Source of the DNA: Mobula hypostoma
Lineage: Eukaryota
Assembly (NCBI RefSeq): GCF_963921235.1
Contig: NC_086097.1
Span: 124,312,001 to 124,376,000, forward strand
DNA: 64,000 nucleotides
Reading direction: 5' to 3'
Of this stretch, positions 1-64,000 are shown piece after piece. The position numbers and the translations under genes are program-made. Under the pieces are notes generated by a model that saw only the letters and a list, made by a program, of their open reading frames with translations, did not search any database and had not been told where the DNA came from. How positions within the stretch are numbered: the first letter of the stretch is position 1; each line of letters starts with the position of its first letter.

Positions 1-150
1 CACACTGGTGGGAAAATTACATCATGTGACCTCACACTGGCGGGAAAATTACATCATCCCACCATCACAAGACAATCACATCATGCTCACAAGATACTCA
101 ATTACATCATGGCCATAAGACAGTCACAAGATACCCACAAGGTATGTAAC
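1..150 (-). mobile_element. End of an LTR related to the 2780-3663 solo LTR (truncated by window edge)
   Basis: Shares 'catgtgacctca..ggcgggaaaattacatca' motifs and an 'atgtaac' terminus with 3555-3663. Confidence 0.7.
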
Positions 151-1430
151 CGGAGGAAGACAGAGAGAGTGAATCGGGCTGTGATGTTGGAACGAGAGGC
201 TGAAGGAAAGCCTACCAAATGGAAAGCTCTTCATCTCTACTTGGTGTCAGCTTTTCCCCAGACACAGAAGGCATTTACTGAGTGAGTGATCAGCTACTCT
301 GCAGTAAGCACACAAGTTATTTCTCCACTGATGCTCATGCTCTTGGGGGGGGGGGGATGTTAAGGAAGCTCTCCCTGGCAGCATGGGTTATGGAGGTGTT
401 GATGATGAAGGTCGTGCAGCCTGAAGTGGTTCTGGGAATTGAATTGGGGCTGTGGCTGATGATCTGGAAGGTTGGTTCATAAGACACTTGCCAATTCGGA
501 GGGCCAGAGAGATGAAGCTTTCAAGGTCGGTGGGCATCTCCCGGGTAGGCAGGTCGTTTATCAAGCGCTTTGAGAGGCCGTGATAGTAAGGGGCTAGCCG
601 CACTCCTGCATTCCAGCCACACTCCGGCACAGGGGCCCTGGATTCTACAATGCAATCCAGCACCAAGCATGAGCCTTGAGGCAGCTGAAGTATCCGACCC
701 ACTTCCCAGGTGCTCAAAAACCTGATGCATTTCAACGTATTTTTTGCAAGTGGTGGTTTTATTGTCATTGATATCAGTGGCCGGGGTCAGAGCCTCCCCG
801 GTCGGAAGAGAGATGATGAAGGTAATTCTGGCTCAGTCTATAGACTACAGAGAAGGTTGAGCTCGAAGTGTACGGCACACTGAGACAGGAAGTTGTGGCA
901 TCATGTTGGGAATCCACAGAAGCGTTGAGGTATCAGAATCTGGGGCTCTGAGGGAGGGGGTTGACTGGCACAGGGTTGCCAAATTGAGAGGAAGAGTTGG
1001 TTGAGAGTGGGAGTAGATGGCTTCCTGCTGCTTCTAGCTCTTGTGCTTGTATCAGTGGATGACTTCCTTTAGGTAAGAAAACTCTTCTGGGTCACCCATC
1101 CTGTCAGGAAATGTAGAAGAGGCTTAACCAAAAAGCAGAGCAGCAGAGATGAATCAGCGATGAACAATAACTTTAAAATTAGACTGCAAAAATAACACAA
1201 ACCACAAGGGGCCATAGAACAAGAGAGAATAGATATTAAACACAACAGAAAACAAGATAACTGAAGGCTAGGAGCAACTGGTCGTGGCTGGCTGGTTTGA
1301 TGGGTGAACAAAGGACTGTGGATGAGAGCTGGGTTCAGATAGGCTGCAGGTGATGAGCTACAAGTGTGTGGTAGGTGAGTCCTGTTAGCTGGGTGGAAAC
1401 TGGCAGGTGCCTGCCTGTGCAGGCCTGACA
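151..1430 (-). mobile_element. Gypsy (Sushi/Ty3-like) 5' part: LTR 1102-1430 and degenerate gag
   Basis: 1102-1430 is bounded by inverted TGTCAGG...CCTGACA. ORF 388-768(-) contains YYHGLSKRLINDLPTREMPTDLESFISLALRI, resembling Sushi/PEG10-type gag. Confidence 0.7.
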
Positions 1431-2394
1431 TGTGCTTCGGTGATAAATTTACTTTGACTTTGACTTTGAATCAGCTGTGATCAAATGACAGAGCAGACTC
1501 TTGGACCGAATGGCCTAATTCTGCTTCTGCCTCTTATGGTCCTCTTTGAAGAGCAATCTGAGATTTGTTATATCCATCTAATTTGAAAGTCATTATTAAA
1601 GCCTTATATTTTGCTGTGTGTTATGAGTGTTTTTTATCAAACATCGTCCAAGTTTTCTATTCTTGTTAATCTCAAAAAGAATTCAAAAGCAATCAGCTAC
1701 CAATAATTAAAATTCTGTATAAGTAAATTAGAATTAGCTTCAGAATATAAAGTCATGGAGTTACAGATTAAAAGGTCATACAGCACAGAAACAGGCACTT
1801 CAGCCCAAATTGTCCATGCTGAACAAATGCCCACCTAGGCTTGTCCCATTTGCCTCCCTGTCTCCATGTGTTCATCCAAATGTCATTTAAATGTTGTCAC
1901 TGTACCTAGCTCTACCTCTTCCTCTTCTTCCTGTATCTCATTCCATGTTCTGTACATACCACACCCTCTGGGTTTAAAAGCTGCATGTCAATTTTCTACA
2001 GGTACATGGAAACTTACAGTGAAATGCATTGTTTATGTCAAAAACCAACACACTTAAGAGGTCGAATTTCAGGTTGTGTATTGGATACATACTCTCATAT
2101 TAAATCTACTTTGAAACCTCAGGTTGTGCTGGGGGCAGCTCGCAAGTGTCGCCACTCATTCCATCGCCAACACAACATGCCCATAATGCTCGGCAGAATA
2201 ACGCAGGACACAACCAGTGAGAAAACAACAACAGCAAAACAAGCCTCTTTCCTTGCTCCCACTCACCCACACATATGGACAGTCCCTCAACTTCTGAACA
2301 GGCTCCTAGGCCTCCAGTCTCCAGACTTTGGCCATCATGAAGCACCCCTCACCTTAAACTTCCGCACTCGACTTCTTGATGACCCAGTCCTGGG

Positions 2395-4000
2395 AATAAA
2401 GACTGTGTGTATTCACCTCACCTTGATTTTATCCTTCATGATTTTCTGCACCTAAGATCACCTCTCAATATTTTATGCTCCAAAGAATAAAGGACTAGCC
2501 TATTCAACATTTCCCTATAACCCAGTCCCTCAAGTATTGGTAAAAACTTCTAAATTTCTTCCGCATTTTTTCCAGCTTGGGGGTAACCTTCCTATAGCAG
2601 GGTGACCAGAACTGAACACAATATTTCACATGATGTCTCATCAACATGTTGAACATCAGTAACATAACATCCAAATTCTTTGCTCAGTGCCCTGACTGAT
2701 GAAGGCCAGCATGCCAAAATCCTTCTTCACCTCCCCGTTTACCTGTGTTGCCGCTTTCAGTAATTGTATGATTGTGTTCTGTTACATAACTGGCAACAAT
2801 GAATATCAATCGAGACAGGTTATATAAAAACAACCAAGCATTTATTAAACACGGATAAACGATAAAAAAAACGAAAACCTTAACTGGAAGTTAACCGCTA
2901 TGCAGTCATTCAACAAATCGTCACTCGGCACTGGTTCTCAAAGCGTTAAATGCGAAAACAATTCTTAAAGCGATAAAGTCAGATATAGTTCTTAAAATGG
3001 TAAATTCGAAAGTCCAACAGATTTATATGTTTACTTGGGAGAGACTTCTCTGGAGAAGGATTTCTTCATAGACGCAACTTCCCTGCTGGTTCTGTCCAAA
3101 GGATTCACAATGCAGTAAATAAACAGTGTGAAACAACTGACCTTAATTTCTTTTAGAGAGAGCAAACCTTTGCATGAACTCTTTTCTCTTTTGGCAAGAG
3201 TTATCCTCGATGCAGGTTGCTACTCCTTCAACGAAGTCTCAATAAGGTCGATCCTTTGTTAAACCGCCGAACGATACTGACTCCTCTCAATCCTTCGGGT
3301 CCTGTACTTCAATAAAGTCTTCACTCCCCCGTACTACTGCTAGAATAAGGTATATCAACACATCTAGCAGAAGTTTTGGTCCAGCAATGTTATTCCTTGC
3401 AACAGAACGTAACAACTGTTTAAAAAAATGAAACTGCGTCATAAAAACAAACACGCAACAGAAATGGAGACACAGTACGTTCTATCTGGAAATCTGAAAA
3501 CTAAAAACTAACTGCGTCATCTGGGGTCTACCCTTATATACCCGTGGTGCACATGTCATCATGTGACCTCACCTTGGCGGGGAAAATTACATCAGGTGAC
3601 CTCCAAAAGACCATTACATCATTCTCACAAAAAAAAACACAGATCTCCTTGAGGCATGTAACAGTTCCTAGTTACCTCCTTTCTACGACACTTCCAGAGC
3701 CCTAACACTCACTGTGTATTCTCTACCCAGGGTTGACTTCCCAAATGCAGCACTTCACATTTATCTGAACCCTGTTTGCCATTCCTCAGCCCACTTACCC
3801 AGCTGATCAAAATTCCTCTGTAATTATTGATAACCTTCTTCATTGTTTACAACGTCACCGAGTTTACTGTCCTCTGCAAACTTGTTAACCATGCCTTGTA
3901 CATCCTCACCCAAATTGTTCAGAGCTGACAAATAACAATGGGCACAGCACCATCACTAGTCACATTCCTCTGTCTGAAAAACAAGCTTCCACCATCACGG
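2395..4000 (-). mobile_element. Degenerate CR1 LINE RT/3' fragment, interrupted by a solo LTR
   Basis: CR1-type antisense segments ('gaccagaactgaacacaatatt', 'tcctctgcaaactt' = KFAED) on both sides of 2780-3663. Confidence 0.7.
2780..3663 (-). mobile_element. Solo LTR (884 bp) with 4-bp TSD GTTC
   Basis: TGTTACAT...ATGTAACA termini; GTTC at 2776-2779 and 3664-3667; on the minus strand a TATA-like 'tatataa' at ~3534-3540 and AATAAA at 2841-2846. Confidence 0.85.
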
Positions 4001-4057
4001 TACGTGAGTCTGAGAGTCTGAATCTGCTGGAGCAGTGGTTCTCAGCTACTTTCTGTT

Positions 4058-4280
4058 TGTGGCCCCCACGTGACCTTCATTTACATCTGTGGCCCCCATG
4101 TGACCTTCATTTACATCTGTGGCCCCTCATGTGACCTTCATTTACATCTGTGGCCCCCATGTGACCTTCATTTACATCTGTGGCCCCTCATGTGACCTTC
4201 ATTTACATCTGTGGCCCCCACGTGACCTTCATTTACATCTGTGGCCCCCGTGTGACCTTCATTTACATCTGTGGCCCCCA
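4058..4280. repeat. 30-31 bp minisatellite, about 7 copies (tgtggcccccatgtgaccttcatttacatc)
   Basis: Near-identical tandem units start at 4058, 4088, 4118, 4149, 4179, 4210, 4240 and 4270 (partial). Confidence 0.95.
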
Positions 4281-4399
4281 CCCTCCATAGTCTCCGTTAG
4301 TTGCAAAAGTTTTTTGGGTCAACTGTACTAATTATTCTAATATACAGTCAATATTTATGTTTTTAACAGGTTATAGGTTATAGGTTAAAGTGCAACACA

Positions 4400-5452
4400 A
4401 CAAAGTTCGACAAAGTGCAACATGAAAAATTATTTCTAATTCTCGCTAAACTAAACATTGATGGAAGGGATGAACAACTGCTTCAAAATTTATATTTGAA
4501 CCAAACGGCGGCAGTAAAAATTGATGATAATATAAGCAGTTGGACTAAAATTCAAAGAGGAGTTAGACAAGGGTGTGTTGCCTCACCGGAATTATTTAAT
4601 ATCGATAGTGAAATGATTTTCAGAGAAATAGAAGACCTAGATGGGATAAAAATTGGAGGTGTTAACATCAACAATATAAGATATGCAGACGATACCACCC
4701 CAATAGCAAGTGCTGCAGAAGACCTACAAATCCTCCTAGACAAAGTAGTACAAACAAGCGCAGATTTTGGTCTAACCGTCAACTGTAAAAAAAGCAAATG
4801 TATGGTAATATCAAAACAGCAGGATACTCCCAACTGCCAATTGTACATCAGTAACCAAGAGATTGAACAAAAGGCCAGCTTTAATTACCTTGGTATCTTT
4901 ATATCACAAGATGCTAGAAGTAAAGTAGAAATGAAAAGAAGAATTGCCATTGCCAAAACCAACTTCCAAAAAATGAAACCCATTTTTACCAACAGACACA
5001 TTTCTATGACAACAAGGCTTAGGCTACTAAAATGTTATATCTGGTCAATCTTGCTGTATGCTTCTGAAACATGGACTATAACACCAGAACTCCAAAGAAA
5101 CTTGTGGTTTCTTAGAAGAATGCTGAAAATATCATATAGAGATAGGGTAACTAATGAGACAGTACTCCAACATGCCCATACAAAAAGATCCTTAATGAGA
5201 ACATTAAATGAGAGGAAACTTAAATTCCTGGGCCATGTAATCAGAAAGGGAGAAATGGAGTGCCTTGCATTACAAGGCCGTATGCCTGGGAAACGCAGAA
5301 GAGGAAGGCAAAGAAGAAAATATATGGACACTGTGAAAGAACTAATAGATCTAAGTGTGCGAGATATCATTGACGCTGCGAGGGATTGTTCAATGTGGAG
5401 AGCGATGATCGCCCAGGTGTGTAATGCACAAGGCGCATGAAGAAGAAGAAGA
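4400..5452 (+). mobile_element. 5'-truncated RTE-clade LINE, RT C-terminal ORF 4415-5440 (341 aa)
   Basis: GVRQGCVASP, NNIRYADDT, FNYLG, LLYASETW, KFLGHVIR, GKRRRGRQR motifs; (GAA)n tail directly after the stop. Confidence 0.92.
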
Positions 5453-6877
5453 TCGGTATTATATGTTAGATATAATGTTACATGTGTATATGAGCAATTA
5501 AACTATTTCAAAGCTCTGAATGGGATACTTTATTTATAATATATATAATATTCTGCAAACCAGCAATGAAAAGGTGTTTAATATTTTTGCTTTGGTTACT
5601 CAGTGTGACCCTTGCAACTGATGCAAACTAGTGAGCTTTTGAATATCTGGCTGCCACTTGGTTAAAGATAATCGAAGATCACCTCATTTCACAACATCAA
5701 GACAGTTAGGAGTTTTTAAATAGCAGTTGAAGAGCTTGACTACAACTACCTTCAACTAGATAAGAGGTGGGAAATCAAATGCAAAACAACTTTGCTTTCT
5801 CCCAGAGCTGTGCAATTTTATTTTGAATATCACTAGATGAAAGATTCAAAGTATGTATGCAGAATACAATCTTGAGATTCATCTTTCCCACAGCCACAGA
5901 GAAAAACTATGGAACCCATTCAAAGAAAAACTTCAACTCTCCCCCTCCACAGGCAAAACAAAACAAATCAAGCAAATGGCAACAAAAAAAAGAGTGGAAA
6001 ACAGAATATAAAACACAAAATTGAAAGAGTCCAGGCACATTCAGTTCAGCTCAGTGTTCATTACCTGCAGGCTGCTCCAATTCAAAATTGCCCAAAATCA
6101 CAACACAAAAAAAGAACAACCGGAACCAGAAGCATTTCATAACGTGAAGTACGGAGACCAATCCACAGACCGCGTCAATTAGCGGTAGAGATTTTGCTGC
6201 CTCATTTGCATCATATAGCATATTTTTCCACTCATTTCATTCAGGGTTCCAATTAAAATACATATATAACATTTATTTATTTATTTATTTATTTAAGTGA
6301 TAGTTCATTAAAACAGTAAACTTATCATGGCCATTAGAAACTCCCGTGGCCCCCAGTTTCTTGTTGTTAACTTGTGGCCCCCGTGAAATCCGGCAAGGCC
6401 CCTGTGAGGTCATATGGCCTACATTGAGAACCTCTGAGCTGGAGCGTGAAGACAGCCAGTCCTGGGGTTAGAGGAACATGTGTGTGAATGGGTGGACGGG
6501 CAGTAGGGAGGAATGGATCTTGATCTGCTGCTGTTGGTTTGTCACTTGTTGTGCTCTGTGTTCTTCTGCTGAGCATTGTGGGCGTGCCATGTTGGCGCCG
6601 GAATGTGTGACAACAAATGGGGCTGCCCCCCAGCCCTCCAGCGCATCTTTAAGTGTGTTTGCTGTTAACATAAATGACAGATTTCACCGCATATTTCAAC
6701 GTACATGTGATGAATAAATCTGAATTACTCTTTCCTTCCTACCATCAAGCCAATTCTGTAACCAGTTAACTCTCCCCAAATAGGCTACTGCAAGTGAAGC
6801 ATTCTAACAACCCAAATCATTGTTGTACTGATAATTTCACAAAGCAGATGAAATGGGAATAAACACAAGAGATTTTA

Positions 6878-7085
6878 GCCAGCTGGTGGTGTAGTGGCAT
6901 CTGCACCAAACTTCAAAGCACGTGGTGTTGGGTTCGAATCCAGCAGGCTCCTTGTATGCTTTCTGTCCGTGCCGGGTTGAGCGTCGAGCTAGCAACTCGG
7001 CCTCTTAAAAGGCAGACAAAAATGCTAAAGGAACAGTAAGGTTGCCACACGATGTGCCACAAGATGCAGAGAGGAACAACAACAA
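6878..7085 (+). mobile_element. tRNA-derived SINE with (AAC)n tail
   Basis: A box TGGTGTAGTGG, B box GGTTCGAATCC, ends gaacaacaacaa. Confidence 0.8.
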
Positions 7086-7280
7086 TTCTGGCGATGCTGG
7101 AAATGCAGAGCAACCCACACATAAAATACTGGAGGAATTCAGCAGATCAGGCAGCATCTATGGAAAAGAATAAACAGTCGACGTTTCAGGACTGATGAAG
7201 GATCTCGGGCTGAAATGTCGACTATTTTCCTCTCACCATAGATGCTGCCTGAACTGCTGAAATCCTCCAGCATTTTGTAC
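7086..7280. mobile_element. Palindromic Penelope-derived element with hammerhead-like core
   Basis: Inverted arms (ctggaggaattcagcag..gcagcatctatgg / ccatagatgctgcc..ctgctgaaatcctccag); CTGATGA..GAAA.GTC at 7192-7219. Confidence 0.7.
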
Positions 7281-8099
7281 GTCAGATGGAAATAATCTCA
7301 GATTTTATATTTCTCATGAAGAAAAACATTAAATAACCTGCATATTCTGAAAAAACCACAGAAGGTGCAGAGGCATCTATTTATTTCACTGTTATGTGTG
7401 AAGCTGAATGAGGAAAGTACTTTGAATTCCCAGAAACCTGTTAAAAATTACTTACTTCATTGCTTCTCAGTAATTTTTAACAAATTTCATATTCCTTCTT
7501 TATAACCATATCATTCATCCAGTTTCCAGAGGGTTACTTTCTGCTTGTACCAGCATGATCATGAAGTCACTGTGACCAGTATCTAAAAAGATTTTCTGGA
7601 AAGCTTTAAAAATTAAATAACTATTATTTTTAATATGATGGACTTTTGCCAGCATTAGGGAATTCTTTCTCATCATAGGTCTGGAGTACCATCACCAATC
7701 AAATTAAATTAAGTGCTAACAGGTGCTTTTATTTTGACCCATCAAAGAAGAATGGTCTGGAGATCTGATTAAGCTCTTCCTGGAATAAATTATGTTGTAC
7801 ATCTGAAGTAATTTTCCTTTGAAGCATTGTAGAGAAAACTATCTCACAATTATCTGAGAGCATTCATCTTTAGTCACCCCTGAGACACACATATTTTCAC
7901 AACAAAGTGCCATTTGGGACCCTGTTAAGGTTAGTACTAGTAACTTTCTACCTTTGGGAGACGTTAACCCTAGAGATTATTCTTATCATTCTCTGTCCTG
8001 GACTGCATTTGACCCCCAACAATCATTTCCCAGCTTCCAGATGGCCTTAACTCTCATCCACCACCACCCCATCCCCAAGACTCTATTGACTCTCTGATA

Positions 8100-9330
8100 C
8101 TTTGATGGCCTTGACAAACAGTATTGGATGCAGCCCAGTCCATCACCAGCAGAGCCCTCCCCACCACTGGGCAGATCTACAAGGTGTGCTGCTACAAAAA
8201 AAGCAGCATTCATCGTCAAAGATCCCCATTATCTAGACCATACACTCTCCTCCCTGCTATCATTGGGCAGGAGATTAGGTCCTACACTGACAGATTCAGC
8301 AACAGTTACTACTCTACAACCACCAGGCTCCCAAACTAGTGTGGATAACTCCACTCACCTCAACACTGCACTGATTCCACAACCTACAGGCATACTTCCA
8401 AGGATTTTATGACTCATGTTCTCAGTATTGTTTAGTCATAGTCATAGTCATACTTTATTGATCCTGGGGGAAATTGGTTTTCATTACAGTTGCACCATAA
8501 ATGATTAAATAGTAATAAAACCATAAATAGTTAAATAGTAATATATAAATTATGCCAGGAAATAAATCCAGGACCAGCCTATTGGCTCAGGGTGTATGAC
8601 CCTCCAAGGGAGGAGTTGTAAAGTTTGATGGCCACAGGCAGGAATGACTTCCTATGACGCTCTGTGTTGCATCTCGGTGGAATGAGTCTCTGGCTGAATG
8701 TACTCCTGTGCCCAGCCAGTACATTATGTAGTGGATGGGAGACATTGTCCAAGATGACATGCAACTTGGACAGCATCCTCTTTTCAGACACCACCGTGAG
8801 AGAGTCCAGTTCCATCCCCACAACATCACTGGCCTTATGAATGAGTTTGTTGATTCTGTTGGTGTCTGCTACCCTCAGCCTGCTGCCCCAGCACACAACA
8901 GCAAACATGATAGCACTGGCCACCACAGACTCGTAGAACATCCTCAGCATCGTCCGGCAGATGTTAAAGGACCTCAGTCTCCTCAAGAAATAGAGACGGC
9001 TCTGACCCTTCTTGTAGACAGCCTCAGTGTTCTTTGACCAGTCCAGTTTATTGTCAATTCGTATCCCCAGGTATTTGTAATCCTTCACCATGTCCACACT
9101 GACCCCCTGGATGGAAACAATATTTATTTATGTTTGTTTATTTATTTATGTACTGTATTTTTTGTATTTGTACAGATTGCCTTCTTTTGCACATGATTGT
9201 CAGTTTTTGTTTATGTCTGGTTTTTCATTGATAATATACTTTGGTCTACTGAGAATGTCTGCAAGAAAATAGATCTCAGGGTTTTTATATGGTGACATAT
9301 GTATTTTGATAATAAATTTACTTTGAATCT
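8100..9330 (+). mobile_element. Old Rex1/Babar-type LINE 3' end, split by the 8433-9120 insertion
   Basis: KKAAFIVKDPH..LFS/LLS motif and a 3' UTR ending aataaatttactttga. Confidence 0.65.
8433..9120 (-). mobile_element. Young Rex1/Babar-type LINE 3' fragment (ORF 8579-9097)
   Basis: YKYLG..DNKLDW..KKGQSRLYFLRRLRSF; (tagtca)n tail; near-identical to 15845-16565. Confidence 0.88.
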
Positions 9331-9579
9331 TTGAATTTTGACACTCCCATTTTCTGAAACTGCTGGACCAAACTCTCCAGAATCCTAGAGCTTGGATGGC
9401 CTTCCCTGTGGTACCTTCAATAGAGACTCTAACTGTCTTTGCACTGAATGAGCGTTCCAGATCACACCACCACCAACTCTCCCTTCCCATTCCCAAACCC
9501 TGAATAGATCTCCAATAGCTGACCTGACCCTTCCCTTCTGACCCAAATTACCCTCCAACCACAGACTATTTCAAAGTTT

Positions 9580-11210
9580 AAAGTTCAGACTTCAAAGGAA
9601 ATTTATTATCAAAGTACATATATGTCACTATATACAAACCTGAGATTCATTTTCTTGTGGGCAATGACAATAAGTACAATCGAATCAATGAAAGACCGCA
9701 CCCAACAAGACGGGCAACAACCAATGTGAAAAAAAACAACAAACTGTGCAAATACAAAAAAGAAAGAGAAAAGTATAATAATTGTAATAAATAAATAAGC
9801 AATAATTATCAAGAACATGAATTGAAGAGTCCTTGAGAGTGAGTCCATAGGTTGTGGGAACAGTTCAGTGATGTGGCGAGTGAGGTTGAGTGAAGTTATC
9901 CCATCTGGTTTAAGAGCTTGATCGTTGAGAGGTATTAACTGTACTTGAACCTGATGGTGTGGGTCTTCAGGTTTCATTATCTTCTTCCTGATGGCAGCAA
10001 TGAGAAGACAGCATGGCCTGGATAGTGGGGTCCTTGATGATGGATGCTGCTTTCCTGCGACAGTGCTCCCTGTAGATGTGCTTAGTGGTGGGCAGGACTT
10101 TACCCATGATGGACTTGTCTGTATCCACTACTTTTTGTAGGCTTTCCTGTAAAAGGGCATTGGTATTTCCTTACCAGGCTGTGATGGAACCAGTCAATAT
10201 ACTCTCCGCCACACTTCTGTAGAAGATTGCCAAAGTTTTAGATGACACGTAGAATCTTCACAAACTTCTTGGCAAGTACAGATGCTGCCTTGCTTTCTTC
10301 TTAATGGCACTTACTTGCTGGATCCAGGATAGATCCTCGGAAAAGATGACACTGAGGAAGTTAAAGTCGGTGACCCTATCCACCTCTGATCATCCAATGA
10401 GGACTGGCCCATGGACCTCTGGTTCTTTCCTCCTGAAGTCAATAATCAGCTCCTTGGTCTTGCTGACATTGAGTAAGAGGTTGTTTAATGGCACCACTCA
10501 GTCAAACTTTCAGTCTCCCTCCTATATAGTAATTCATCACCACCCTTGATTCGGCCTACAAAAGTGATATGGTCAGCAAACTTAAATATAACGTTGGAAC
10601 TGTGCTTAACCTCACAGTCATAAGTGACTAGAGCAGGGGGCTAGGCACACAGCCATGCCATGCACCTGTGCTGATGGAGATTGTGGAGGAGATGTTGTTG
10701 CCAATCCAAACCGACTGGGGTTTGCAAGTGAGAAAATTGTGGATCCAGTTGCATAGAGGTATTGAGGCCCAGGATTTGAAGCTTGAACAATAGTATTGAA
10801 CACTGGGTTGTGGTCAGGATGCATCAATGCTTCACTGTCCAGGTGCTCCAGGATTGAGTGACAAGCTGATGAAACAGCATCTGCTTTTGACCTTTTGTGA
10901 TGATAGGCAATTTGGAGCAGATTCACGTCGCTTTCAGGCAGGAGTTGATATGTTTCAGCACCAACCTCTCAAAGCTCTTTATCATTGTGGACTACTGCAT
11001 GGTAGTCATTAAGGTAGGTTACAACATTCTTCTTGGGCACCGGTATAATTGAAGCCTGCTTGAAGTGGAGGTGTGGTGGTGGGGGGGCTACCTCTGATTG
11101 CTGAAGCAAGAAGTTAAAGATATCGGTGAACACTCCAGCCAACTGATCAGCACAGGTCTTTAGTACTCGACCAGGTACCCAGTCTGGGCGGATGCTTTCT
11201 GTGGACTCTG
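9580..11210 (-). mobile_element. Degenerate Rex1/Babar-type LINE (RT to 3' UTR)
   Basis: ORF 10969-11235: [29 protein letters not shown]; downstream RT motifs are decayed. Confidence 0.8.
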
Positions 11211-11211
11211 T

Positions 11212-12330
11212 ATTTGTTTTGTAGCTCCAAAACAAGGGAGCCCAAGAGATGCATGTCTTAGTTTTAGTTTTACTTTAAGCGAAGCACCTATGTACGATGT
11301 GGTGCTGTGATGATGTACGTGAACTCCTGTCAGGCCGGTTTCTGTTTAGATGCTTACTTTTGTTCATGCTCACTTTCATTTCTGACTGCAACTTAATTGC
11401 TTCTCAGTCTGTTGTTTCCATTGATACAGCTACTTCAACTGCTCTTTTACACATAGGCCATTCTTCAGTTAGGAATTATTTCTGAATGCTTTCTTGTAAA
11501 ATTCCACAAGCTAAAAAATCTTGCAGTTTGTCATTATGCCCATCATTGAATTGGCAATGCTCAATCTTTTAAATTCAGTCATATATGCTGAAATGGACTC
11601 CCCTTCCTTTTGATTCTGCTTATGAAATCTAAAGTATCCTGTAATTATCAATGGTTTTGGTTCTAAATGATTCTACATTATTTTCATGATATCAGCAAAG
11701 CTCATTTTTGGCTGGTTTGGTTAGAGCAATTAAACTTCTACGCAATCTATATGCTCTTTCACCTAATGCACTGAAAAACTGGCACGCACTTGTCATTGGC
11801 TATTTCATTTGCTTCAAAATACAGCTCAATTTGCTCAGTACACATATTTTAGTTATTTCCTGTGCACTCAAACACATCTATTTGATGTAGCCAGCCATTA
11901 CTGCTTTTTAAATAAATTGATAATTATTATCAGCCAGTACTCACTGTTAATGAATCCGCGAATTTGTCTGTTTTCTGCCTTATTTTTTAACTTGACTAGC
12001 CCTTCCTGAAAAAGCACATACTGTGCTGCTTTTTTTTAACTTGAACATCTCACTGTGCTTTTTCAAAAATTCGAACATCTTGCTGCACCCCAACAAGTAC
12101 ATAGTTGCTTCAGGTTTGTTTAAAACTTCCTCGTTGCCACTGTTATGTCTAGTAACTCCAAAACATAAAACTAACCAAAGTAAAAACAAGGGCGTTTGAG
12201 AGATGCATGTCTTAGCTTTGTTTTCACTTTAAGCGAGGCACACACGTATGACATGGTGGTGTGATGACATATGCCATTCCCGTACTTTTACATATAACTC
12301 GTAATGAGTTATTTAACCAACAAAGAATAC
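11212..12330 (-). mobile_element. Internally deleted Gypsy element (LTR-PBS-gag-partial LTR), relative of 57819-62140
   Basis: Minus strand: LTR end '..gttttggagttactagacataaca' followed by PBS-like 'gtggcaacgagg' (~12129-12140); decayed gag from ATGGCTGGCTAC at 11898, collinear with 58185-58740; partial 3' LTR at 11212-11323. Confidence 0.8.
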
Positions 12331-12692
12331 ACACCAGGTTCGCCATCCTGAAGGATGCTCTCACGTCAGTTTCAGAAACTGTAATCACAGGTTCATTGGC
12401 AGCTGTGAGAGTTCATGAAAGTGCCTCCATTTTTTGAGCTCATCTGGGAGCGAAGCCATGTTGGCACCTTTGTCACTTGGTTTCACTTTGTAGGAGGTGA
12501 TAGCATTCAAACCTTGCCACAGCGGTCGAGCATCCTTTAGTGATTCAAGTTTGGTCAGGAATTGCCACTTCTCGCATGAGGTGGCTTTCCAGAGATCATA
12601 TCTGGACCTCTTGTATTTAACTTGGTTGTCAGACCTGAAACCCATCTGTCTTGATCTCCAAACCCTGCTTGGAACACATTAAAAAAATTCTG

Positions 12693-13890
12693 ATACTTAT
12701 ACTTTATACTTTATTGTCACCAAACAATTGGTACTAGAATGTACAATCATCACAGCGATATTTGATTCTGTGCTTCCCACTCCCTGGATTACAAACATTA
12801 AAAATTAAAAATATTAAAATAGTAACAATTAGTAAATATTAAACATTTAAATTATAAATCATAAATAGAAAATAGAAAAATGGAAAGTAAGGTAGTGCAA
12901 AAAAATCGAGAGGCAGGTCCGGATATTTGGAGGGTATGGTCCAGATCCAGGTCAGGATCCATTCAGCAGTCTTATCACAGTTGGAAAGAAGCTGTTCCCA
13001 AATCTGGCCGTATGAGTCTTCAAGCTCCTGAGCCTTCTCCTGGAGGGAAGAGGGACGAAAAGTGTGTTGGTTGGGTAGGTCGTGTCCTTGATTATCCTGG
13101 CAGCACTGTTCTGACAGCGTGCGGTGTAAAGTGAGTCCAAGGACGGAAGATTGGTTTGTGTGATGTGCTGCGCCGTGTTCATGATCTTCTGCAGCTTCTT
13201 TCGGTCTTGGACAGGACAACTTCCATACCAGGTTGTGATGCACCCTGGAAGAATGCTTTCTACGGTGCATCTATAAAAATTAGTGAGGGTTTTAGGGGAC
13301 AGGCCAAATTTCTTTAGTTTTCTCAGGCAGTAAAGGTGCTGGTGGGCCTTTTTGGCAGTGAACTCTGCTTGGTTGGACCAAGTCAGGTCATTTGTGATAT
13401 TGACCCCGAGGAACTTAAAACTTCTGACCTGTTCCACTTGCGCACCACCGATGTAAATTGGGTTCTGCGGTCCGCTACTCCTTCTGAAGTCAACAACCAA
13501 TTCCCTCGTCTTGCTGACGTTGAGGGATAGGTTATTGTCCTCGCACCATGCCACCAGGTTCTTAATTTCCTCTCTGTACTCAAACTCATCATTACCCGAG
13601 GTACGGCCTACAATTGTTGTGTCATCAGCAAACTTATATATTGAGTTGGATGGAAACTTGGCTACACAATCATGGGTGTACAGTGAGTACAGCAGGGGGC
13701 TGAGTACACAGCCTTGTGGGGCACTGGTGCTCAGAGTGATTGTAGAGGAGAGCCTGTTCCCTATTTTCACAGCCTGGGTCCTGTCTGTGAGGAAGTTGAA
13801 GATCCAGCTGCAGATCTGTGTGCTAAGGCCCAGGTTCTGGAGCTTTGGAATCAGTTTATTTGGAATGATGGTATTAAAGGCAGAGCTGTA
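12693..13890 (-). mobile_element. Young Rex1/Babar-type LINE 3' fragment, uninterrupted 272-aa RT ORF 12952-13770
   Basis: [44 protein letters not shown]; short tandem tail; inserted in an older LINE (12330-12680 / 13890-13940). Confidence 0.9.
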
Positions 13891-14737
13891 TTATGTATGC
13901 ATCTTTATTCTCCAGGTGTTCTAAGGAGGAATGTAGGGCCAGAGAGATAGCATCTGCTGTGTCATGATGAAGGGTCTCTGCCCCGAAACATCGACTGTTT
14001 ATTCCTCTCCAGAGATACTACCTGGCCTACTGAGAACCTATAGCGTTTTCTGTGAGTTTCTCTGGATTCCCAGTATTTGCATAATCTCTTGTGTTTAAGA
14101 AAAATCTGTTGGTACTTCAGTGAAGCTGAGGCTTTTACTCCATTGCCCATCTCCTAGATGCTATGCAAATTTTCAAAAAGACTAAAAATACGATGTTAAC
14201 CGAACTTGTCTCAGTTTGGGTTTGCAAGTCCATCCTTGATGCTCTGGCAGCGCATGGGCCCGCAATTCAAATTGTGTATCTGCACTGCAGACATAAATTG
14301 TTGAATTATGTCTAAGTTCCAATTGTAATTTGAAATCATAACTGCCTGCCTTCACCCTTTAGTGGAATATACATAGGGTAAAAGCAAGCAGACTTTTACC
14401 ACAGAGGTCGGGTAAAACGAGAACTAGAGATCATAGGTTAAGGGTGAAAAGTGAAATATCTAAGGGGAACCAGAGGGGGAACATCTTCACTCAGATGGTG
14501 AAGCAAGTGATCCTCATATAGGATTGTGATCCTGATGAAGGGTCTTGGCCCAAAATGTTAACTGCTTATTCCTCTCCCATGGTACTGCCTGACTTGCTGA
14601 GTTCCTTCAGCATTTCATATGTGTTGCTCGGATGTGGCATGCAATTTAGTTGAGATGGTCTAAACTCTAGCATGTTCCATTGAAGCTTTGAGAGTTGCAC
14701 GCTGCAGATCTGCTTTCAGTGGAAAAGTATGTCTTTA

Positions 14738-15065
14738 GACCATAAGACATAGGAACAGAATTAGGTCATTTGGCCCATTAAGTTAGCCTCACCTTTCCAT
14801 TGTAGCCAATTTATTATCCCTCTCAACCCCATCCTCCATGTAACCTTTGAAACCCTTACTAATCAAGAGTCCAACATCCTATGCTTTAAACATATCCAAT
14901 GACTTGGTCTCCACAGCTATCTGTGGTAATAAATTCACCAGATTCACCATCCTCTTGGATAAAGAAATGCCTCCTCGCCTCTGCTCTAAAGGGACGTCCT
15001 TTTATTCTGAGGCTGTGCCCTCTAGCTGTAGACTCCTTGACTCTAGGCAACATCCTCTCCACATT
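14738..15065 (-). mobile_element. CR1 3' end
   Basis: RGHSLRIKGRPF..RRHFF motif plus CR1-type 3' UTR. Confidence 0.75.
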
Positions 15066-15844
15066 GAGGAATTTCAAGCACATGTTCTCTATGTTCTCAA
15101 TTGGTAAACGGCTGCGTGGCTGTTCAACAAAGAGTGGTACATCAAGAAAATGTCAGGAGACTGATCTTTCAATGTCAAATGCAGAATAAATTGGCAAATC
15201 ATGTTAACATGTGGAGCTCAGTATTACACCGTTACTCACAAAGAAATAAAATTTGTTTGATCATAGTGGTCCAATCAGCCTCCTTCCTGGATAAAGATGT
15301 AGCAATACAGCTATGATTTCCCGTGCTTGGACATTTAATTACATTTTAATCATCTTTAGAGAGGGTCCAGAGGAGGTTTTCGAGAATGATTCCAGGTACG
15401 ATTCAGAGGCCGATGTCAGAACAGCTTTCACGAGGGTGAACCCTCGCAAGGCGTCAGGCCCTTATGGTGTACCTGGCTGGGCATGGAAAATTTGTGCCAG
15501 GCAGATGGAGGGAGTGAGCAAAAACATCTTCAATAACTCACTGCTGTGGGTGGAGGTTCTCACCTGCTTCAAAAGGGCGACAATCATGCCAGTTCCCAAA
15601 AAGAATAGGTGAGCTGCCTCAATGACGATCACTCTGTGGCACTCACAGCTACTGTGGTGAAGTGCTTTGAAAGGTTGGTCATGGCCAGGGCCAATTCCTG
15701 CCTCAGCAAGAACGTAGACCTGCTGCAATTTACCTATTACACAATAGGTCTACAACGGATGCTATCTGATTGGCTCTCCACTCGGCCTTGAATCACCTGG
15801 ACAGTAGTAAAACACGCCACAGGCTGCTGTTTGTTGATTATAGT

Positions 15845-16565
15845 AGTCATAGTCATAGTCATACTTTATTGATCCTGGGGAAATTGGTTTTTGTTACAAT
15901 TGCGCCATAATTAATGAAATAGCAATAAAACCATAAATAGTTAAATAGCAATATGTAAATTATGCCAGGAAATAAGTCCAGGACCAGCCTATTGGCTCAG
16001 GGTGTCTGACCCTCCAAGGGAGGAGTTGTAAAGTTTGATGGTCACAGGCAGGAATGACTTCCTATGACGCTCTGTGTTGCATCTCGGTGGGATGAGTCTC
16101 TGGCTGAATGTACTCCTGTGCCCAACCAGTACAATATGTAGTGGATGGGAGACATTGTCCAAGATGGCAATCAACTTGGACAGCATCCTCTTTTCAGACA
16201 CCACTGTGAGAGAGTCCAGTTCCATCCCCACAACATCACTGGCCTTACGAATGAGTTTGTTGATTCCGTTGGTGTCTGCTACCCTCAGCCTGCTGCCCCA
16301 GCGCACAACAGCAAACATGATAGCACTGGCCACCACAGACTCGTAGAACATCCTCAGCATCATCCGACAGATGTTAAAGGACCTCAGTCTCCTCAGGAAA
16401 TAGAGACGGCTCTGACCCTTCTTGTAGACAGCCTCAGTGTTCTTTGACCAGTCCAGTTTATTGTCAATTCGTATCCCCAGGTATTTGTAATCCTTCACCA
16501 TGTCCACACTGACCCCCTGGATGGAAACAGGGGTCACCAGTACCTTAGCTCTCCTCAGGTCTACC
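15845..16565 (-). mobile_element. Young Rex1/Babar-type LINE 3' fragment (ORF 15989-16537)
   Basis: Near-identical to 8433-9120 in protein, 3' UTR and (tagtca)n tail. Confidence 0.88.
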
Positions 16566-17431
16566 TGAGGAGCTTGGTGTTTAACACCATCATACCCTCA
16601 GTTCTAAACTATAAGCTCCAAACCCTGTGGCTCTGTACCTCACTCTGCAAATGGATACTTGACTTCCTCATCGGGAGACCACAGTCAGTGCAGATCGGGA
16701 ATAATATCTCCTCCTCACTGACACTCAGCACTGGTGCACCTCAAGGATACGTGCTTAGCCCACTAATCTATTCACTCTACACCCCCGACTGTGTGGCTAG
16801 GCACCTCAAACGCCACCTATAAATTTCTGATGACAGGACTATTGTTGGCAGAATTTCAGACAGTGATGAGGAGTCACACAGGAGCGAGGTACATCAGCTG
16901 GTTGAGTGGTGTCGCAACAACAACCTTGCTGTCAACGTCAGTAAGACCAAGGAATTGATTGTGGACTTCAGGAAAGGGAACACACTGTTCCTTATCGAGA
17001 GATCAGCAGAAGAAAGTGTGAGCAGTTTCAAGTCCTGAGCTTCAGCATCTCTGAAGATCTATCCTGGGCCTAACATACTGAAGCAATGACAAAGAAGGCA
17101 TCACAGTGGCTATATTTCATCAGGAGTCTGAGGAGGCTCGATCTGTCATCAAAGACGCTCACAAATTTGTGCAGACGTACTGCGGGGAGTATTCTAACTG
17201 GCTGCATCAACGTCTGGTATGGAGGGTCCACTGCACAGGATCGGAAAAAGCTGCAGAAAGTTGCAAAAGTCCAGCTACATGGGCACTAGCCTCCCTACCA
17301 TCAAGGACAGTTTCAAGAGGCGATGCCTCAAAAAGCTGGCCTCCGTTATTAAGGATCCTCGTCACCTAAGACATGCTCTCTTCTTATTGCTACCAGCAGC
17401 AAGGAGGCACAGGAGAAGACACACACTCAGT

Positions 17432-18418
17432 ATATTAGGCAGTAGCAAATCAAGGCAACTGGATTTTCTGTGTTGTCTGGAAAATCTTTCGCCTCTCATC
17501 CAAGAGGCTTCTTCAGTTGTAATCCATGGTGTGTAGTTTTCTGGCTTATAAACTCTGTGAGTTGTATAGCAATCACATTAGAACATAAGAACAGTAGCCC
17601 ATCGAGCCTGCTCTGCCATTCAATAAGATCATGGCTGACCTGGCCATTGATTCATCTCCACCTGCCTGCCTTTTCCCCAGAACCCTTAATTCCCCTACTA
17701 TACAAAAATATATCTAACCTTGTCTTAAATATATTGGGTTGTTAACAGTCATAGAGGCAATGAGAGGGTTATTAGTCTCGTCTTTGCCAGAAGTGTGAAC
17801 TGTTGTAGAGACACCGGGGTAAAGATGTTAGGACAGTATTGTAAGTAACTGATAGGTGATGTCGTACCCACCCCCTCTGTTCAGGGATGGGTTTTCCAGT
17901 TTGACAAAGATGGTTTCTTTAACCTCTCTTTCAAACCACCTGTCCTCCCTGTCCAAAATGTGCACATTGTTATCATCAAAGGCGTGTCCTTTGTCCTCTA
18001 GGTGTAGATATACAGCCGAGACTTGACCAGAGGTGTTAGCCCTCCTATGTTGGGCAATCCGTTTGTGAAGTGGTTGTTTTCTCTCGCCAATATATGACAC
18101 ACCTATCAGTTACTTACAATGCAGTCTGAACCTCTCTATCCTGGCGCCTCCACAACAGTTCACAGCTCCATTCATGCAAAGATAAGACTAATGACCCTCT
18201 CATTACCTCTACAACTCTTAAAGACCTTCATGTGATTGCTCTACCTTTAAACAACTCACAGGGTTTACAAACCAGAAAACTACCCACCATGGGTCAGAAC
18301 TGAAGAAGCCTCTCAGATGAGTGGTGAAATGTCTTCCAGACAACACAATAGGTCCAGTTGCCTTGATTTACTACAGCTTGATATACAATGACCTGGATGA
18401 CCGAGGACCTTCATAGAC
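17432..18418 (-). mobile_element. Penelope-like element: GIY-YIG endonuclease fragment plus inverted pseudo-LTR, 13-bp TSD
   Basis: ORF 17828-18100: YIGERKQPLHKRIAQH..HL..H..ILDRE..E..LNR. 18100-18418(+) is an inverted copy of the 3' end. TSD acacacactcagt at 17419-17431 and 18419-18431. A CR1 tail is nested at ~17580-17735. Confidence 0.88.
18297..18336 (+). ncRNA. Minimal hammerhead ribozyme motif in Penelope pseudo-LTR (inverted copy at ~17478-17520)
   Basis: gaa-CTGAAGA-agcctctcagatgagtggt-GAAA-t-GTC-ttc; stem I gaa/ttc. The inverted copy keeps a perfect gcctct/agaggc stem II. Confidence 0.7.
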
Positions 18419-18659
18419 ACACACACTCAGTGTTTTAGGAACAACTTCTTCCCCTCTGTGATCAGATTTCTGAATGGAAAATGAACCCAATACTTCTTTC
18501 TCTTTTTTGCTCTCTTTTTGAACTTCTTATTTTATTTAATTTTTATATATCTTATTGTAATTTATAGTTTTTTTATTATGTATTGCAACGTACTGCTGCC
18601 TCAAAATAACCAAGTTCATGACATATGCCGATGATATTAAACCTGATTCTGATTTTGTA

Positions 18660-19930
18660 CTCACTGGAGATTAGAAGAATGAGGGGAGATCTCATTGAAA
18701 CTTATCAAACATTGAAAGAACTAGACATAGTGGCTATGTAGAGGAGTCTCCTATAATGGGGAGTCTAGGACCAGAGAGCACAGCCTCAGAATAGGAAGAT
18801 GTCCATTTAGAACAGAGATGAGGAGGAATTTGTTTAGCCAGAAGGTGGAATTGTGGAATTCATTGACACAGATGCCTGTGGAGGCAAAGTCATTCAGTAT
18901 ATTTAAAGTGGCTGTTGATTAGTCAGGACATCAAAGGTTACAGGGAGGTGGAAGGATAATGGGGGATAATAAATCAGCCTTGATGGAATGGTGGAGCAAA
19001 CCCAATGGGCCAAAGTGGCCTAATTCTGATCCTAATTCGTGTGGTCTTCTCCATTCTCAGATTGAGGTCAGAAATAGGTTGGGTTGGAAAGGCAGTGGGA
19101 CTTAGAAAGAATTTCAGATGGTCCAAATGACCATGAAACCATAAAGCATAGGATCAGAATTAGGCCATTCAGCTCATTAGATAAGGGGTCCAAAACTTCT
19201 CACAACACTTCAAGTTTGGCCTGATCAATGCTTTATAAAGCATCAGTATTATATTCTTGCTTTTATATTCTAGTCCTTTTGAAATGACTGCTAACATTGC
19301 ATTTGCCTTCCTTACCACCGACCCAACCTGCAGGTTAACCTTCAGGGAATCCTGCACAAGGACGCCCAAGTCTCTTTACACCACTGATTTCTGAATTTTC
19401 TCTTCATTTAGAAAAGAGTCTACGCCTTTATTCCTTCTACCAAAGTCCATGACCATGCACGTCCCTACACTATCATCCATCTGCCACTTCTTTGCCCATT
19501 CTCCTAATGTGACGAAGTACTTCTGCAGACTCCCTGCTTTCTCAACACTATCTCCCCCCTCCCCCCCCACTTGTCTTTGTATAATCTGCATTTGACCACA
19601 AAGCCATCAATTCCTTCATTCAAATCATTGACACATGGAATGAATGTAAGTGGTCTCAACACAGACCCTTGTAGAACAGCACTAGTCACTGGCAGGCAAC
19701 AGAAAAGGCATCCTTTATTCCCACTCTTTGCCTCCTGCCAGTCAGCCACTGCTTGTATCCTTCCGGTAATGTTATGGGCTCCTATCTTGTTTTCAGCCTC
19801 ATCTGTGGTATCTTGACAAAGGCCTTCTGAAAGTCCAAGTAAACAAAATCCACTGGGATCCTTTGTCTATCCAGCCTGTCAATTCCTCAAAGAATTCCAA
19901 AAGATCTGTCAGGCAAGATTTCCCCTTAAG
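18660..19930. mobile_element. CR1 fragments (18660-19050 plus; 19185-19930 minus)
   Basis: GKSCLTDLLEFFEE, QGSVL.P, GVLVQDSLKV..KANAML, LYKALIRP motifs. Confidence 0.8.
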
Positions 19931-20329
19931 GATTGAGAAGGTGAATTCTGCCTCTTTGGAGGTAGGACATGTTTTATGTTTTAGCAGAACGTGTTTTCTG
20001 AATGTCATAGAGAATTAAAGTCTAGTGGAACTTGCGCTGCAGGAATCCAGGTGACAGGCTGGTGGAGCGACAGCTTGAAGGTCACGTGTGGAATCGACAT
20101 AAACTTCAAAGGAAGTAGATGGACTGCTGTGCCTTCTTTGTGGTGTGGCACTTATGTGCTGGACCCAGGAACGATCCTCTGATATGATAACGCCAATTAA
20201 TTAACAGGAGTTTTCACTGTTGAAATGAACAGCGTTTATATCGCGTGGTCAGATGGGGTGACTGTTCGTATGCTGTTCAGGCCTAAAGGAAGCAATCACC
20301 AAACCCTGATGTATAAGCAGTGCTGCCAT

Positions 20330-20770
20330 GTATACAGTGCGATAGTTCATAGAGTGTTCTAGTGCATAAAGTGTATACAGTGTTACGGTGCAATGATGCT
20401 TATAGTATTACAGTGCATACAGTACAACAGTAATACAATTCACACAGTACTGCAGCACGACAGTAATACAGTGCTACAGTGCTTACAATGTTACAGTGCA
20501 TACAATACTACAGTGCACAGTTCTATATTGCACACAGCACTACAGTATGCACTGCATACATAGATACAGTACTACAGTGCTACAGGGGGTCCAGTAATAC
20601 AGTCATACAGTGCATAGTGTATTCAGTTCATGCAGTGCTACAGTGCATACAGTGCTACAGGGTAACAGTGCTACAGTGATAGAGTGCTACAGGGTAACAG
20701 TGCTACAGTGATAGAGTGCTACAGGGTAACAGTGCTACAGTGATAGAGTGCTTACAGCGCTACAGTGCAA
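20330..20770. repeat. Low-complexity (tacagtg)-derived array with ~3 perfect 32-bp higher-order units
   Basis: ggtaacagtgctacagtgatagagtgctacag repeated at ~20661-20752 inside a degenerate acagt-rich tract. Confidence 0.85.
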
Positions 20771-21724
20771 TGCGGCATGGAGTTTTTATGATAAACCGAA
20801 TATCAAAATAAAAGCAGGCTGCCTGCTTCCTCCGCATAGATCATCTTTATCCTCTCCTAACCCTTGCCTCATTTTAATTAAAACCTCCCTGAATTCAATT
20901 CAGTTCCTATTTCAACAATTTTAGCAATTTACCCTTCAAAATTGCCTCAAACCCATTAAGTTTTGGAAGCTACTGTTCAAACCTAGGTAACAGAAGGCAT
21001 GGTTACTAATAATGAGGCTTAGGTGAAAAGTGATGTCAAGGGCTGTCAGGTTAATGGAGAGTTAGCGGGATAGATTGTGGTTGTGAAGGAATTTACACGG
21101 ATTTGGAGTGTAAATATGTAAGATATTAAATAAAGAGATGAGAATTTTAAAAAGGAATCATAAGCCAGCATTGATGAGCAAGGAAAAAGATGATACGTGA
21201 ACAAAACTCAGTCTTGAATAGACACAAGCAGGACAGAGTATGGAAGAAAGGGAGTTTGGTTAGGAGAACATTATACTAATGAGTCACAAGATGATTGATT
21301 AGTTGTTTGTCAAATTCAACAATGACAGGAAATCTCTGCAGAAGAGTTTTTAAAGTGGAAAAGCTGTTTCACTGGAGCATTTCCACTCTCTCGACCTTGA
21401 ATGTCCGGGTGCAGTAGAATGAGTAGTTGTCACAACTGGGGTCTTCCTTGGTTGTAGTGGATGTCTATGTCTTCTTCTGCGCCTAGTTGTGCCCTTCGCT
21501 CTCTGCAGAACCAACCTTCTTGGACCTCACTGTTGATCTCATCTGCCTAGTCTGCTGGAGCTGTCTTTGCATATAATTATATTTATATTGTTCTCAATAA
21601 ACATAAAATGTAAGAGTAATTTTATAAAACATCCTGTATAATTAACTGTTTGAGTGTGGGTGTATATACATAAGATTGCCTTATATACGTAGACTGATTG
21701 TTGGGGGGCTGCAATCAGTATGAC

Positions 21725-22780
21725 ATAGCGCAAGGTTTAAGAAGAGCCGTGCTGTTTTCTGCTCTCTTCAGCGGGCTGCAAACGGGAAGGGAGGTCATTT
21801 GTTGGTGATACTGTGTGTGACTTTAAATGCTCTGGTGTTTTTGGCTCTTTTCAGCAGGCTGCAATCAGAGCGAGAGATGGTTCGTTGGTGATGCAGTGTG
21901 AGGTTTAAAAGGAGCTCCAGAACTTTCAGCACTTTTCGGCAGCCTACAATTAGCAGGGGGCCAATAAGAAAAAGGGAGGTGTAAGCGGAGTGGTCACTGT
22001 GTGAGTGGACAGTGATAGAGTGGCCAGGCTTTGGCTTAGCAGTCTTAACAGATTTGGGCGAGCACAGGTGGAGGTTCTAAGTAATTAAGTAAGTTTCTAG
22101 TAAGTTTTTTTTTGGTATTACATAGCTAATGTGCTGAGAATAGGTCCAGATTTTGTGTCATGTTTCTTGTGTGAGATGTGGGAACTCTGGGTGAACTCGA
22201 GTCTCCCTGGAAACTACATCTGCATGAAGTGCAGCTCCTTAGAGACCGTGTTAAGGAAATGAAGCTGTAGATAGAGGACCTCCAGCTCATGTGGGAAAAT
22301 GAGGAGGTGATAGATAGGAGCTACATGGATACAGTCACCTGGGTGAGTGTCAGGAGAGGCAGCCAATGCAGAGTACTCCTGTGGCCGTTCCCCTCAATAA
22401 CAAGTGTATCACTTTGGATACTGTAGGGGGAGGGAGGGATAACCAGATCTGGCATTGAGTCTGGCCCTGTGGCTCAGAAGGGAAGTGGGGAGAAGGGGAC
22501 CGCAGCAGTGATCGGAGATGCCATAATTAGACAAACAGAAAGCAGATTCTGTGGATGTGAAGGAGACACCTGGATGGCATGTTGTATCCCAGGACCCAGG
22601 GCCAGGAATTTTTCAGCAAGGGTCCACAGCATTCTAAAGGGGGAGGGTAAAAAGCTGAATATTGTTGTACATATTGGAACCAATGACATAGGCAGGAAAA
22701 GGGAGTTGGCCCTGAAGAGAGAACATAGGGAATTAGGCAATAAGCTGAAAAGTAGGATCTCCAGGGTAGTAATCTTTGCA
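21725..22780 (+). mobile_element. CR1 LINE 5' region: 5' UTR and degenerate ORF1 (zinc finger/leucine zipper + SGNH esterase)
   Basis: C-F-L-C-E-M-W..YICMKC..LLRDRVKE at ~22160-22260; VIGDAIIR, CCIPGPR, VVHIGTNDIG in ORF 22469-22864. Confidence 0.85.
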
Positions 22781-22999
22781 TTCCTGATTAATCAGGGCGT
22801 CAATGTTCCAGGAGTATCTGAACATAAGGTGGCTCTGACAGGACATGTTAAAGTACCAAAGTGATTATTGGCAAGAGGAACTCTTCCAGGTACCAACAGA
22901 GCTATGAAACACAGTAGGACTGTGACCGTGTGGGTATGAGGTGTGGAGTGTAAGTGTAAAGTGGCAGTGTAATGGGAGGGTGAAGGGTGCCGAGGAGCT

Positions 23000-23540
23000 G
23001 TGGTGAAGAGTGGCTCATTTGGATGTAGTTCTGATGCGGGGGGGTGTTTTTTGGCGGAGGTGTTGATCAGTCTGATGGCTTGGGGGAAGTAAGACAGGGT
23101 GGGAGGGATTCTTCATGACATTGCTGGCCATTTTATGGGACATTTCAGTATCTAGGTCCTTGAAGGTAAGTAGGCATTGGGTAGTTTTAATTACCCAGTG
23201 TAGAGCCTTCCCATCTGCCGCAGTGCCGTTCCCATACCACTCAGTGATGCAGTTTGTTAGGAAGCTCTCAACCTCGCATCTACAGAAGGTCATGAGTATA
23301 GATGTGCATAGTCCAGCTCTCTTCAGTCTCCTCAGAAAGCAGAGGGGTTGGTGAGCTTTCTTGTCTGTGGAGTACATGTTGCAGGCTCATGAGAGACTGT
23401 GAGACGTACACTCCCAGGAGCATGAAACTGCTCTCAGTTTCCACTGCTATCCCGGCAACGTAAAGAGGGGTGTGAGGAAGGGAGCTCTCCCAAAGTCAAT
23501 AACCATCTCCTTTGTCCTGCTCACATTGAGGAAGAGGCTA
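23000..23540 (-). mobile_element. Rex1/Babar-type RT fragment
   Basis: KKAHQPLCFLRRLKRAGL..VESFLTNCITEWYG. Confidence 0.8.
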
Positions 23541-24984
23541 ACCCAAGACCAAAACCAAACTCCTGCAGAGCTCAAAAGATCAGGCACCATCTGTGGAGGG
23601 AAATATCCAGTCATTGTTCTGGATCGAGACCATTCATCTGGGCTGAGAGACAGAGGGGAGATAGCCAGTATAAAATGGGGTGGGGCAAAAACTGGCAGGT
23701 GATAGGTGGATCCAGACGAGGAGGGGTGATAGGCAGATGGAGGAGAGAAGAGTGGAAATAGTGAGAGAGTCTGGGAGGTGACAGGTGGAGGGAAGAAAGG
23801 GCCGCAGATGATTGAACCTTATAGGAATGGAAGGGGAAGCACAGAACTCATAAAGGGAAGTAAACATAAGATATTCTACAGATGCTAGAAATCCAGAATG
23901 ATACACAAGAATTGCTGGAGGGACTCAGCAGGGCAGGCAGCATCCATGCAAAGGAGTAACCTGTCAACATTTTGAACCAAAACCCATCAGTCCTGATGAA
24001 GGTTTTTGACCCGAAACATCAACAGTTCATTCTTCTCCATGGATGCAAAAAAGGGAGGTAGGGCCAACCACCGAGTGTAGTAGATGTAGGAGACCCAGTG
24101 GGAGGAGTGCGTGGGTGGTGGGCAGTTGGATTCAGTAGAGAGGGGGTGCAGAGAAAGAAGCTAGGGATCGGACGTGGGGTGAATAAAGGAGGACTAGGTA
24201 GATCAAGAAGAGACAGAAAGGGGACAGAGGAGGAGCAGGTGACCTGAAATTGATTCTACAGACTCTACACTTTCCCCGAACTGTCAGGCTGATCAACACC
24301 TCCACCCACTAACCCACCCCACCACACCCCACCCCAACACCACAACTTTATCATTTCCTGTTAGTCACATTATGTACAGATACTTCTGTACCTAGTGTTA
24401 CTCTACGTATATACAATTAGCCTATCTTACGAGTTCTTTACTGTGTTCTTTATGTTTATTGTGTTTTTTATGCTGTGTTGGATCTGGAGTAACAAACATT
24501 TCACTCTCCTTTACACTTGTGTACTGAACAATGAAAACAAGCAATCATGAATCTTGAACATTAAAGAATACTTTTTACAGTCCCACTGTGATATTTGCAC
24601 TTCCCCACAATATTCACAGAAAAAAATTATCTTGAGATGATAGATTGGGACTGTTAATTGAACCAAATAAGAATCATATTTATTAAACTGTCATAAAGAG
24701 GAGAAGAAGGTGTGTGAACAGTTTTTGGCACGTAGGCCTTCATAAATTAAAGTATTGAGTACAGGAGCTGAGATGTTATGTTGAAGTTGTATAAGACATT
24801 GGTGAGATCTCATTTGGAGTCTTGTATGCAGTTCTGATCACCTACCTGCAGGAAAGATAGCAAAAAAATTGAAAGATTACAGAGAAAAAATATAAGGACC
24901 TGAGGTAAATGAAAAGCTTGAATAGATTAGGACTTTATTTCCTGGTGTGAAGGAGAATGAGGGAAGTTTGCTAGGTTTACAAAC

Positions 24985-26050
24985 TCAAGTTCAAGTTCAT
25001 TGTTTTTCAACACTATACATGTACACCGTCAGATGAAACAATGTTCCTCTGGACCAAAGTGCACAACACACAGAGCATACAACTGACACACAACATATAA
25101 AGTAATATTACCACAGATAAGCTAACAAATAATAAAATATAATCCAGCAGAATGGCATTTATGTCACAAGATAAGAAGTAAACAAAAGCTACTGGTGCTT
25201 CATAAGTGTTGAGACCTACAGCAAGTGGTGGCAGGGAGTTCAGTTGTCTCACAGCCTGGGGATGAAACTGTTTCCCATCCTAACAGTGGTACCTCCCACC
25301 TGATGGTTGGGGGGTCAAAGAGATTGTGGGATGGGTGGGAGGGACCCTTGACATTGCCTAGTGCCTGTGTAGGTAACACTCTTGATAAGTGTATCTCAGA
25401 TAGGTGGAAGAGATATTAGATTATGGGGACACGCAGTCCTCTTTTATTGTCATTTAGTAATGCATGCATTTAGAAATGATACAATTTGTTCCTCTGATGA
25501 TTGATGATCCCCTCAGCAGTGCTAGCAATCCTTTGTAGGGTTTTGTGTCAGATGACTTGTAAATCCCATGGCAGATGGTGGTGCAGCTGGTCAGGGCATT
25601 CTCGATGGTGCTCTTGTAAAAATTGGTTAAAATGGAGGGGAAGGGAGATGTCTCACTCTCCTCAGAAAGTGGAGACGCTGCTGTGCTTTCTTGACTAGAG
25701 GTAGTGTTGAGGGACCAGATGAGGTCGTCTGTTATGTGCTCTCCCGGAAACCTGGTACTCCTAACTCTCTCCACAAAGGAGTCCTGTACGTGTAGTGAGG
25801 AGTGGTCAGCCTGTACCTTCCTCAAGTCCACAATCGTCTCTTTGGTCTTGTCTGCATTGAGACTCAAGTTCTTATGCCACACCATTCTAGCAGCCGCTCT
25901 ACCCCCTCTCCCGCATGCTCTCTCATTATCGATGTGAATGAGGTCAACCACTGCTGTGTCATCAACGAACTTGATGGTTCACTTTGATGTATATCTAGCA
26001 GTGCAGTCATGTGTCAGCAGAGTGAAGAGCAGTGAGATCAGCACACAGGA
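24985..26050 (-). mobile_element. Degenerate Rex1/Babar-type LINE
   Basis: WHKNLSLNADKTKETIVDLRK; FYKSTIENALTSC. Confidence 0.75.
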
Positions 26051-26829
26051 TGACAGTGGCTGCCTTGAGGGTTATAGATAGGGTAAATACAAGCAGGCTT
26101 TTCCTGCTGAGGTTGGGTGAGACTAGAACTAGATCATTAGGTTAAAGGTGGAAGGTGAAATGTTTACAAGAAATATGAAGGGGAACTTCTTCACTGTGAG
26201 GGTGGTGTGAGTGTGGAATGGACTGCCAGTGGAAGTGGCGGATGTGGGTTTGATTTCAACTTTAAGAGAAATTTGAGAAAATACAAGGATGGGAGGAGTA
26301 TGGAGGGCTAAGGTCCAGGTGCAGGTTGATGGGATTAGGCAGAATAACAGTTCGGCACAGACTGGATGGGCCAAGGGGGTCTCTTTCTTTGCTGCAGGGT
26401 TGTATATGACACTAAAACATTTGTATCAGAGATCAGGACAGATGCGATAGGAAATAAGTTGCCTGAATTACTCCAGGATGAGATGATCCATAATACCTCT
26501 ACACACAATGGGAATGAGGCAGCATACACGAGCTTCTTCAGATGCTGGAAATCCAGAGTAACACATACAACGTGCTGGGGGAACTGAGCAGGTTAGGCAG
26601 CACCTATGGACAGGAATGAAGAGTTGATGTTTTCGGCCGAGATCCTTCATCAGGATTCTATTTAAGCAGCAGTTAGAAACAAGGAGTCAGGGAATGAGAT
26701 GTCCAGAGTTGATGAGTTTGGTCAGGCCCTGACACTGAATTAATTTCTGTCTGGGTCACCAGAAAGTAAACCGCAAAGTCTCTCTGACCTGCTGAGTCCT
26801 GTGTTTTGTGTGGATACCATTATGTATGT

Positions 26830-27720
26830 GATAAATATACTTCTTATTGTCACACGAGCAGAGGTACAGTGAAAAACTTTACTGTGCTTGTTGTCCATAC
26901 AGACCATTTCATTACAGCAGTTCATTGAAAACGATAACAGAATGCAGAATAAAAGTTGCAGCTACAGAGAAAGTGCAGTGCAGGCCATAACGAGGTCGAT
27001 TGTCAGGTCAAGTGTCCGTTTTATCTTACTAGAGGAACATTCAATGCTTTTATAGCCCCAGGAGAGAAGCCATCCCCATGCCTGGTAATATGTGCTTTCA
27101 GGCCTTTCTACCTTCTGCCCAATGGGAAGCAGGAGAAGAGAGGACGTCCAGACTGGGCGGGGCCTTTGATCACGTTGGCTCTTTCACCGAGGCTGTGAGA
27201 AGTGCGGACAAAGTCCACAGAGGGGAGGCTGGTTTCTGTGATGTGCTGAGATAGGTCCACAACTCTCTGCAGTTTCTTGTGGTCATGTGCGGAGTAGTTG
27301 GCATTCCAAGCTGTGATGCATCTGGATAGTATGGTTTCTATGGTGCATTCATAAGTATCGGTGATGGTCAAAGGGAATGTGCCAAATTTCATTAGCCCCC
27401 TGAAGAAGTAGAGGCACTGGTGAGCTTTTCTGGTGATGGACAGACTTTTAGAGATGTTCCCTCCTCGGACCTCGAAGCTCTGAGCCCTGTCGACCTTAGC
27501 ACCATTGATATAAACAGGAGTATGTGCCACCTTTCTGAAGTCAATGAGTCAAACCAGCTTTTGTTTTGTGGGCATTGAGGGAAAGGTTGTCATGACACCA
27601 CGTCAGTAGACTCTTTTCTTCCTGTATTCCACCTCATTGTTATTGAGACGCGGCCAACTACAAGGGTATCATCTGCAAAGCGGTAAGTTAAGTTAGAGCA
27701 GAATCTGGCCGTGCAGTCTT
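26830..27720 (-). mobile_element. Degenerate Rex1/Babar-type LINE
   Basis: RKAHQCLYFFRGLMKFG..IETILSRCITAW..KKLQRVV. Confidence 0.75.
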
Positions 27721-27734
27721 GATTGTACAGGGAA

Positions 27735-28315
27735 ACACACACAAAATGCTGGTGGAACTCTGCAGGTCAGGCGGCATCTGTGGAGAGGAATAAACAGTCA
27801 ATGTTTTGGGCTGAGGCCCTTCATCAGGACTGGAAAGGAAGAGGGAAGAAGCCAGAAAAAGAAGATGGGGGTGGGGGAAAGGTGTACAAGCTGGCAGGTG
27901 ATTGGTGAAACCAGGTGAGGGAGAAGGTAAAGTAGGTGGGGGAAGGTGGATATAGTGAGAAGATGGGGATGCTAGGTGGAAAAGATAAAGGGATGAAGAA
28001 GAAGGAATCTGATAGGAGAGGGGAGTGGACTTTGGGAGAAAGGGCGCCAGAGTGAGGTGGTGGGTAGGTGAGGTGAAGTGAAGAGGGTAATCGGAATGGG
28101 GAATGGAAAAAGAGAGAACGAGGAGAGGGAGAAATTACCAGAAGTTAGAGGCGTTGATGTTCATGCCGTCAGATCGGAGGCTACCCACACAGAATATGAG
28201 GTGTTGCTCTTCCAACCTGAGAGTGTCCTCATTGTGGCAGTAGAGGAGGCTATGGACCGACATGTTAGAATGGCAATGGGAAGTGCAATTAAAATGTGTG
28301 GCCACTGGGAAATCA
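27735..28315 (-). mobile_element. Penelope-like element 3' region
   Basis: RLEEQHLIF..GSL..GMNI motif, purine/pyrimidine-skewed UTR and hammerhead-like terminus; related copies at 23550-24050, 44650-45600, 48038-48595 and 62950-64000. Confidence 0.75.
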
Positions 28316-28749
28316 CACCAGTTAAAAGGTATTCTGATCCTGGATATTACATTGGATATTATATCATTGTACCACATTTTGGAAAATTACTTAAAAGGCA
28401 CGAAAGGTTTTATTTACACATAGATTTCACAGTGACTACTTGGTATAACAGCACACTATTCAACTTGCCTATTTGTACAGTTATCCTCATCACTGAGGCT
28501 GTTCTTTGCATTTGCCAGAGCACCCACTTGATGATAACTTTCAGGAACGTAAATTGGCATTAAAGTGGGTCACTTAGATCACATTTCTGAACAACAGTTG
28601 AACCTCTTGACCATGTCTGCATGCTCATATGCATTGAGATGCTGCCGTTATTGGCTGATTAGATATTTGCATTAAGAAGTTGATGTACAAGTGTACCTAA
28701 TAAAGTGGTCACTGAGTGTATTGTTCTACCATTGTACTCTGCTGTAGAA

Positions 28750-29930
28750 CAAGTCATAGAGCACTATGGCACAGAATCAGACCCTTTGGCCCATCTAGTC
28801 CATGCCAAATTGTTGTTCTGCCTAGTCCCATCTGACACATTTAACATAGCCTTCCATATCCCTCCCATCGTTGTACCAATCCAAATTTCTCTTGAATGTT
28901 GAAATGCAACTGACATCCACCACTTCCACGGGCAGTTCAATTGACACTTGCACCACCCTCTGAGTGAAGAAGCTCCCCTCAGATTCCCCTTAAATATTTC
29001 ACCTTTCACCCTTAACCTATGATATCTAATTCTAGTCTCACCTAACCTCAATGGAAAAAGCCTGCTTGCATTAGCCCTATCTATACCCTTCATAATTTTG
29101 TATACCTCTATCAAATGTCCTCCAGTCTCCTGTGCTCCAGGAAGTAAACTAACCTATTCAACCTTTCCCTATAATTCAGGTCCTCAATTCCTGGCAACAT
29201 CCTTGTAAAATTTCTCTGTACTCTTTCAATCTTATTGATATCTGTCTTGTAGGTAGGTGACCAGAACCATACACAATAATCCAAATTTGGCCTCATCAAT
29301 GTCTTCTATAGCTTCAACATAACATCTCAAATCCTATACTTAAGTACTTAAAGATATCTCTCCATTTCTCTGCCACTATTGAAAAAGGCCTTTTTATTTT
29401 ACATTTTTATCTTATCCCTGTTCCACTAGGAGATTCTCTGTTGAGCATCTTGCTTCATTTATAGCCCCTACAAATTTGTTTTTGCCCTCAGTCCATGTTC
29501 TCATTGACACATTGTCTCTCCTTTGTACTCGCTGAAGATGAGAAGAATGAGGGGGAATCTCACTTAAAACCTATTGAATATTGAAAGGCTGGAAAGAGTG
29601 GTTGCGGAGAAGATAGTTCCTAAAGTGGGGGAACTTAGGTCAAGAGGGCACAATCTGGATGTCCCTTTTGAATCTGAGGAGGAATTTCTTTAGCCAGAAA
29701 GTAATGAACCTGTGAAATTCATTGCTGTGGAGTCAAGTCATTGGGTATATTTAAAGCTGAGGTCGATAGGTTCTTGATTATTAAGGGTGTCAACAGTTAA
29801 GGGGAGAAGGCAGGAAAATGGGTTGCGAGGGTTGGGGTTAGGGTTTCGGATAATAAATCAGCCATGATGGAATGGCGGAAAGGACTCGATTTGCCAAATA
29901 GCCTAAGTCTGTTCCTGCATCTTATAGCCT
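28750..29930. mobile_element. CR1 3' fragments (28750-29345 minus; 29525-29930 plus)
   Basis: RPNLDYCVWFWSP..IERVQRNFTRMLPG; IEVYKIMKG..RLFP. Confidence 0.8.
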
Positions 29931-32599
29931 TTCTACTCTTTGATTCTGTACTAATTGACTCCTTATTGTAGCATATTCCAACTTTATTCCTTGCTTTTGT
30001 CCTCCCTCTTAACTATGCTCTGTTTTCTTATGCTCTCACTAATTTCAAATCCATTAAAAAAACACATGTCTCTATATTCCTACCCAACTCTTGTCCCCTG
30101 TCAGCCCTACTTCTTTCTACTTCACCTTCCAAAGTAAGCTCTCCTCCGGGCTATTTATGATGGTGCACTATGACTCATGCTATCTAACCTTGGCTATCCA
30201 GTCACCAGAATATATCTGCAGAGATCAATGTGCTTAACTACACCTCAGCTCGGCGTTTGCTGCACTCATCCCCTACAAATCCCTGTTTCTTTCCAAGTCA
30301 TTTTTATTCATTGGACCCCTATTCACCTCTGCCCTTCTGCCCTTCTTTTCTCCCAGATTATCCCCACCACTGAGCACATCTATAAGCAACATCCATCATT
30401 AGGGACCATGGCCATCCAGGCCTTGCTCTCTTCTCATTCCTGCCATCAGGAAGGAGGTACAGGAGCATAAGGTCCAACACCACCAGGTTCAGGAAAAGTT
30501 GTTACCCTTCAACCATCAGGCTCCTGAACCAGCATTGATAACTTCACTCATCTCAACACTGATTCCACAACCTATGGACTCATTTTCAAGGACTCTACAA
30601 CTCCTGTTCTCAATATTACTTATGTATTTATTTTTTATATATAATTATTTTTTGTTTTTCTCTTTGCATTTACACAGTTCATCATCTTTTGTATATTAGT
30701 TGTATGTCCACCTCTGTGTGTTGTTCTTCATTGATTCTATGGTGTTTCTTTGTATCTACTGTGAATGCCTGCAAGAAAATTTATCTTGGGGTAGCATATA
30801 GCAACATGCAAGAACTTTAATAATAAATTTACTTTGACTTTGACTTTGGTGTTGACTAATTCCACCCCCCTCATAAATCTTTGGTTGAATACCAACAACC
30901 TAGTTTCCTCCTTTGCCTGAGTTATTAGGTAAATCCATAGTTCAACGTTTTATCTAAACCTGCACTTCAGATAAAATGTCACTTCCTTAAAATCACATCA
31001 AAACATCAGCCAAAATTTTGGGTTCAAATTCCACACAGAGCTTTGCCCTTCATTGCCCTGTGATGAGATTGCATTGTGAAGGATTTATATACTCAGTGGC
31101 CACTTTATTAGGTACACCTGCTGGTTAATACAAATATCTAATCAGCCAATCATGTGGCAGCAACTCTGTGCATAAAAGTATGCAGACATGGTCAAGAGGT
31201 TCAGTTGTTGTACCCAAAAGTGACTAGGAAGGTTGTAGCTGCCACTATCTTTATACCTGTCCATTCTATAAAACTGTGGCCCAGCCTCCGCTTCACTCCA
31301 TCATTACTATCAATTCATGGTGTCAACCTTGAGTAACACACACAAAATGCTGGAGCAACTCAGCAGGTCGGGCAGCATCTATGAAGAACAATAAACAGTC
31401 GATGTTTCAGGCCGAGACTCATCAGCTCTGTTTATTCCTCTTCATACAAAATGCCCGACCTGCTGAGTCTCTCTGACATTTTGTGTGTGTTACTCTGCAG
31501 AATCTTGTGTTCATACAACATAGAATCAGTCCCGTCAGCCCACTATGTCCAAGCTGACCATCGTGCACTCACATCAATTACTTACTGAAACGACACTATT
31601 TACCAGCACTTGGTCCATGGCCTTCGTGCAGTATCCTCAAACCTACTCTAAACCTTTGACCCCCTCATCCCCCCCCCCCAGACCACTCACCCTAAACATA
31701 TACCCTCTAGCTTTATATATTTCTGCTACAGGAGAGACTCTCCTTGGTGTGAAGGCAGTACATGATCACGTACACATACTTGATAATAATATTTACTTTC
31801 ACTTTGACTCAGAGGGCTTGGTATCGGACACTGATTAAGAGTGCGATGAGAAGGAACTTTTTCTCTCAGAGGATATGACTCTTGGGCATTCCTTTCTACA
31901 GAAAGCTTGTGCATAGTTAAGGAAATGGAGAATTACAGGGAAAGTGCAAAGATAGCATCACGGTTGTTCCTGTCAATGCTATCGACAACAGACACGTTGA
32001 TCTGAACAATATGTTATTGATGTTGCTTCACTCTCTGACAGTAACCTTCTTCCTTGGTCACATTTGGGTACATTTCAAGCAGAGTTTGATAGCTTCCTGA
32101 TTAGTAAGGGCATCAAACGTTATGGGGAGAAGGCAGAAGAGTGCGATTGAGAGCAATGATAAATCAACCACAATTGAATGGTGGAGCAGACACAATTGGC
32201 TGAATGGCCTAATTCTGCTCCTCTATGGTCTTAGAGCAGAGGAGCTTTTTTTAAAATTAGGTCTCTTGTAATTTTGTAGACATCTAACAGTCTGTTCTCA
32301 GCCTCCTCTGCTCAAAGGGAAACAACCCCAGTCCATCTAATCTCTCTAAGCACACGAGATCCTACAGGTGCTGAAGGTCCAGAATAACACACACAAAATG
32401 CTGGACAAACTCAGCAGATCAGGGAGCATCTGTGGAAAGGAATTACGTGTCAACATTTTGGGCTGAAAGCCCTCATCAGGGCTCAGTGCAGATGACGGAT
32501 GTGGCTGATGTAGACTATGGGGCTATTTAAAAAAAAGCACACTTTCTTAAAAACTTCACACACTTTACACCTTCACAATATGAGCAAATTCGCCCTGAA

Positions 32600-35270
32600 A
32601 TTTAAGAAGGAGAAGCTAAAGTCAGATGTATCAGTATTGCAGTAGAGTAAAAGGAATTATGGAAGTGTGAGAGAGGAGATGGCCAGAATTGATTGGAAAA
32701 GAACACTGGCAGGGATGGCCGCGGAGCAGCGACGACTGGAATTTCTGGAAGCAAATTGGAAGGCCCAAAGAGGAAGAAGTATTCTAAATGCAAGATGACT
32801 CAGTGGTGACTAACAAGAGAAGTCAAAGTCAGCATAAAAGCCAAAGAGAGGGCATATAATAGAGCAAAGAATAGTGGGAAGCTTGAAGATTGGGAGACTT
32901 TTATAAACCAACAGAAGGCAACGAGAAGGTCATTAAGAAGGTAAAGGTGGTGTGACAGAACAGGTTGGCAATGCTAATTCTCCCACTAACCTTACCCCTT
33001 TGCCTGGTTAATCACTCCTCCTTGTCCTGTCCCTGCTTTGGTTTCCCCAGTAGTTCACACACTTTGCCCTCCCGTTCTGAAGTTCTTGGGCGTTCACCAT
33101 TTACACACCCCAGCAGTAAAACAGTCGCCAGCTTGGCTAATCAAAACAATCCCTTCAGTTAGCATGCTCTACTGGTTTATAACCCATAAAATTAAGGATA
33201 CTAGACACAGGGTTTCCAAACAGTTTCATTTATTTTCACTGACACTGTTACAACAGTTTGTAGACAGCAGAACAGTCCCAAATGGTTTGACAGTTGGTGA
33301 ATAGTCATGTTGGAAAGTTAACGACAAAGTATGTGCTGGAGAAAGCCTCTGTATATTTGTACATTTTTATGCATGTTTGTTTTCATTTGACTATTCTCTT
33401 CACAACTTTTGGACCACTTTAGCTCTTTTTTTCATGTGGCACTAAATAAAACCCTTTGCACTAGCATGCTGTTGCAGCTCACTATCTGTTTTTATCAACT
33501 GCTGACCTCGTCAGGCATGTTTACCCACACCTGATAGTGAGGTGTGACAGATGGAATACGAAAGTAAGCTAGCCAATAGTATTAAATTGCATACCAAAAG
33601 TTTCTTCAGATACATAAAGTGTAAAAGAGAGGCGGGAGTGGATATCCGACGGCTGGAGAACAATGCTGGAGAGGCAGTAATGGGGGACAACGAAATAGCG
33701 GATGAATTGAATACATAGTTTGCATCAGTCTTCATTGTGGAAGACACTAGCAGTGTGGTGGAAGTTCTGGGTGTCAGGGTGCGTGAAGTGTGTGAAGTTA
33801 CCATTACCAGAGAGAGGATGCATGGGAAAATGAAAGGTCTGAAGGTGGATTAGTCACCTGTACCAGATGGTATACTCCCCAGAACTCTGAAAGAGGTGGC
33901 TGAAAGGATTGTGGAGGCATTAGTAATGATCTTTCAAGAATCACTAGATTTTGGAATGGTTCCGGAAGACTGGAAAATTGCAAATGCCACTCCACTCTTC
34001 AAGAGAGAGAGAAGCAGAAGATAGGAATCCATAGGCCAGTTAGTCTGATCATATTGGTTGGGAAGACGTTGGAGTGGATTATTAAGGACGAGTTCTCAGG
34101 GTGCTTGGAGGCACCTGATAAACTAGGCCATAGTCAGCATGGTTTCCTCAAGGGGAAATCTTGCCTGACAAATCTGTTGGAATTCTTTAAAGAAGTAACA
34201 AGCAGGAGAATTGGCTGATGTTGTGTACTTGGATTTTCAGAAGGTCCTTGACAAGGTACCATACATGAGGCTGCTTAACAAGCTACGAGCCCCTGGTATT
34301 ACAGGAAAGATTCTCACATGGATAAAGCAGTGGCTGATTGGCAGGAGACAAAGAGTGGGAATAAAGGGAGCCGTTTCTGACTGGCTGCCGGTGCCTAGTG
34401 GTTTTCCACAGGGGTCTGTGTTGGGGCCAATTCTTTTTACGTTATATATTAATGATCTGGCTGATGGAATTGATGGCTTTTTTGCTAAGTTTGTGGATGA
34501 TATGAAGATAGGTGGAGGGGCAGGTAGTTTTGAGGAAGTAGAGAGGCCACAGAAGAACGGGCGAAGAAATGGCAGATGGAATACAGTGTCAGGAAGTGTA
34601 TAGATAGACATGCATTTTGGTAGAAGAAATGAAAGAGTTGACTATTTTCTAAATGAAGAGAAAACACAAAAAAAGTTAGATGCAAAGTGACTTGGGAGTC
34701 CTTGTGCAGGATTCCCTAAAGGTTAATTTGTAGGTTGAGTTTGTGCTGAGGAAGGCAAATGCAATGTTAGCATTCATTTGAAAAGGACTAGAATATAAAA
34801 GCAAGGATATAATGTTGAAACTTTATAAAGCACTGGTCAGGTCTCACTTGGAGTATTGTAAGCAGGTTTGGGCACTCTATCTTAGAAAGGATGTGCTGAA
34901 ACTGGAGAGGCTTCAAGAGAGGTTCACAAAAATGATTCCATGATTGAATGGCTTGTCATTTGAAGAGTGTCCAATGGCTCTGGGATTGTATTTACTAGAA
35001 TTCAAAAGAATGACGGGTGACCTCATTGAGAATGGTGAAAGGCCTTGACAGTGGATGTGGAGAGGATGTTTCCTACGGTGGGAGAGTCTAAGACCAGAGG
35101 GCACAACCTGAGAATAGAGGGGCTTCCGTTTAGAACAGAGATGAGGAGGAATTTCTTTAGCCAGCAGGAGGTGAACCTGTGGAATTCTTTGCCACAGGCA
35201 GCTGTGGAGTCCAAGTTTTTATGTTTAAGGCAGAGGTTGACAGATTCTTGACTGGTTAGAGCATGAGGGG
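32600..35270 (+). mobile_element. Degenerate CR1 ORF2 (RT), interrupted by a solo LTR
   Basis: PEDWKIANATPLFK, QHGFLKGKSCLTNLLEFF, DVVYLDFQK..DKVP, PQGSVLGPILF, KFVDD; 3' end resumes at ~35740-35852. Confidence 0.9.
32951..33549. mobile_element. Solo LTR (599 bp) with imperfect 5-bp TSD
   Basis: TGTGACA...TGACA termini; flanks ggtgg (32946-32950) / gatgg (33550-33554); CR1 sequence is continuous across the insertion. Confidence 0.75.
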
Positions 35271-35740
35271 ATATAATCCTGGTCATATTACGATCAAGGA
35301 ACGTGTTTGTAGCCCGGATATTGAACTTTTTGTTGTTGGACTCTGGCCATATTATTTGCCAAGGGAAATCTCACATGCAATTGTGGTTGTTGTGTACATC
35401 CCCCGCTCTGCCAACACGATGTTGGCGTGTGACATCATTTACGCCGTTGGGCACAGGAGAATATTCAGCCAGAGACTCATTCCACCTGGATGCAGCACTG
35501 AGCGTCATAGGAAGTCATTCCTGCCTGTGGCCATCGAACTTTGCAGCTCCTCCCTTGGAGGGTCAGACACCCTGGGCCAATGGGCTGGTCCTGGACTTAT
35601 TTCCATCTGGAATGGTTTACATATTATTATTTGATTGTTTGTGGTTTTGTATTGCTATGTTTGTACAGTTGGTGCAACTGTAACGAAACCTAATTTCCCT
35701 CGGGATCAATAAAGTATGTCTATCTATCTATCTATCTATA
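35262..35740 (+). mobile_element. Internally deleted Rex1/Babar-type LINE (endonuclease piece fused to 3' end)
   Basis: CSPDIELFVVGLWPYYLPRE..VVVYIP joined to FSQRLIPP..TERHRKSFLPVAI; (tcta)n tail. Confidence 0.8.
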
Positions 35741-37749
35741 TGGGAGAAGGTAGGAGACTGGGGCTGAGAGGAAAATTGGATCGGCCATGATGAAATGGCA
35801 GAACAGACTCGATGGGCCAAATGGCCTAATTCTACTCTTATATCTTATAGTCTTAAATGTTTCTTCCCCCCAGCAGTTAATCTGATCAATCATTCTAGTT
35901 CCCCCCCCCCCCCCATATCTCTCTATCTATTACCCAGTCACTACAAGTACTTTAAACCATTCTTCGTCTACATTGTAGATAAATATCTATGTGTTTATGG
36001 ACATTTTATTCCATATCCATCCGTTATCAACTTGCTTTATTAATATACATTTATATAGTTCTTTATTCTTTATAATTGTTGAATGTTGTTGTTCTTTGTT
36101 GCATGTTGCACCCTGACCAACCCACCACAGCAAATCCCTAATATGTATAAATCTACAGAATATGATGAAGAGAGCTGATCCTTTATCCTTGATATGAAGT
36201 ATTTTGTCCAAATGCCCAGTCCTCACCTAAAAAAGTGTGCCAAATGCCAGGCAGTCACAAGGTAATTGAGGTATACTGTCATGCCTAATTCACACTAATC
36301 ACCAGATGAAGGAGACTACTGTGTAATAACCAAAGTCGTTTTTAAACCAAATTATGTATACATGGGAGTAACACAGAACAGGCTAAAGAATGGTGCGGAG
36401 TTTTTGATTTGTTGTGTCTTTTGATTCTGTGTTTTAACTCGTTTTTTTGTTGCCACTTGCGTGATTTTTTTGCGTGCGGGGGAGGTGGGGTTTGGCATTT
36501 GATGTTTTTCTTTGAACAGGTTGATTCCATGGCTCTTTGTTTTGTGACTGTCTGTGGGGAAGACAAACTTTGGGGCTGTGTACTGCACACATACTTCAAT
36601 AATAAATGTACCTCGAATCTTTGAATCTTAAGTTTTATCATTGAAACTTTTGTCATGAGCACCCTCTCTTGTACCTCTGCAGCTCATTAAGACTGTCAGA
36701 CATAACGCACAAATGGACTTGGTAGATAACACTGTTCTTTTTTTCTTATAACTTCTTTGTATGCTCTCAAAATACTGTGTGAAGCATTGATGCCCTGATA
36801 CCAGGCTTCTTCGCAGATAAGATTGGTACTTTTCCAATCTAATCCGACCCTTGGTCATTAAACTTTCAATACTTAGCCACGCACAATTAAACTCCTGAGT
36901 CATAACCATCCATCTTCCCCCATAACTAATAACATTTTCTGAAGTTAAAATAATGGATACACCTATAAATAATTGATGCAGATTATGGGTTAAGGGTGAA
37001 AGGTGAAATGTCTGAGGGGAATATTAGAGGGAACTTCTTCACTCAGAGGGTGGTGAGACTGTGGAATGAGCTGCCGGCGGAAGTGATGGATGCGGGGTCA
37101 ATTTTAACATTTAAAATGGATGGGAGGGGTATGGAGGACTGTGTTCTGGGTGCAGGTTGATGGGACTATGCAGAATAATAGTTGGGTACAGTCTAGATGA
37201 GCTGAAGGGTCAGTATCTTGCGGTCTAGTGCTTTATAACTATGGCACTAGGTGCTAAGAACATAGAATATTACAACACATTAAGGCCCTTTGGCCCATGA
37301 TGTTGTGCTAACCCTTTAACCCACTCCAAGATCAATCTTACCCTTCCCTTCCAGCCTTCAATTTTTCTACTATCCACATGCCCAAGAGTTTGTTAAATAT
37401 CCTTAATGCATCTTCCTTACCCACCACGCCTGGCAGGATGTTCCACACACCCACCACTCTCTGTGTAAAAAAACTTACCTCTGACATCCCTGCTATTCTT
37501 TTCTCCAATCACCTTAAAATAATGCTCTTCTGTATTCGCGACTTCCGCCCTGGGAGAAGGTCACTGGCTATCCACTCAATGAGTTGTGACGTAATGTATG
37601 CCAGTGTTAGTGACTGACCTAGACAGACAGACATAGAGGGCCAAGTGAATTTGTATACAGGGTGTCATGGTAGCATAGCACTTCGCACAATGCCTGCTAT
37701 CACTGATCAGGGTTCAATCCCCACCGCAGTCTGTAAGGTGCTTGTATGG

Positions 37750-38012
37750 CTGCTACTCTCCTGAGATTTTCACGCACAGCAATCTCTAGGGTTTACAGAG
37801 AATGATGTGAAAAACAAAAGAAAAACATCCAGTGAGCAGCAGTTCTGTGGGCGAAAACACTTTGTTAATGAGAGAGGTCAGAGGAGAATGGGCAGACTGG
37901 TTCAAGCTGACAGGAAGGTGACAGCAACTCAAATAACCACACGTTACAACAGTGATGTGCAGAAGAGCATCTCTGAATGCACAACACATTGAACCTCGAA
38001 GTGGATGGGCTA
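37750..38012 (+). mobile_element. Tc1-derived element fragment
   Basis: Homologous to 45890-46458 (ERGQRRMGRLVQADRK..TQITTRYNS). Confidence 0.75.
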
Positions 38013-38187
38013 CACACAGTATATATGTTACATACAGTACTCTGCAAAGGTCATAGGCACATATATATAGCTCGGGTGCTGAAGGCTTTTGCACAGAACG
38101 GTATTTGTCAAAGTGCAGCGGACAGCAATCTGGCAGGAGCAAAGGGATTGGGGATTGGCGAGTGTGGTGTTCTGGGGGAGGGGTGTT

Positions 38188-38352
38188 GGACAGATGGTAG
38201 TGAAGGAGTGCCGGGGGAGGGGGTGGCACAGGTGGCAGTGAAGGAGTGCCGGGGAGGGGGTGTGGCACAGGTGGCAGTGAAGGAGTGCCGGGGGAGGGGG
38301 TGTGGCACAGGTGGCAGTGAAGGAGTGCCAGGGGAGGGGGTGGCACAGGTGC
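38188..38352. repeat. G-rich 38-40 bp minisatellite, about 4 copies
   Basis: ggcacaggtggcagtgaaggagtgccggggagggggtgt units at 38225, 38264 and 38304, plus a diverged and a partial copy. Confidence 0.9.
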
Positions 38353-38574
38353 AGACATCCTGGCCTTGAGACACAGGCAAGGCCTTCTGATTCTAAACAA
38401 TTGATTTATTGATCATTACAGAATGCCTCTCTGGTGCTTCCCACTCCCTCACCTCTCCATTCCCCTTTTCCCAACCATGATTTCCCTCTCCCTGCTCCCT
38501 TCCCAAACTCAGTCCGCAACAGAGACCCATATCAGAATCAGGTTTATCATCACTCACATATTTTCCTAACCAGA

Positions 38575-39530
38575 AGTCCACAATTCGGAAACAACATCTC
38601 TACCTCACTGAAAATCAGCACTTGCGCACCTCAGGGGTGTGTGCTTAGCCCACTGCTCTACTCTCTCTACACCTATGACTGTGTGGCTAGGCATATCTTA
38701 AATGCCATCTGTAAGTTTGCCGACAATACAACCATTGTTGGCAAGTATTTCAGATGGTGATGAGAGGGCCTACAGGAGTGAGGTACATCAGTTAGCTGAG
38801 TGCTGTCACAGCAACAACCTTGCACTCAATGTCAGTAAGACCAAAGAACTGGTTGTGGATTTCAGAAAGGGTAAGATGAGGAAACACACACCAAGCCTCA
38901 TAGAGGGATCAGGAGTGGAAAGAATGAGCAATTTCAAGCTCCTGGGTGTCAATATCTCTGAGGAATTACCCTGGACCCAACTTATCAATGCAGCTATAGT
39001 GGCTCTATTTCCTTTGGAGTTTGAGAAGCTTTGGTATGTCACCAAATACACTTGAAAATTTCTACGGATATACCATGGAGAGCATTCTAACTGGCTGTAT
39101 CACTGTCTGGTATGGCGGAGCTACTGGGCAAGATCGAAGTAAGCTGCAGAGAGTTCTAAACTTAGCTCTGTCATGAGCACTAGCCTCCGTAGTATCCAAG
39201 ACATGTTCAACAAGCAATGCCTCAAAAAGGCAGCACCCATTATTAAGGACCCCCAAAACCTAAGTCATGCCTTGTTCTTGTTGCTACCATCAGGAAGGAG
39301 GTACAGAAGTGTGAAGGCTCACACTCAGCGATACAGGAACAGCTTCTTCCCCTCTGCCATCCGATCTCCGAATGGACATTGCACCCATGAACACTACCTC
39401 ACTAACTTTTTATTTCTAAAATGATGTAATTCACAGTTTTTTACCTCTATTATTACATATTGCATTGTACTGCTGCTGCAAAGTCAGCAAATTTCATGAT
39501 AAATGCCGGTGATATTAAACCTGATTCTGA
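38575..39530 (+). mobile_element. Rex1/Babar-type LINE RT to 3' end
   Basis: [50 protein letters not shown]. Confidence 0.85.
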
Positions 39531-40689
39531 ACTGTCATGAAATTTGGTTTTATTTTGCGGCAGCAGTACTGTGCAATACATAAAATCACTGCAGTACTGT
39601 GCAATAGTCTTAGGCTCCCTAGCGATATATATGTGCCTCAGACCTATGCACAGTACTGTATATCAAAACAATGACAGATCTAGAATGGTTCTCTGAGTAG
39701 CAAGCCACATTGAGTGAATCAATGAACATGCTGCGTAGTTTTTGTGGCAGTGAACTTGATAGTCCTAGCTTGTAAGATTTAAGTGTACTATTTGAAACAA
39801 ATTTTGCATCAGTAATAACGTGTATGAGAACAGTTCTGAAACAAAACAGGCAGGAAATGTTCCAAGTGGTTGAAAAGTTGACGTAGTACTTTGCACAACG
39901 TTTCAGAGTAGCAGCCTTGAGGTGAAAGCGAGTTTGGCTGACAGTCATCAGAAGGTGTATGGAACAAGATAACACAGCAATTTATGTTTTATTCCCAAAA
40001 AGTGTGAATTTTACAGAACCCCGATTCAGCCACAAAACAGAGAACAGGAAAGGGGCCAAGGAACTTGAGTGGATGCAGAGTTGATACACCACAAATTCAA
40101 AGTCAAATTCTAAGTAAATTTGTTGTCAAAGTACGTACATACTACATTGAGATTCATTTTCCTTTAGTTATTCACAGGAAAATAAAGAAATACAATAGAA
40201 TTTATGAAAAACTTGACATAAACAAAGACTGACAAACAACCAATGTGGAGAAAATTGGGCAAACAAAAAATACTAAGAATATGAGTTGTCGAACCCTTGA
40301 AAGTGAGTCTGTAGGTTTTGGGATTAGTTCAGAGTTGAGGTGAGTGATGTTATCCACGCTGGTCAGGAGCCTGATGTTGTAGGGTGATAACTGCTAGTGT
40401 GAGACCAAGGGATTTTTGGCCACAAGTTGTGGAGAGAGAATCTGGGATTGTTTTCCTTAGAACAGAGGAATTTCAAGGGAAGATTTGACAGGCATGATGT
40501 TTAGAAAAGGTAGACAAAGGAATGCTGTTCCCATTATTTTTGTTTAAAATGACATTAATAAGATCAGATAAGGGGGGACTTTGAACACCTTGCAGATGAA
40601 CCACTTGAAATACATATGCATGTATTGAATGCAATTGTGTACATCTTTATTTTAGGGGTATGAGATGCCTTGCTCCATTTATATGGTAG

Positions 40690-41085
40690 TACAAAGTACC
40701 CCTTATCTAAAATGCTTGGGGCCAGAAGTGTTTTGGATTTTGGAATATATAATGAGGTAGCTTGGGATCACCATCATCTCTGGCTCTGAGTTTATGTGCT
40801 ACCAGTAAGCAAGCTTTGTCTCACACTTCTCCATCGCACATATGTATCTAACAGTAAAAATTCTTACATGCCATTAATGTAATGAAAATATAATGGGTGC
40901 AGGGTAACAAAAGCAGAGCAGCAGCATCGGGAGAATACTTGAATCAGCTGCTGAACAACAGACAATGACAGGCTTTCAGTTTCCACCCACGATGCCGTGG
41001 TTTGATTAAAATGTTTCAGTACACTGTATTTGTATTTTACTTCTTTTTAGGTTTTACATAAGGTATAAAAGCCATCAGCTTAGTG
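40690..41085 (+). mobile_element. Probable Tigger/pogo-type non-autonomous transposon end
   Basis: 'ccccttatctaaaatgcttggggccagaagtgttttggattt' resembles Tigger4/MER46-type termini (from recall); no partner TIR found. Confidence 0.45.
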
Positions 41086-41194
41086 TTGAGGCCAAATAGC
41101 CTCATCTGACCACAAGACCTTCATCCACATCTTTACAATATCTTCTAAGTGGCACTATGGTAAGTCTTTATGGGAATGGATATTTTTTAGTAGT

Positions 41195-41860
41195 CCTTGT
41201 GACATAAACCTAATACTGTGCATCACCCAAGTAACACCATCCCTACTGTAAAGTTTGGTGGAGGTAGCATCATGCTATGGGGGTGCCTTGTAGCAGCAAG
41301 CACTGATCAGGAATGATGGGAAGATGAATGCTGTTAAATACAGAGGGACTTCGGATAAAACCTGCTAGCCTCTGCCAGAAGGCTTAAACTGGAGAGTAAA
41401 TTGGTCTTTCAGCCAGACAATGACCTAAAGCACACTGCCAGAGCAAACATGGGGTGGCTTCAAATAAAGAAAACTGATGTCCTTGAGTGGCCCAGTCAGA
41501 GTCCTGACCTTAACCTGATTGAATATCTCTGGCAAGACCTCAAGATTGCTGTCCAATGCTGGTCCCCAACTAACCTGCCACAGCTTGAGCAATTTCACAA
41601 GGAGGAATAGGTAAATCTTGCTTCAAGCAACACACATCAAAGTTGCTGGTGAACGCAGCAGGCCAGGCAGCATCTCTAGGAAGAGGTGCAGTTGACGTTT
41701 CAGGCCGAGACCCTTCGTCAGGACTAAATCTTGCTTCATCACATTTTGCAAAGTTAATAGAGACTTATCCAAAAAGAAGACTGGCTGAAATAGCTGCGAG
41801 AGGTGGTTCTACTAAGTACTGAGCAAAGGGGGATGAATACTTTTGAACTGCTGGCGTTTC
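41195..41860 (+). mobile_element. Tc1/mariner transposase C-terminal remnant
   Basis: [36 protein letters not shown] (DD34E region); 'gatgaatacttttg' inner repeat at ~41833. Confidence 0.9.
41626..41724 (-). mobile_element. 99-bp Penelope-derived insertion carrying a hammerhead motif, 14-bp TSD
   Basis: TSD taaatcttgcttca at 41612-41625 and 41725-41738. Minus strand reads agtc-CTGACGA-agggtctcggcct-GAAAC-GTC-aactg. Confidence 0.85.
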
Positions 41861-41914
41861 AGGTTTTGAAGCTTTAATTTCTCATGCTCTACAATTTTCC
41901 CTGTTTTCTGGGCT

Positions 41915-43890
41915 CTTCTCTTCTCATAATGTGGTGATTAGAACTGCACACAATACTGCAAATGTGGTCTAACCAAAATTTTTGTGCAGTTACAACATGA
42001 CTTCTCCACTTCTATACTCACCAGCCCAACTGATAAAGGCAGGTATGCTGTCCTCCTTCTTTATTACCCTATCTACTTGTGTTGCCACTTTCACAGAGCT
42101 AAGGATTTGCACTCTAAAATCCCTCAATTCTCCCAAGAGTCCTGCCACTTACTATATACTTCCTTCTTGAATTTGACCTCCTAAAATGTAACAATTCACA
42201 CTTCCCTTGATAAAAAGCCATCAGCAACTTGTCTGTCCATATTTCTAACTGGTCCATATCCCACTGAATCCTTGTTCAACCTTCCTCACTATCCACAAAT
42301 CTGCAAAATGTTGTGTCATCTGCAAACTTAATAATTGGCCCAGCAAAATTTATATCCAAATCGTGATCCCTACATGATACCACTGATTCTAGATCTTCAA
42401 TCAGAATAACACACCTTCACCCTGTGTCTTCTATAGACAAGCCAATTTTGAATCCATCTACCAAGTCACTACAGCACAGAAATAGGCAGTTTGGCCCATC
42501 TATTCAGTGCTGAACTATTATTGTCAATGAGTCTCCATGGATCTCCTGTACCTTAATCTTTTGGGTCAGTCATCCATGAGGGGGTCATGTTGAAGATATA
42601 TACTGGATCCATTGGCCTGCTATAATCAATTCATTTTTTTCCTCAAAAAATTCAAGTTTGTAAGACATAAACTCCCCCAAACATAGCTATGCTATTTATC
42701 CTCTACATTTTCCAGCTAAAAGTAGATGCTACCCCTAGGAACCTTCTCCAGTAGTTTACCAAATATTGCTCTAAGGCACACGGGCCTATAACTTCCTGTA
42801 CTTTTTCCCTTTTACCCTTCTTAAACAGAGGAACAACATTGGCTCTTAGACAACAATCTCATAGTTTTCTGGTAATGATAATTGTTGCATGGTTTCTTAA
42901 GAAAGATAAGAAATGGGAGCAGAAGTAGGCCATCTGGTCCATCAAGCTGTTGATTCAATGAGATCATGGCTGATCCGACCAGGGACTCAGCTTCACCTAC
43001 CTCCTTTCTTCCATAACCCTAAATTCCTCTGCTGTGCATAAATCTATCTAACTGTGTCTTAAATGTATTTAATGAGGTGGCTTCCATGGCTTCCCTGAGC
43101 AGATGCATTACTCTCTGGGAAAAGCAGTTCCTCCTCATCTCCGTCCTAAATCTATTCCCCCAAATCTTAAGGCTACGCCCCCTAGTTCTAGTCTCACTCA
43201 CCAGTGGAAGCAACTTTGCTGCCTCTATCTTACATATCCCATATATATATATATATATATGTTTCTATTACAGTATTCTCATTCTTCTGAATTCCAGCAA
43301 ATATAGTCCCGGGTAACTCAATCTCTCCTCTTAGGTTAACCCTTTCATCTCTGGAATCAACCTTGTGAGCCTTTCTGATCTTACTTACATGAATTTAAAT
43401 GTCAAAAAGATTCATGTTATAATGACAGTCTGGTGATTTCATCCAGGTGAAGCCTGGATTAGAGAGCGTCTCTTATAAGGATAGGTTGAGTGAGCTAAGG
43501 CTTTTCTCTGTGGAGCGAAGGAGGATGAGAGGTGACTTGATAGAGATGTACAAGTTGGTAAAAGGCATGGATTGAGTGGAGAACCAGAGACTTTAACCCA
43601 GGGTGGAAATGGCTCTTTTAAGGGGGAATAATTTCAATGTGACTGGAAGAAAGTACAGTTGAGATGTCCGAGGTAAGTTTTTATACAGAGGGTGGTGGGT
43701 GCATGGAATGCCCTACCAAGGGATGCGGTAGAGGGAGATACATTAGGGACTTTGCTTAGGTAGGCATATGGATGACAGAAAAATGCAGAGCTATGTAGGA
43801 AGGAAGGGTTAGATTGATCTTAGGATATGTTAAAAGACTGGTACAACATCGTGAACTGAATGTTCTGTACTGTGCTGTGTTCTATGTTCT
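41915..43890. mobile_element. Cluster of old CR1 fragments (41915-43370 minus; 43450-43890 plus)
   Basis: TRGRSLKI..FRTEMRRNCFSQRV; 'gagaggtgacttgatagag' (RGDLIE); antisense KFADD. Confidence 0.7.
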
Positions 43891-44649
43891 AAAATCATAA
43901 TAAAAAAATTACAAGAATAAACTATGTAATGCCTTTCATTCTTACATTCATAGAAAATACATTATGCAGTGTTCAATAACATTTCTTAACACTAATAGTT
44001 CTGTTGCTACTCATGGGGCTTCCTGGGGGGGGGGTACACTACTGCAATATTTCAGAGGCTTCCTCGCCCAGACCGGCGCCTCCCTGTCCAGTCGAGGAAG
44101 AACTTCCCCCACTGAGCCCTTGAGGTGCTTACACTGACCTGCAAGTAATATTGCACCTTCAAGAAAAGAATGGCGTCTTGCCATCATTGAGAGGCAACAG
44201 CTAAACTTGAGACCCATAAGATACGAGGCATCTTTAATTAGAGATGGCAGCCCTTTAAGAGCTGCTGACTCACTAGAAAGCACTCTGCTCTCGGCATGCC
44301 TGAACATCTGCCAACAGAAGTAAAGAGCACAGGGTCAGCCGGGCCTACGCGCACATCAAGTCCACAAGGCCTGCCAGTATGTGAGGAATATCAACTCCAT
44401 CGACCGCCCTCTGAGGCGTTTGCAAAACAGAAACAATGAAACATTTAAATGCAAATTGTTTTAGGGGGTGTTGCATGAGTGAAGAGGTTTTTGTAATATC
44501 CCTTTCTACACACAGTGGCCACTTTATTAGGTACACCTGTACAACTGCTTATTAATCTAATCACCCAATCATGTGACAGCATATATGAGGAGAATGGCCA
44601 GGCTGGCTCAAACTGACGGGAAGGCAACAGCAACTCAAATAACCGAGAG

Positions 44650-45600
44650 GTAAGGATAAGAAGGTGGAAGGAGGGGAGGGAGTACAAGCTAGAAGGTGAT
44701 AGGTGAAGCCATTTGGTGGGGGGAGGGGCGATGAAGTGAGAAGCTGGGCAGGAAAGGTAAAGGACTAGAGAAGAAGGACTCTGATGGGGGATGAGAGTGG
44801 ACGATGGGGGAAAGGACAGTAGGGCAGGAGTGATAGGTGGATGAGGAGAAAGGGTAAGAGGGGACCAGAGTGGGGAATAGAAAGAGAGGGAAGGGAATGG
44901 AGAAGAATTACCAAAAGGTAACAAAATCAATATTCATGCCATCAGTTTGGAGACTACCCGGATGGGCTATGAGGCGTTGCTCTTCCAACCTGAGAGTGGC
45001 CTCATCATGGTAGTAAAGGAGGCTGTGAACCAACATGCCAGAATGGGATGAGGATTGGAATTAAAATGGTTGGCCACCTGGAAATTCTGCTTTCAGCAAA
45101 TGGAGTGAAGGTGCTGAACAAAGCGGTCTTCCATCCGATGTCGGGTCTCACCAGTGTAGAGGAGACCATGTCAGGGGCACCAGATACAGTAGATGGCCCC
45201 AACAGAGTCACAGGTGAGGACTGTCTGGGGCACTGAACGGAGGAGAGGGAGGAGGTGAAAGGCAGGTGTAGCACTTCTTCCACTTGCAGGGAAAAGTGCC
45301 AGGAGGGAGATTAGTGTGGCGGGACGATGGAATCATGGAGGTAGCGATCCCTGCGGAACTTGGAGAGTTGAGGTGGGATCCCATCGAAGACGGTGGAAGT
45401 TGCGAGAATGATGTGCTGGGTGTGGAGGTTCATGAGGTGATAGCTGAGGACAAGAGGAGCTCTATCTCTGTTAAGGGAGGGAAAATGGGATGAGGGTGTA
45501 TGTCTGGGAAATAGAGGAGATGCTAGGGTTGTCTATTGTATCCGGTACTCCCAATATAGCCCCCTCTCTATTGGTGAGACCCTCCAGCATGCTGCGTGTA
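44650..45600 (-). mobile_element. Penelope-like element GIY-YIG/3' region
   Basis: Minus-strand 'ctctacactggtgagacccgacatcg' (LYTGETRHR) and downstream RLEEQ motif. Confidence 0.75.
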
Positions 45601-45889
45601 TTGCACCGTACCAGTGTTGTCTGTGCTGTTGTATAGCCTTAAGGAGACTTCTTTTTTGTTGAAATAGAAAGAGGACGTACCCACTGGTTACAATGAGTTT
45701 CATTTCTACTGAGCAATACTCAATTGAATCAACTCTACTCAATCGGCTTTTGTCTAGAATGAGCAACATAAAACTGTCTGATTAATTTGTATAAATATCA
45801 CTTAATTTGTAATTCAAAGTGCATTCCAAATTTACTGTATGAACGAGCTTTGTTTGGAATTTCGAGCATATCCTATTACACAATAAATA

Positions 45890-46458
45890 CATTCAGTGGC
45901 CACTTTATTAGGTATCCTCAGTACCTAATAAAATGACCATTGAGAGTATGTTCACAGTCTTCTGCTGCTTTAGCCCATCCCACTTCAAGATCCGACTTGC
46001 TGTGCGTTCAGAAATGCTCTTTCTGCACACCACTGTTGTAACGGGTGGTTATTTGAGTTACTGTCATCTTCCTGTCAGCTTGAACTATTCCCCTCTGACC
46101 TCTCTCATTAATAAGGCATTTTTGCCTACAAAACTGCCACTCACTGGATTTTTTCTTTGTTGCTTTTTGCGCCATTTTCTGTTGTTGCTGGACACTTTTG
46201 TGCATGAAACTCCCAGGGGATCAACAGTTTCTAAGATACTCAAACCACCGTCTCTGGCACCAACAATCATTCCATGTTCAAAGTCACTTAGATCTTATTT
46301 CTTTCCCTTTCTGATGTTTGGTCTGAACAACAACTGAACCTCTTGACTATGTCTGCATGATTTAACACACTGGGTTGTTGTCACATTAGACAGAGCAGCT
46401 AATTAGATATTTACATTAACGAGCAGGTGTACAGGTGTACCTAAGTGGCCACTGAGTG
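45890..46458 (-). mobile_element. Non-autonomous Tc1 element with both TIRs and TA TSD
   Basis: ta|CATTCAGTGGCCACTT ... AAGTGGCCACTGAGTG|ta; N-terminal HTH remnant MIVGARDGGLSILET. Confidence 0.88.
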
Positions 46459-46507
46459 TAAATCTGGCAACTGTATAGAAACAGTACCACTGTGGTTTGG
46501 AAGTCAT

Positions 46508-46802
46508 TAAAGTCTGTCACGAGCCTTGTGGCCCATCAGGCCGGTGCTTATGCCGTTTTCCGTGGTGTGAAGTGACTGAGAGTACAAGACTCCCCCCACC
46601 CCCCCCGCCGGATAGGACGCCAGTCTATCGCGAGGTTAACCCCCAGCATTTTTGCCGGTACCCATTCCTCAGCTGAGTAGACTGGAGCATTGTGTAGTTA
46701 AGTGCCTTGCTCAAGGACATACACGCTACCTCGGCCGAGGCTCGAACCCACAACTTTCAGATTGCTAGTCCAACGCCCTAACCACTTGGCCACGTACCAC
46801 AC
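46508..46802 (-). mobile_element. Full-length tRNA-derived SINE with CORE-like domain, 12-bp TSD
   Basis: Minus: TGGCCAAGTGG (A box), GGTTCGAGCC (B box), 'gtccttgagcaaggcacttaac..gaatgggtacc'; TSD tttggaagtcat at 46496-46507 and 46803-46814. Confidence 0.88.
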
Positions 46803-47777
46803 TTTGGAAGTCATGGTTCTTATCAAAATTTTATGCTGTTGTTTTGATAATCATGTCATAACAGGATGATTTATTGATGTCAAATTCCAGAAGGAAAATG
46901 TTGCCATGTGTATGTTATTGGTAATTTTTACCAGACAAATGCAGTGCCTTATCAGGCACCAGATATCCAGAGGTCCTTAAGACCATTAGGCCATAAGACA
47001 CAGAAGCAGAATTAGGCCATTTGGCCCATCGAAAATGCTCTGCAATTCTATTATAACGGAGTGGGATAATTCAGTTTATTTTGTTACCCATCCCCTTTTT
47101 CTCACAATGCCTGAGCAAGCTTAGTTAGGATCTTGGATTACAGGTTGTCATCACCCAACCTGCTTTTCTTCATGGGTGGAATTCTGGAAGAGCAATGGCC
47201 TGTGGAGGAATCATGGTGAAGCCTAACTCTGTTCTGACACAAGGTCTAACCGACACAAGGACCAACCATTCAGAATCATTAGAAGAGGGACTAAACACTG
47301 AGACTGAAATTGTTGCTCCCTGCCCTCTCTTGTCAAGAGCAGTGAGGCTCATTGTCGAGCGGCTGTTGACCTGGCAGGGACCAATTAGCAGTATAGATAA
47401 GAAATCGAAGCTGGGACTTCATCGAAGTTCAAAGTAAGGTTATTATCAAAGCACATAGACTGTACGTCACCATACCCTACCCTAAGATTAATTTTCTTGC
47501 GGGCATTCACAAGAAATACAATAGAATAAATGATAAACTACACACAAATAAAGACTGACAAAAACCATGTGTAAAGAAAGACAAATACAAGAAGAATTCA
47601 ACAATAATGATATTAAATAAGTAAGTAGATATATAGTGTTAAGAATATGAATCGAGTTCCTGGTGGTGTGGGCCCCAAGGTTCCTGCACCTTCTTTCAGT
47701 GAGAAGAGAGCATGGCCTAGGTGGTGGGGATCCCTGATGATGGATACTGCTTTCCAACGACAGGGCTCCTTGTAGAT

Positions 47778-47995
47778 CATTAGCATAATGCATTACAGCA
47801 CCGGTGATCCAGGTTCAATTCCCATCGCTGTCCTGTAAGGACTTCGTACGTTCTCCCCATGTCCGCATGGGTTTCCTCCCGGTGCACTGGTTTCCTCCCA
47901 CGTTCCAAAAATGTATGGGTCGTAGTTAATAAGTCACATGGGTGCAATTGGGCTCATCTGGCAGAAGGGCCTGTTACTGTGCTACATCTCCAACG
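47778..47995 (+). mobile_element. V-SINE-like element
   Basis: B box GGTTCAATTCC followed by 'gttctccccatgtccgcatgggtttcctcc..tggtttcctcccac'; relatives at ~50450-50655 and ~53415-53530 (minus). Confidence 0.75.
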
Positions 47996-48037
47996 GATGA
48001 ATGAATTATTTATTCAACGCTGAGAACACGGTCTACT

Positions 48038-48595
48038 TGAACAACACACATCAAAGTTGCTGGTGAACGCAGCAGGCCAAGCAGCATCTCTAGGAAGAGG
48101 TACAGTTGACGTTTTGGGCCGAGACCCTTCGTCAGGACTAACCGAAGGAAGAGCTCGTAAGAGATTTGAAAGTGGGAGGGGGAGGGGGAGATCCAAAATG
48201 ATAGGAGAAGACAGGAGGGGGAGGGATGGAGCCAAGAGCTGGACAGGTGATTGGCAAAAGGGATATGAGAGGATCATGGGACAGGAGGCCCACGGAGAAA
48301 GAAAAGGGGGAGGGGGGGAGAAAACCTAGAGGTTGGGCAAGGGGTATAGTCAGAGGGACAGAGGGAGAAAAAGGGGAGAGAGAGAAAGAATGTGTGTGTA
48401 TGTAAATAAATAATGGATGGGGTACGAGGGGGAGGTGGGGCATTAGCGGAAGTTAGAGAAGTCAATGTTCATGCCATCAGGTTGGAGGCTACCCAGACGG
48501 AATATAAGGTGTTGTTCCTCCAACCTGAGTGTGGCTTCATTTTTACTGTAGAGGAGGCCATGGATAGACATGTCAGAATGGGAATGGGACATGGA
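48038..48595 (-). mobile_element. Penelope-like element 3' end, same subfamily as 41626-41724
   Basis: 48041-48138 nearly identical to 41628-41725; RLEEQHLIFRLGSLQPDGMNIDF on the minus strand. Confidence 0.85.
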
Positions 48596-49207
48596 ATCTA
48601 CTTGAAAGTGGGTCTGCAAGTTGTGGAATCAATTCAGATTTGAGGTGAGTGAAGTTATCCTTATTGGTTCAGAAGCCTGATGCTTGTAGGGTAATAGCTG
48701 TCCCTGCACCTGGTGGTGTGGGACCTCAGGCACCTGCAGCAGTGAGGAGAGAGCATGGCCTGGATGGTGGGGGTATCTGATGACAAGTGCAGCTTTCTTG
48801 CAGCAACACTCCTTTGTAAGTGTGCTGAATGGTGATGGGGAGGGTTTCTTTCTGTGATGGACCTGGCTGCATCAACTGCTTCCTTCTACAACTTCAAACC
48901 TCCAAACATGAAGAATAGCTACTCGATCAATTACTGGCCAAGGGAGACTTGAGCATGAAGAAGAATCTGGTTAGTTTATCAAGACCCATAAATCTGTTTA
49001 GGAAGTAAATGGAACAAAAACATGATGTGATAATGATTGTGAAATGGGAAGAGGACAGAGGAGGAACTGCAAAGTAAACACACACTATAAATTATGAGAA
49101 TTGGGGTCATTTTATGAAGTATCTAACTGAGTACAGTAATTTCTGCAGAATGAGGAACAAGTTATTTACACCCTAAACAAAAAAAAATGCAAAATGTTAA
49201 GTAAACA

Positions 49208-49721
49208 TACTTTCAGTGGCCACTGAGTATATGTTCATGGTTTTCTGCTGCTGTAGCCTGTCCACTTCAAGGTTCGACATGTGTGTTCAGAGATGCTCTT
49301 CTGCACACCACTGATGTTACGTGTGGTTATTTGAGTTACTAATGCCTTCCTGTTAGCTTGAACTCTCCTGGCCATTCTCCTCTGACCTCTCTCATTAACA
49401 AGATGTTTTTGCCCACCGAACTGCTGCTCACTGGATTATTTTTGTTTTTGCACCATTCTCTGTAAACTCTAGAGAGTGTTACGCATGAAAATCCCAAGAG
49501 TTTCTGAGATACTCAAACCACCATGTCTGGCACCAACAGTCATTCCATGGTTAAAGTAATCTAGATCACATTTCTCCCCTGTTCTGACATTTGGTCTAAA
49601 CAACAACTGAATATCTTGACCATGTCTGCACGCTTTTATGCATTGATTTGCTGCCACATGATTGGCTGATTAGATATTTACATTAATGGGCAGATGTACC
49701 CAATAAAATGGCTACTGAGTG
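49208..49721 (-). mobile_element. Non-autonomous Tc1 element
   Basis: Collinear with 45890-46458; GMTVGARHGGLSISET. Confidence 0.82.
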
Positions 49722-50874
49722 TATGTACCAGTAAAGGAATACTTTCAGTAGGCATTTGAACAAAAATAAACAATGAACAAGAGCAGATAAAAGATATATA
49801 ATCCTTTGGATCCATTTCAGCATTCAATAATATCTTTACTGACCTTATCTCGACCATTCCTGTCCAATCCCGCAATCTTTGACATCCCTGTAATCCAACA
49901 ATATATATATATATTTGAATGTATATTCAGAGACTCAGGAATATAACTCTCAGGGATAAAGGAATCACAGGTTTCTTAATTCTTCTCCATCTCAGTCTCA
50001 AATGGGCAGCCACTAACTATGGCACTTAGCTATAGATTGCCCAAGAGCACCAACACATCCTCATACCATCAAACCTGCCAGTCCCCCACCGAACAAGATC
50101 AATGATCATTCTTCTAAACTCCAAAGAGTCTAGGCCAGCCTCTTCACCTTTCCTCGTGAGACAACCACCTGATGTGAGAAATTAAACTAGTGAGCCTTCT
50201 TTGAGCTGACTCCAAAGAAGGGAAATGCCTCTTTCATTTCAGAAGAATGGTTTGGGTCTCCTGCTTTTGTGCTCAATGCCCTTTGTAATATAGGCCAACA
50301 TTTTGTTTACCTTCTTAACTAGTCACTGCATCTGTGTGATAATTCACTGTGTCTCACTCATGAGGATGTACAGATCTCCTTGTATAGCAGCATCCCGTAT
50401 TCACTGTCCATTTAAACAAACTCTATTGATTTATTTAGAGATTTAAAGTGACAGACACAGGAGCCAACCCAATTACACCCATGTGACGAACTAACTTACT
50501 AACCTGAGTGTCTTTGTAATGTGGGAGGAAGCCAGAGCACTGTGGGAAACCCACGAGTCACAGGGAGAACATACAAATTCCTTACAAATAGCAGCAGAAT
50601 TGAACCCCGATCGCAGGAGCTGTACTGCGGTACACTAAAATCTACACACTGTGCCCCTCGGGTATATCATATTATTGCACAATTCCACGCATTGTACTCT
50701 ATCTGGGAGTTTTTCCCCCCATTTATTTAACCTATATGTATCCTACTGCAAAGTCAGTTGCCAATCTATTGGATGGCTGCATTTTGTGTCACTGCCCAGC
50801 AATGGTCAAATTCTGGTTTGTGATAATGTTCTGATTTACACCTGGAGACAAAGATTAGCTTTATCGATTTACAT

Positions 50875-51480
50875 AGAACATAGTACATAGAAATTTACAG
50901 CACATTACAGGCCCTTCGGCCCACGATGTTGTGTCAACTGTGTAACTCACTCTAGAGACTGCCTAGAATTTTCCTTAGGTATAGCCCTCTATTTTTCTAA
51001 ACTCCATGTACCCATCTAAGAGGCTCTTAGAGGACCTTATTGTATTCGCTTCCACCACTGCCACCGGCAGTGCATTCCACGCACCCACCACTCTCTGTGT
51101 GAAAAACTTACCCCTGACATCCTCTTGGTACCTATTTCCAAGTACTGTAGAACTATGCCCCCTCGTGTTAGCCATTTCAGCCCTGGGAAAAAGCCTCTGA
51201 CTATCCACACGATCAATGCTTCTCATCAACTTATACACCTCTATCAGGTCACCTCTCGTCCTCCGTCGCTCCAAGGAGAAAAGGCCAAGTTCACTCAACC
51301 TATTCCCATAAGGTATGCCCTCCAATCCAGGCAACATCCTTGTAAATCTCCTCTGCCTCTCTCTATTGTATCCACATCCTTCCTCTAGTGAAGTGACCAG
51401 AACTGAACACAGTACTCCAAGTGGGATCTGACCAAGGTCTTATATAGCTGTAACATTACCTCACAGTTCTTGAACTCATT
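50875..51480 (-). mobile_element. CR1 3' fragment (ORF 50975-51337)
   Basis: RLSELGLFSLERRRTRGDLIEVYK..TRGH..FFTQRVVGAWNALP. Confidence 0.88.
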
Positions 51481-52224
51481 TGACTTATTTGTCAGATGTA
51501 CATTGAAATGTACAGTAGAGAGTCATTCTTGTGTCAAATCAAATCAGCGAGGAATGTGCTGTGCTGTCCACAAGTTTTGCTATGTATCCAGAGCCAACAT
51601 GGCATGCTTACAATTCACTTACCCAAAGGCATACACCTTTTGGAATGTGGGAGGAAACCAAAGCACCCAGAGGAAACCCTTGCACACTGTTCCTACTAAG
51701 CTGTGCAGTTGTGCGGCGCTGCAGTAACTGAAATGCTCTCGCGCACATTGCCTTCGTTGCCGTGCAGCTGGGATTTTCTTTTATAAAATGTCAATATAGT
51801 TTTGTAATTAAACTAAGATAATTTTGAAATCTATGTTAATATAATTGTGAAATACCCTGTAATTAATTGTGTTAATGAATATAATCCATAAATTTTCTCA
51901 ATAATAAATGTACCACAACATTTTAGAGCTTCAACATAATTACATTGTCCATGTTTCAAGTTACAACACTGTTACAAATTATAACAATAAATACAGAATG
52001 GAAGTCAGTAGCTCATTGTTAATAAACCGCTGGCCTGCTGAATGCCAACGCCGTCTAAGTTTACAAAACTTGAAAGGTTTTCTTTGTTGTGCTGTACTTC
52101 ATTATACCCTTCAGCTAATAATTTAAATCAAAAGTATGTGATTTTTCAATTTTCATTCCAAATATTCGTAGTATGCATATTACCAAAAATGAACAATTAA
52201 AGTGCCATATCATAAAAAAGAGAA

Positions 52225-53330
52225 AATCTGAGGATGCTGGAAATTAAAGTAATACACACAAAATGCTGGAGGAACTCAGCAGGCTAGACAGCATCTATGG
52301 AAAAGAGTAAACAGTTGATGTTTTGGGCTGAGGAGGGAGGAGTAGTAGGGGCAGGTGTGGCACTTGTTCTGCTTGCAAGGAAAAGTACCAGAAGGGAGAT
52401 CAGTGGGGAGGGACGAATGGACAAGGGAGTCACATAGGGAGCGATCCCTGCGGAAAGCAGAAAGTTGGGGGGGGGGTCAAAGATGTGTTTGGTGGTTGGA
52501 TGCTGTTGGAGATGGCAAAAGTTATGGAGAATTATATGGTGGACACAGAGGCTGATGGGGTGGCAGGTGAGGACAAGAGGAACCCTATCCCTGGTGGGGT
52601 GGTGGGTGGATGGGATGAGAGCTGATGTGCACGAAATGGAAGAGATGTGGTTGAGGGCAGCGCTGATGGCAGAGGAAGAAAAACCCCTTTCTTTGAAGAA
52701 GGGGGACAGCTCATTAATTCTGGAATTAAATGCTTCATTCTGAGAGCAGATGTGGCGAAGACGGAGGAATTGAGAGACGGAGATGCTATTTTTAGAAGAG
52801 ATAGGGTAGAAAGAGATTTAGTCCAAGAAGCTGTGAGAATCAGTGGGTTTAAGAAAGATATTAGTGGATAAACTGTCTCCAGGGATAGAGACAGTGTGAT
52901 CGAGAAAGAGGAGGGAAGTGTCGGAATTGGACCAGGAAAATTTGAGGGCAGAGTGGAAGTTGGAGGCAAACTTTATGAAGTTGATGAGCTTGGCATGGGT
53001 GCAGGAAGCAGCACCAATGTAGTCCTCGAAGTAGCATAGGAAAAGTTGGGGAGCGATACCAGTGTAGGCTTGGAACATAGACTGTTCCATGTAGCTGATA
53101 AAAAGGCAGGCATAGCTAAGATCCATGCAAGTGCCCACAGCTACACATTTTGTTTGAAGGAAGGGTGAGGAGCCAAAGGAGAAATTATTGAGAGTGAGGA
53201 CCGGTTCTGCCAGATGGAGGAGGTGGTGGTGGAGGGGAACTGGTTGGGTCTGGTGGCTAGAAAGAAGCGGAGAGCTTTGAGGGTTTCCTGATGGGGGATG
53301 GAGGTGTATAGGGACTGGACATCCAGTGCC
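52225..53330 (-). mobile_element. Penelope-like element RT fragment with inverted terminal piece
   Basis: ALDVQSLYTSIPH, MGTCM..SYACLF, YFEDYIG (degenerate YxDD), LFLD, KPTDSHSFLD. Confidence 0.85.
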
Positions 53331-54117
53331 ATGCAGTTTTCAGACCGTGTAAAAATTTCCTGCTCAGAGCAATGGTTGGCCAATGCAGCTATAAAAAAAT
53401 TAGAGAGAACGTTGCCTTATGGGTTCATGGGGAGAATGTACCAACTCCTTACAGAGAGCAGCAGGAATTGAACCCTGATCTTACAGCTGGCTGCTGTAGG
53501 GCGTTGCACTAACTGCTATGCTACCATGCTGAAATACGACCTCTGCGATTTCCAACAGGACCTCACCCTCATTCACGCAATTCCTAGCAACCTGGTGCAC
53601 ACCAGTTAGCGGGAGCATTTTGGCCCTTAGAAGGATGCCCTCAAGACAACCAGGCAACAGCAGTGCAGTGTGTGGCGATCACGGAGAGAGGGAGAGAACT
53701 CCCACACTCTCTCAAAAGGACATGAGAGAGCTGGTCACTGAGATCCCACAAAGGGCCCAGGCCAAAAACGTCGGCTGTTCCTCCTTCCACAGATGCTGCC
53801 TGGCATGTTGAGTGCTTCCAGGATATTCTATTTCAGATTTCCCCTGCGTGCAGTTTGTTTTTAATTTTTGTAATTTAATTCACAGAATGCTGCTGTTGTA
53901 GGAGGAAAAGCAGAGCCAATATAAAGTAAATGTTGCATCTTTAAGGGAGGTGGAAAGGGAAGGAGACTCAGCAATTTGCAAACATAATTTTTGTGATGAC
54001 AGGATAAATTGAAGCAGCTGCTTAAAAATTATATGGTGCCTTGGGCTTTATGAAAAGATGTGCAGAAAACAAAATCAAAGATGTCATGCTGAGTTTTAAA
54101 AATCACTGACATGCCTT

Positions 54118-54650
54118 GTACAGAGGCTACTTTATTAAGTACGTCTGTACACCTTGTTAATGCAAGTATCTAATCAGCCAGTCATGTGGCAACAGCTCAA
54201 TGTATAAAGGCATACAGACATAGTCAAAAGGTTCAGTTGTTGTTTAGATTAAACATCAGAAAAGGGAAGAATAAGACCTAAGTGACTTTGACCGTCGGAT
54301 AATCGTTGGTGCCAGACAGGGTGGTTTGAGTCTCTCAGAAACTGCTGATCTCCTGGGATCTTCATGCACGACAATCTCTAGAGTTGACAGAGAATGGTGT
54401 GATAAACAAAGAACTATCGGCAAAAATGTTTTGTTAATGAGGGAGGTCAGAGGAAAATAGGCAGACTGGTTCAAGCTGACAGGAAGGCAACAGTAACTCA
54501 AATAACCACACGTTACAACAGCGGTGTGCAGACGAGCATCTCTGAAAGCACAACATGTTGAACTTTGAAGTGGATGGGCTACAGCAGCAGAAGATCACAA
54601 ACATACATTCAGTGGCCACTTTATTAGTCACAGGAGGCGCCTAATATATA
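54118..54650 (+). mobile_element. Non-autonomous Tc1 element
   Basis: IVGARQGGLSLSETADLLGSSCTTISRV remnant; cagtggccactttattag repeats. Confidence 0.8.
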
Positions 54651-57600
54651 GTATTTGTATGTGACGTATAGTACAGCTGCTGCAAAACAAATTTCCCAAT
54701 TTATGCCAGTGATAATGAACCTGATTTTGGTTTTGGCTATACATTGAGTTCAGCTTCTCAGTTAATCCACAGGAGCTCCTGAGTTCTATTTGCCCAGTCA
54801 TCTGATTCTTTGTGCGCTGTGGTATTATTTGACCTGCTTTGGTAAGACTGCCATGGAAACAAATAAATCGTGCAGTTTCATATCATAAATCATTTAATTT
54901 ACAAGACAATTGTCTTAAACATACCATTTCAACTTTAATGACCTGTTCTCAATGGAATAACAAAAAATGTACCAGTGAAACATAGTTTGCCTTTACCTTT
55001 ACTAATCTTCACAGTCTTATGTTTTCTTTCAAAGTATGTCTGAGTGGCACAGACACCCAGGATGCCAGAGCAAAATGAATTGCAAGCAACTGTCTGCTTA
55101 TTGCTGAAAACCACAGCAGCCTGTTGATGTAACCACTCCCTGTTTTCTGCTTTGTTCTTGGCTTGTTTGGTGTAAAGCAAGTCTCACAGAATCTGATCGT
55201 CTCCTTTTGGTTCAATACATGACATTTTGTACCTAAAGGTCAGACGTGGACTCACACAAGTGAAGCCAATAAGTATATTACATAATGTTTAAATTATTAG
55301 CATTGCCCTTTCAAGAACAGAATAGCCTGGATTTGATTATCAACACCTAACGTGCATGCACACACACTTTTCATGATTTAGATTCAGATCTATTTATCAC
55401 GTGTACATTGGAGGATATAGCAGAATGTGTTGTTTGTGTTAACAATCAACACACCTAAAGATGTGCTAAGGGCAGCCTGCAAAGGTCGCTACGTATTCCA
55501 GCACCAACATCGCATGCCCTCAAAGTTCACAAAACAAGAACAACAAATCAACAAAAGCAAAACTAACACCTTACCTCCTTCCCACCCTTGCATACACACA
55601 CAGACAATTGTCTAACCCCAGGAAAGGCCATCTCCGGTGGACTCCCAAACCCACAGACACTGGGCCGTCAACTTCCCCAGCGGACTCACAGACCTCAGGC
55701 TTTGGCCATCGGGCCTCGACCTCCGAGTGTCCGACTTACTTTGGGCTTTGATCTTCGATATCAACCCCAGGACATTCCTCCAGCATTCTAAAGACCCACG
55801 GTTAGAGTTAAAGTGCTGTAGCACACTATGTAGGTGCTGGAAGTGTGGTCACACTTGTGGGCTGCTCTGCACAATCCCTGCTGATTTGATCTGATGCAAA
55901 AGGTGCAGTTCACTGTATGTTTTGTGTTACAATGTACATGTCACAAATAAAGATAATCTCTTAATCTCAACTAAGTTTGTCCTCTCAATTTGCCAGGGTG
56001 GGATTTGAGCACATGTCCTCTGGACCTGTCGTGTGCTATGTACGAATCCTGTACGGGATCTGGTTGGTGGGATAATTCCATCTTGACCACCACTGCCCCC
56101 CCACATTCTTATCTGCAATTGTAAACTGATTCCTGCAGGCTATTATGCACTGCAGACTCATTCTTTCCACTACAATTATTATGAGAGTGTATTACAGTAA
56201 ATCTGAGTCACATTGAAAAGTCATAATGCTAGATAAAACCAGGTGATAATGGGAACTGAGGAGATAGCTGATAACTGGAGGAAGGTTCCTCATTGACTGA
56301 ATTAGTGGTATCAGGAGGGGACTTGGACAGAGTTAGAGATTCACAGCATGGAGCCAAGCTCTTCAGCTCACAGAGTCGGTGCTGATCATCAAACTGCCCA
56401 CCATTTACATTTTATTTTATTCCCCCCACTTTCTCATCAACCCTCTTGCGATACTCCCACTTGCCCACACCAGGGAAAACTTACAGTAACCAACTAACTT
56501 GCATGTATTTGCTGGGAGCACCCATGGGAGATCCATGTGTTCACAAGGAGAACATGCAAACTTCACCCAGACGCAGCAAGAGGTTAGGACTGAACCAGGA
56601 TGGCTGGAATTGTCACGGGGCCGGCACAGATAGTAACCGTGGGAATAGACTTTTATTGATAGCTTAACTAAACCTGTTAAACACAGAGAAGAAGTTGAAA
56701 CATCACCTCCACCCATTAACCGCCCCACTCCCACCACAACTACATTATCATTTCCTGCAGATACTCCTGTACCTAATGTCACCTTATGGATATACAATTA
56801 GTCTATGTGCAGTATATAAACTAATCTTATGTATCTGTATTGTGCTTTTTAAAATGACATCCTTTACGCTGCATTGGATTCAGAATAACAATTAGTTCAA
56901 TCTCTTTTACACTTGCATACGGAAGAGTGACAATGAATAGTCTTGCATCTTGAATCCTGAAACGGGTGCTCAGAGTGTGTTGTCCGAGTGGCAAGAACTT
57001 GGAGCCTCTCAGAAAATCCCGCTCTTGTTCAATTGCTTGAGTGGCCCTCTAAAGCATAAATTTGTAAATCCGCCTCTTCCCGTAAAAACACTTCTACAAC
57101 AATGCTATAGATTCAGATTCATTTACTCATCACATGCACAGTGAAATCCTTGCTTTCACAACCAACACGACCTAAGCCTGCAAGTATCACCACAGTATCA
57201 CTATAGCAGGTCCACAATGTTCAGCAGAGTAACACAAGCAAGAACACAACAGAACAACAGCAAAACAAGTCCCTAGCCTTCTTCTCAGCCACCCGCACAA
57301 ACACACACAGACAGTCCTCTAACCCCAGGACTGGCTGTCTCTGGGTCTCCAGCCTCCATTACACTCAGACTCAGAAACACTGGGCCTCTGACTTCCCCAG
57401 TACACTTGCAGAGATTTGCAGACCCAGTCTTCAGCCTTTGGCCCTTGAGTTCCGGACATCTGATTCATCCTCAAGCTCTGTTCTTTGGTATCGACCTCAG
57501 GGCTCATCAATGACGATGAATGTGGACCCTGAGTGAGGACTCTAAACTCTAGGACTTGCTGACACGTGTACCTTAGGGTCATCGTGCCACCTGCCCACAC

Positions 57601-59425
57601 AAAACTCTGATCCCGGAACATGCTGACATTCGCTGAACTGTGGGGGCAGGGGCCACCAGCCCACATCCTCACCTGTCTGCCAGCCCAACATCTGACCATA
57701 GATGTCCTACGTCATATGTTCACATTGCTGGTCTTCGAGCATGCAGCAGTGGCCTAGACTCCAGCTTGACCTCTAATTCCTCCACAGACCTGTCCCTAAA
57801 CCCTATCCTGACCCCTAAAGTTGTTTAATATTTCAATAATTTTGCATTAATTGCATACGCCATCACGCTGCCATATGATACATGTGTGTCTCTCTTAAAG
57901 TAAAGATGAAGTTACATCCACATTCTCGGACTCCCATATTTTCCATTGAATTAGTTTAATGTTTTGAAGTTACAAAACATAACATTGACGACGAGTTATT
58001 TTTAAAACAAACTTGAGACAGCTACTGGCTTGTTAGAGCACAGCGAGACGTTTGAACTAAAAAGAAAACTTAATGAGGAACAGCAAAGCAGAGTAGCACG
58101 TGTTCTTTGGAAGGGAAGACATGATCGAGTAAATGGAAAAATTCACAGGTTCTGGGTGATAACAATCATTTAAAGAAATTGGAAATGGCTGGCTACACTG
58201 TAAAGATTGATGAGTTTGATTACACAATGGATAATTGGCTCATGCACATTGAGCTATTGGAACAGTACTTTGAAACAGATGAAATAGTCAATGAGAAACG
58301 AGTGCCAATGTTGCTAAGTGTGTTGGGTTTAAAGGTATGCAGTTTGCTTCAAAGTTTAACTGCTCCAACCAAACCGGCTAAAATGAGCTTTCCTGTATTA
58401 TCAAAGTGATATAGGAATGTTTAGAACTGAAACCATTGTTGATTTCAGAATGCTTTAGGTTTCATAAACAGAATCAAAAAGAGTGGGAGTCCATTTCAGC
58501 TTACGTGGCTGAATTGTAGAGATGGTCTGAGAGTTGTCAGTTCAGTAATGAGCTGAATGACGCAATGAGATATTGTTTAGTTTGTGGAATCTTACGAGAA
58601 AGCATGCAAAAATGCCTACTATATGAAGTACAACTTACATTCAAAAGAGCAGTGGAAAATGCTCTGTAACTAGAAACCACAGAGAGATGAAAGTAACAGG
58701 AATAAAATTGCAGTGTCTAGACAGAAACTGCCCTGGCCAGATAAATTGTATTGCTGTTGTGGAAGGGGCTCACATACATCAAACAAATGCAGGTTTAAAG
58801 GAGAAACTTGCAGCAAATGCAACAAATTAGGACATGTAGAAAGAGCATGTTGGGCAGACAATAATAAATGGTCTGCACAGGGAAGAGAAAATGCTAATAA
58901 GTCAAGTTGCAGTTTCATAAAGTGCACTAATCTGCATGCTTTTGATTTTTAAAAAATCTGATAATGATGAGAGTGATGCAGGACTGAGTACACTTGAGAT
59001 TTACAACGTGAAAGCTAACAATAGGCAAGCAAAATGACTTTTACCAGAAGTGAACAGCAAACTAATTAAAATAGAATTAGACACATTCAGCTGTTTCAGT
59101 CATTCCATAAAATGAGTCTGAACAACATTTCAAAGATATTGAACTGAAGCCTGCAGAAATCCAATTAAGAATTTATACTGGAAAAAGGATAGCTCCTGTG
59201 TGAATGACATTCGTTGGGCTTGTATGTAGCAAAAACAAGAAGGCTAGCATTGTGGGGGTGTGATTGGCTGAGACAACTACAACTTGATTGGAGACCCATT
59301 GATCATGTGCATGCCACATCCCCTGCAATGAAGCCAACAGAAAGTGAATTCAGAAAGGTACTGGATGATGCCACAACTGTCTCCATGCCGAACACCATGA
59401 ACCATTGCCCAACAGAAGACAACAG

Positions 59426-59986
59426 GTGTTGGTGCAATCCTCTGTGCCTCTGGTTGGAAAGCTTATTAGGCCAAGGAAGAACCATGCTGCTCAGAGGATT
59501 GGTGAAAGTGGTGAAAGCTATGGTCTGACTACAACACTTTTTGTAGGTAACATATCTGAGAAAGCTTCTGATATGTTAATCATACAGTTATTTACAAAAT
59601 ATGTCCTGGTTTTAAGCTGGAAGAGAGCTCAACAAGCTTTGGGAAAGTTGCAAGTATTTGGCTTTTGTGAGTATAAAGAACCAGAATCTACTCTGCATGC
59701 CTATGGTTATTGTATGAACTTCAAGTGGGAGACAAAAAGCTGCTTGTAAAGTAGATGCAAAGACCAAAGCCCAGCTGGATGAATGGAAGGCCAAAAAGAA
59801 AGCAGTCAATGGAGATACGAAAACAGAGGATTCATCAGGTGTTGTTGTGGATAAGGAAATGAAGAGTAGAGATCAGATTGTAAGGGGGGCATAGAGGGAT
59901 TAATAAGAGAATACTCCAGTGAATTAAATGCACATTCTCAAGATCGAGATGCACAAACTAGAAGAAAAAGGAAGACGAAGAAAGAT
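59426..59986 (+). pseudogene. RBM25: Intronless, frameshifted fragment of RNA-binding motif protein 25 (RRM region) inside a Gypsy element
   Basis: Conceptual translation across ~3 frameshifts: VLVQSSVPLVGK..TTTLFVGNISEKASDMLIIQL..LVLSWKR..GKLQVFGFCEYKEPESTL..ELQVGDKKLLVKVDAKTKAQLDEWKAKKKA..RDQIVRGAIEGLIREYSSELNA; matches the RBM25 N-terminal region as I know it. Confidence 0.93.
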
Positions 59987-60191
59987 CAGAACCACTTCTT
60001 GCATTCTCAGAGTCAACTCCTACATCCACCACGGAGGAGTCCCGTGCTGAAACCGCTTTCACCACCACAAGACTCACCTGCCAAGCAGAGTGATCCTCCT
60101 TGTCAGGAAAGATGTAATCCCTGAAGGGTAAGAAATCCTCCACAGTGATTAAATCTTTAAGCCTGAATGGGACAATTTAACAATTTAATAT

Positions 60192-61787
60192 TGTGATGTT
60201 GGTGGATATGGGGTCAACATCACTATCATCCGTCCTGGTGTTCTCCCCAACATGGACCAGCCATCCCTGCCTGGGTGGACAACGACGGTGTCCAACTAGC
60301 TCCGGTCACCGGTGACTGTGTGGCTATGTGAGGGAAGAGGAGGCTACGCGAGGGAAGAGGAGGCTACGCATCGCAGTGGAGCACGAGGTGTGGCTTGCTG
60401 ACATCCAAGAGTCCTGCATCCTTGGCCTGGGCCTGCTGTCCCGCTGGGCGGCCCGTGTGGATGTTTTGGGGGAACACTCTGCCTCGGTGCCGAAGCCCTG
60501 GCTCTCCTCCGGCAGGGCAGCTGCAGGAAGCGGTCCCAGCGGGAGCTGCAACCACTGCGGTTTTACAGCGGCCCGCAGCGGTGCAGTATACCCGGCAGTG
60601 GCCCAACGCAACACCGCTGAATCATGGGCAAGTGATACTGATGGCACTTCAGATGACAGCCAGCGACGACCTCCCCACTATCGACCACGAGCAACTGCGC
60701 AGTGAACAGGTGAGCGATTCAGTGCTGGCCCAGCTGAGTGTGGGACGTGGCCAGAGTGGACAGAGGTCTCCGCCCTGGACCCGGAGACCAAGGCTCTATA
60801 CTCGCAGTGGGGAACGCTGGGGGTACACGACAGGTTGCTGTTCAGGTGGTGGCAGTTGTCCGATGGTGACAGACTCCTGCAGCTGGTAGTCCCCAGGGGC
60901 TCCACGCCACGGTGCTGCGGTCAGTGCACGGGCTGGTGGGGGCCAGATATCTCAGAGTGGCAAAGACATTGGGCAGGCTGCGTGAATGCTTCTACCGGCC
61001 TGGGTACAGGCAGGTCATGAAGCTGTTTGTGCACGGCTGCATTGCCTGCAAGTCCCAGAAGGAGCTGGGCTGCCAGTCTAGGATGCCAAGGCAACAGTAT
61101 ATGGTGGGGGCCCCAGAATGGGTCTACAGCCCTTCCCAGAAGAAGGGACTATCCACCAGGCTTGTAGCCACTGGAAGGGGCTGGGAGAGGAGCTCGACCG
61201 CATCTCCGATGTGGTATATCGGGTGCGGTTGCCTGAGCAGCAGAAGGCAGTCGTGCTGCACTGGGGCCGGTTGGCACCGTGTCAGCCCTTGGCCACCACT
61301 AACCCGGCGAGGCTGAAGGAAGGAAGTGACACTCCAGGTGCCCTGCCTCTTGCATCTCACAAACAGGCGGCAGTGTCAACGTCCACCGGAACTTTTGGAT
61401 CTTGCTATGGACTCTGGGGTTGCCGAGGACGGCTGACCCCTCCAGTGGAGGCAGTGTGACGCTCTGGGTGGGGCGTGGTCAACAGCCCGCCCCTGCGTTT
61501 CTAATGACCAGTACTGTTTATTGTTCTTGTGTTAAAATGCTTTAGTGGGATTATGGTGGGAAGTTCCAGTTCGTTTATTGTTACACTTTAGCTTGGGTTA
61601 TACAGTCATTTGCTTGTGTATTTGTGAGTCACCCTGAATGTAACCGGGGTGTGTGATTGTCACCACCCCCGTCGGTATGAGACGGGTTGGGTTCACTCTC
61701 CGGGTCACAGTGTCCGGTCTGTTTCGTGTCTATCACAATAAAACGGTTGTTGAGTTAAAGAGCTTCCTCGTTTGTCATTATGGGCCA
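60192..61787 (+). mobile_element. Nested, deleted GC-rich Gypsy element (protease + integrase pieces + 3' LTR ~61455-61787)
   Basis: LVDMGS protease-like start, ADIQESCILGL, integrase zinc-finger region (SVHGLVGA..KTLGRLRECFY.PG..CIAC), W.G..RISDVVYRV C-terminus; LTR starts TGTGAC at 61455 with AATAAA at 61737. Confidence 0.8.
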
Positions 61788-62204
61788 AATGCTGAGGATG
61801 TCTGTACAGAGTAGTTGTATTATAACTTATACTGTGTGTGTAGTTGAGATGCATTCTATACTGAGTTGGAGTTTATAGCTGATTAGGGAGGAGTGTTGTG
61901 TATTTAATATTTCAATAATATTTGACTAATCTCATGCATACACATATTGGTTGATTAAGCATTCTCATTCATTTAAATAATTCATTACAGGTTATATGCA
62001 AAAATATGTTAATTGCTCACATCATCACATGACCATGTGATTCATATGGGCCTCACTTAAAGATAAAACTACATTTGCATTCCCAGACTCCCTATCTTCC
62101 TTTGAATTAGTTTAATGTTTTGAAGTTACGAAACATAGCACCTAACTTCTCCGTCTTTCTCCGAATCCATTCCTATGGACCTAAAGAACCAACTATGTCT
62201 GAAC

Positions 62205-62480
62205 TAAGAGGGTACCCATTTAAAACAGAGATGAGGAGAAATTTTTTTAGCCAGAGGGTTGTGGATTTATGGAATTCGTTGCCACGTACAGCTGTGGAGG
62301 CCCGATCATTGAGGCTGCTTAAGGAGGAGATTAACAGGTATCTAATTAGTCGAGGTATCAAGGGATATGGGGAAAAAGCCAGAAATTGGAACTAGTTGGG
62401 AGAATAGTTTAACTTATGGTGGAGTGGCGGAGCAGACTCGATGGGCCAAATGGCCTACTTCTGCTCCTTTTTCTTGTGAA
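62205..62480 (+). mobile_element. CR1 3' end
   Basis: PFKTEMRRNFFSQRVVDLWNSLP and 'tgggccaaatggcctacttctgctcc' tail. Confidence 0.85.
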
Positions 62481-64000
62481 CTACAAGCTCACCAAAGACT
62501 GCGGCGCGGTGCCACCTTCACAGGAAGATTGCTTTTCGTACGCTACTTATTCATGCTACCTTTCCAGAATCACTCAGGATGGCAGGTCGCATCGTCCACT
62601 TGTCTGACACCAGACTTTGGACCGCAGTTTTCATGAGGACAGAGAAAATATTTTGAGGAGATTCTCAAAGTCTCCATGAAAATCTCTCAATGACTTGTGG
62701 GAATCGCTGACTCATGGAAATGACTCAAAGAGGCGAGGAGCATCTGGAAGAACCCAGTATGCTTTCAATGGGAGCAGATGGAAGCCAAGAACAAAATGAG
62801 TCATGTATATCGCCTGGGAAACATTAGCTACATCAGTACACAAAGAACTGTAGTGGAACCAGTTATCCCCACACCCAAGGGAACTTTGTCATAGAAGTAG
62901 AACAAGAAGTCCATTCCATGCAAGGCTGTCAAGATAAAATGTAAAAACATGAGATTCTGCAGGTGCTGGAGATCCAGGTCAACACAAGATGCTGGAAGAA
63001 CTCACCAGGTCAAGCAGCAACTATGGAGGGGAGTAAATAATCGTCATTTCGAAACCCTTCATCAGAACGGGAATGGAAGGGGGAAGGAACCGAAAGAAGG
63101 TTGGAGGAGGGGCACCAGAGGGAGGTGATGGGCAAGTGAGTAGAGAAGAGGTCAGGGAGGGGCCAGACTGGGTAATGGAAAAAGAGAGAAGGGGGAGATT
63201 ACCCTTCTCTCTTTCTGATGTGTTAATTCACAACCAAAATATTAAATGTACTTTTACAGTTTCGTTGTTGCATGTTTGTTTGGGCTTCCTGCCTCTTTTT
63301 CAAAGTGTCTAGACCTTTGAATTCATGGCAGTAAATGTTATTGATTATGTTAAAACTCTCACAATGCATGAATACTGCTGTCTCTAAACCAAGTTTGACA
63401 AAACCTGTCAAATTTGAATGGAATAAAGGCATGCAGATTTTGAAGTGAGGCTCACAGGAGCAAGAAAATGTAATAAATTCTACATGGTTTGAAAATGTGG
63501 AATTGTACTTATGTAACTTCCTTCCAGAAAGAGATTGAGAAGAGATATTAAAACCACAGAATTCCATTATTGGAATTCATGAATTTCTATTGAAGGGAGA
63601 AAAAAAATGTTGAGGCCTTAAATAATAAAAGGAAAGAGCGTAAAGCCAAAAATCTCTAGCCATTCTCAGGCTCGAGGAGCAACACCTCATATTCTGTCTG
63701 GGTAGCCTCCAATCTGACAGCATGAAGATCGATTTCCTTAACTTCTAATAATTTCTCCCCTCCTCCTTCTCTTTTTTCCATTCCTCACTTTGGCTCTCCT
63801 CTTACCTTTTCTTTTCTCATCACCTTCCTCTGTTGCCTCTCCTCCTTCCCTTTCTCCCACGGTCTGTTTCCCTCTCCTATCAGATCCCTTCTTCGTCAAC
63901 CCTCTACCTTTTCCAGCTGCAGTATCACCTCCCAGCTTCTCACTTCGTACACTTCCCCCCCCCAACACAGCCCTCACCTGGCTTTACCTATCACCTGCCA

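Follow-up and report, generated by a model that had tools for sequence, protein, structure and literature searches.

Intronless RBM25 cDNA in place of most of pol in an old, amplified Ty3/Gypsy-type retrotransposon family, very probably acquired by template switching

Background

In LTR-mediated retroposition, as described by Tan et al. 2016 (Genome Res, PMC5131818), part of the internal ORFs of an LTR element gives way to a retrocopy and both LTRs stay in place; microsimilarity was found at 25 of 29 junctions, with a median of 6 bp, and some of the products act as non-autonomous LTR elements. The available part of the same paper also names maize Bs1 and rice LTR elements that captured pieces of genes, oncogene transduction by acutely transforming retroviruses (Goodrich and Duesberg 1990; Swain and Coffin 1992, both as cited there), and the MaLR elements, which are mobilised in trans by MERVL.

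The RBM25-carrying element described here resembles the chimeras of Tan et al. 2016, as the available part of that paper presents them (PMC5131818), in that an intronless partial copy of a host mRNA has taken the place of some of the internal ORF sequence between the two LTRs, microsimilarity lies at both fusion points (7 and 9 nt here against a median of 6 bp there), neither a poly(A) tract nor a duplication surrounds the retrocopy, and the locus can act as a non-autonomous element. It differs in number, the retrocopies in that source being mostly single and some of them multiple and dispersed, against at least 1330 junction-bearing copies here; and it differs in age and setting, the RBM25 family being old (LTR pairs 74-81% identical) and residing in a 3.5-Gb vertebrate genome. 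As in the acutely transforming retroviruses, so far as the same source treats them, spliced host cDNA replaces viral genes, the product is defective and helper-dependent, and short homology is found at the recombination junctions; unlike them, the RBM25 family has no 5′ read-through or splice junction, gives no sign of an advantage conferred by the cassette, and spread in the germ line as a repeat family. In outline, the likeness to MaLR and ETn lies in LTRs and cis signals common with an autonomous partner, a missing pol and a high copy number, and that to maize Bs1 and the rice LTR elements in an internal region that holds spliced host gene fragments.

ETn is mobilised by MusD, and to our knowledge no host cDNA can be recognised in the internal regions of MaLR and ETn. 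Bs1 brings three genes together at low copy number, unlike the RBM25 family with its single donor gene and thousands of copies. No publication linking RBM25 with a retrotransposon was found in the literature outside subscription journals and repeat-library entries. The element has the features of an LTR-mediated retrocopy (an intronless copy of a multi-exon gene, ORF replacement between LTRs, and microsimilarity beyond chance) and those of Ty3/Gypsy (a TG..CA LTR pair with a target duplication, a CCHC gag with PR, and PR followed by RT in the parent loci). Neither the mechanism nor the kind of element is new; the family is notable for how far it was amplified and for how complete its record is.

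Structure of the element

An LTR element in + orientation was found to span positions 57819-62140 of the window, the whole stretch of 64,000 nt that was analysed; all features below are on its + strand. Direct reading of the sequence located the target-site duplication CCTAA at 57814-57818 on the 5′ side of the element and again at 62141-62145 on its 3′ side. The 5′ LTR (57819-57984, about 166 nt, ending ..AACA) was delimited by direct repeats D1/D2, LTR alignment and self-BLAST. Its middle is diverged and shortened relative to the 3′ LTR, and it starts with AGTTG, the first base being mutated (AG.. instead of the expected TG..). The 3′ LTR (61894-62140, 247 nt, TGTTG...AGCA), placed by direct repeats, LTR alignment and comparison with other copies, is 76.8% identical to it over 138 nt by self-BLAST. 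Directly 3′ of the 5′ LTR lies the stretch TTGACGACGAGTT (57985-57997), assigned also from the contexts of five other copies; it reads TTGACGACGAG in the window versus (T)TGGTGA.. or TTGGTGA.. in other copies, and it is labelled PBS-like only, because no tRNA matched. The polypurine tract TTAGGGAGGAG is located at 61883-61893, and the same tract precedes the 3′ LTR in four other copies, so that a purine tract was seen there in 5/5 copies inspected. Thus, among the features listed in an earlier note on this DNA, the LTRs, the PPT and the CCTAA duplication were recovered, and the PBS was reduced to a PBS-like stretch.

Decayed gag and aspartic protease (PR) were identified at 58185-59368 from the ORF list, with a frame broken by stops and frameshifts, and the copy is dead, as had been proposed. 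The gag region opens with an ATG at 58185 and has a CCHC knuckle (C..C..GH..C in the window ORF) around 58730-58850. Its N-terminus, MAGYTVKIDEFD.., resembles P0125, a Ty3/Gypsy polyprotein of a loach, as does PR; the Pfam order of P0125 is RVP, RVT_1, RT_RNaseH, Integrase_H2C2 and rve. The PR of another copy, L019, gave a Pfam RVP match of 20.2 bits and shares 51-53% identity with P0125 and similar polyproteins. RT, RNase H and IN cores are absent from the window copy. The pol tail and the start of the 3′ untranslated part occupy 59986-60186, with a 76% match to parent locus L053; the tail comprises the last ~60 codons of the parent pol, the integrase C-terminus (..PPCQER..RVRNPPQ*LNL), and resembles the C-terminus of P0125, ..EEKRYPTRIRKPPNRLDL.

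At ~60187-61785, with approximate ends, a nested, unrelated, GC-rich Gypsy-type fragment was found, which is absent from other copies and from the earlier note. It has a protease-like start, an Integrase_H2C2 domain (E 4.3e-8, Pfam), an integrase C-terminal piece and an LTR-like end, lies in the same orientation as the element, and is itself an internally deleted element, because RT and the integrase core are missing. This fragment lies outside the RBM25-carrying family: in other copies the tail runs directly into window position 61791 onward, and contig pieces with loose ends at 60180 were found on 81-104 contigs per run. The 3′ untranslated internal region proper (61791-61893) is contiguous with the tail in at least 20 other loci. 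Adjoining the 3′ end of the element, an open frame, ..RGYPFKTEMRRNFFSQRVVDLWNSLPRTAVEA.., was observed at window 62150-62450, which we take to resemble the C-terminal tail of LINE RTs common in cartilaginous fishes and reptiles.

The RBM25 cassette and its donor gene

Window positions 59369-59985 were found to be intronless RBM25 cDNA inside the Ty3/Gypsy-type LTR element, consisting of the last 10 nt of exon 2, the 48-nt exon e2b, RRM exons A-C, most of exon D and a remnant of exons F and G. The translation gave a Pfam RRM_1 match (E 2.5e-5) on 59369-59749, and fish RBM25 proteins matched with an E value of 3.5e-27 and 67-68% identity. The host RBM25 gene is located on the minus strand of contig C1 at about 99.79-99.84 Mb, on the same contig as the element and ~24.5 Mb from it; it was located by its PWI end, which the element does not carry, and 80 kb of the host region was compared. 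Five host exons match the cassette at 82-91% DNA identity by blastn, with the introns of 1.7-5 kb gone, and lineage-specific residues such as ..KDHAAQR.. are common to the cassette and the genome's own RBM25. The RRM_1, fish RBM25 and host-exon matches bear out the intronless RBM25 RRM cassette that had been recognised in a Gypsy element from the letters. The bounds first given to it, 59426-59986, held as to RBM25 content and failed at the start, which lies 50-57 nt further left, at 59369-59376.

The host-specific last 3 nt of exon 2 (ACT) and exon e2b were placed at 59376-59425 by blastn to host locus L036 (9633-9584, 88%). Exon e2b has 47 nt in the window copy and 48 in the host, because of a 1-nt deletion. 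In the host it reads VSMLYTMNRCPTEGKQ, an in-frame exon of 48 nt located between exon 2 and the first RRM exon (L036 9633-9586, G000:C1, minus strand); it is bounded there by a good acceptor (..ttttcag) and donor (gtaacc). In the element it is in frame with PR upstream and exon A downstream. The 'RBM25-like isoform X1' model P0140 of the shark Heptranchias perlo begins within e2b residues, and e2b is therefore a real exon. What the element carries is a copy of an old mRNA isoform in which e2b was present.

Exons A, B and C, which encode the linker, the whole RRM and the following helix, were located at 59426-59814 (blastn 88%, 82% and 91%; RRM_1 match); they are separated in the host by introns of 1.7 and 2.8 kb, which are absent from the cassette. 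Exon D without its last ~30 nt follows at 59815-59955 (blastn 85% to L035 6430-6258, and alignment of copies), and then a purine-rich remnant of the exon F start and the exon G start at 59956-59985, recognised from junction forms and other copies. Beyond the RRM plus helix recognised earlier, the cassette reaches into later exons and ends at 59985 in the F/G remnant, not in exon D alone. The exon F start (20 nt, 100%) was seen in L029 and L011, and exon E was not found in the cassette, with matches in 0/30 loci. The window copy joins exons precisely at 2/2b, 2b/A, A/B, B/C and C/D, and the F/G joint was seen in L028 and L030 of the longer subfamily described below; these five joints and the F/G joint support the earlier proposal of acquisition at the RNA level. 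Neither a poly(A) tail nor a duplication flanks the cassette, which ends in exon G, as the earlier note had also stated. The PWI exons are present only at the host locus, the cassette holding the RRM region only, and the cassette is not a functional RBM25 paralogue, as RRM, ER-rich region and PWI were not found together in an open frame.

Parent element and junctions

Parent loci were selected by a pattern that required the PR side and penalised the RBM25 side. All six loci fetched have a PR 69-78% identical in DNA to that of the window and continue into RT as ..AVFKD.IGKLK... The 27-mer predicted for the PR-RT boundary of the parent gave 1600 matches with up to 2 mismatches, at least 100 of them exact, and 0 in the control; two of these matches, at C5:54328752 and C9:90199903, adjoin RT matches. 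The parent runs from PR into RT exactly where the chimera turns into RBM25, and the chimera rejoins it in the last ~60 codons of pol, which agrees with the claim that pol had been replaced. The 3′ region of the parent is contiguous in one decayed copy (L053) only, the remainder coming from the listing of an 18-nt anchored pattern. Four autonomous elements from an RT search (L042-L045) were also considered as the parent and rejected, with no DNA match and a PR only 32-37% identical. In that search, all 150 scored places of 28022 first-look candidates matched the RT query, at 62-76% identity. As some of these places have open frames of up to 858 aa (L042), one or more related Gypsy lineages may be far younger than the RBM25-carrying family.

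The 5′ crossover is located at 59369-59375, in a 7-nt microhomology (TGCCACA) that occurs both at the parent PR-RT boundary and where RBM25 exon 2 ends. The host sequence is ..ACTCC TGCCACA ACT, followed beyond the end of exon 2 by GTCTCC..; the family reads ..GGATGA TGCCACA ACTGTCTCC.. and the parent ..GGATGA TGCCACA GCAGTGTT... Because TGCCACA is common to host and parent, the 5′ switch was placed within these 7 bases. The same 5′ junction was found in 31/31 aligned junctions, L029 contributing two. At the 3′ junction, the parent class reads ..TTGTTA GAGAAGAAA GGTGTCC.., the chimera class ..GAAAAG GAGAAGAAA GGTGTCC.. and host exon G ..GAAAAG GAGAAGAAA AGGGAT.., giving 9 bases in common. A pattern anchored at the start of the tail gave 1914 matches versus 1 in the control, with two classes upstream, the parent ending in ..TTGTTAGAGAAGAAAGG versus the chimera in GAAAAGGAGAAGAAAGG. 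In 200000 random junctions between the same sequences, the chance of at least 7 shared nt was 7.4e-4, and that of at least 9 nt was 2.5e-5.

Splicing was considered at both ends. A 5′ junction made at the e2b acceptor was ruled out, since each copy has the last 10 nt of constitutive exon 2 upstream of e2b; a 3′ junction at the exon D donor was ruled out by the longer subfamily, in which exon F sequence and the beginning of exon G precede the tail. Both crossovers lie inside exons, and therefore splicing did not make them. The microhomology at both junctions supports two putative template switches by reverse transcriptase, of which it would be the signature, in line with the template switching put forward in the earlier note.

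Copy number, insertions and age of the family

A search with 871 nt spanning both junctions yielded 6056 first-look candidates; of the places scored, 40/40 matched, one of them being the window itself. Both junction regions are present in all 39 scored places beyond the window, at 78-84% identity, and the order gag/PR, RBM25, tail was found in 29/29 fetched loci. A 25-mer of the 5′ junction (up to 3 mismatches) gave 1330 matches on many contigs and 0 in the reversed control. The flanks vary from copy to copy where both ends are visible. Perfect target duplications were found in the window copy (CCTAA/CCTAA) and in L022 (GTCAG/GTCAG), and in L024 the duplication AGTTA/GGTTA matches at 4/5 positions; those of L016 and L023 match at 3/5, which fits decay, but about 10% of random pairs do likewise. 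The insertions are independent. Evidently, the chimera moved as a unit and was amplified to more than 1000 copies, about as many as the parent. The junction matches, together with the differing flanks and target duplications, confirm the suggestion that the cassette moved with the element as an amplified family; uniqueness of the junctions to this locus, which the earlier note had set against its own reading, did not hold, the same two junctions being found genome-wide.

LTR pairs are 74-81% identical among copies. The mean identity of the cassette is 84.5% between copies and 88.1% between copies and the host cDNA, which indicates that the family is an old, roughly star-like burst. At an assumed rate of ~1e-9 substitutions per site per year, its age would be in the region of 1e8 years. 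The sample of 30 copies was not drawn at random from the family: it consists of those that best match the window copy.

Subfamilies

Two forms of the 3′ part of the cassette were distinguished. In the longer subfamily (L027-L030; 14/39 places), the exon F start is followed by the ER-rich body, then by the exon F end joined to the exon G start, and then by the tail; the ER-rich body in L027-L030 is about 100 nt long (81% over 102 nt, E 1e-22), and the frame hits stops after exon D. The shorter subfamily, to which the window copy belongs, lacks ~130 nt of the purine-rich part. The window copy lacks a further ~15 nt of the family 3′ junction, and the 9-nt microhomology GAGAAGAAA is therefore partly deleted in it.

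The absence of exon E and of the last part of exon D, together with the internal gaps of exon F, means that at least one further jump or deletion must be assumed: the losses may stem from a further jump, or from later deletions in the purine-rich repeats. The motif CTAGAA, common to exon D and the exon F start, is a candidate site of such a jump or deletion. L029 (G000:C96:22421545-22425223) was observed to have a partial tandem duplication, in which cassette 1-460 is followed by the last ~110 nt of PR and by the cassette again. L028 and L029, located on one contig, are a recent segmental duplicate pair, as they are 98.8% identical in the cassette.

Selection and decay

Selection was tested pairwise or by counting, without a consensus, on 585 aligned nt of the cassette in 30 copies; L029 was left out of the singleton and shared-variant counts as a near-duplicate of L028. 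Diversity among copies at codon positions 1, 2 and 3 was.153,.154 and.156, the numbers of singleton variants were 159, 144 and 161, and those of non-CpG variants in at least 3 of 29 copies were 36, 38 and 38. The variation is equal at the three codon positions, and therefore the cassette drifted neutrally, including in lineages that yielded further copies. No sign of selection on the cassette within the family was found by codon-position counts or by dN/dS, the comparison with host RBM25 that had been suggested earlier. All 30 sampled copies are broken: stops were found in the cassette of 25/30 copies and gaps in the other 5, and no stop-free stretch exceeds 284 aa in any sampled copy (29 loci).

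Twenty near-fixed differences from the host (in at least 80% of copies) are split 1/1/18 by codon position, and the host-to-root branch has a dN of.012 and a dS of.173. This split is expected if the host was under purifying selection after capture and the burst came soon after. The host-to-root dS of 0.173 is ~1.5 times the copies' own silent-site branch of 0.115, although codon positions 1 and 2 account for just 2 of the 20 near-fixed differences. Candidate causes of the dS excess are sampling bias, a higher silent rate in an expressed gene, or early constraint on the cassette, and the cassette may have been under a short constraint in the first master copies.

The reading frame runs on across the 5′ fusion (..KVLDD ATT VSM..), and this, together with the 2/20 near-fixed differences at codon positions 1 and 2, is the reason for considering a fusion protein. 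No evidence of function was found in the analyses reported here. That the first masters made a Gag-PR-RBM25(RRM) fusion, and that the module, or small RNAs against a thousand cDNA copies then almost identical to RBM25 mRNA, mattered biologically, seems very improbable to us. If true, the fusion or the small RNAs might have helped the hybrid to outcompete its parent, or might have pressed host RBM25 to diverge at silent sites.

Occurrence in other organisms

The same junction was found in a stingray protein model and in contigs from three organisms (A, B and C). The model, P0185 of Hypanus sabinus (383 aa, GTF2IRD2-like), has 80 N-terminal residues 68% identical to a family copy (E 2e-30) and spans the chimera junction as ..PTESELRKIQDD ATT VSMP.., that is, the PR end, the junction and the RRM start. 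The remainder of P0185 is a transposase-derived protein. The junction in this model is probably an annotation artefact or an exonised repeat. Among the 92 hits examined in a public protein collection, no chimeric proteins were found other than this one junction model, the rest being ordinary RBM25 fragments; the short proteins among the fish RBM25 matches are ordinary RBM25.

Contig pieces at least 90% identical on window 58900-60500 numbered 8787 (A), 11454 (B) and 11344 (C), and these are not chimera copy numbers, because 58900-60500 also covers parent PR sequence. None of the contig pieces listed bridges the 5′ junction with 31 nt on each side. Among the sequencing runs searched, no RNA run was listed as a holder, and none held half of the query words. 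One 163-nt piece from run X15, whose RNA nature is a guess, is an exact match to 59931-60093 and crosses the 3′ junction; it shows that the window locus is present in organism A, not that it is transcribed.

Origin of the chimera

We consider it very probable that the window holds an old, dead copy of a non-autonomous Ty3/Gypsy-type family, born once by two template switches onto spliced RBM25 mRNA. Spliced RBM25 mRNA would have been co-packaged with element RNA in a virus-like particle of the parent. Minus-strand synthesis would have left the element RNA in the last part of pol for exon G of the RBM25 mRNA, at the shared GAGAAGAAA; the enzyme would have copied the RBM25 mRNA back to the end of exon 2 and returned to the element RNA at the PR-RT boundary, via the shared TGCCACA. 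RT, RNase H and nearly all of integrase (~2.5 kb) would thereby have been replaced by RBM25 cDNA. LTRs, the PBS-like stretch, gag, PR and PPT were kept, so that parent proteins could have mobilised the hybrid in trans. As a passenger the cassette decayed neutrally, and later deletions would have shortened its purine-rich 3′ part.

Junctions of this form might also be produced at the DNA level, by recombination or repair (microhomology-mediated end joining) of an integrated element with RBM25 cDNA or a processed pseudogene. Alternative end joining likewise uses 7-9 nt of microhomology, and such repair would leave identical junctions, indistinguishable by sequence alone from switching during reverse transcription. 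It would require, however, that one element be broken twice and that a free fragment of spliced cDNA be present in matching orientation, whereas the pattern observed is the recurrent one of LTR-mediated retroposition, with microsimilarity at 25/29 Drosophila junctions in the available part of PMC5131818; we therefore regard end joining as very improbable.

Retrovirus-style transduction, in which an insertion in or upstream of RBM25 would give a read-through transcript spliced to the exons, with a single switch restoring the 3′ end, is an accepted route of oncogene capture (Swain and Coffin 1992, as cited in the available part of PMC5131818), and it would fit a cassette starting at the e2b acceptor, where the start appeared to lie before it was placed in exon 2. 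The cassette, however, begins within exon 2, 10 nt from its end and inside the 7-nt microhomology, which places the 5′ junction away from a splice site. Neither intron sequence nor flanking genomic DNA was carried along, and window 59300-59378, which formed the PR side of the blastn query, matches nothing in the 80-kb host region. On these grounds transduction is a very doubtful source of the chimera. A processed RBM25 pseudogene made by a LINE, landing in a Gypsy element with later amplification of the composite, is extremely unlikely: retropseudogenes are common in vertebrates and the cassette is intronless, but no poly(A) tract or duplication surrounds it, the 3′ end of the mRNA is absent with PWI exons only in the host gene, ~2.5 kb of pol was replaced and not interrupted, and both ends of the cassette lie in microhomology with the element.

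Conclusions

With donor, autonomous parent and product in one genome, and the crossovers resolved to the base, the two putative template switches leave an unusually complete record of this process in a vertebrate LTR retrotransposon. The copies seed false 'RBM25-like' exons in gene predictions, the stingray model beginning with the chimera junction being one case, and in related fishes the family can serve as a marker for phylogeny and dating. Over 1000 cDNA copies in neutral decay lie beside the selected original, which provides a built-in measure of the mutation spectrum and rate in this lineage. A hybrid that carries a piece of a host gene can thus reach about the same copy number as its parent.
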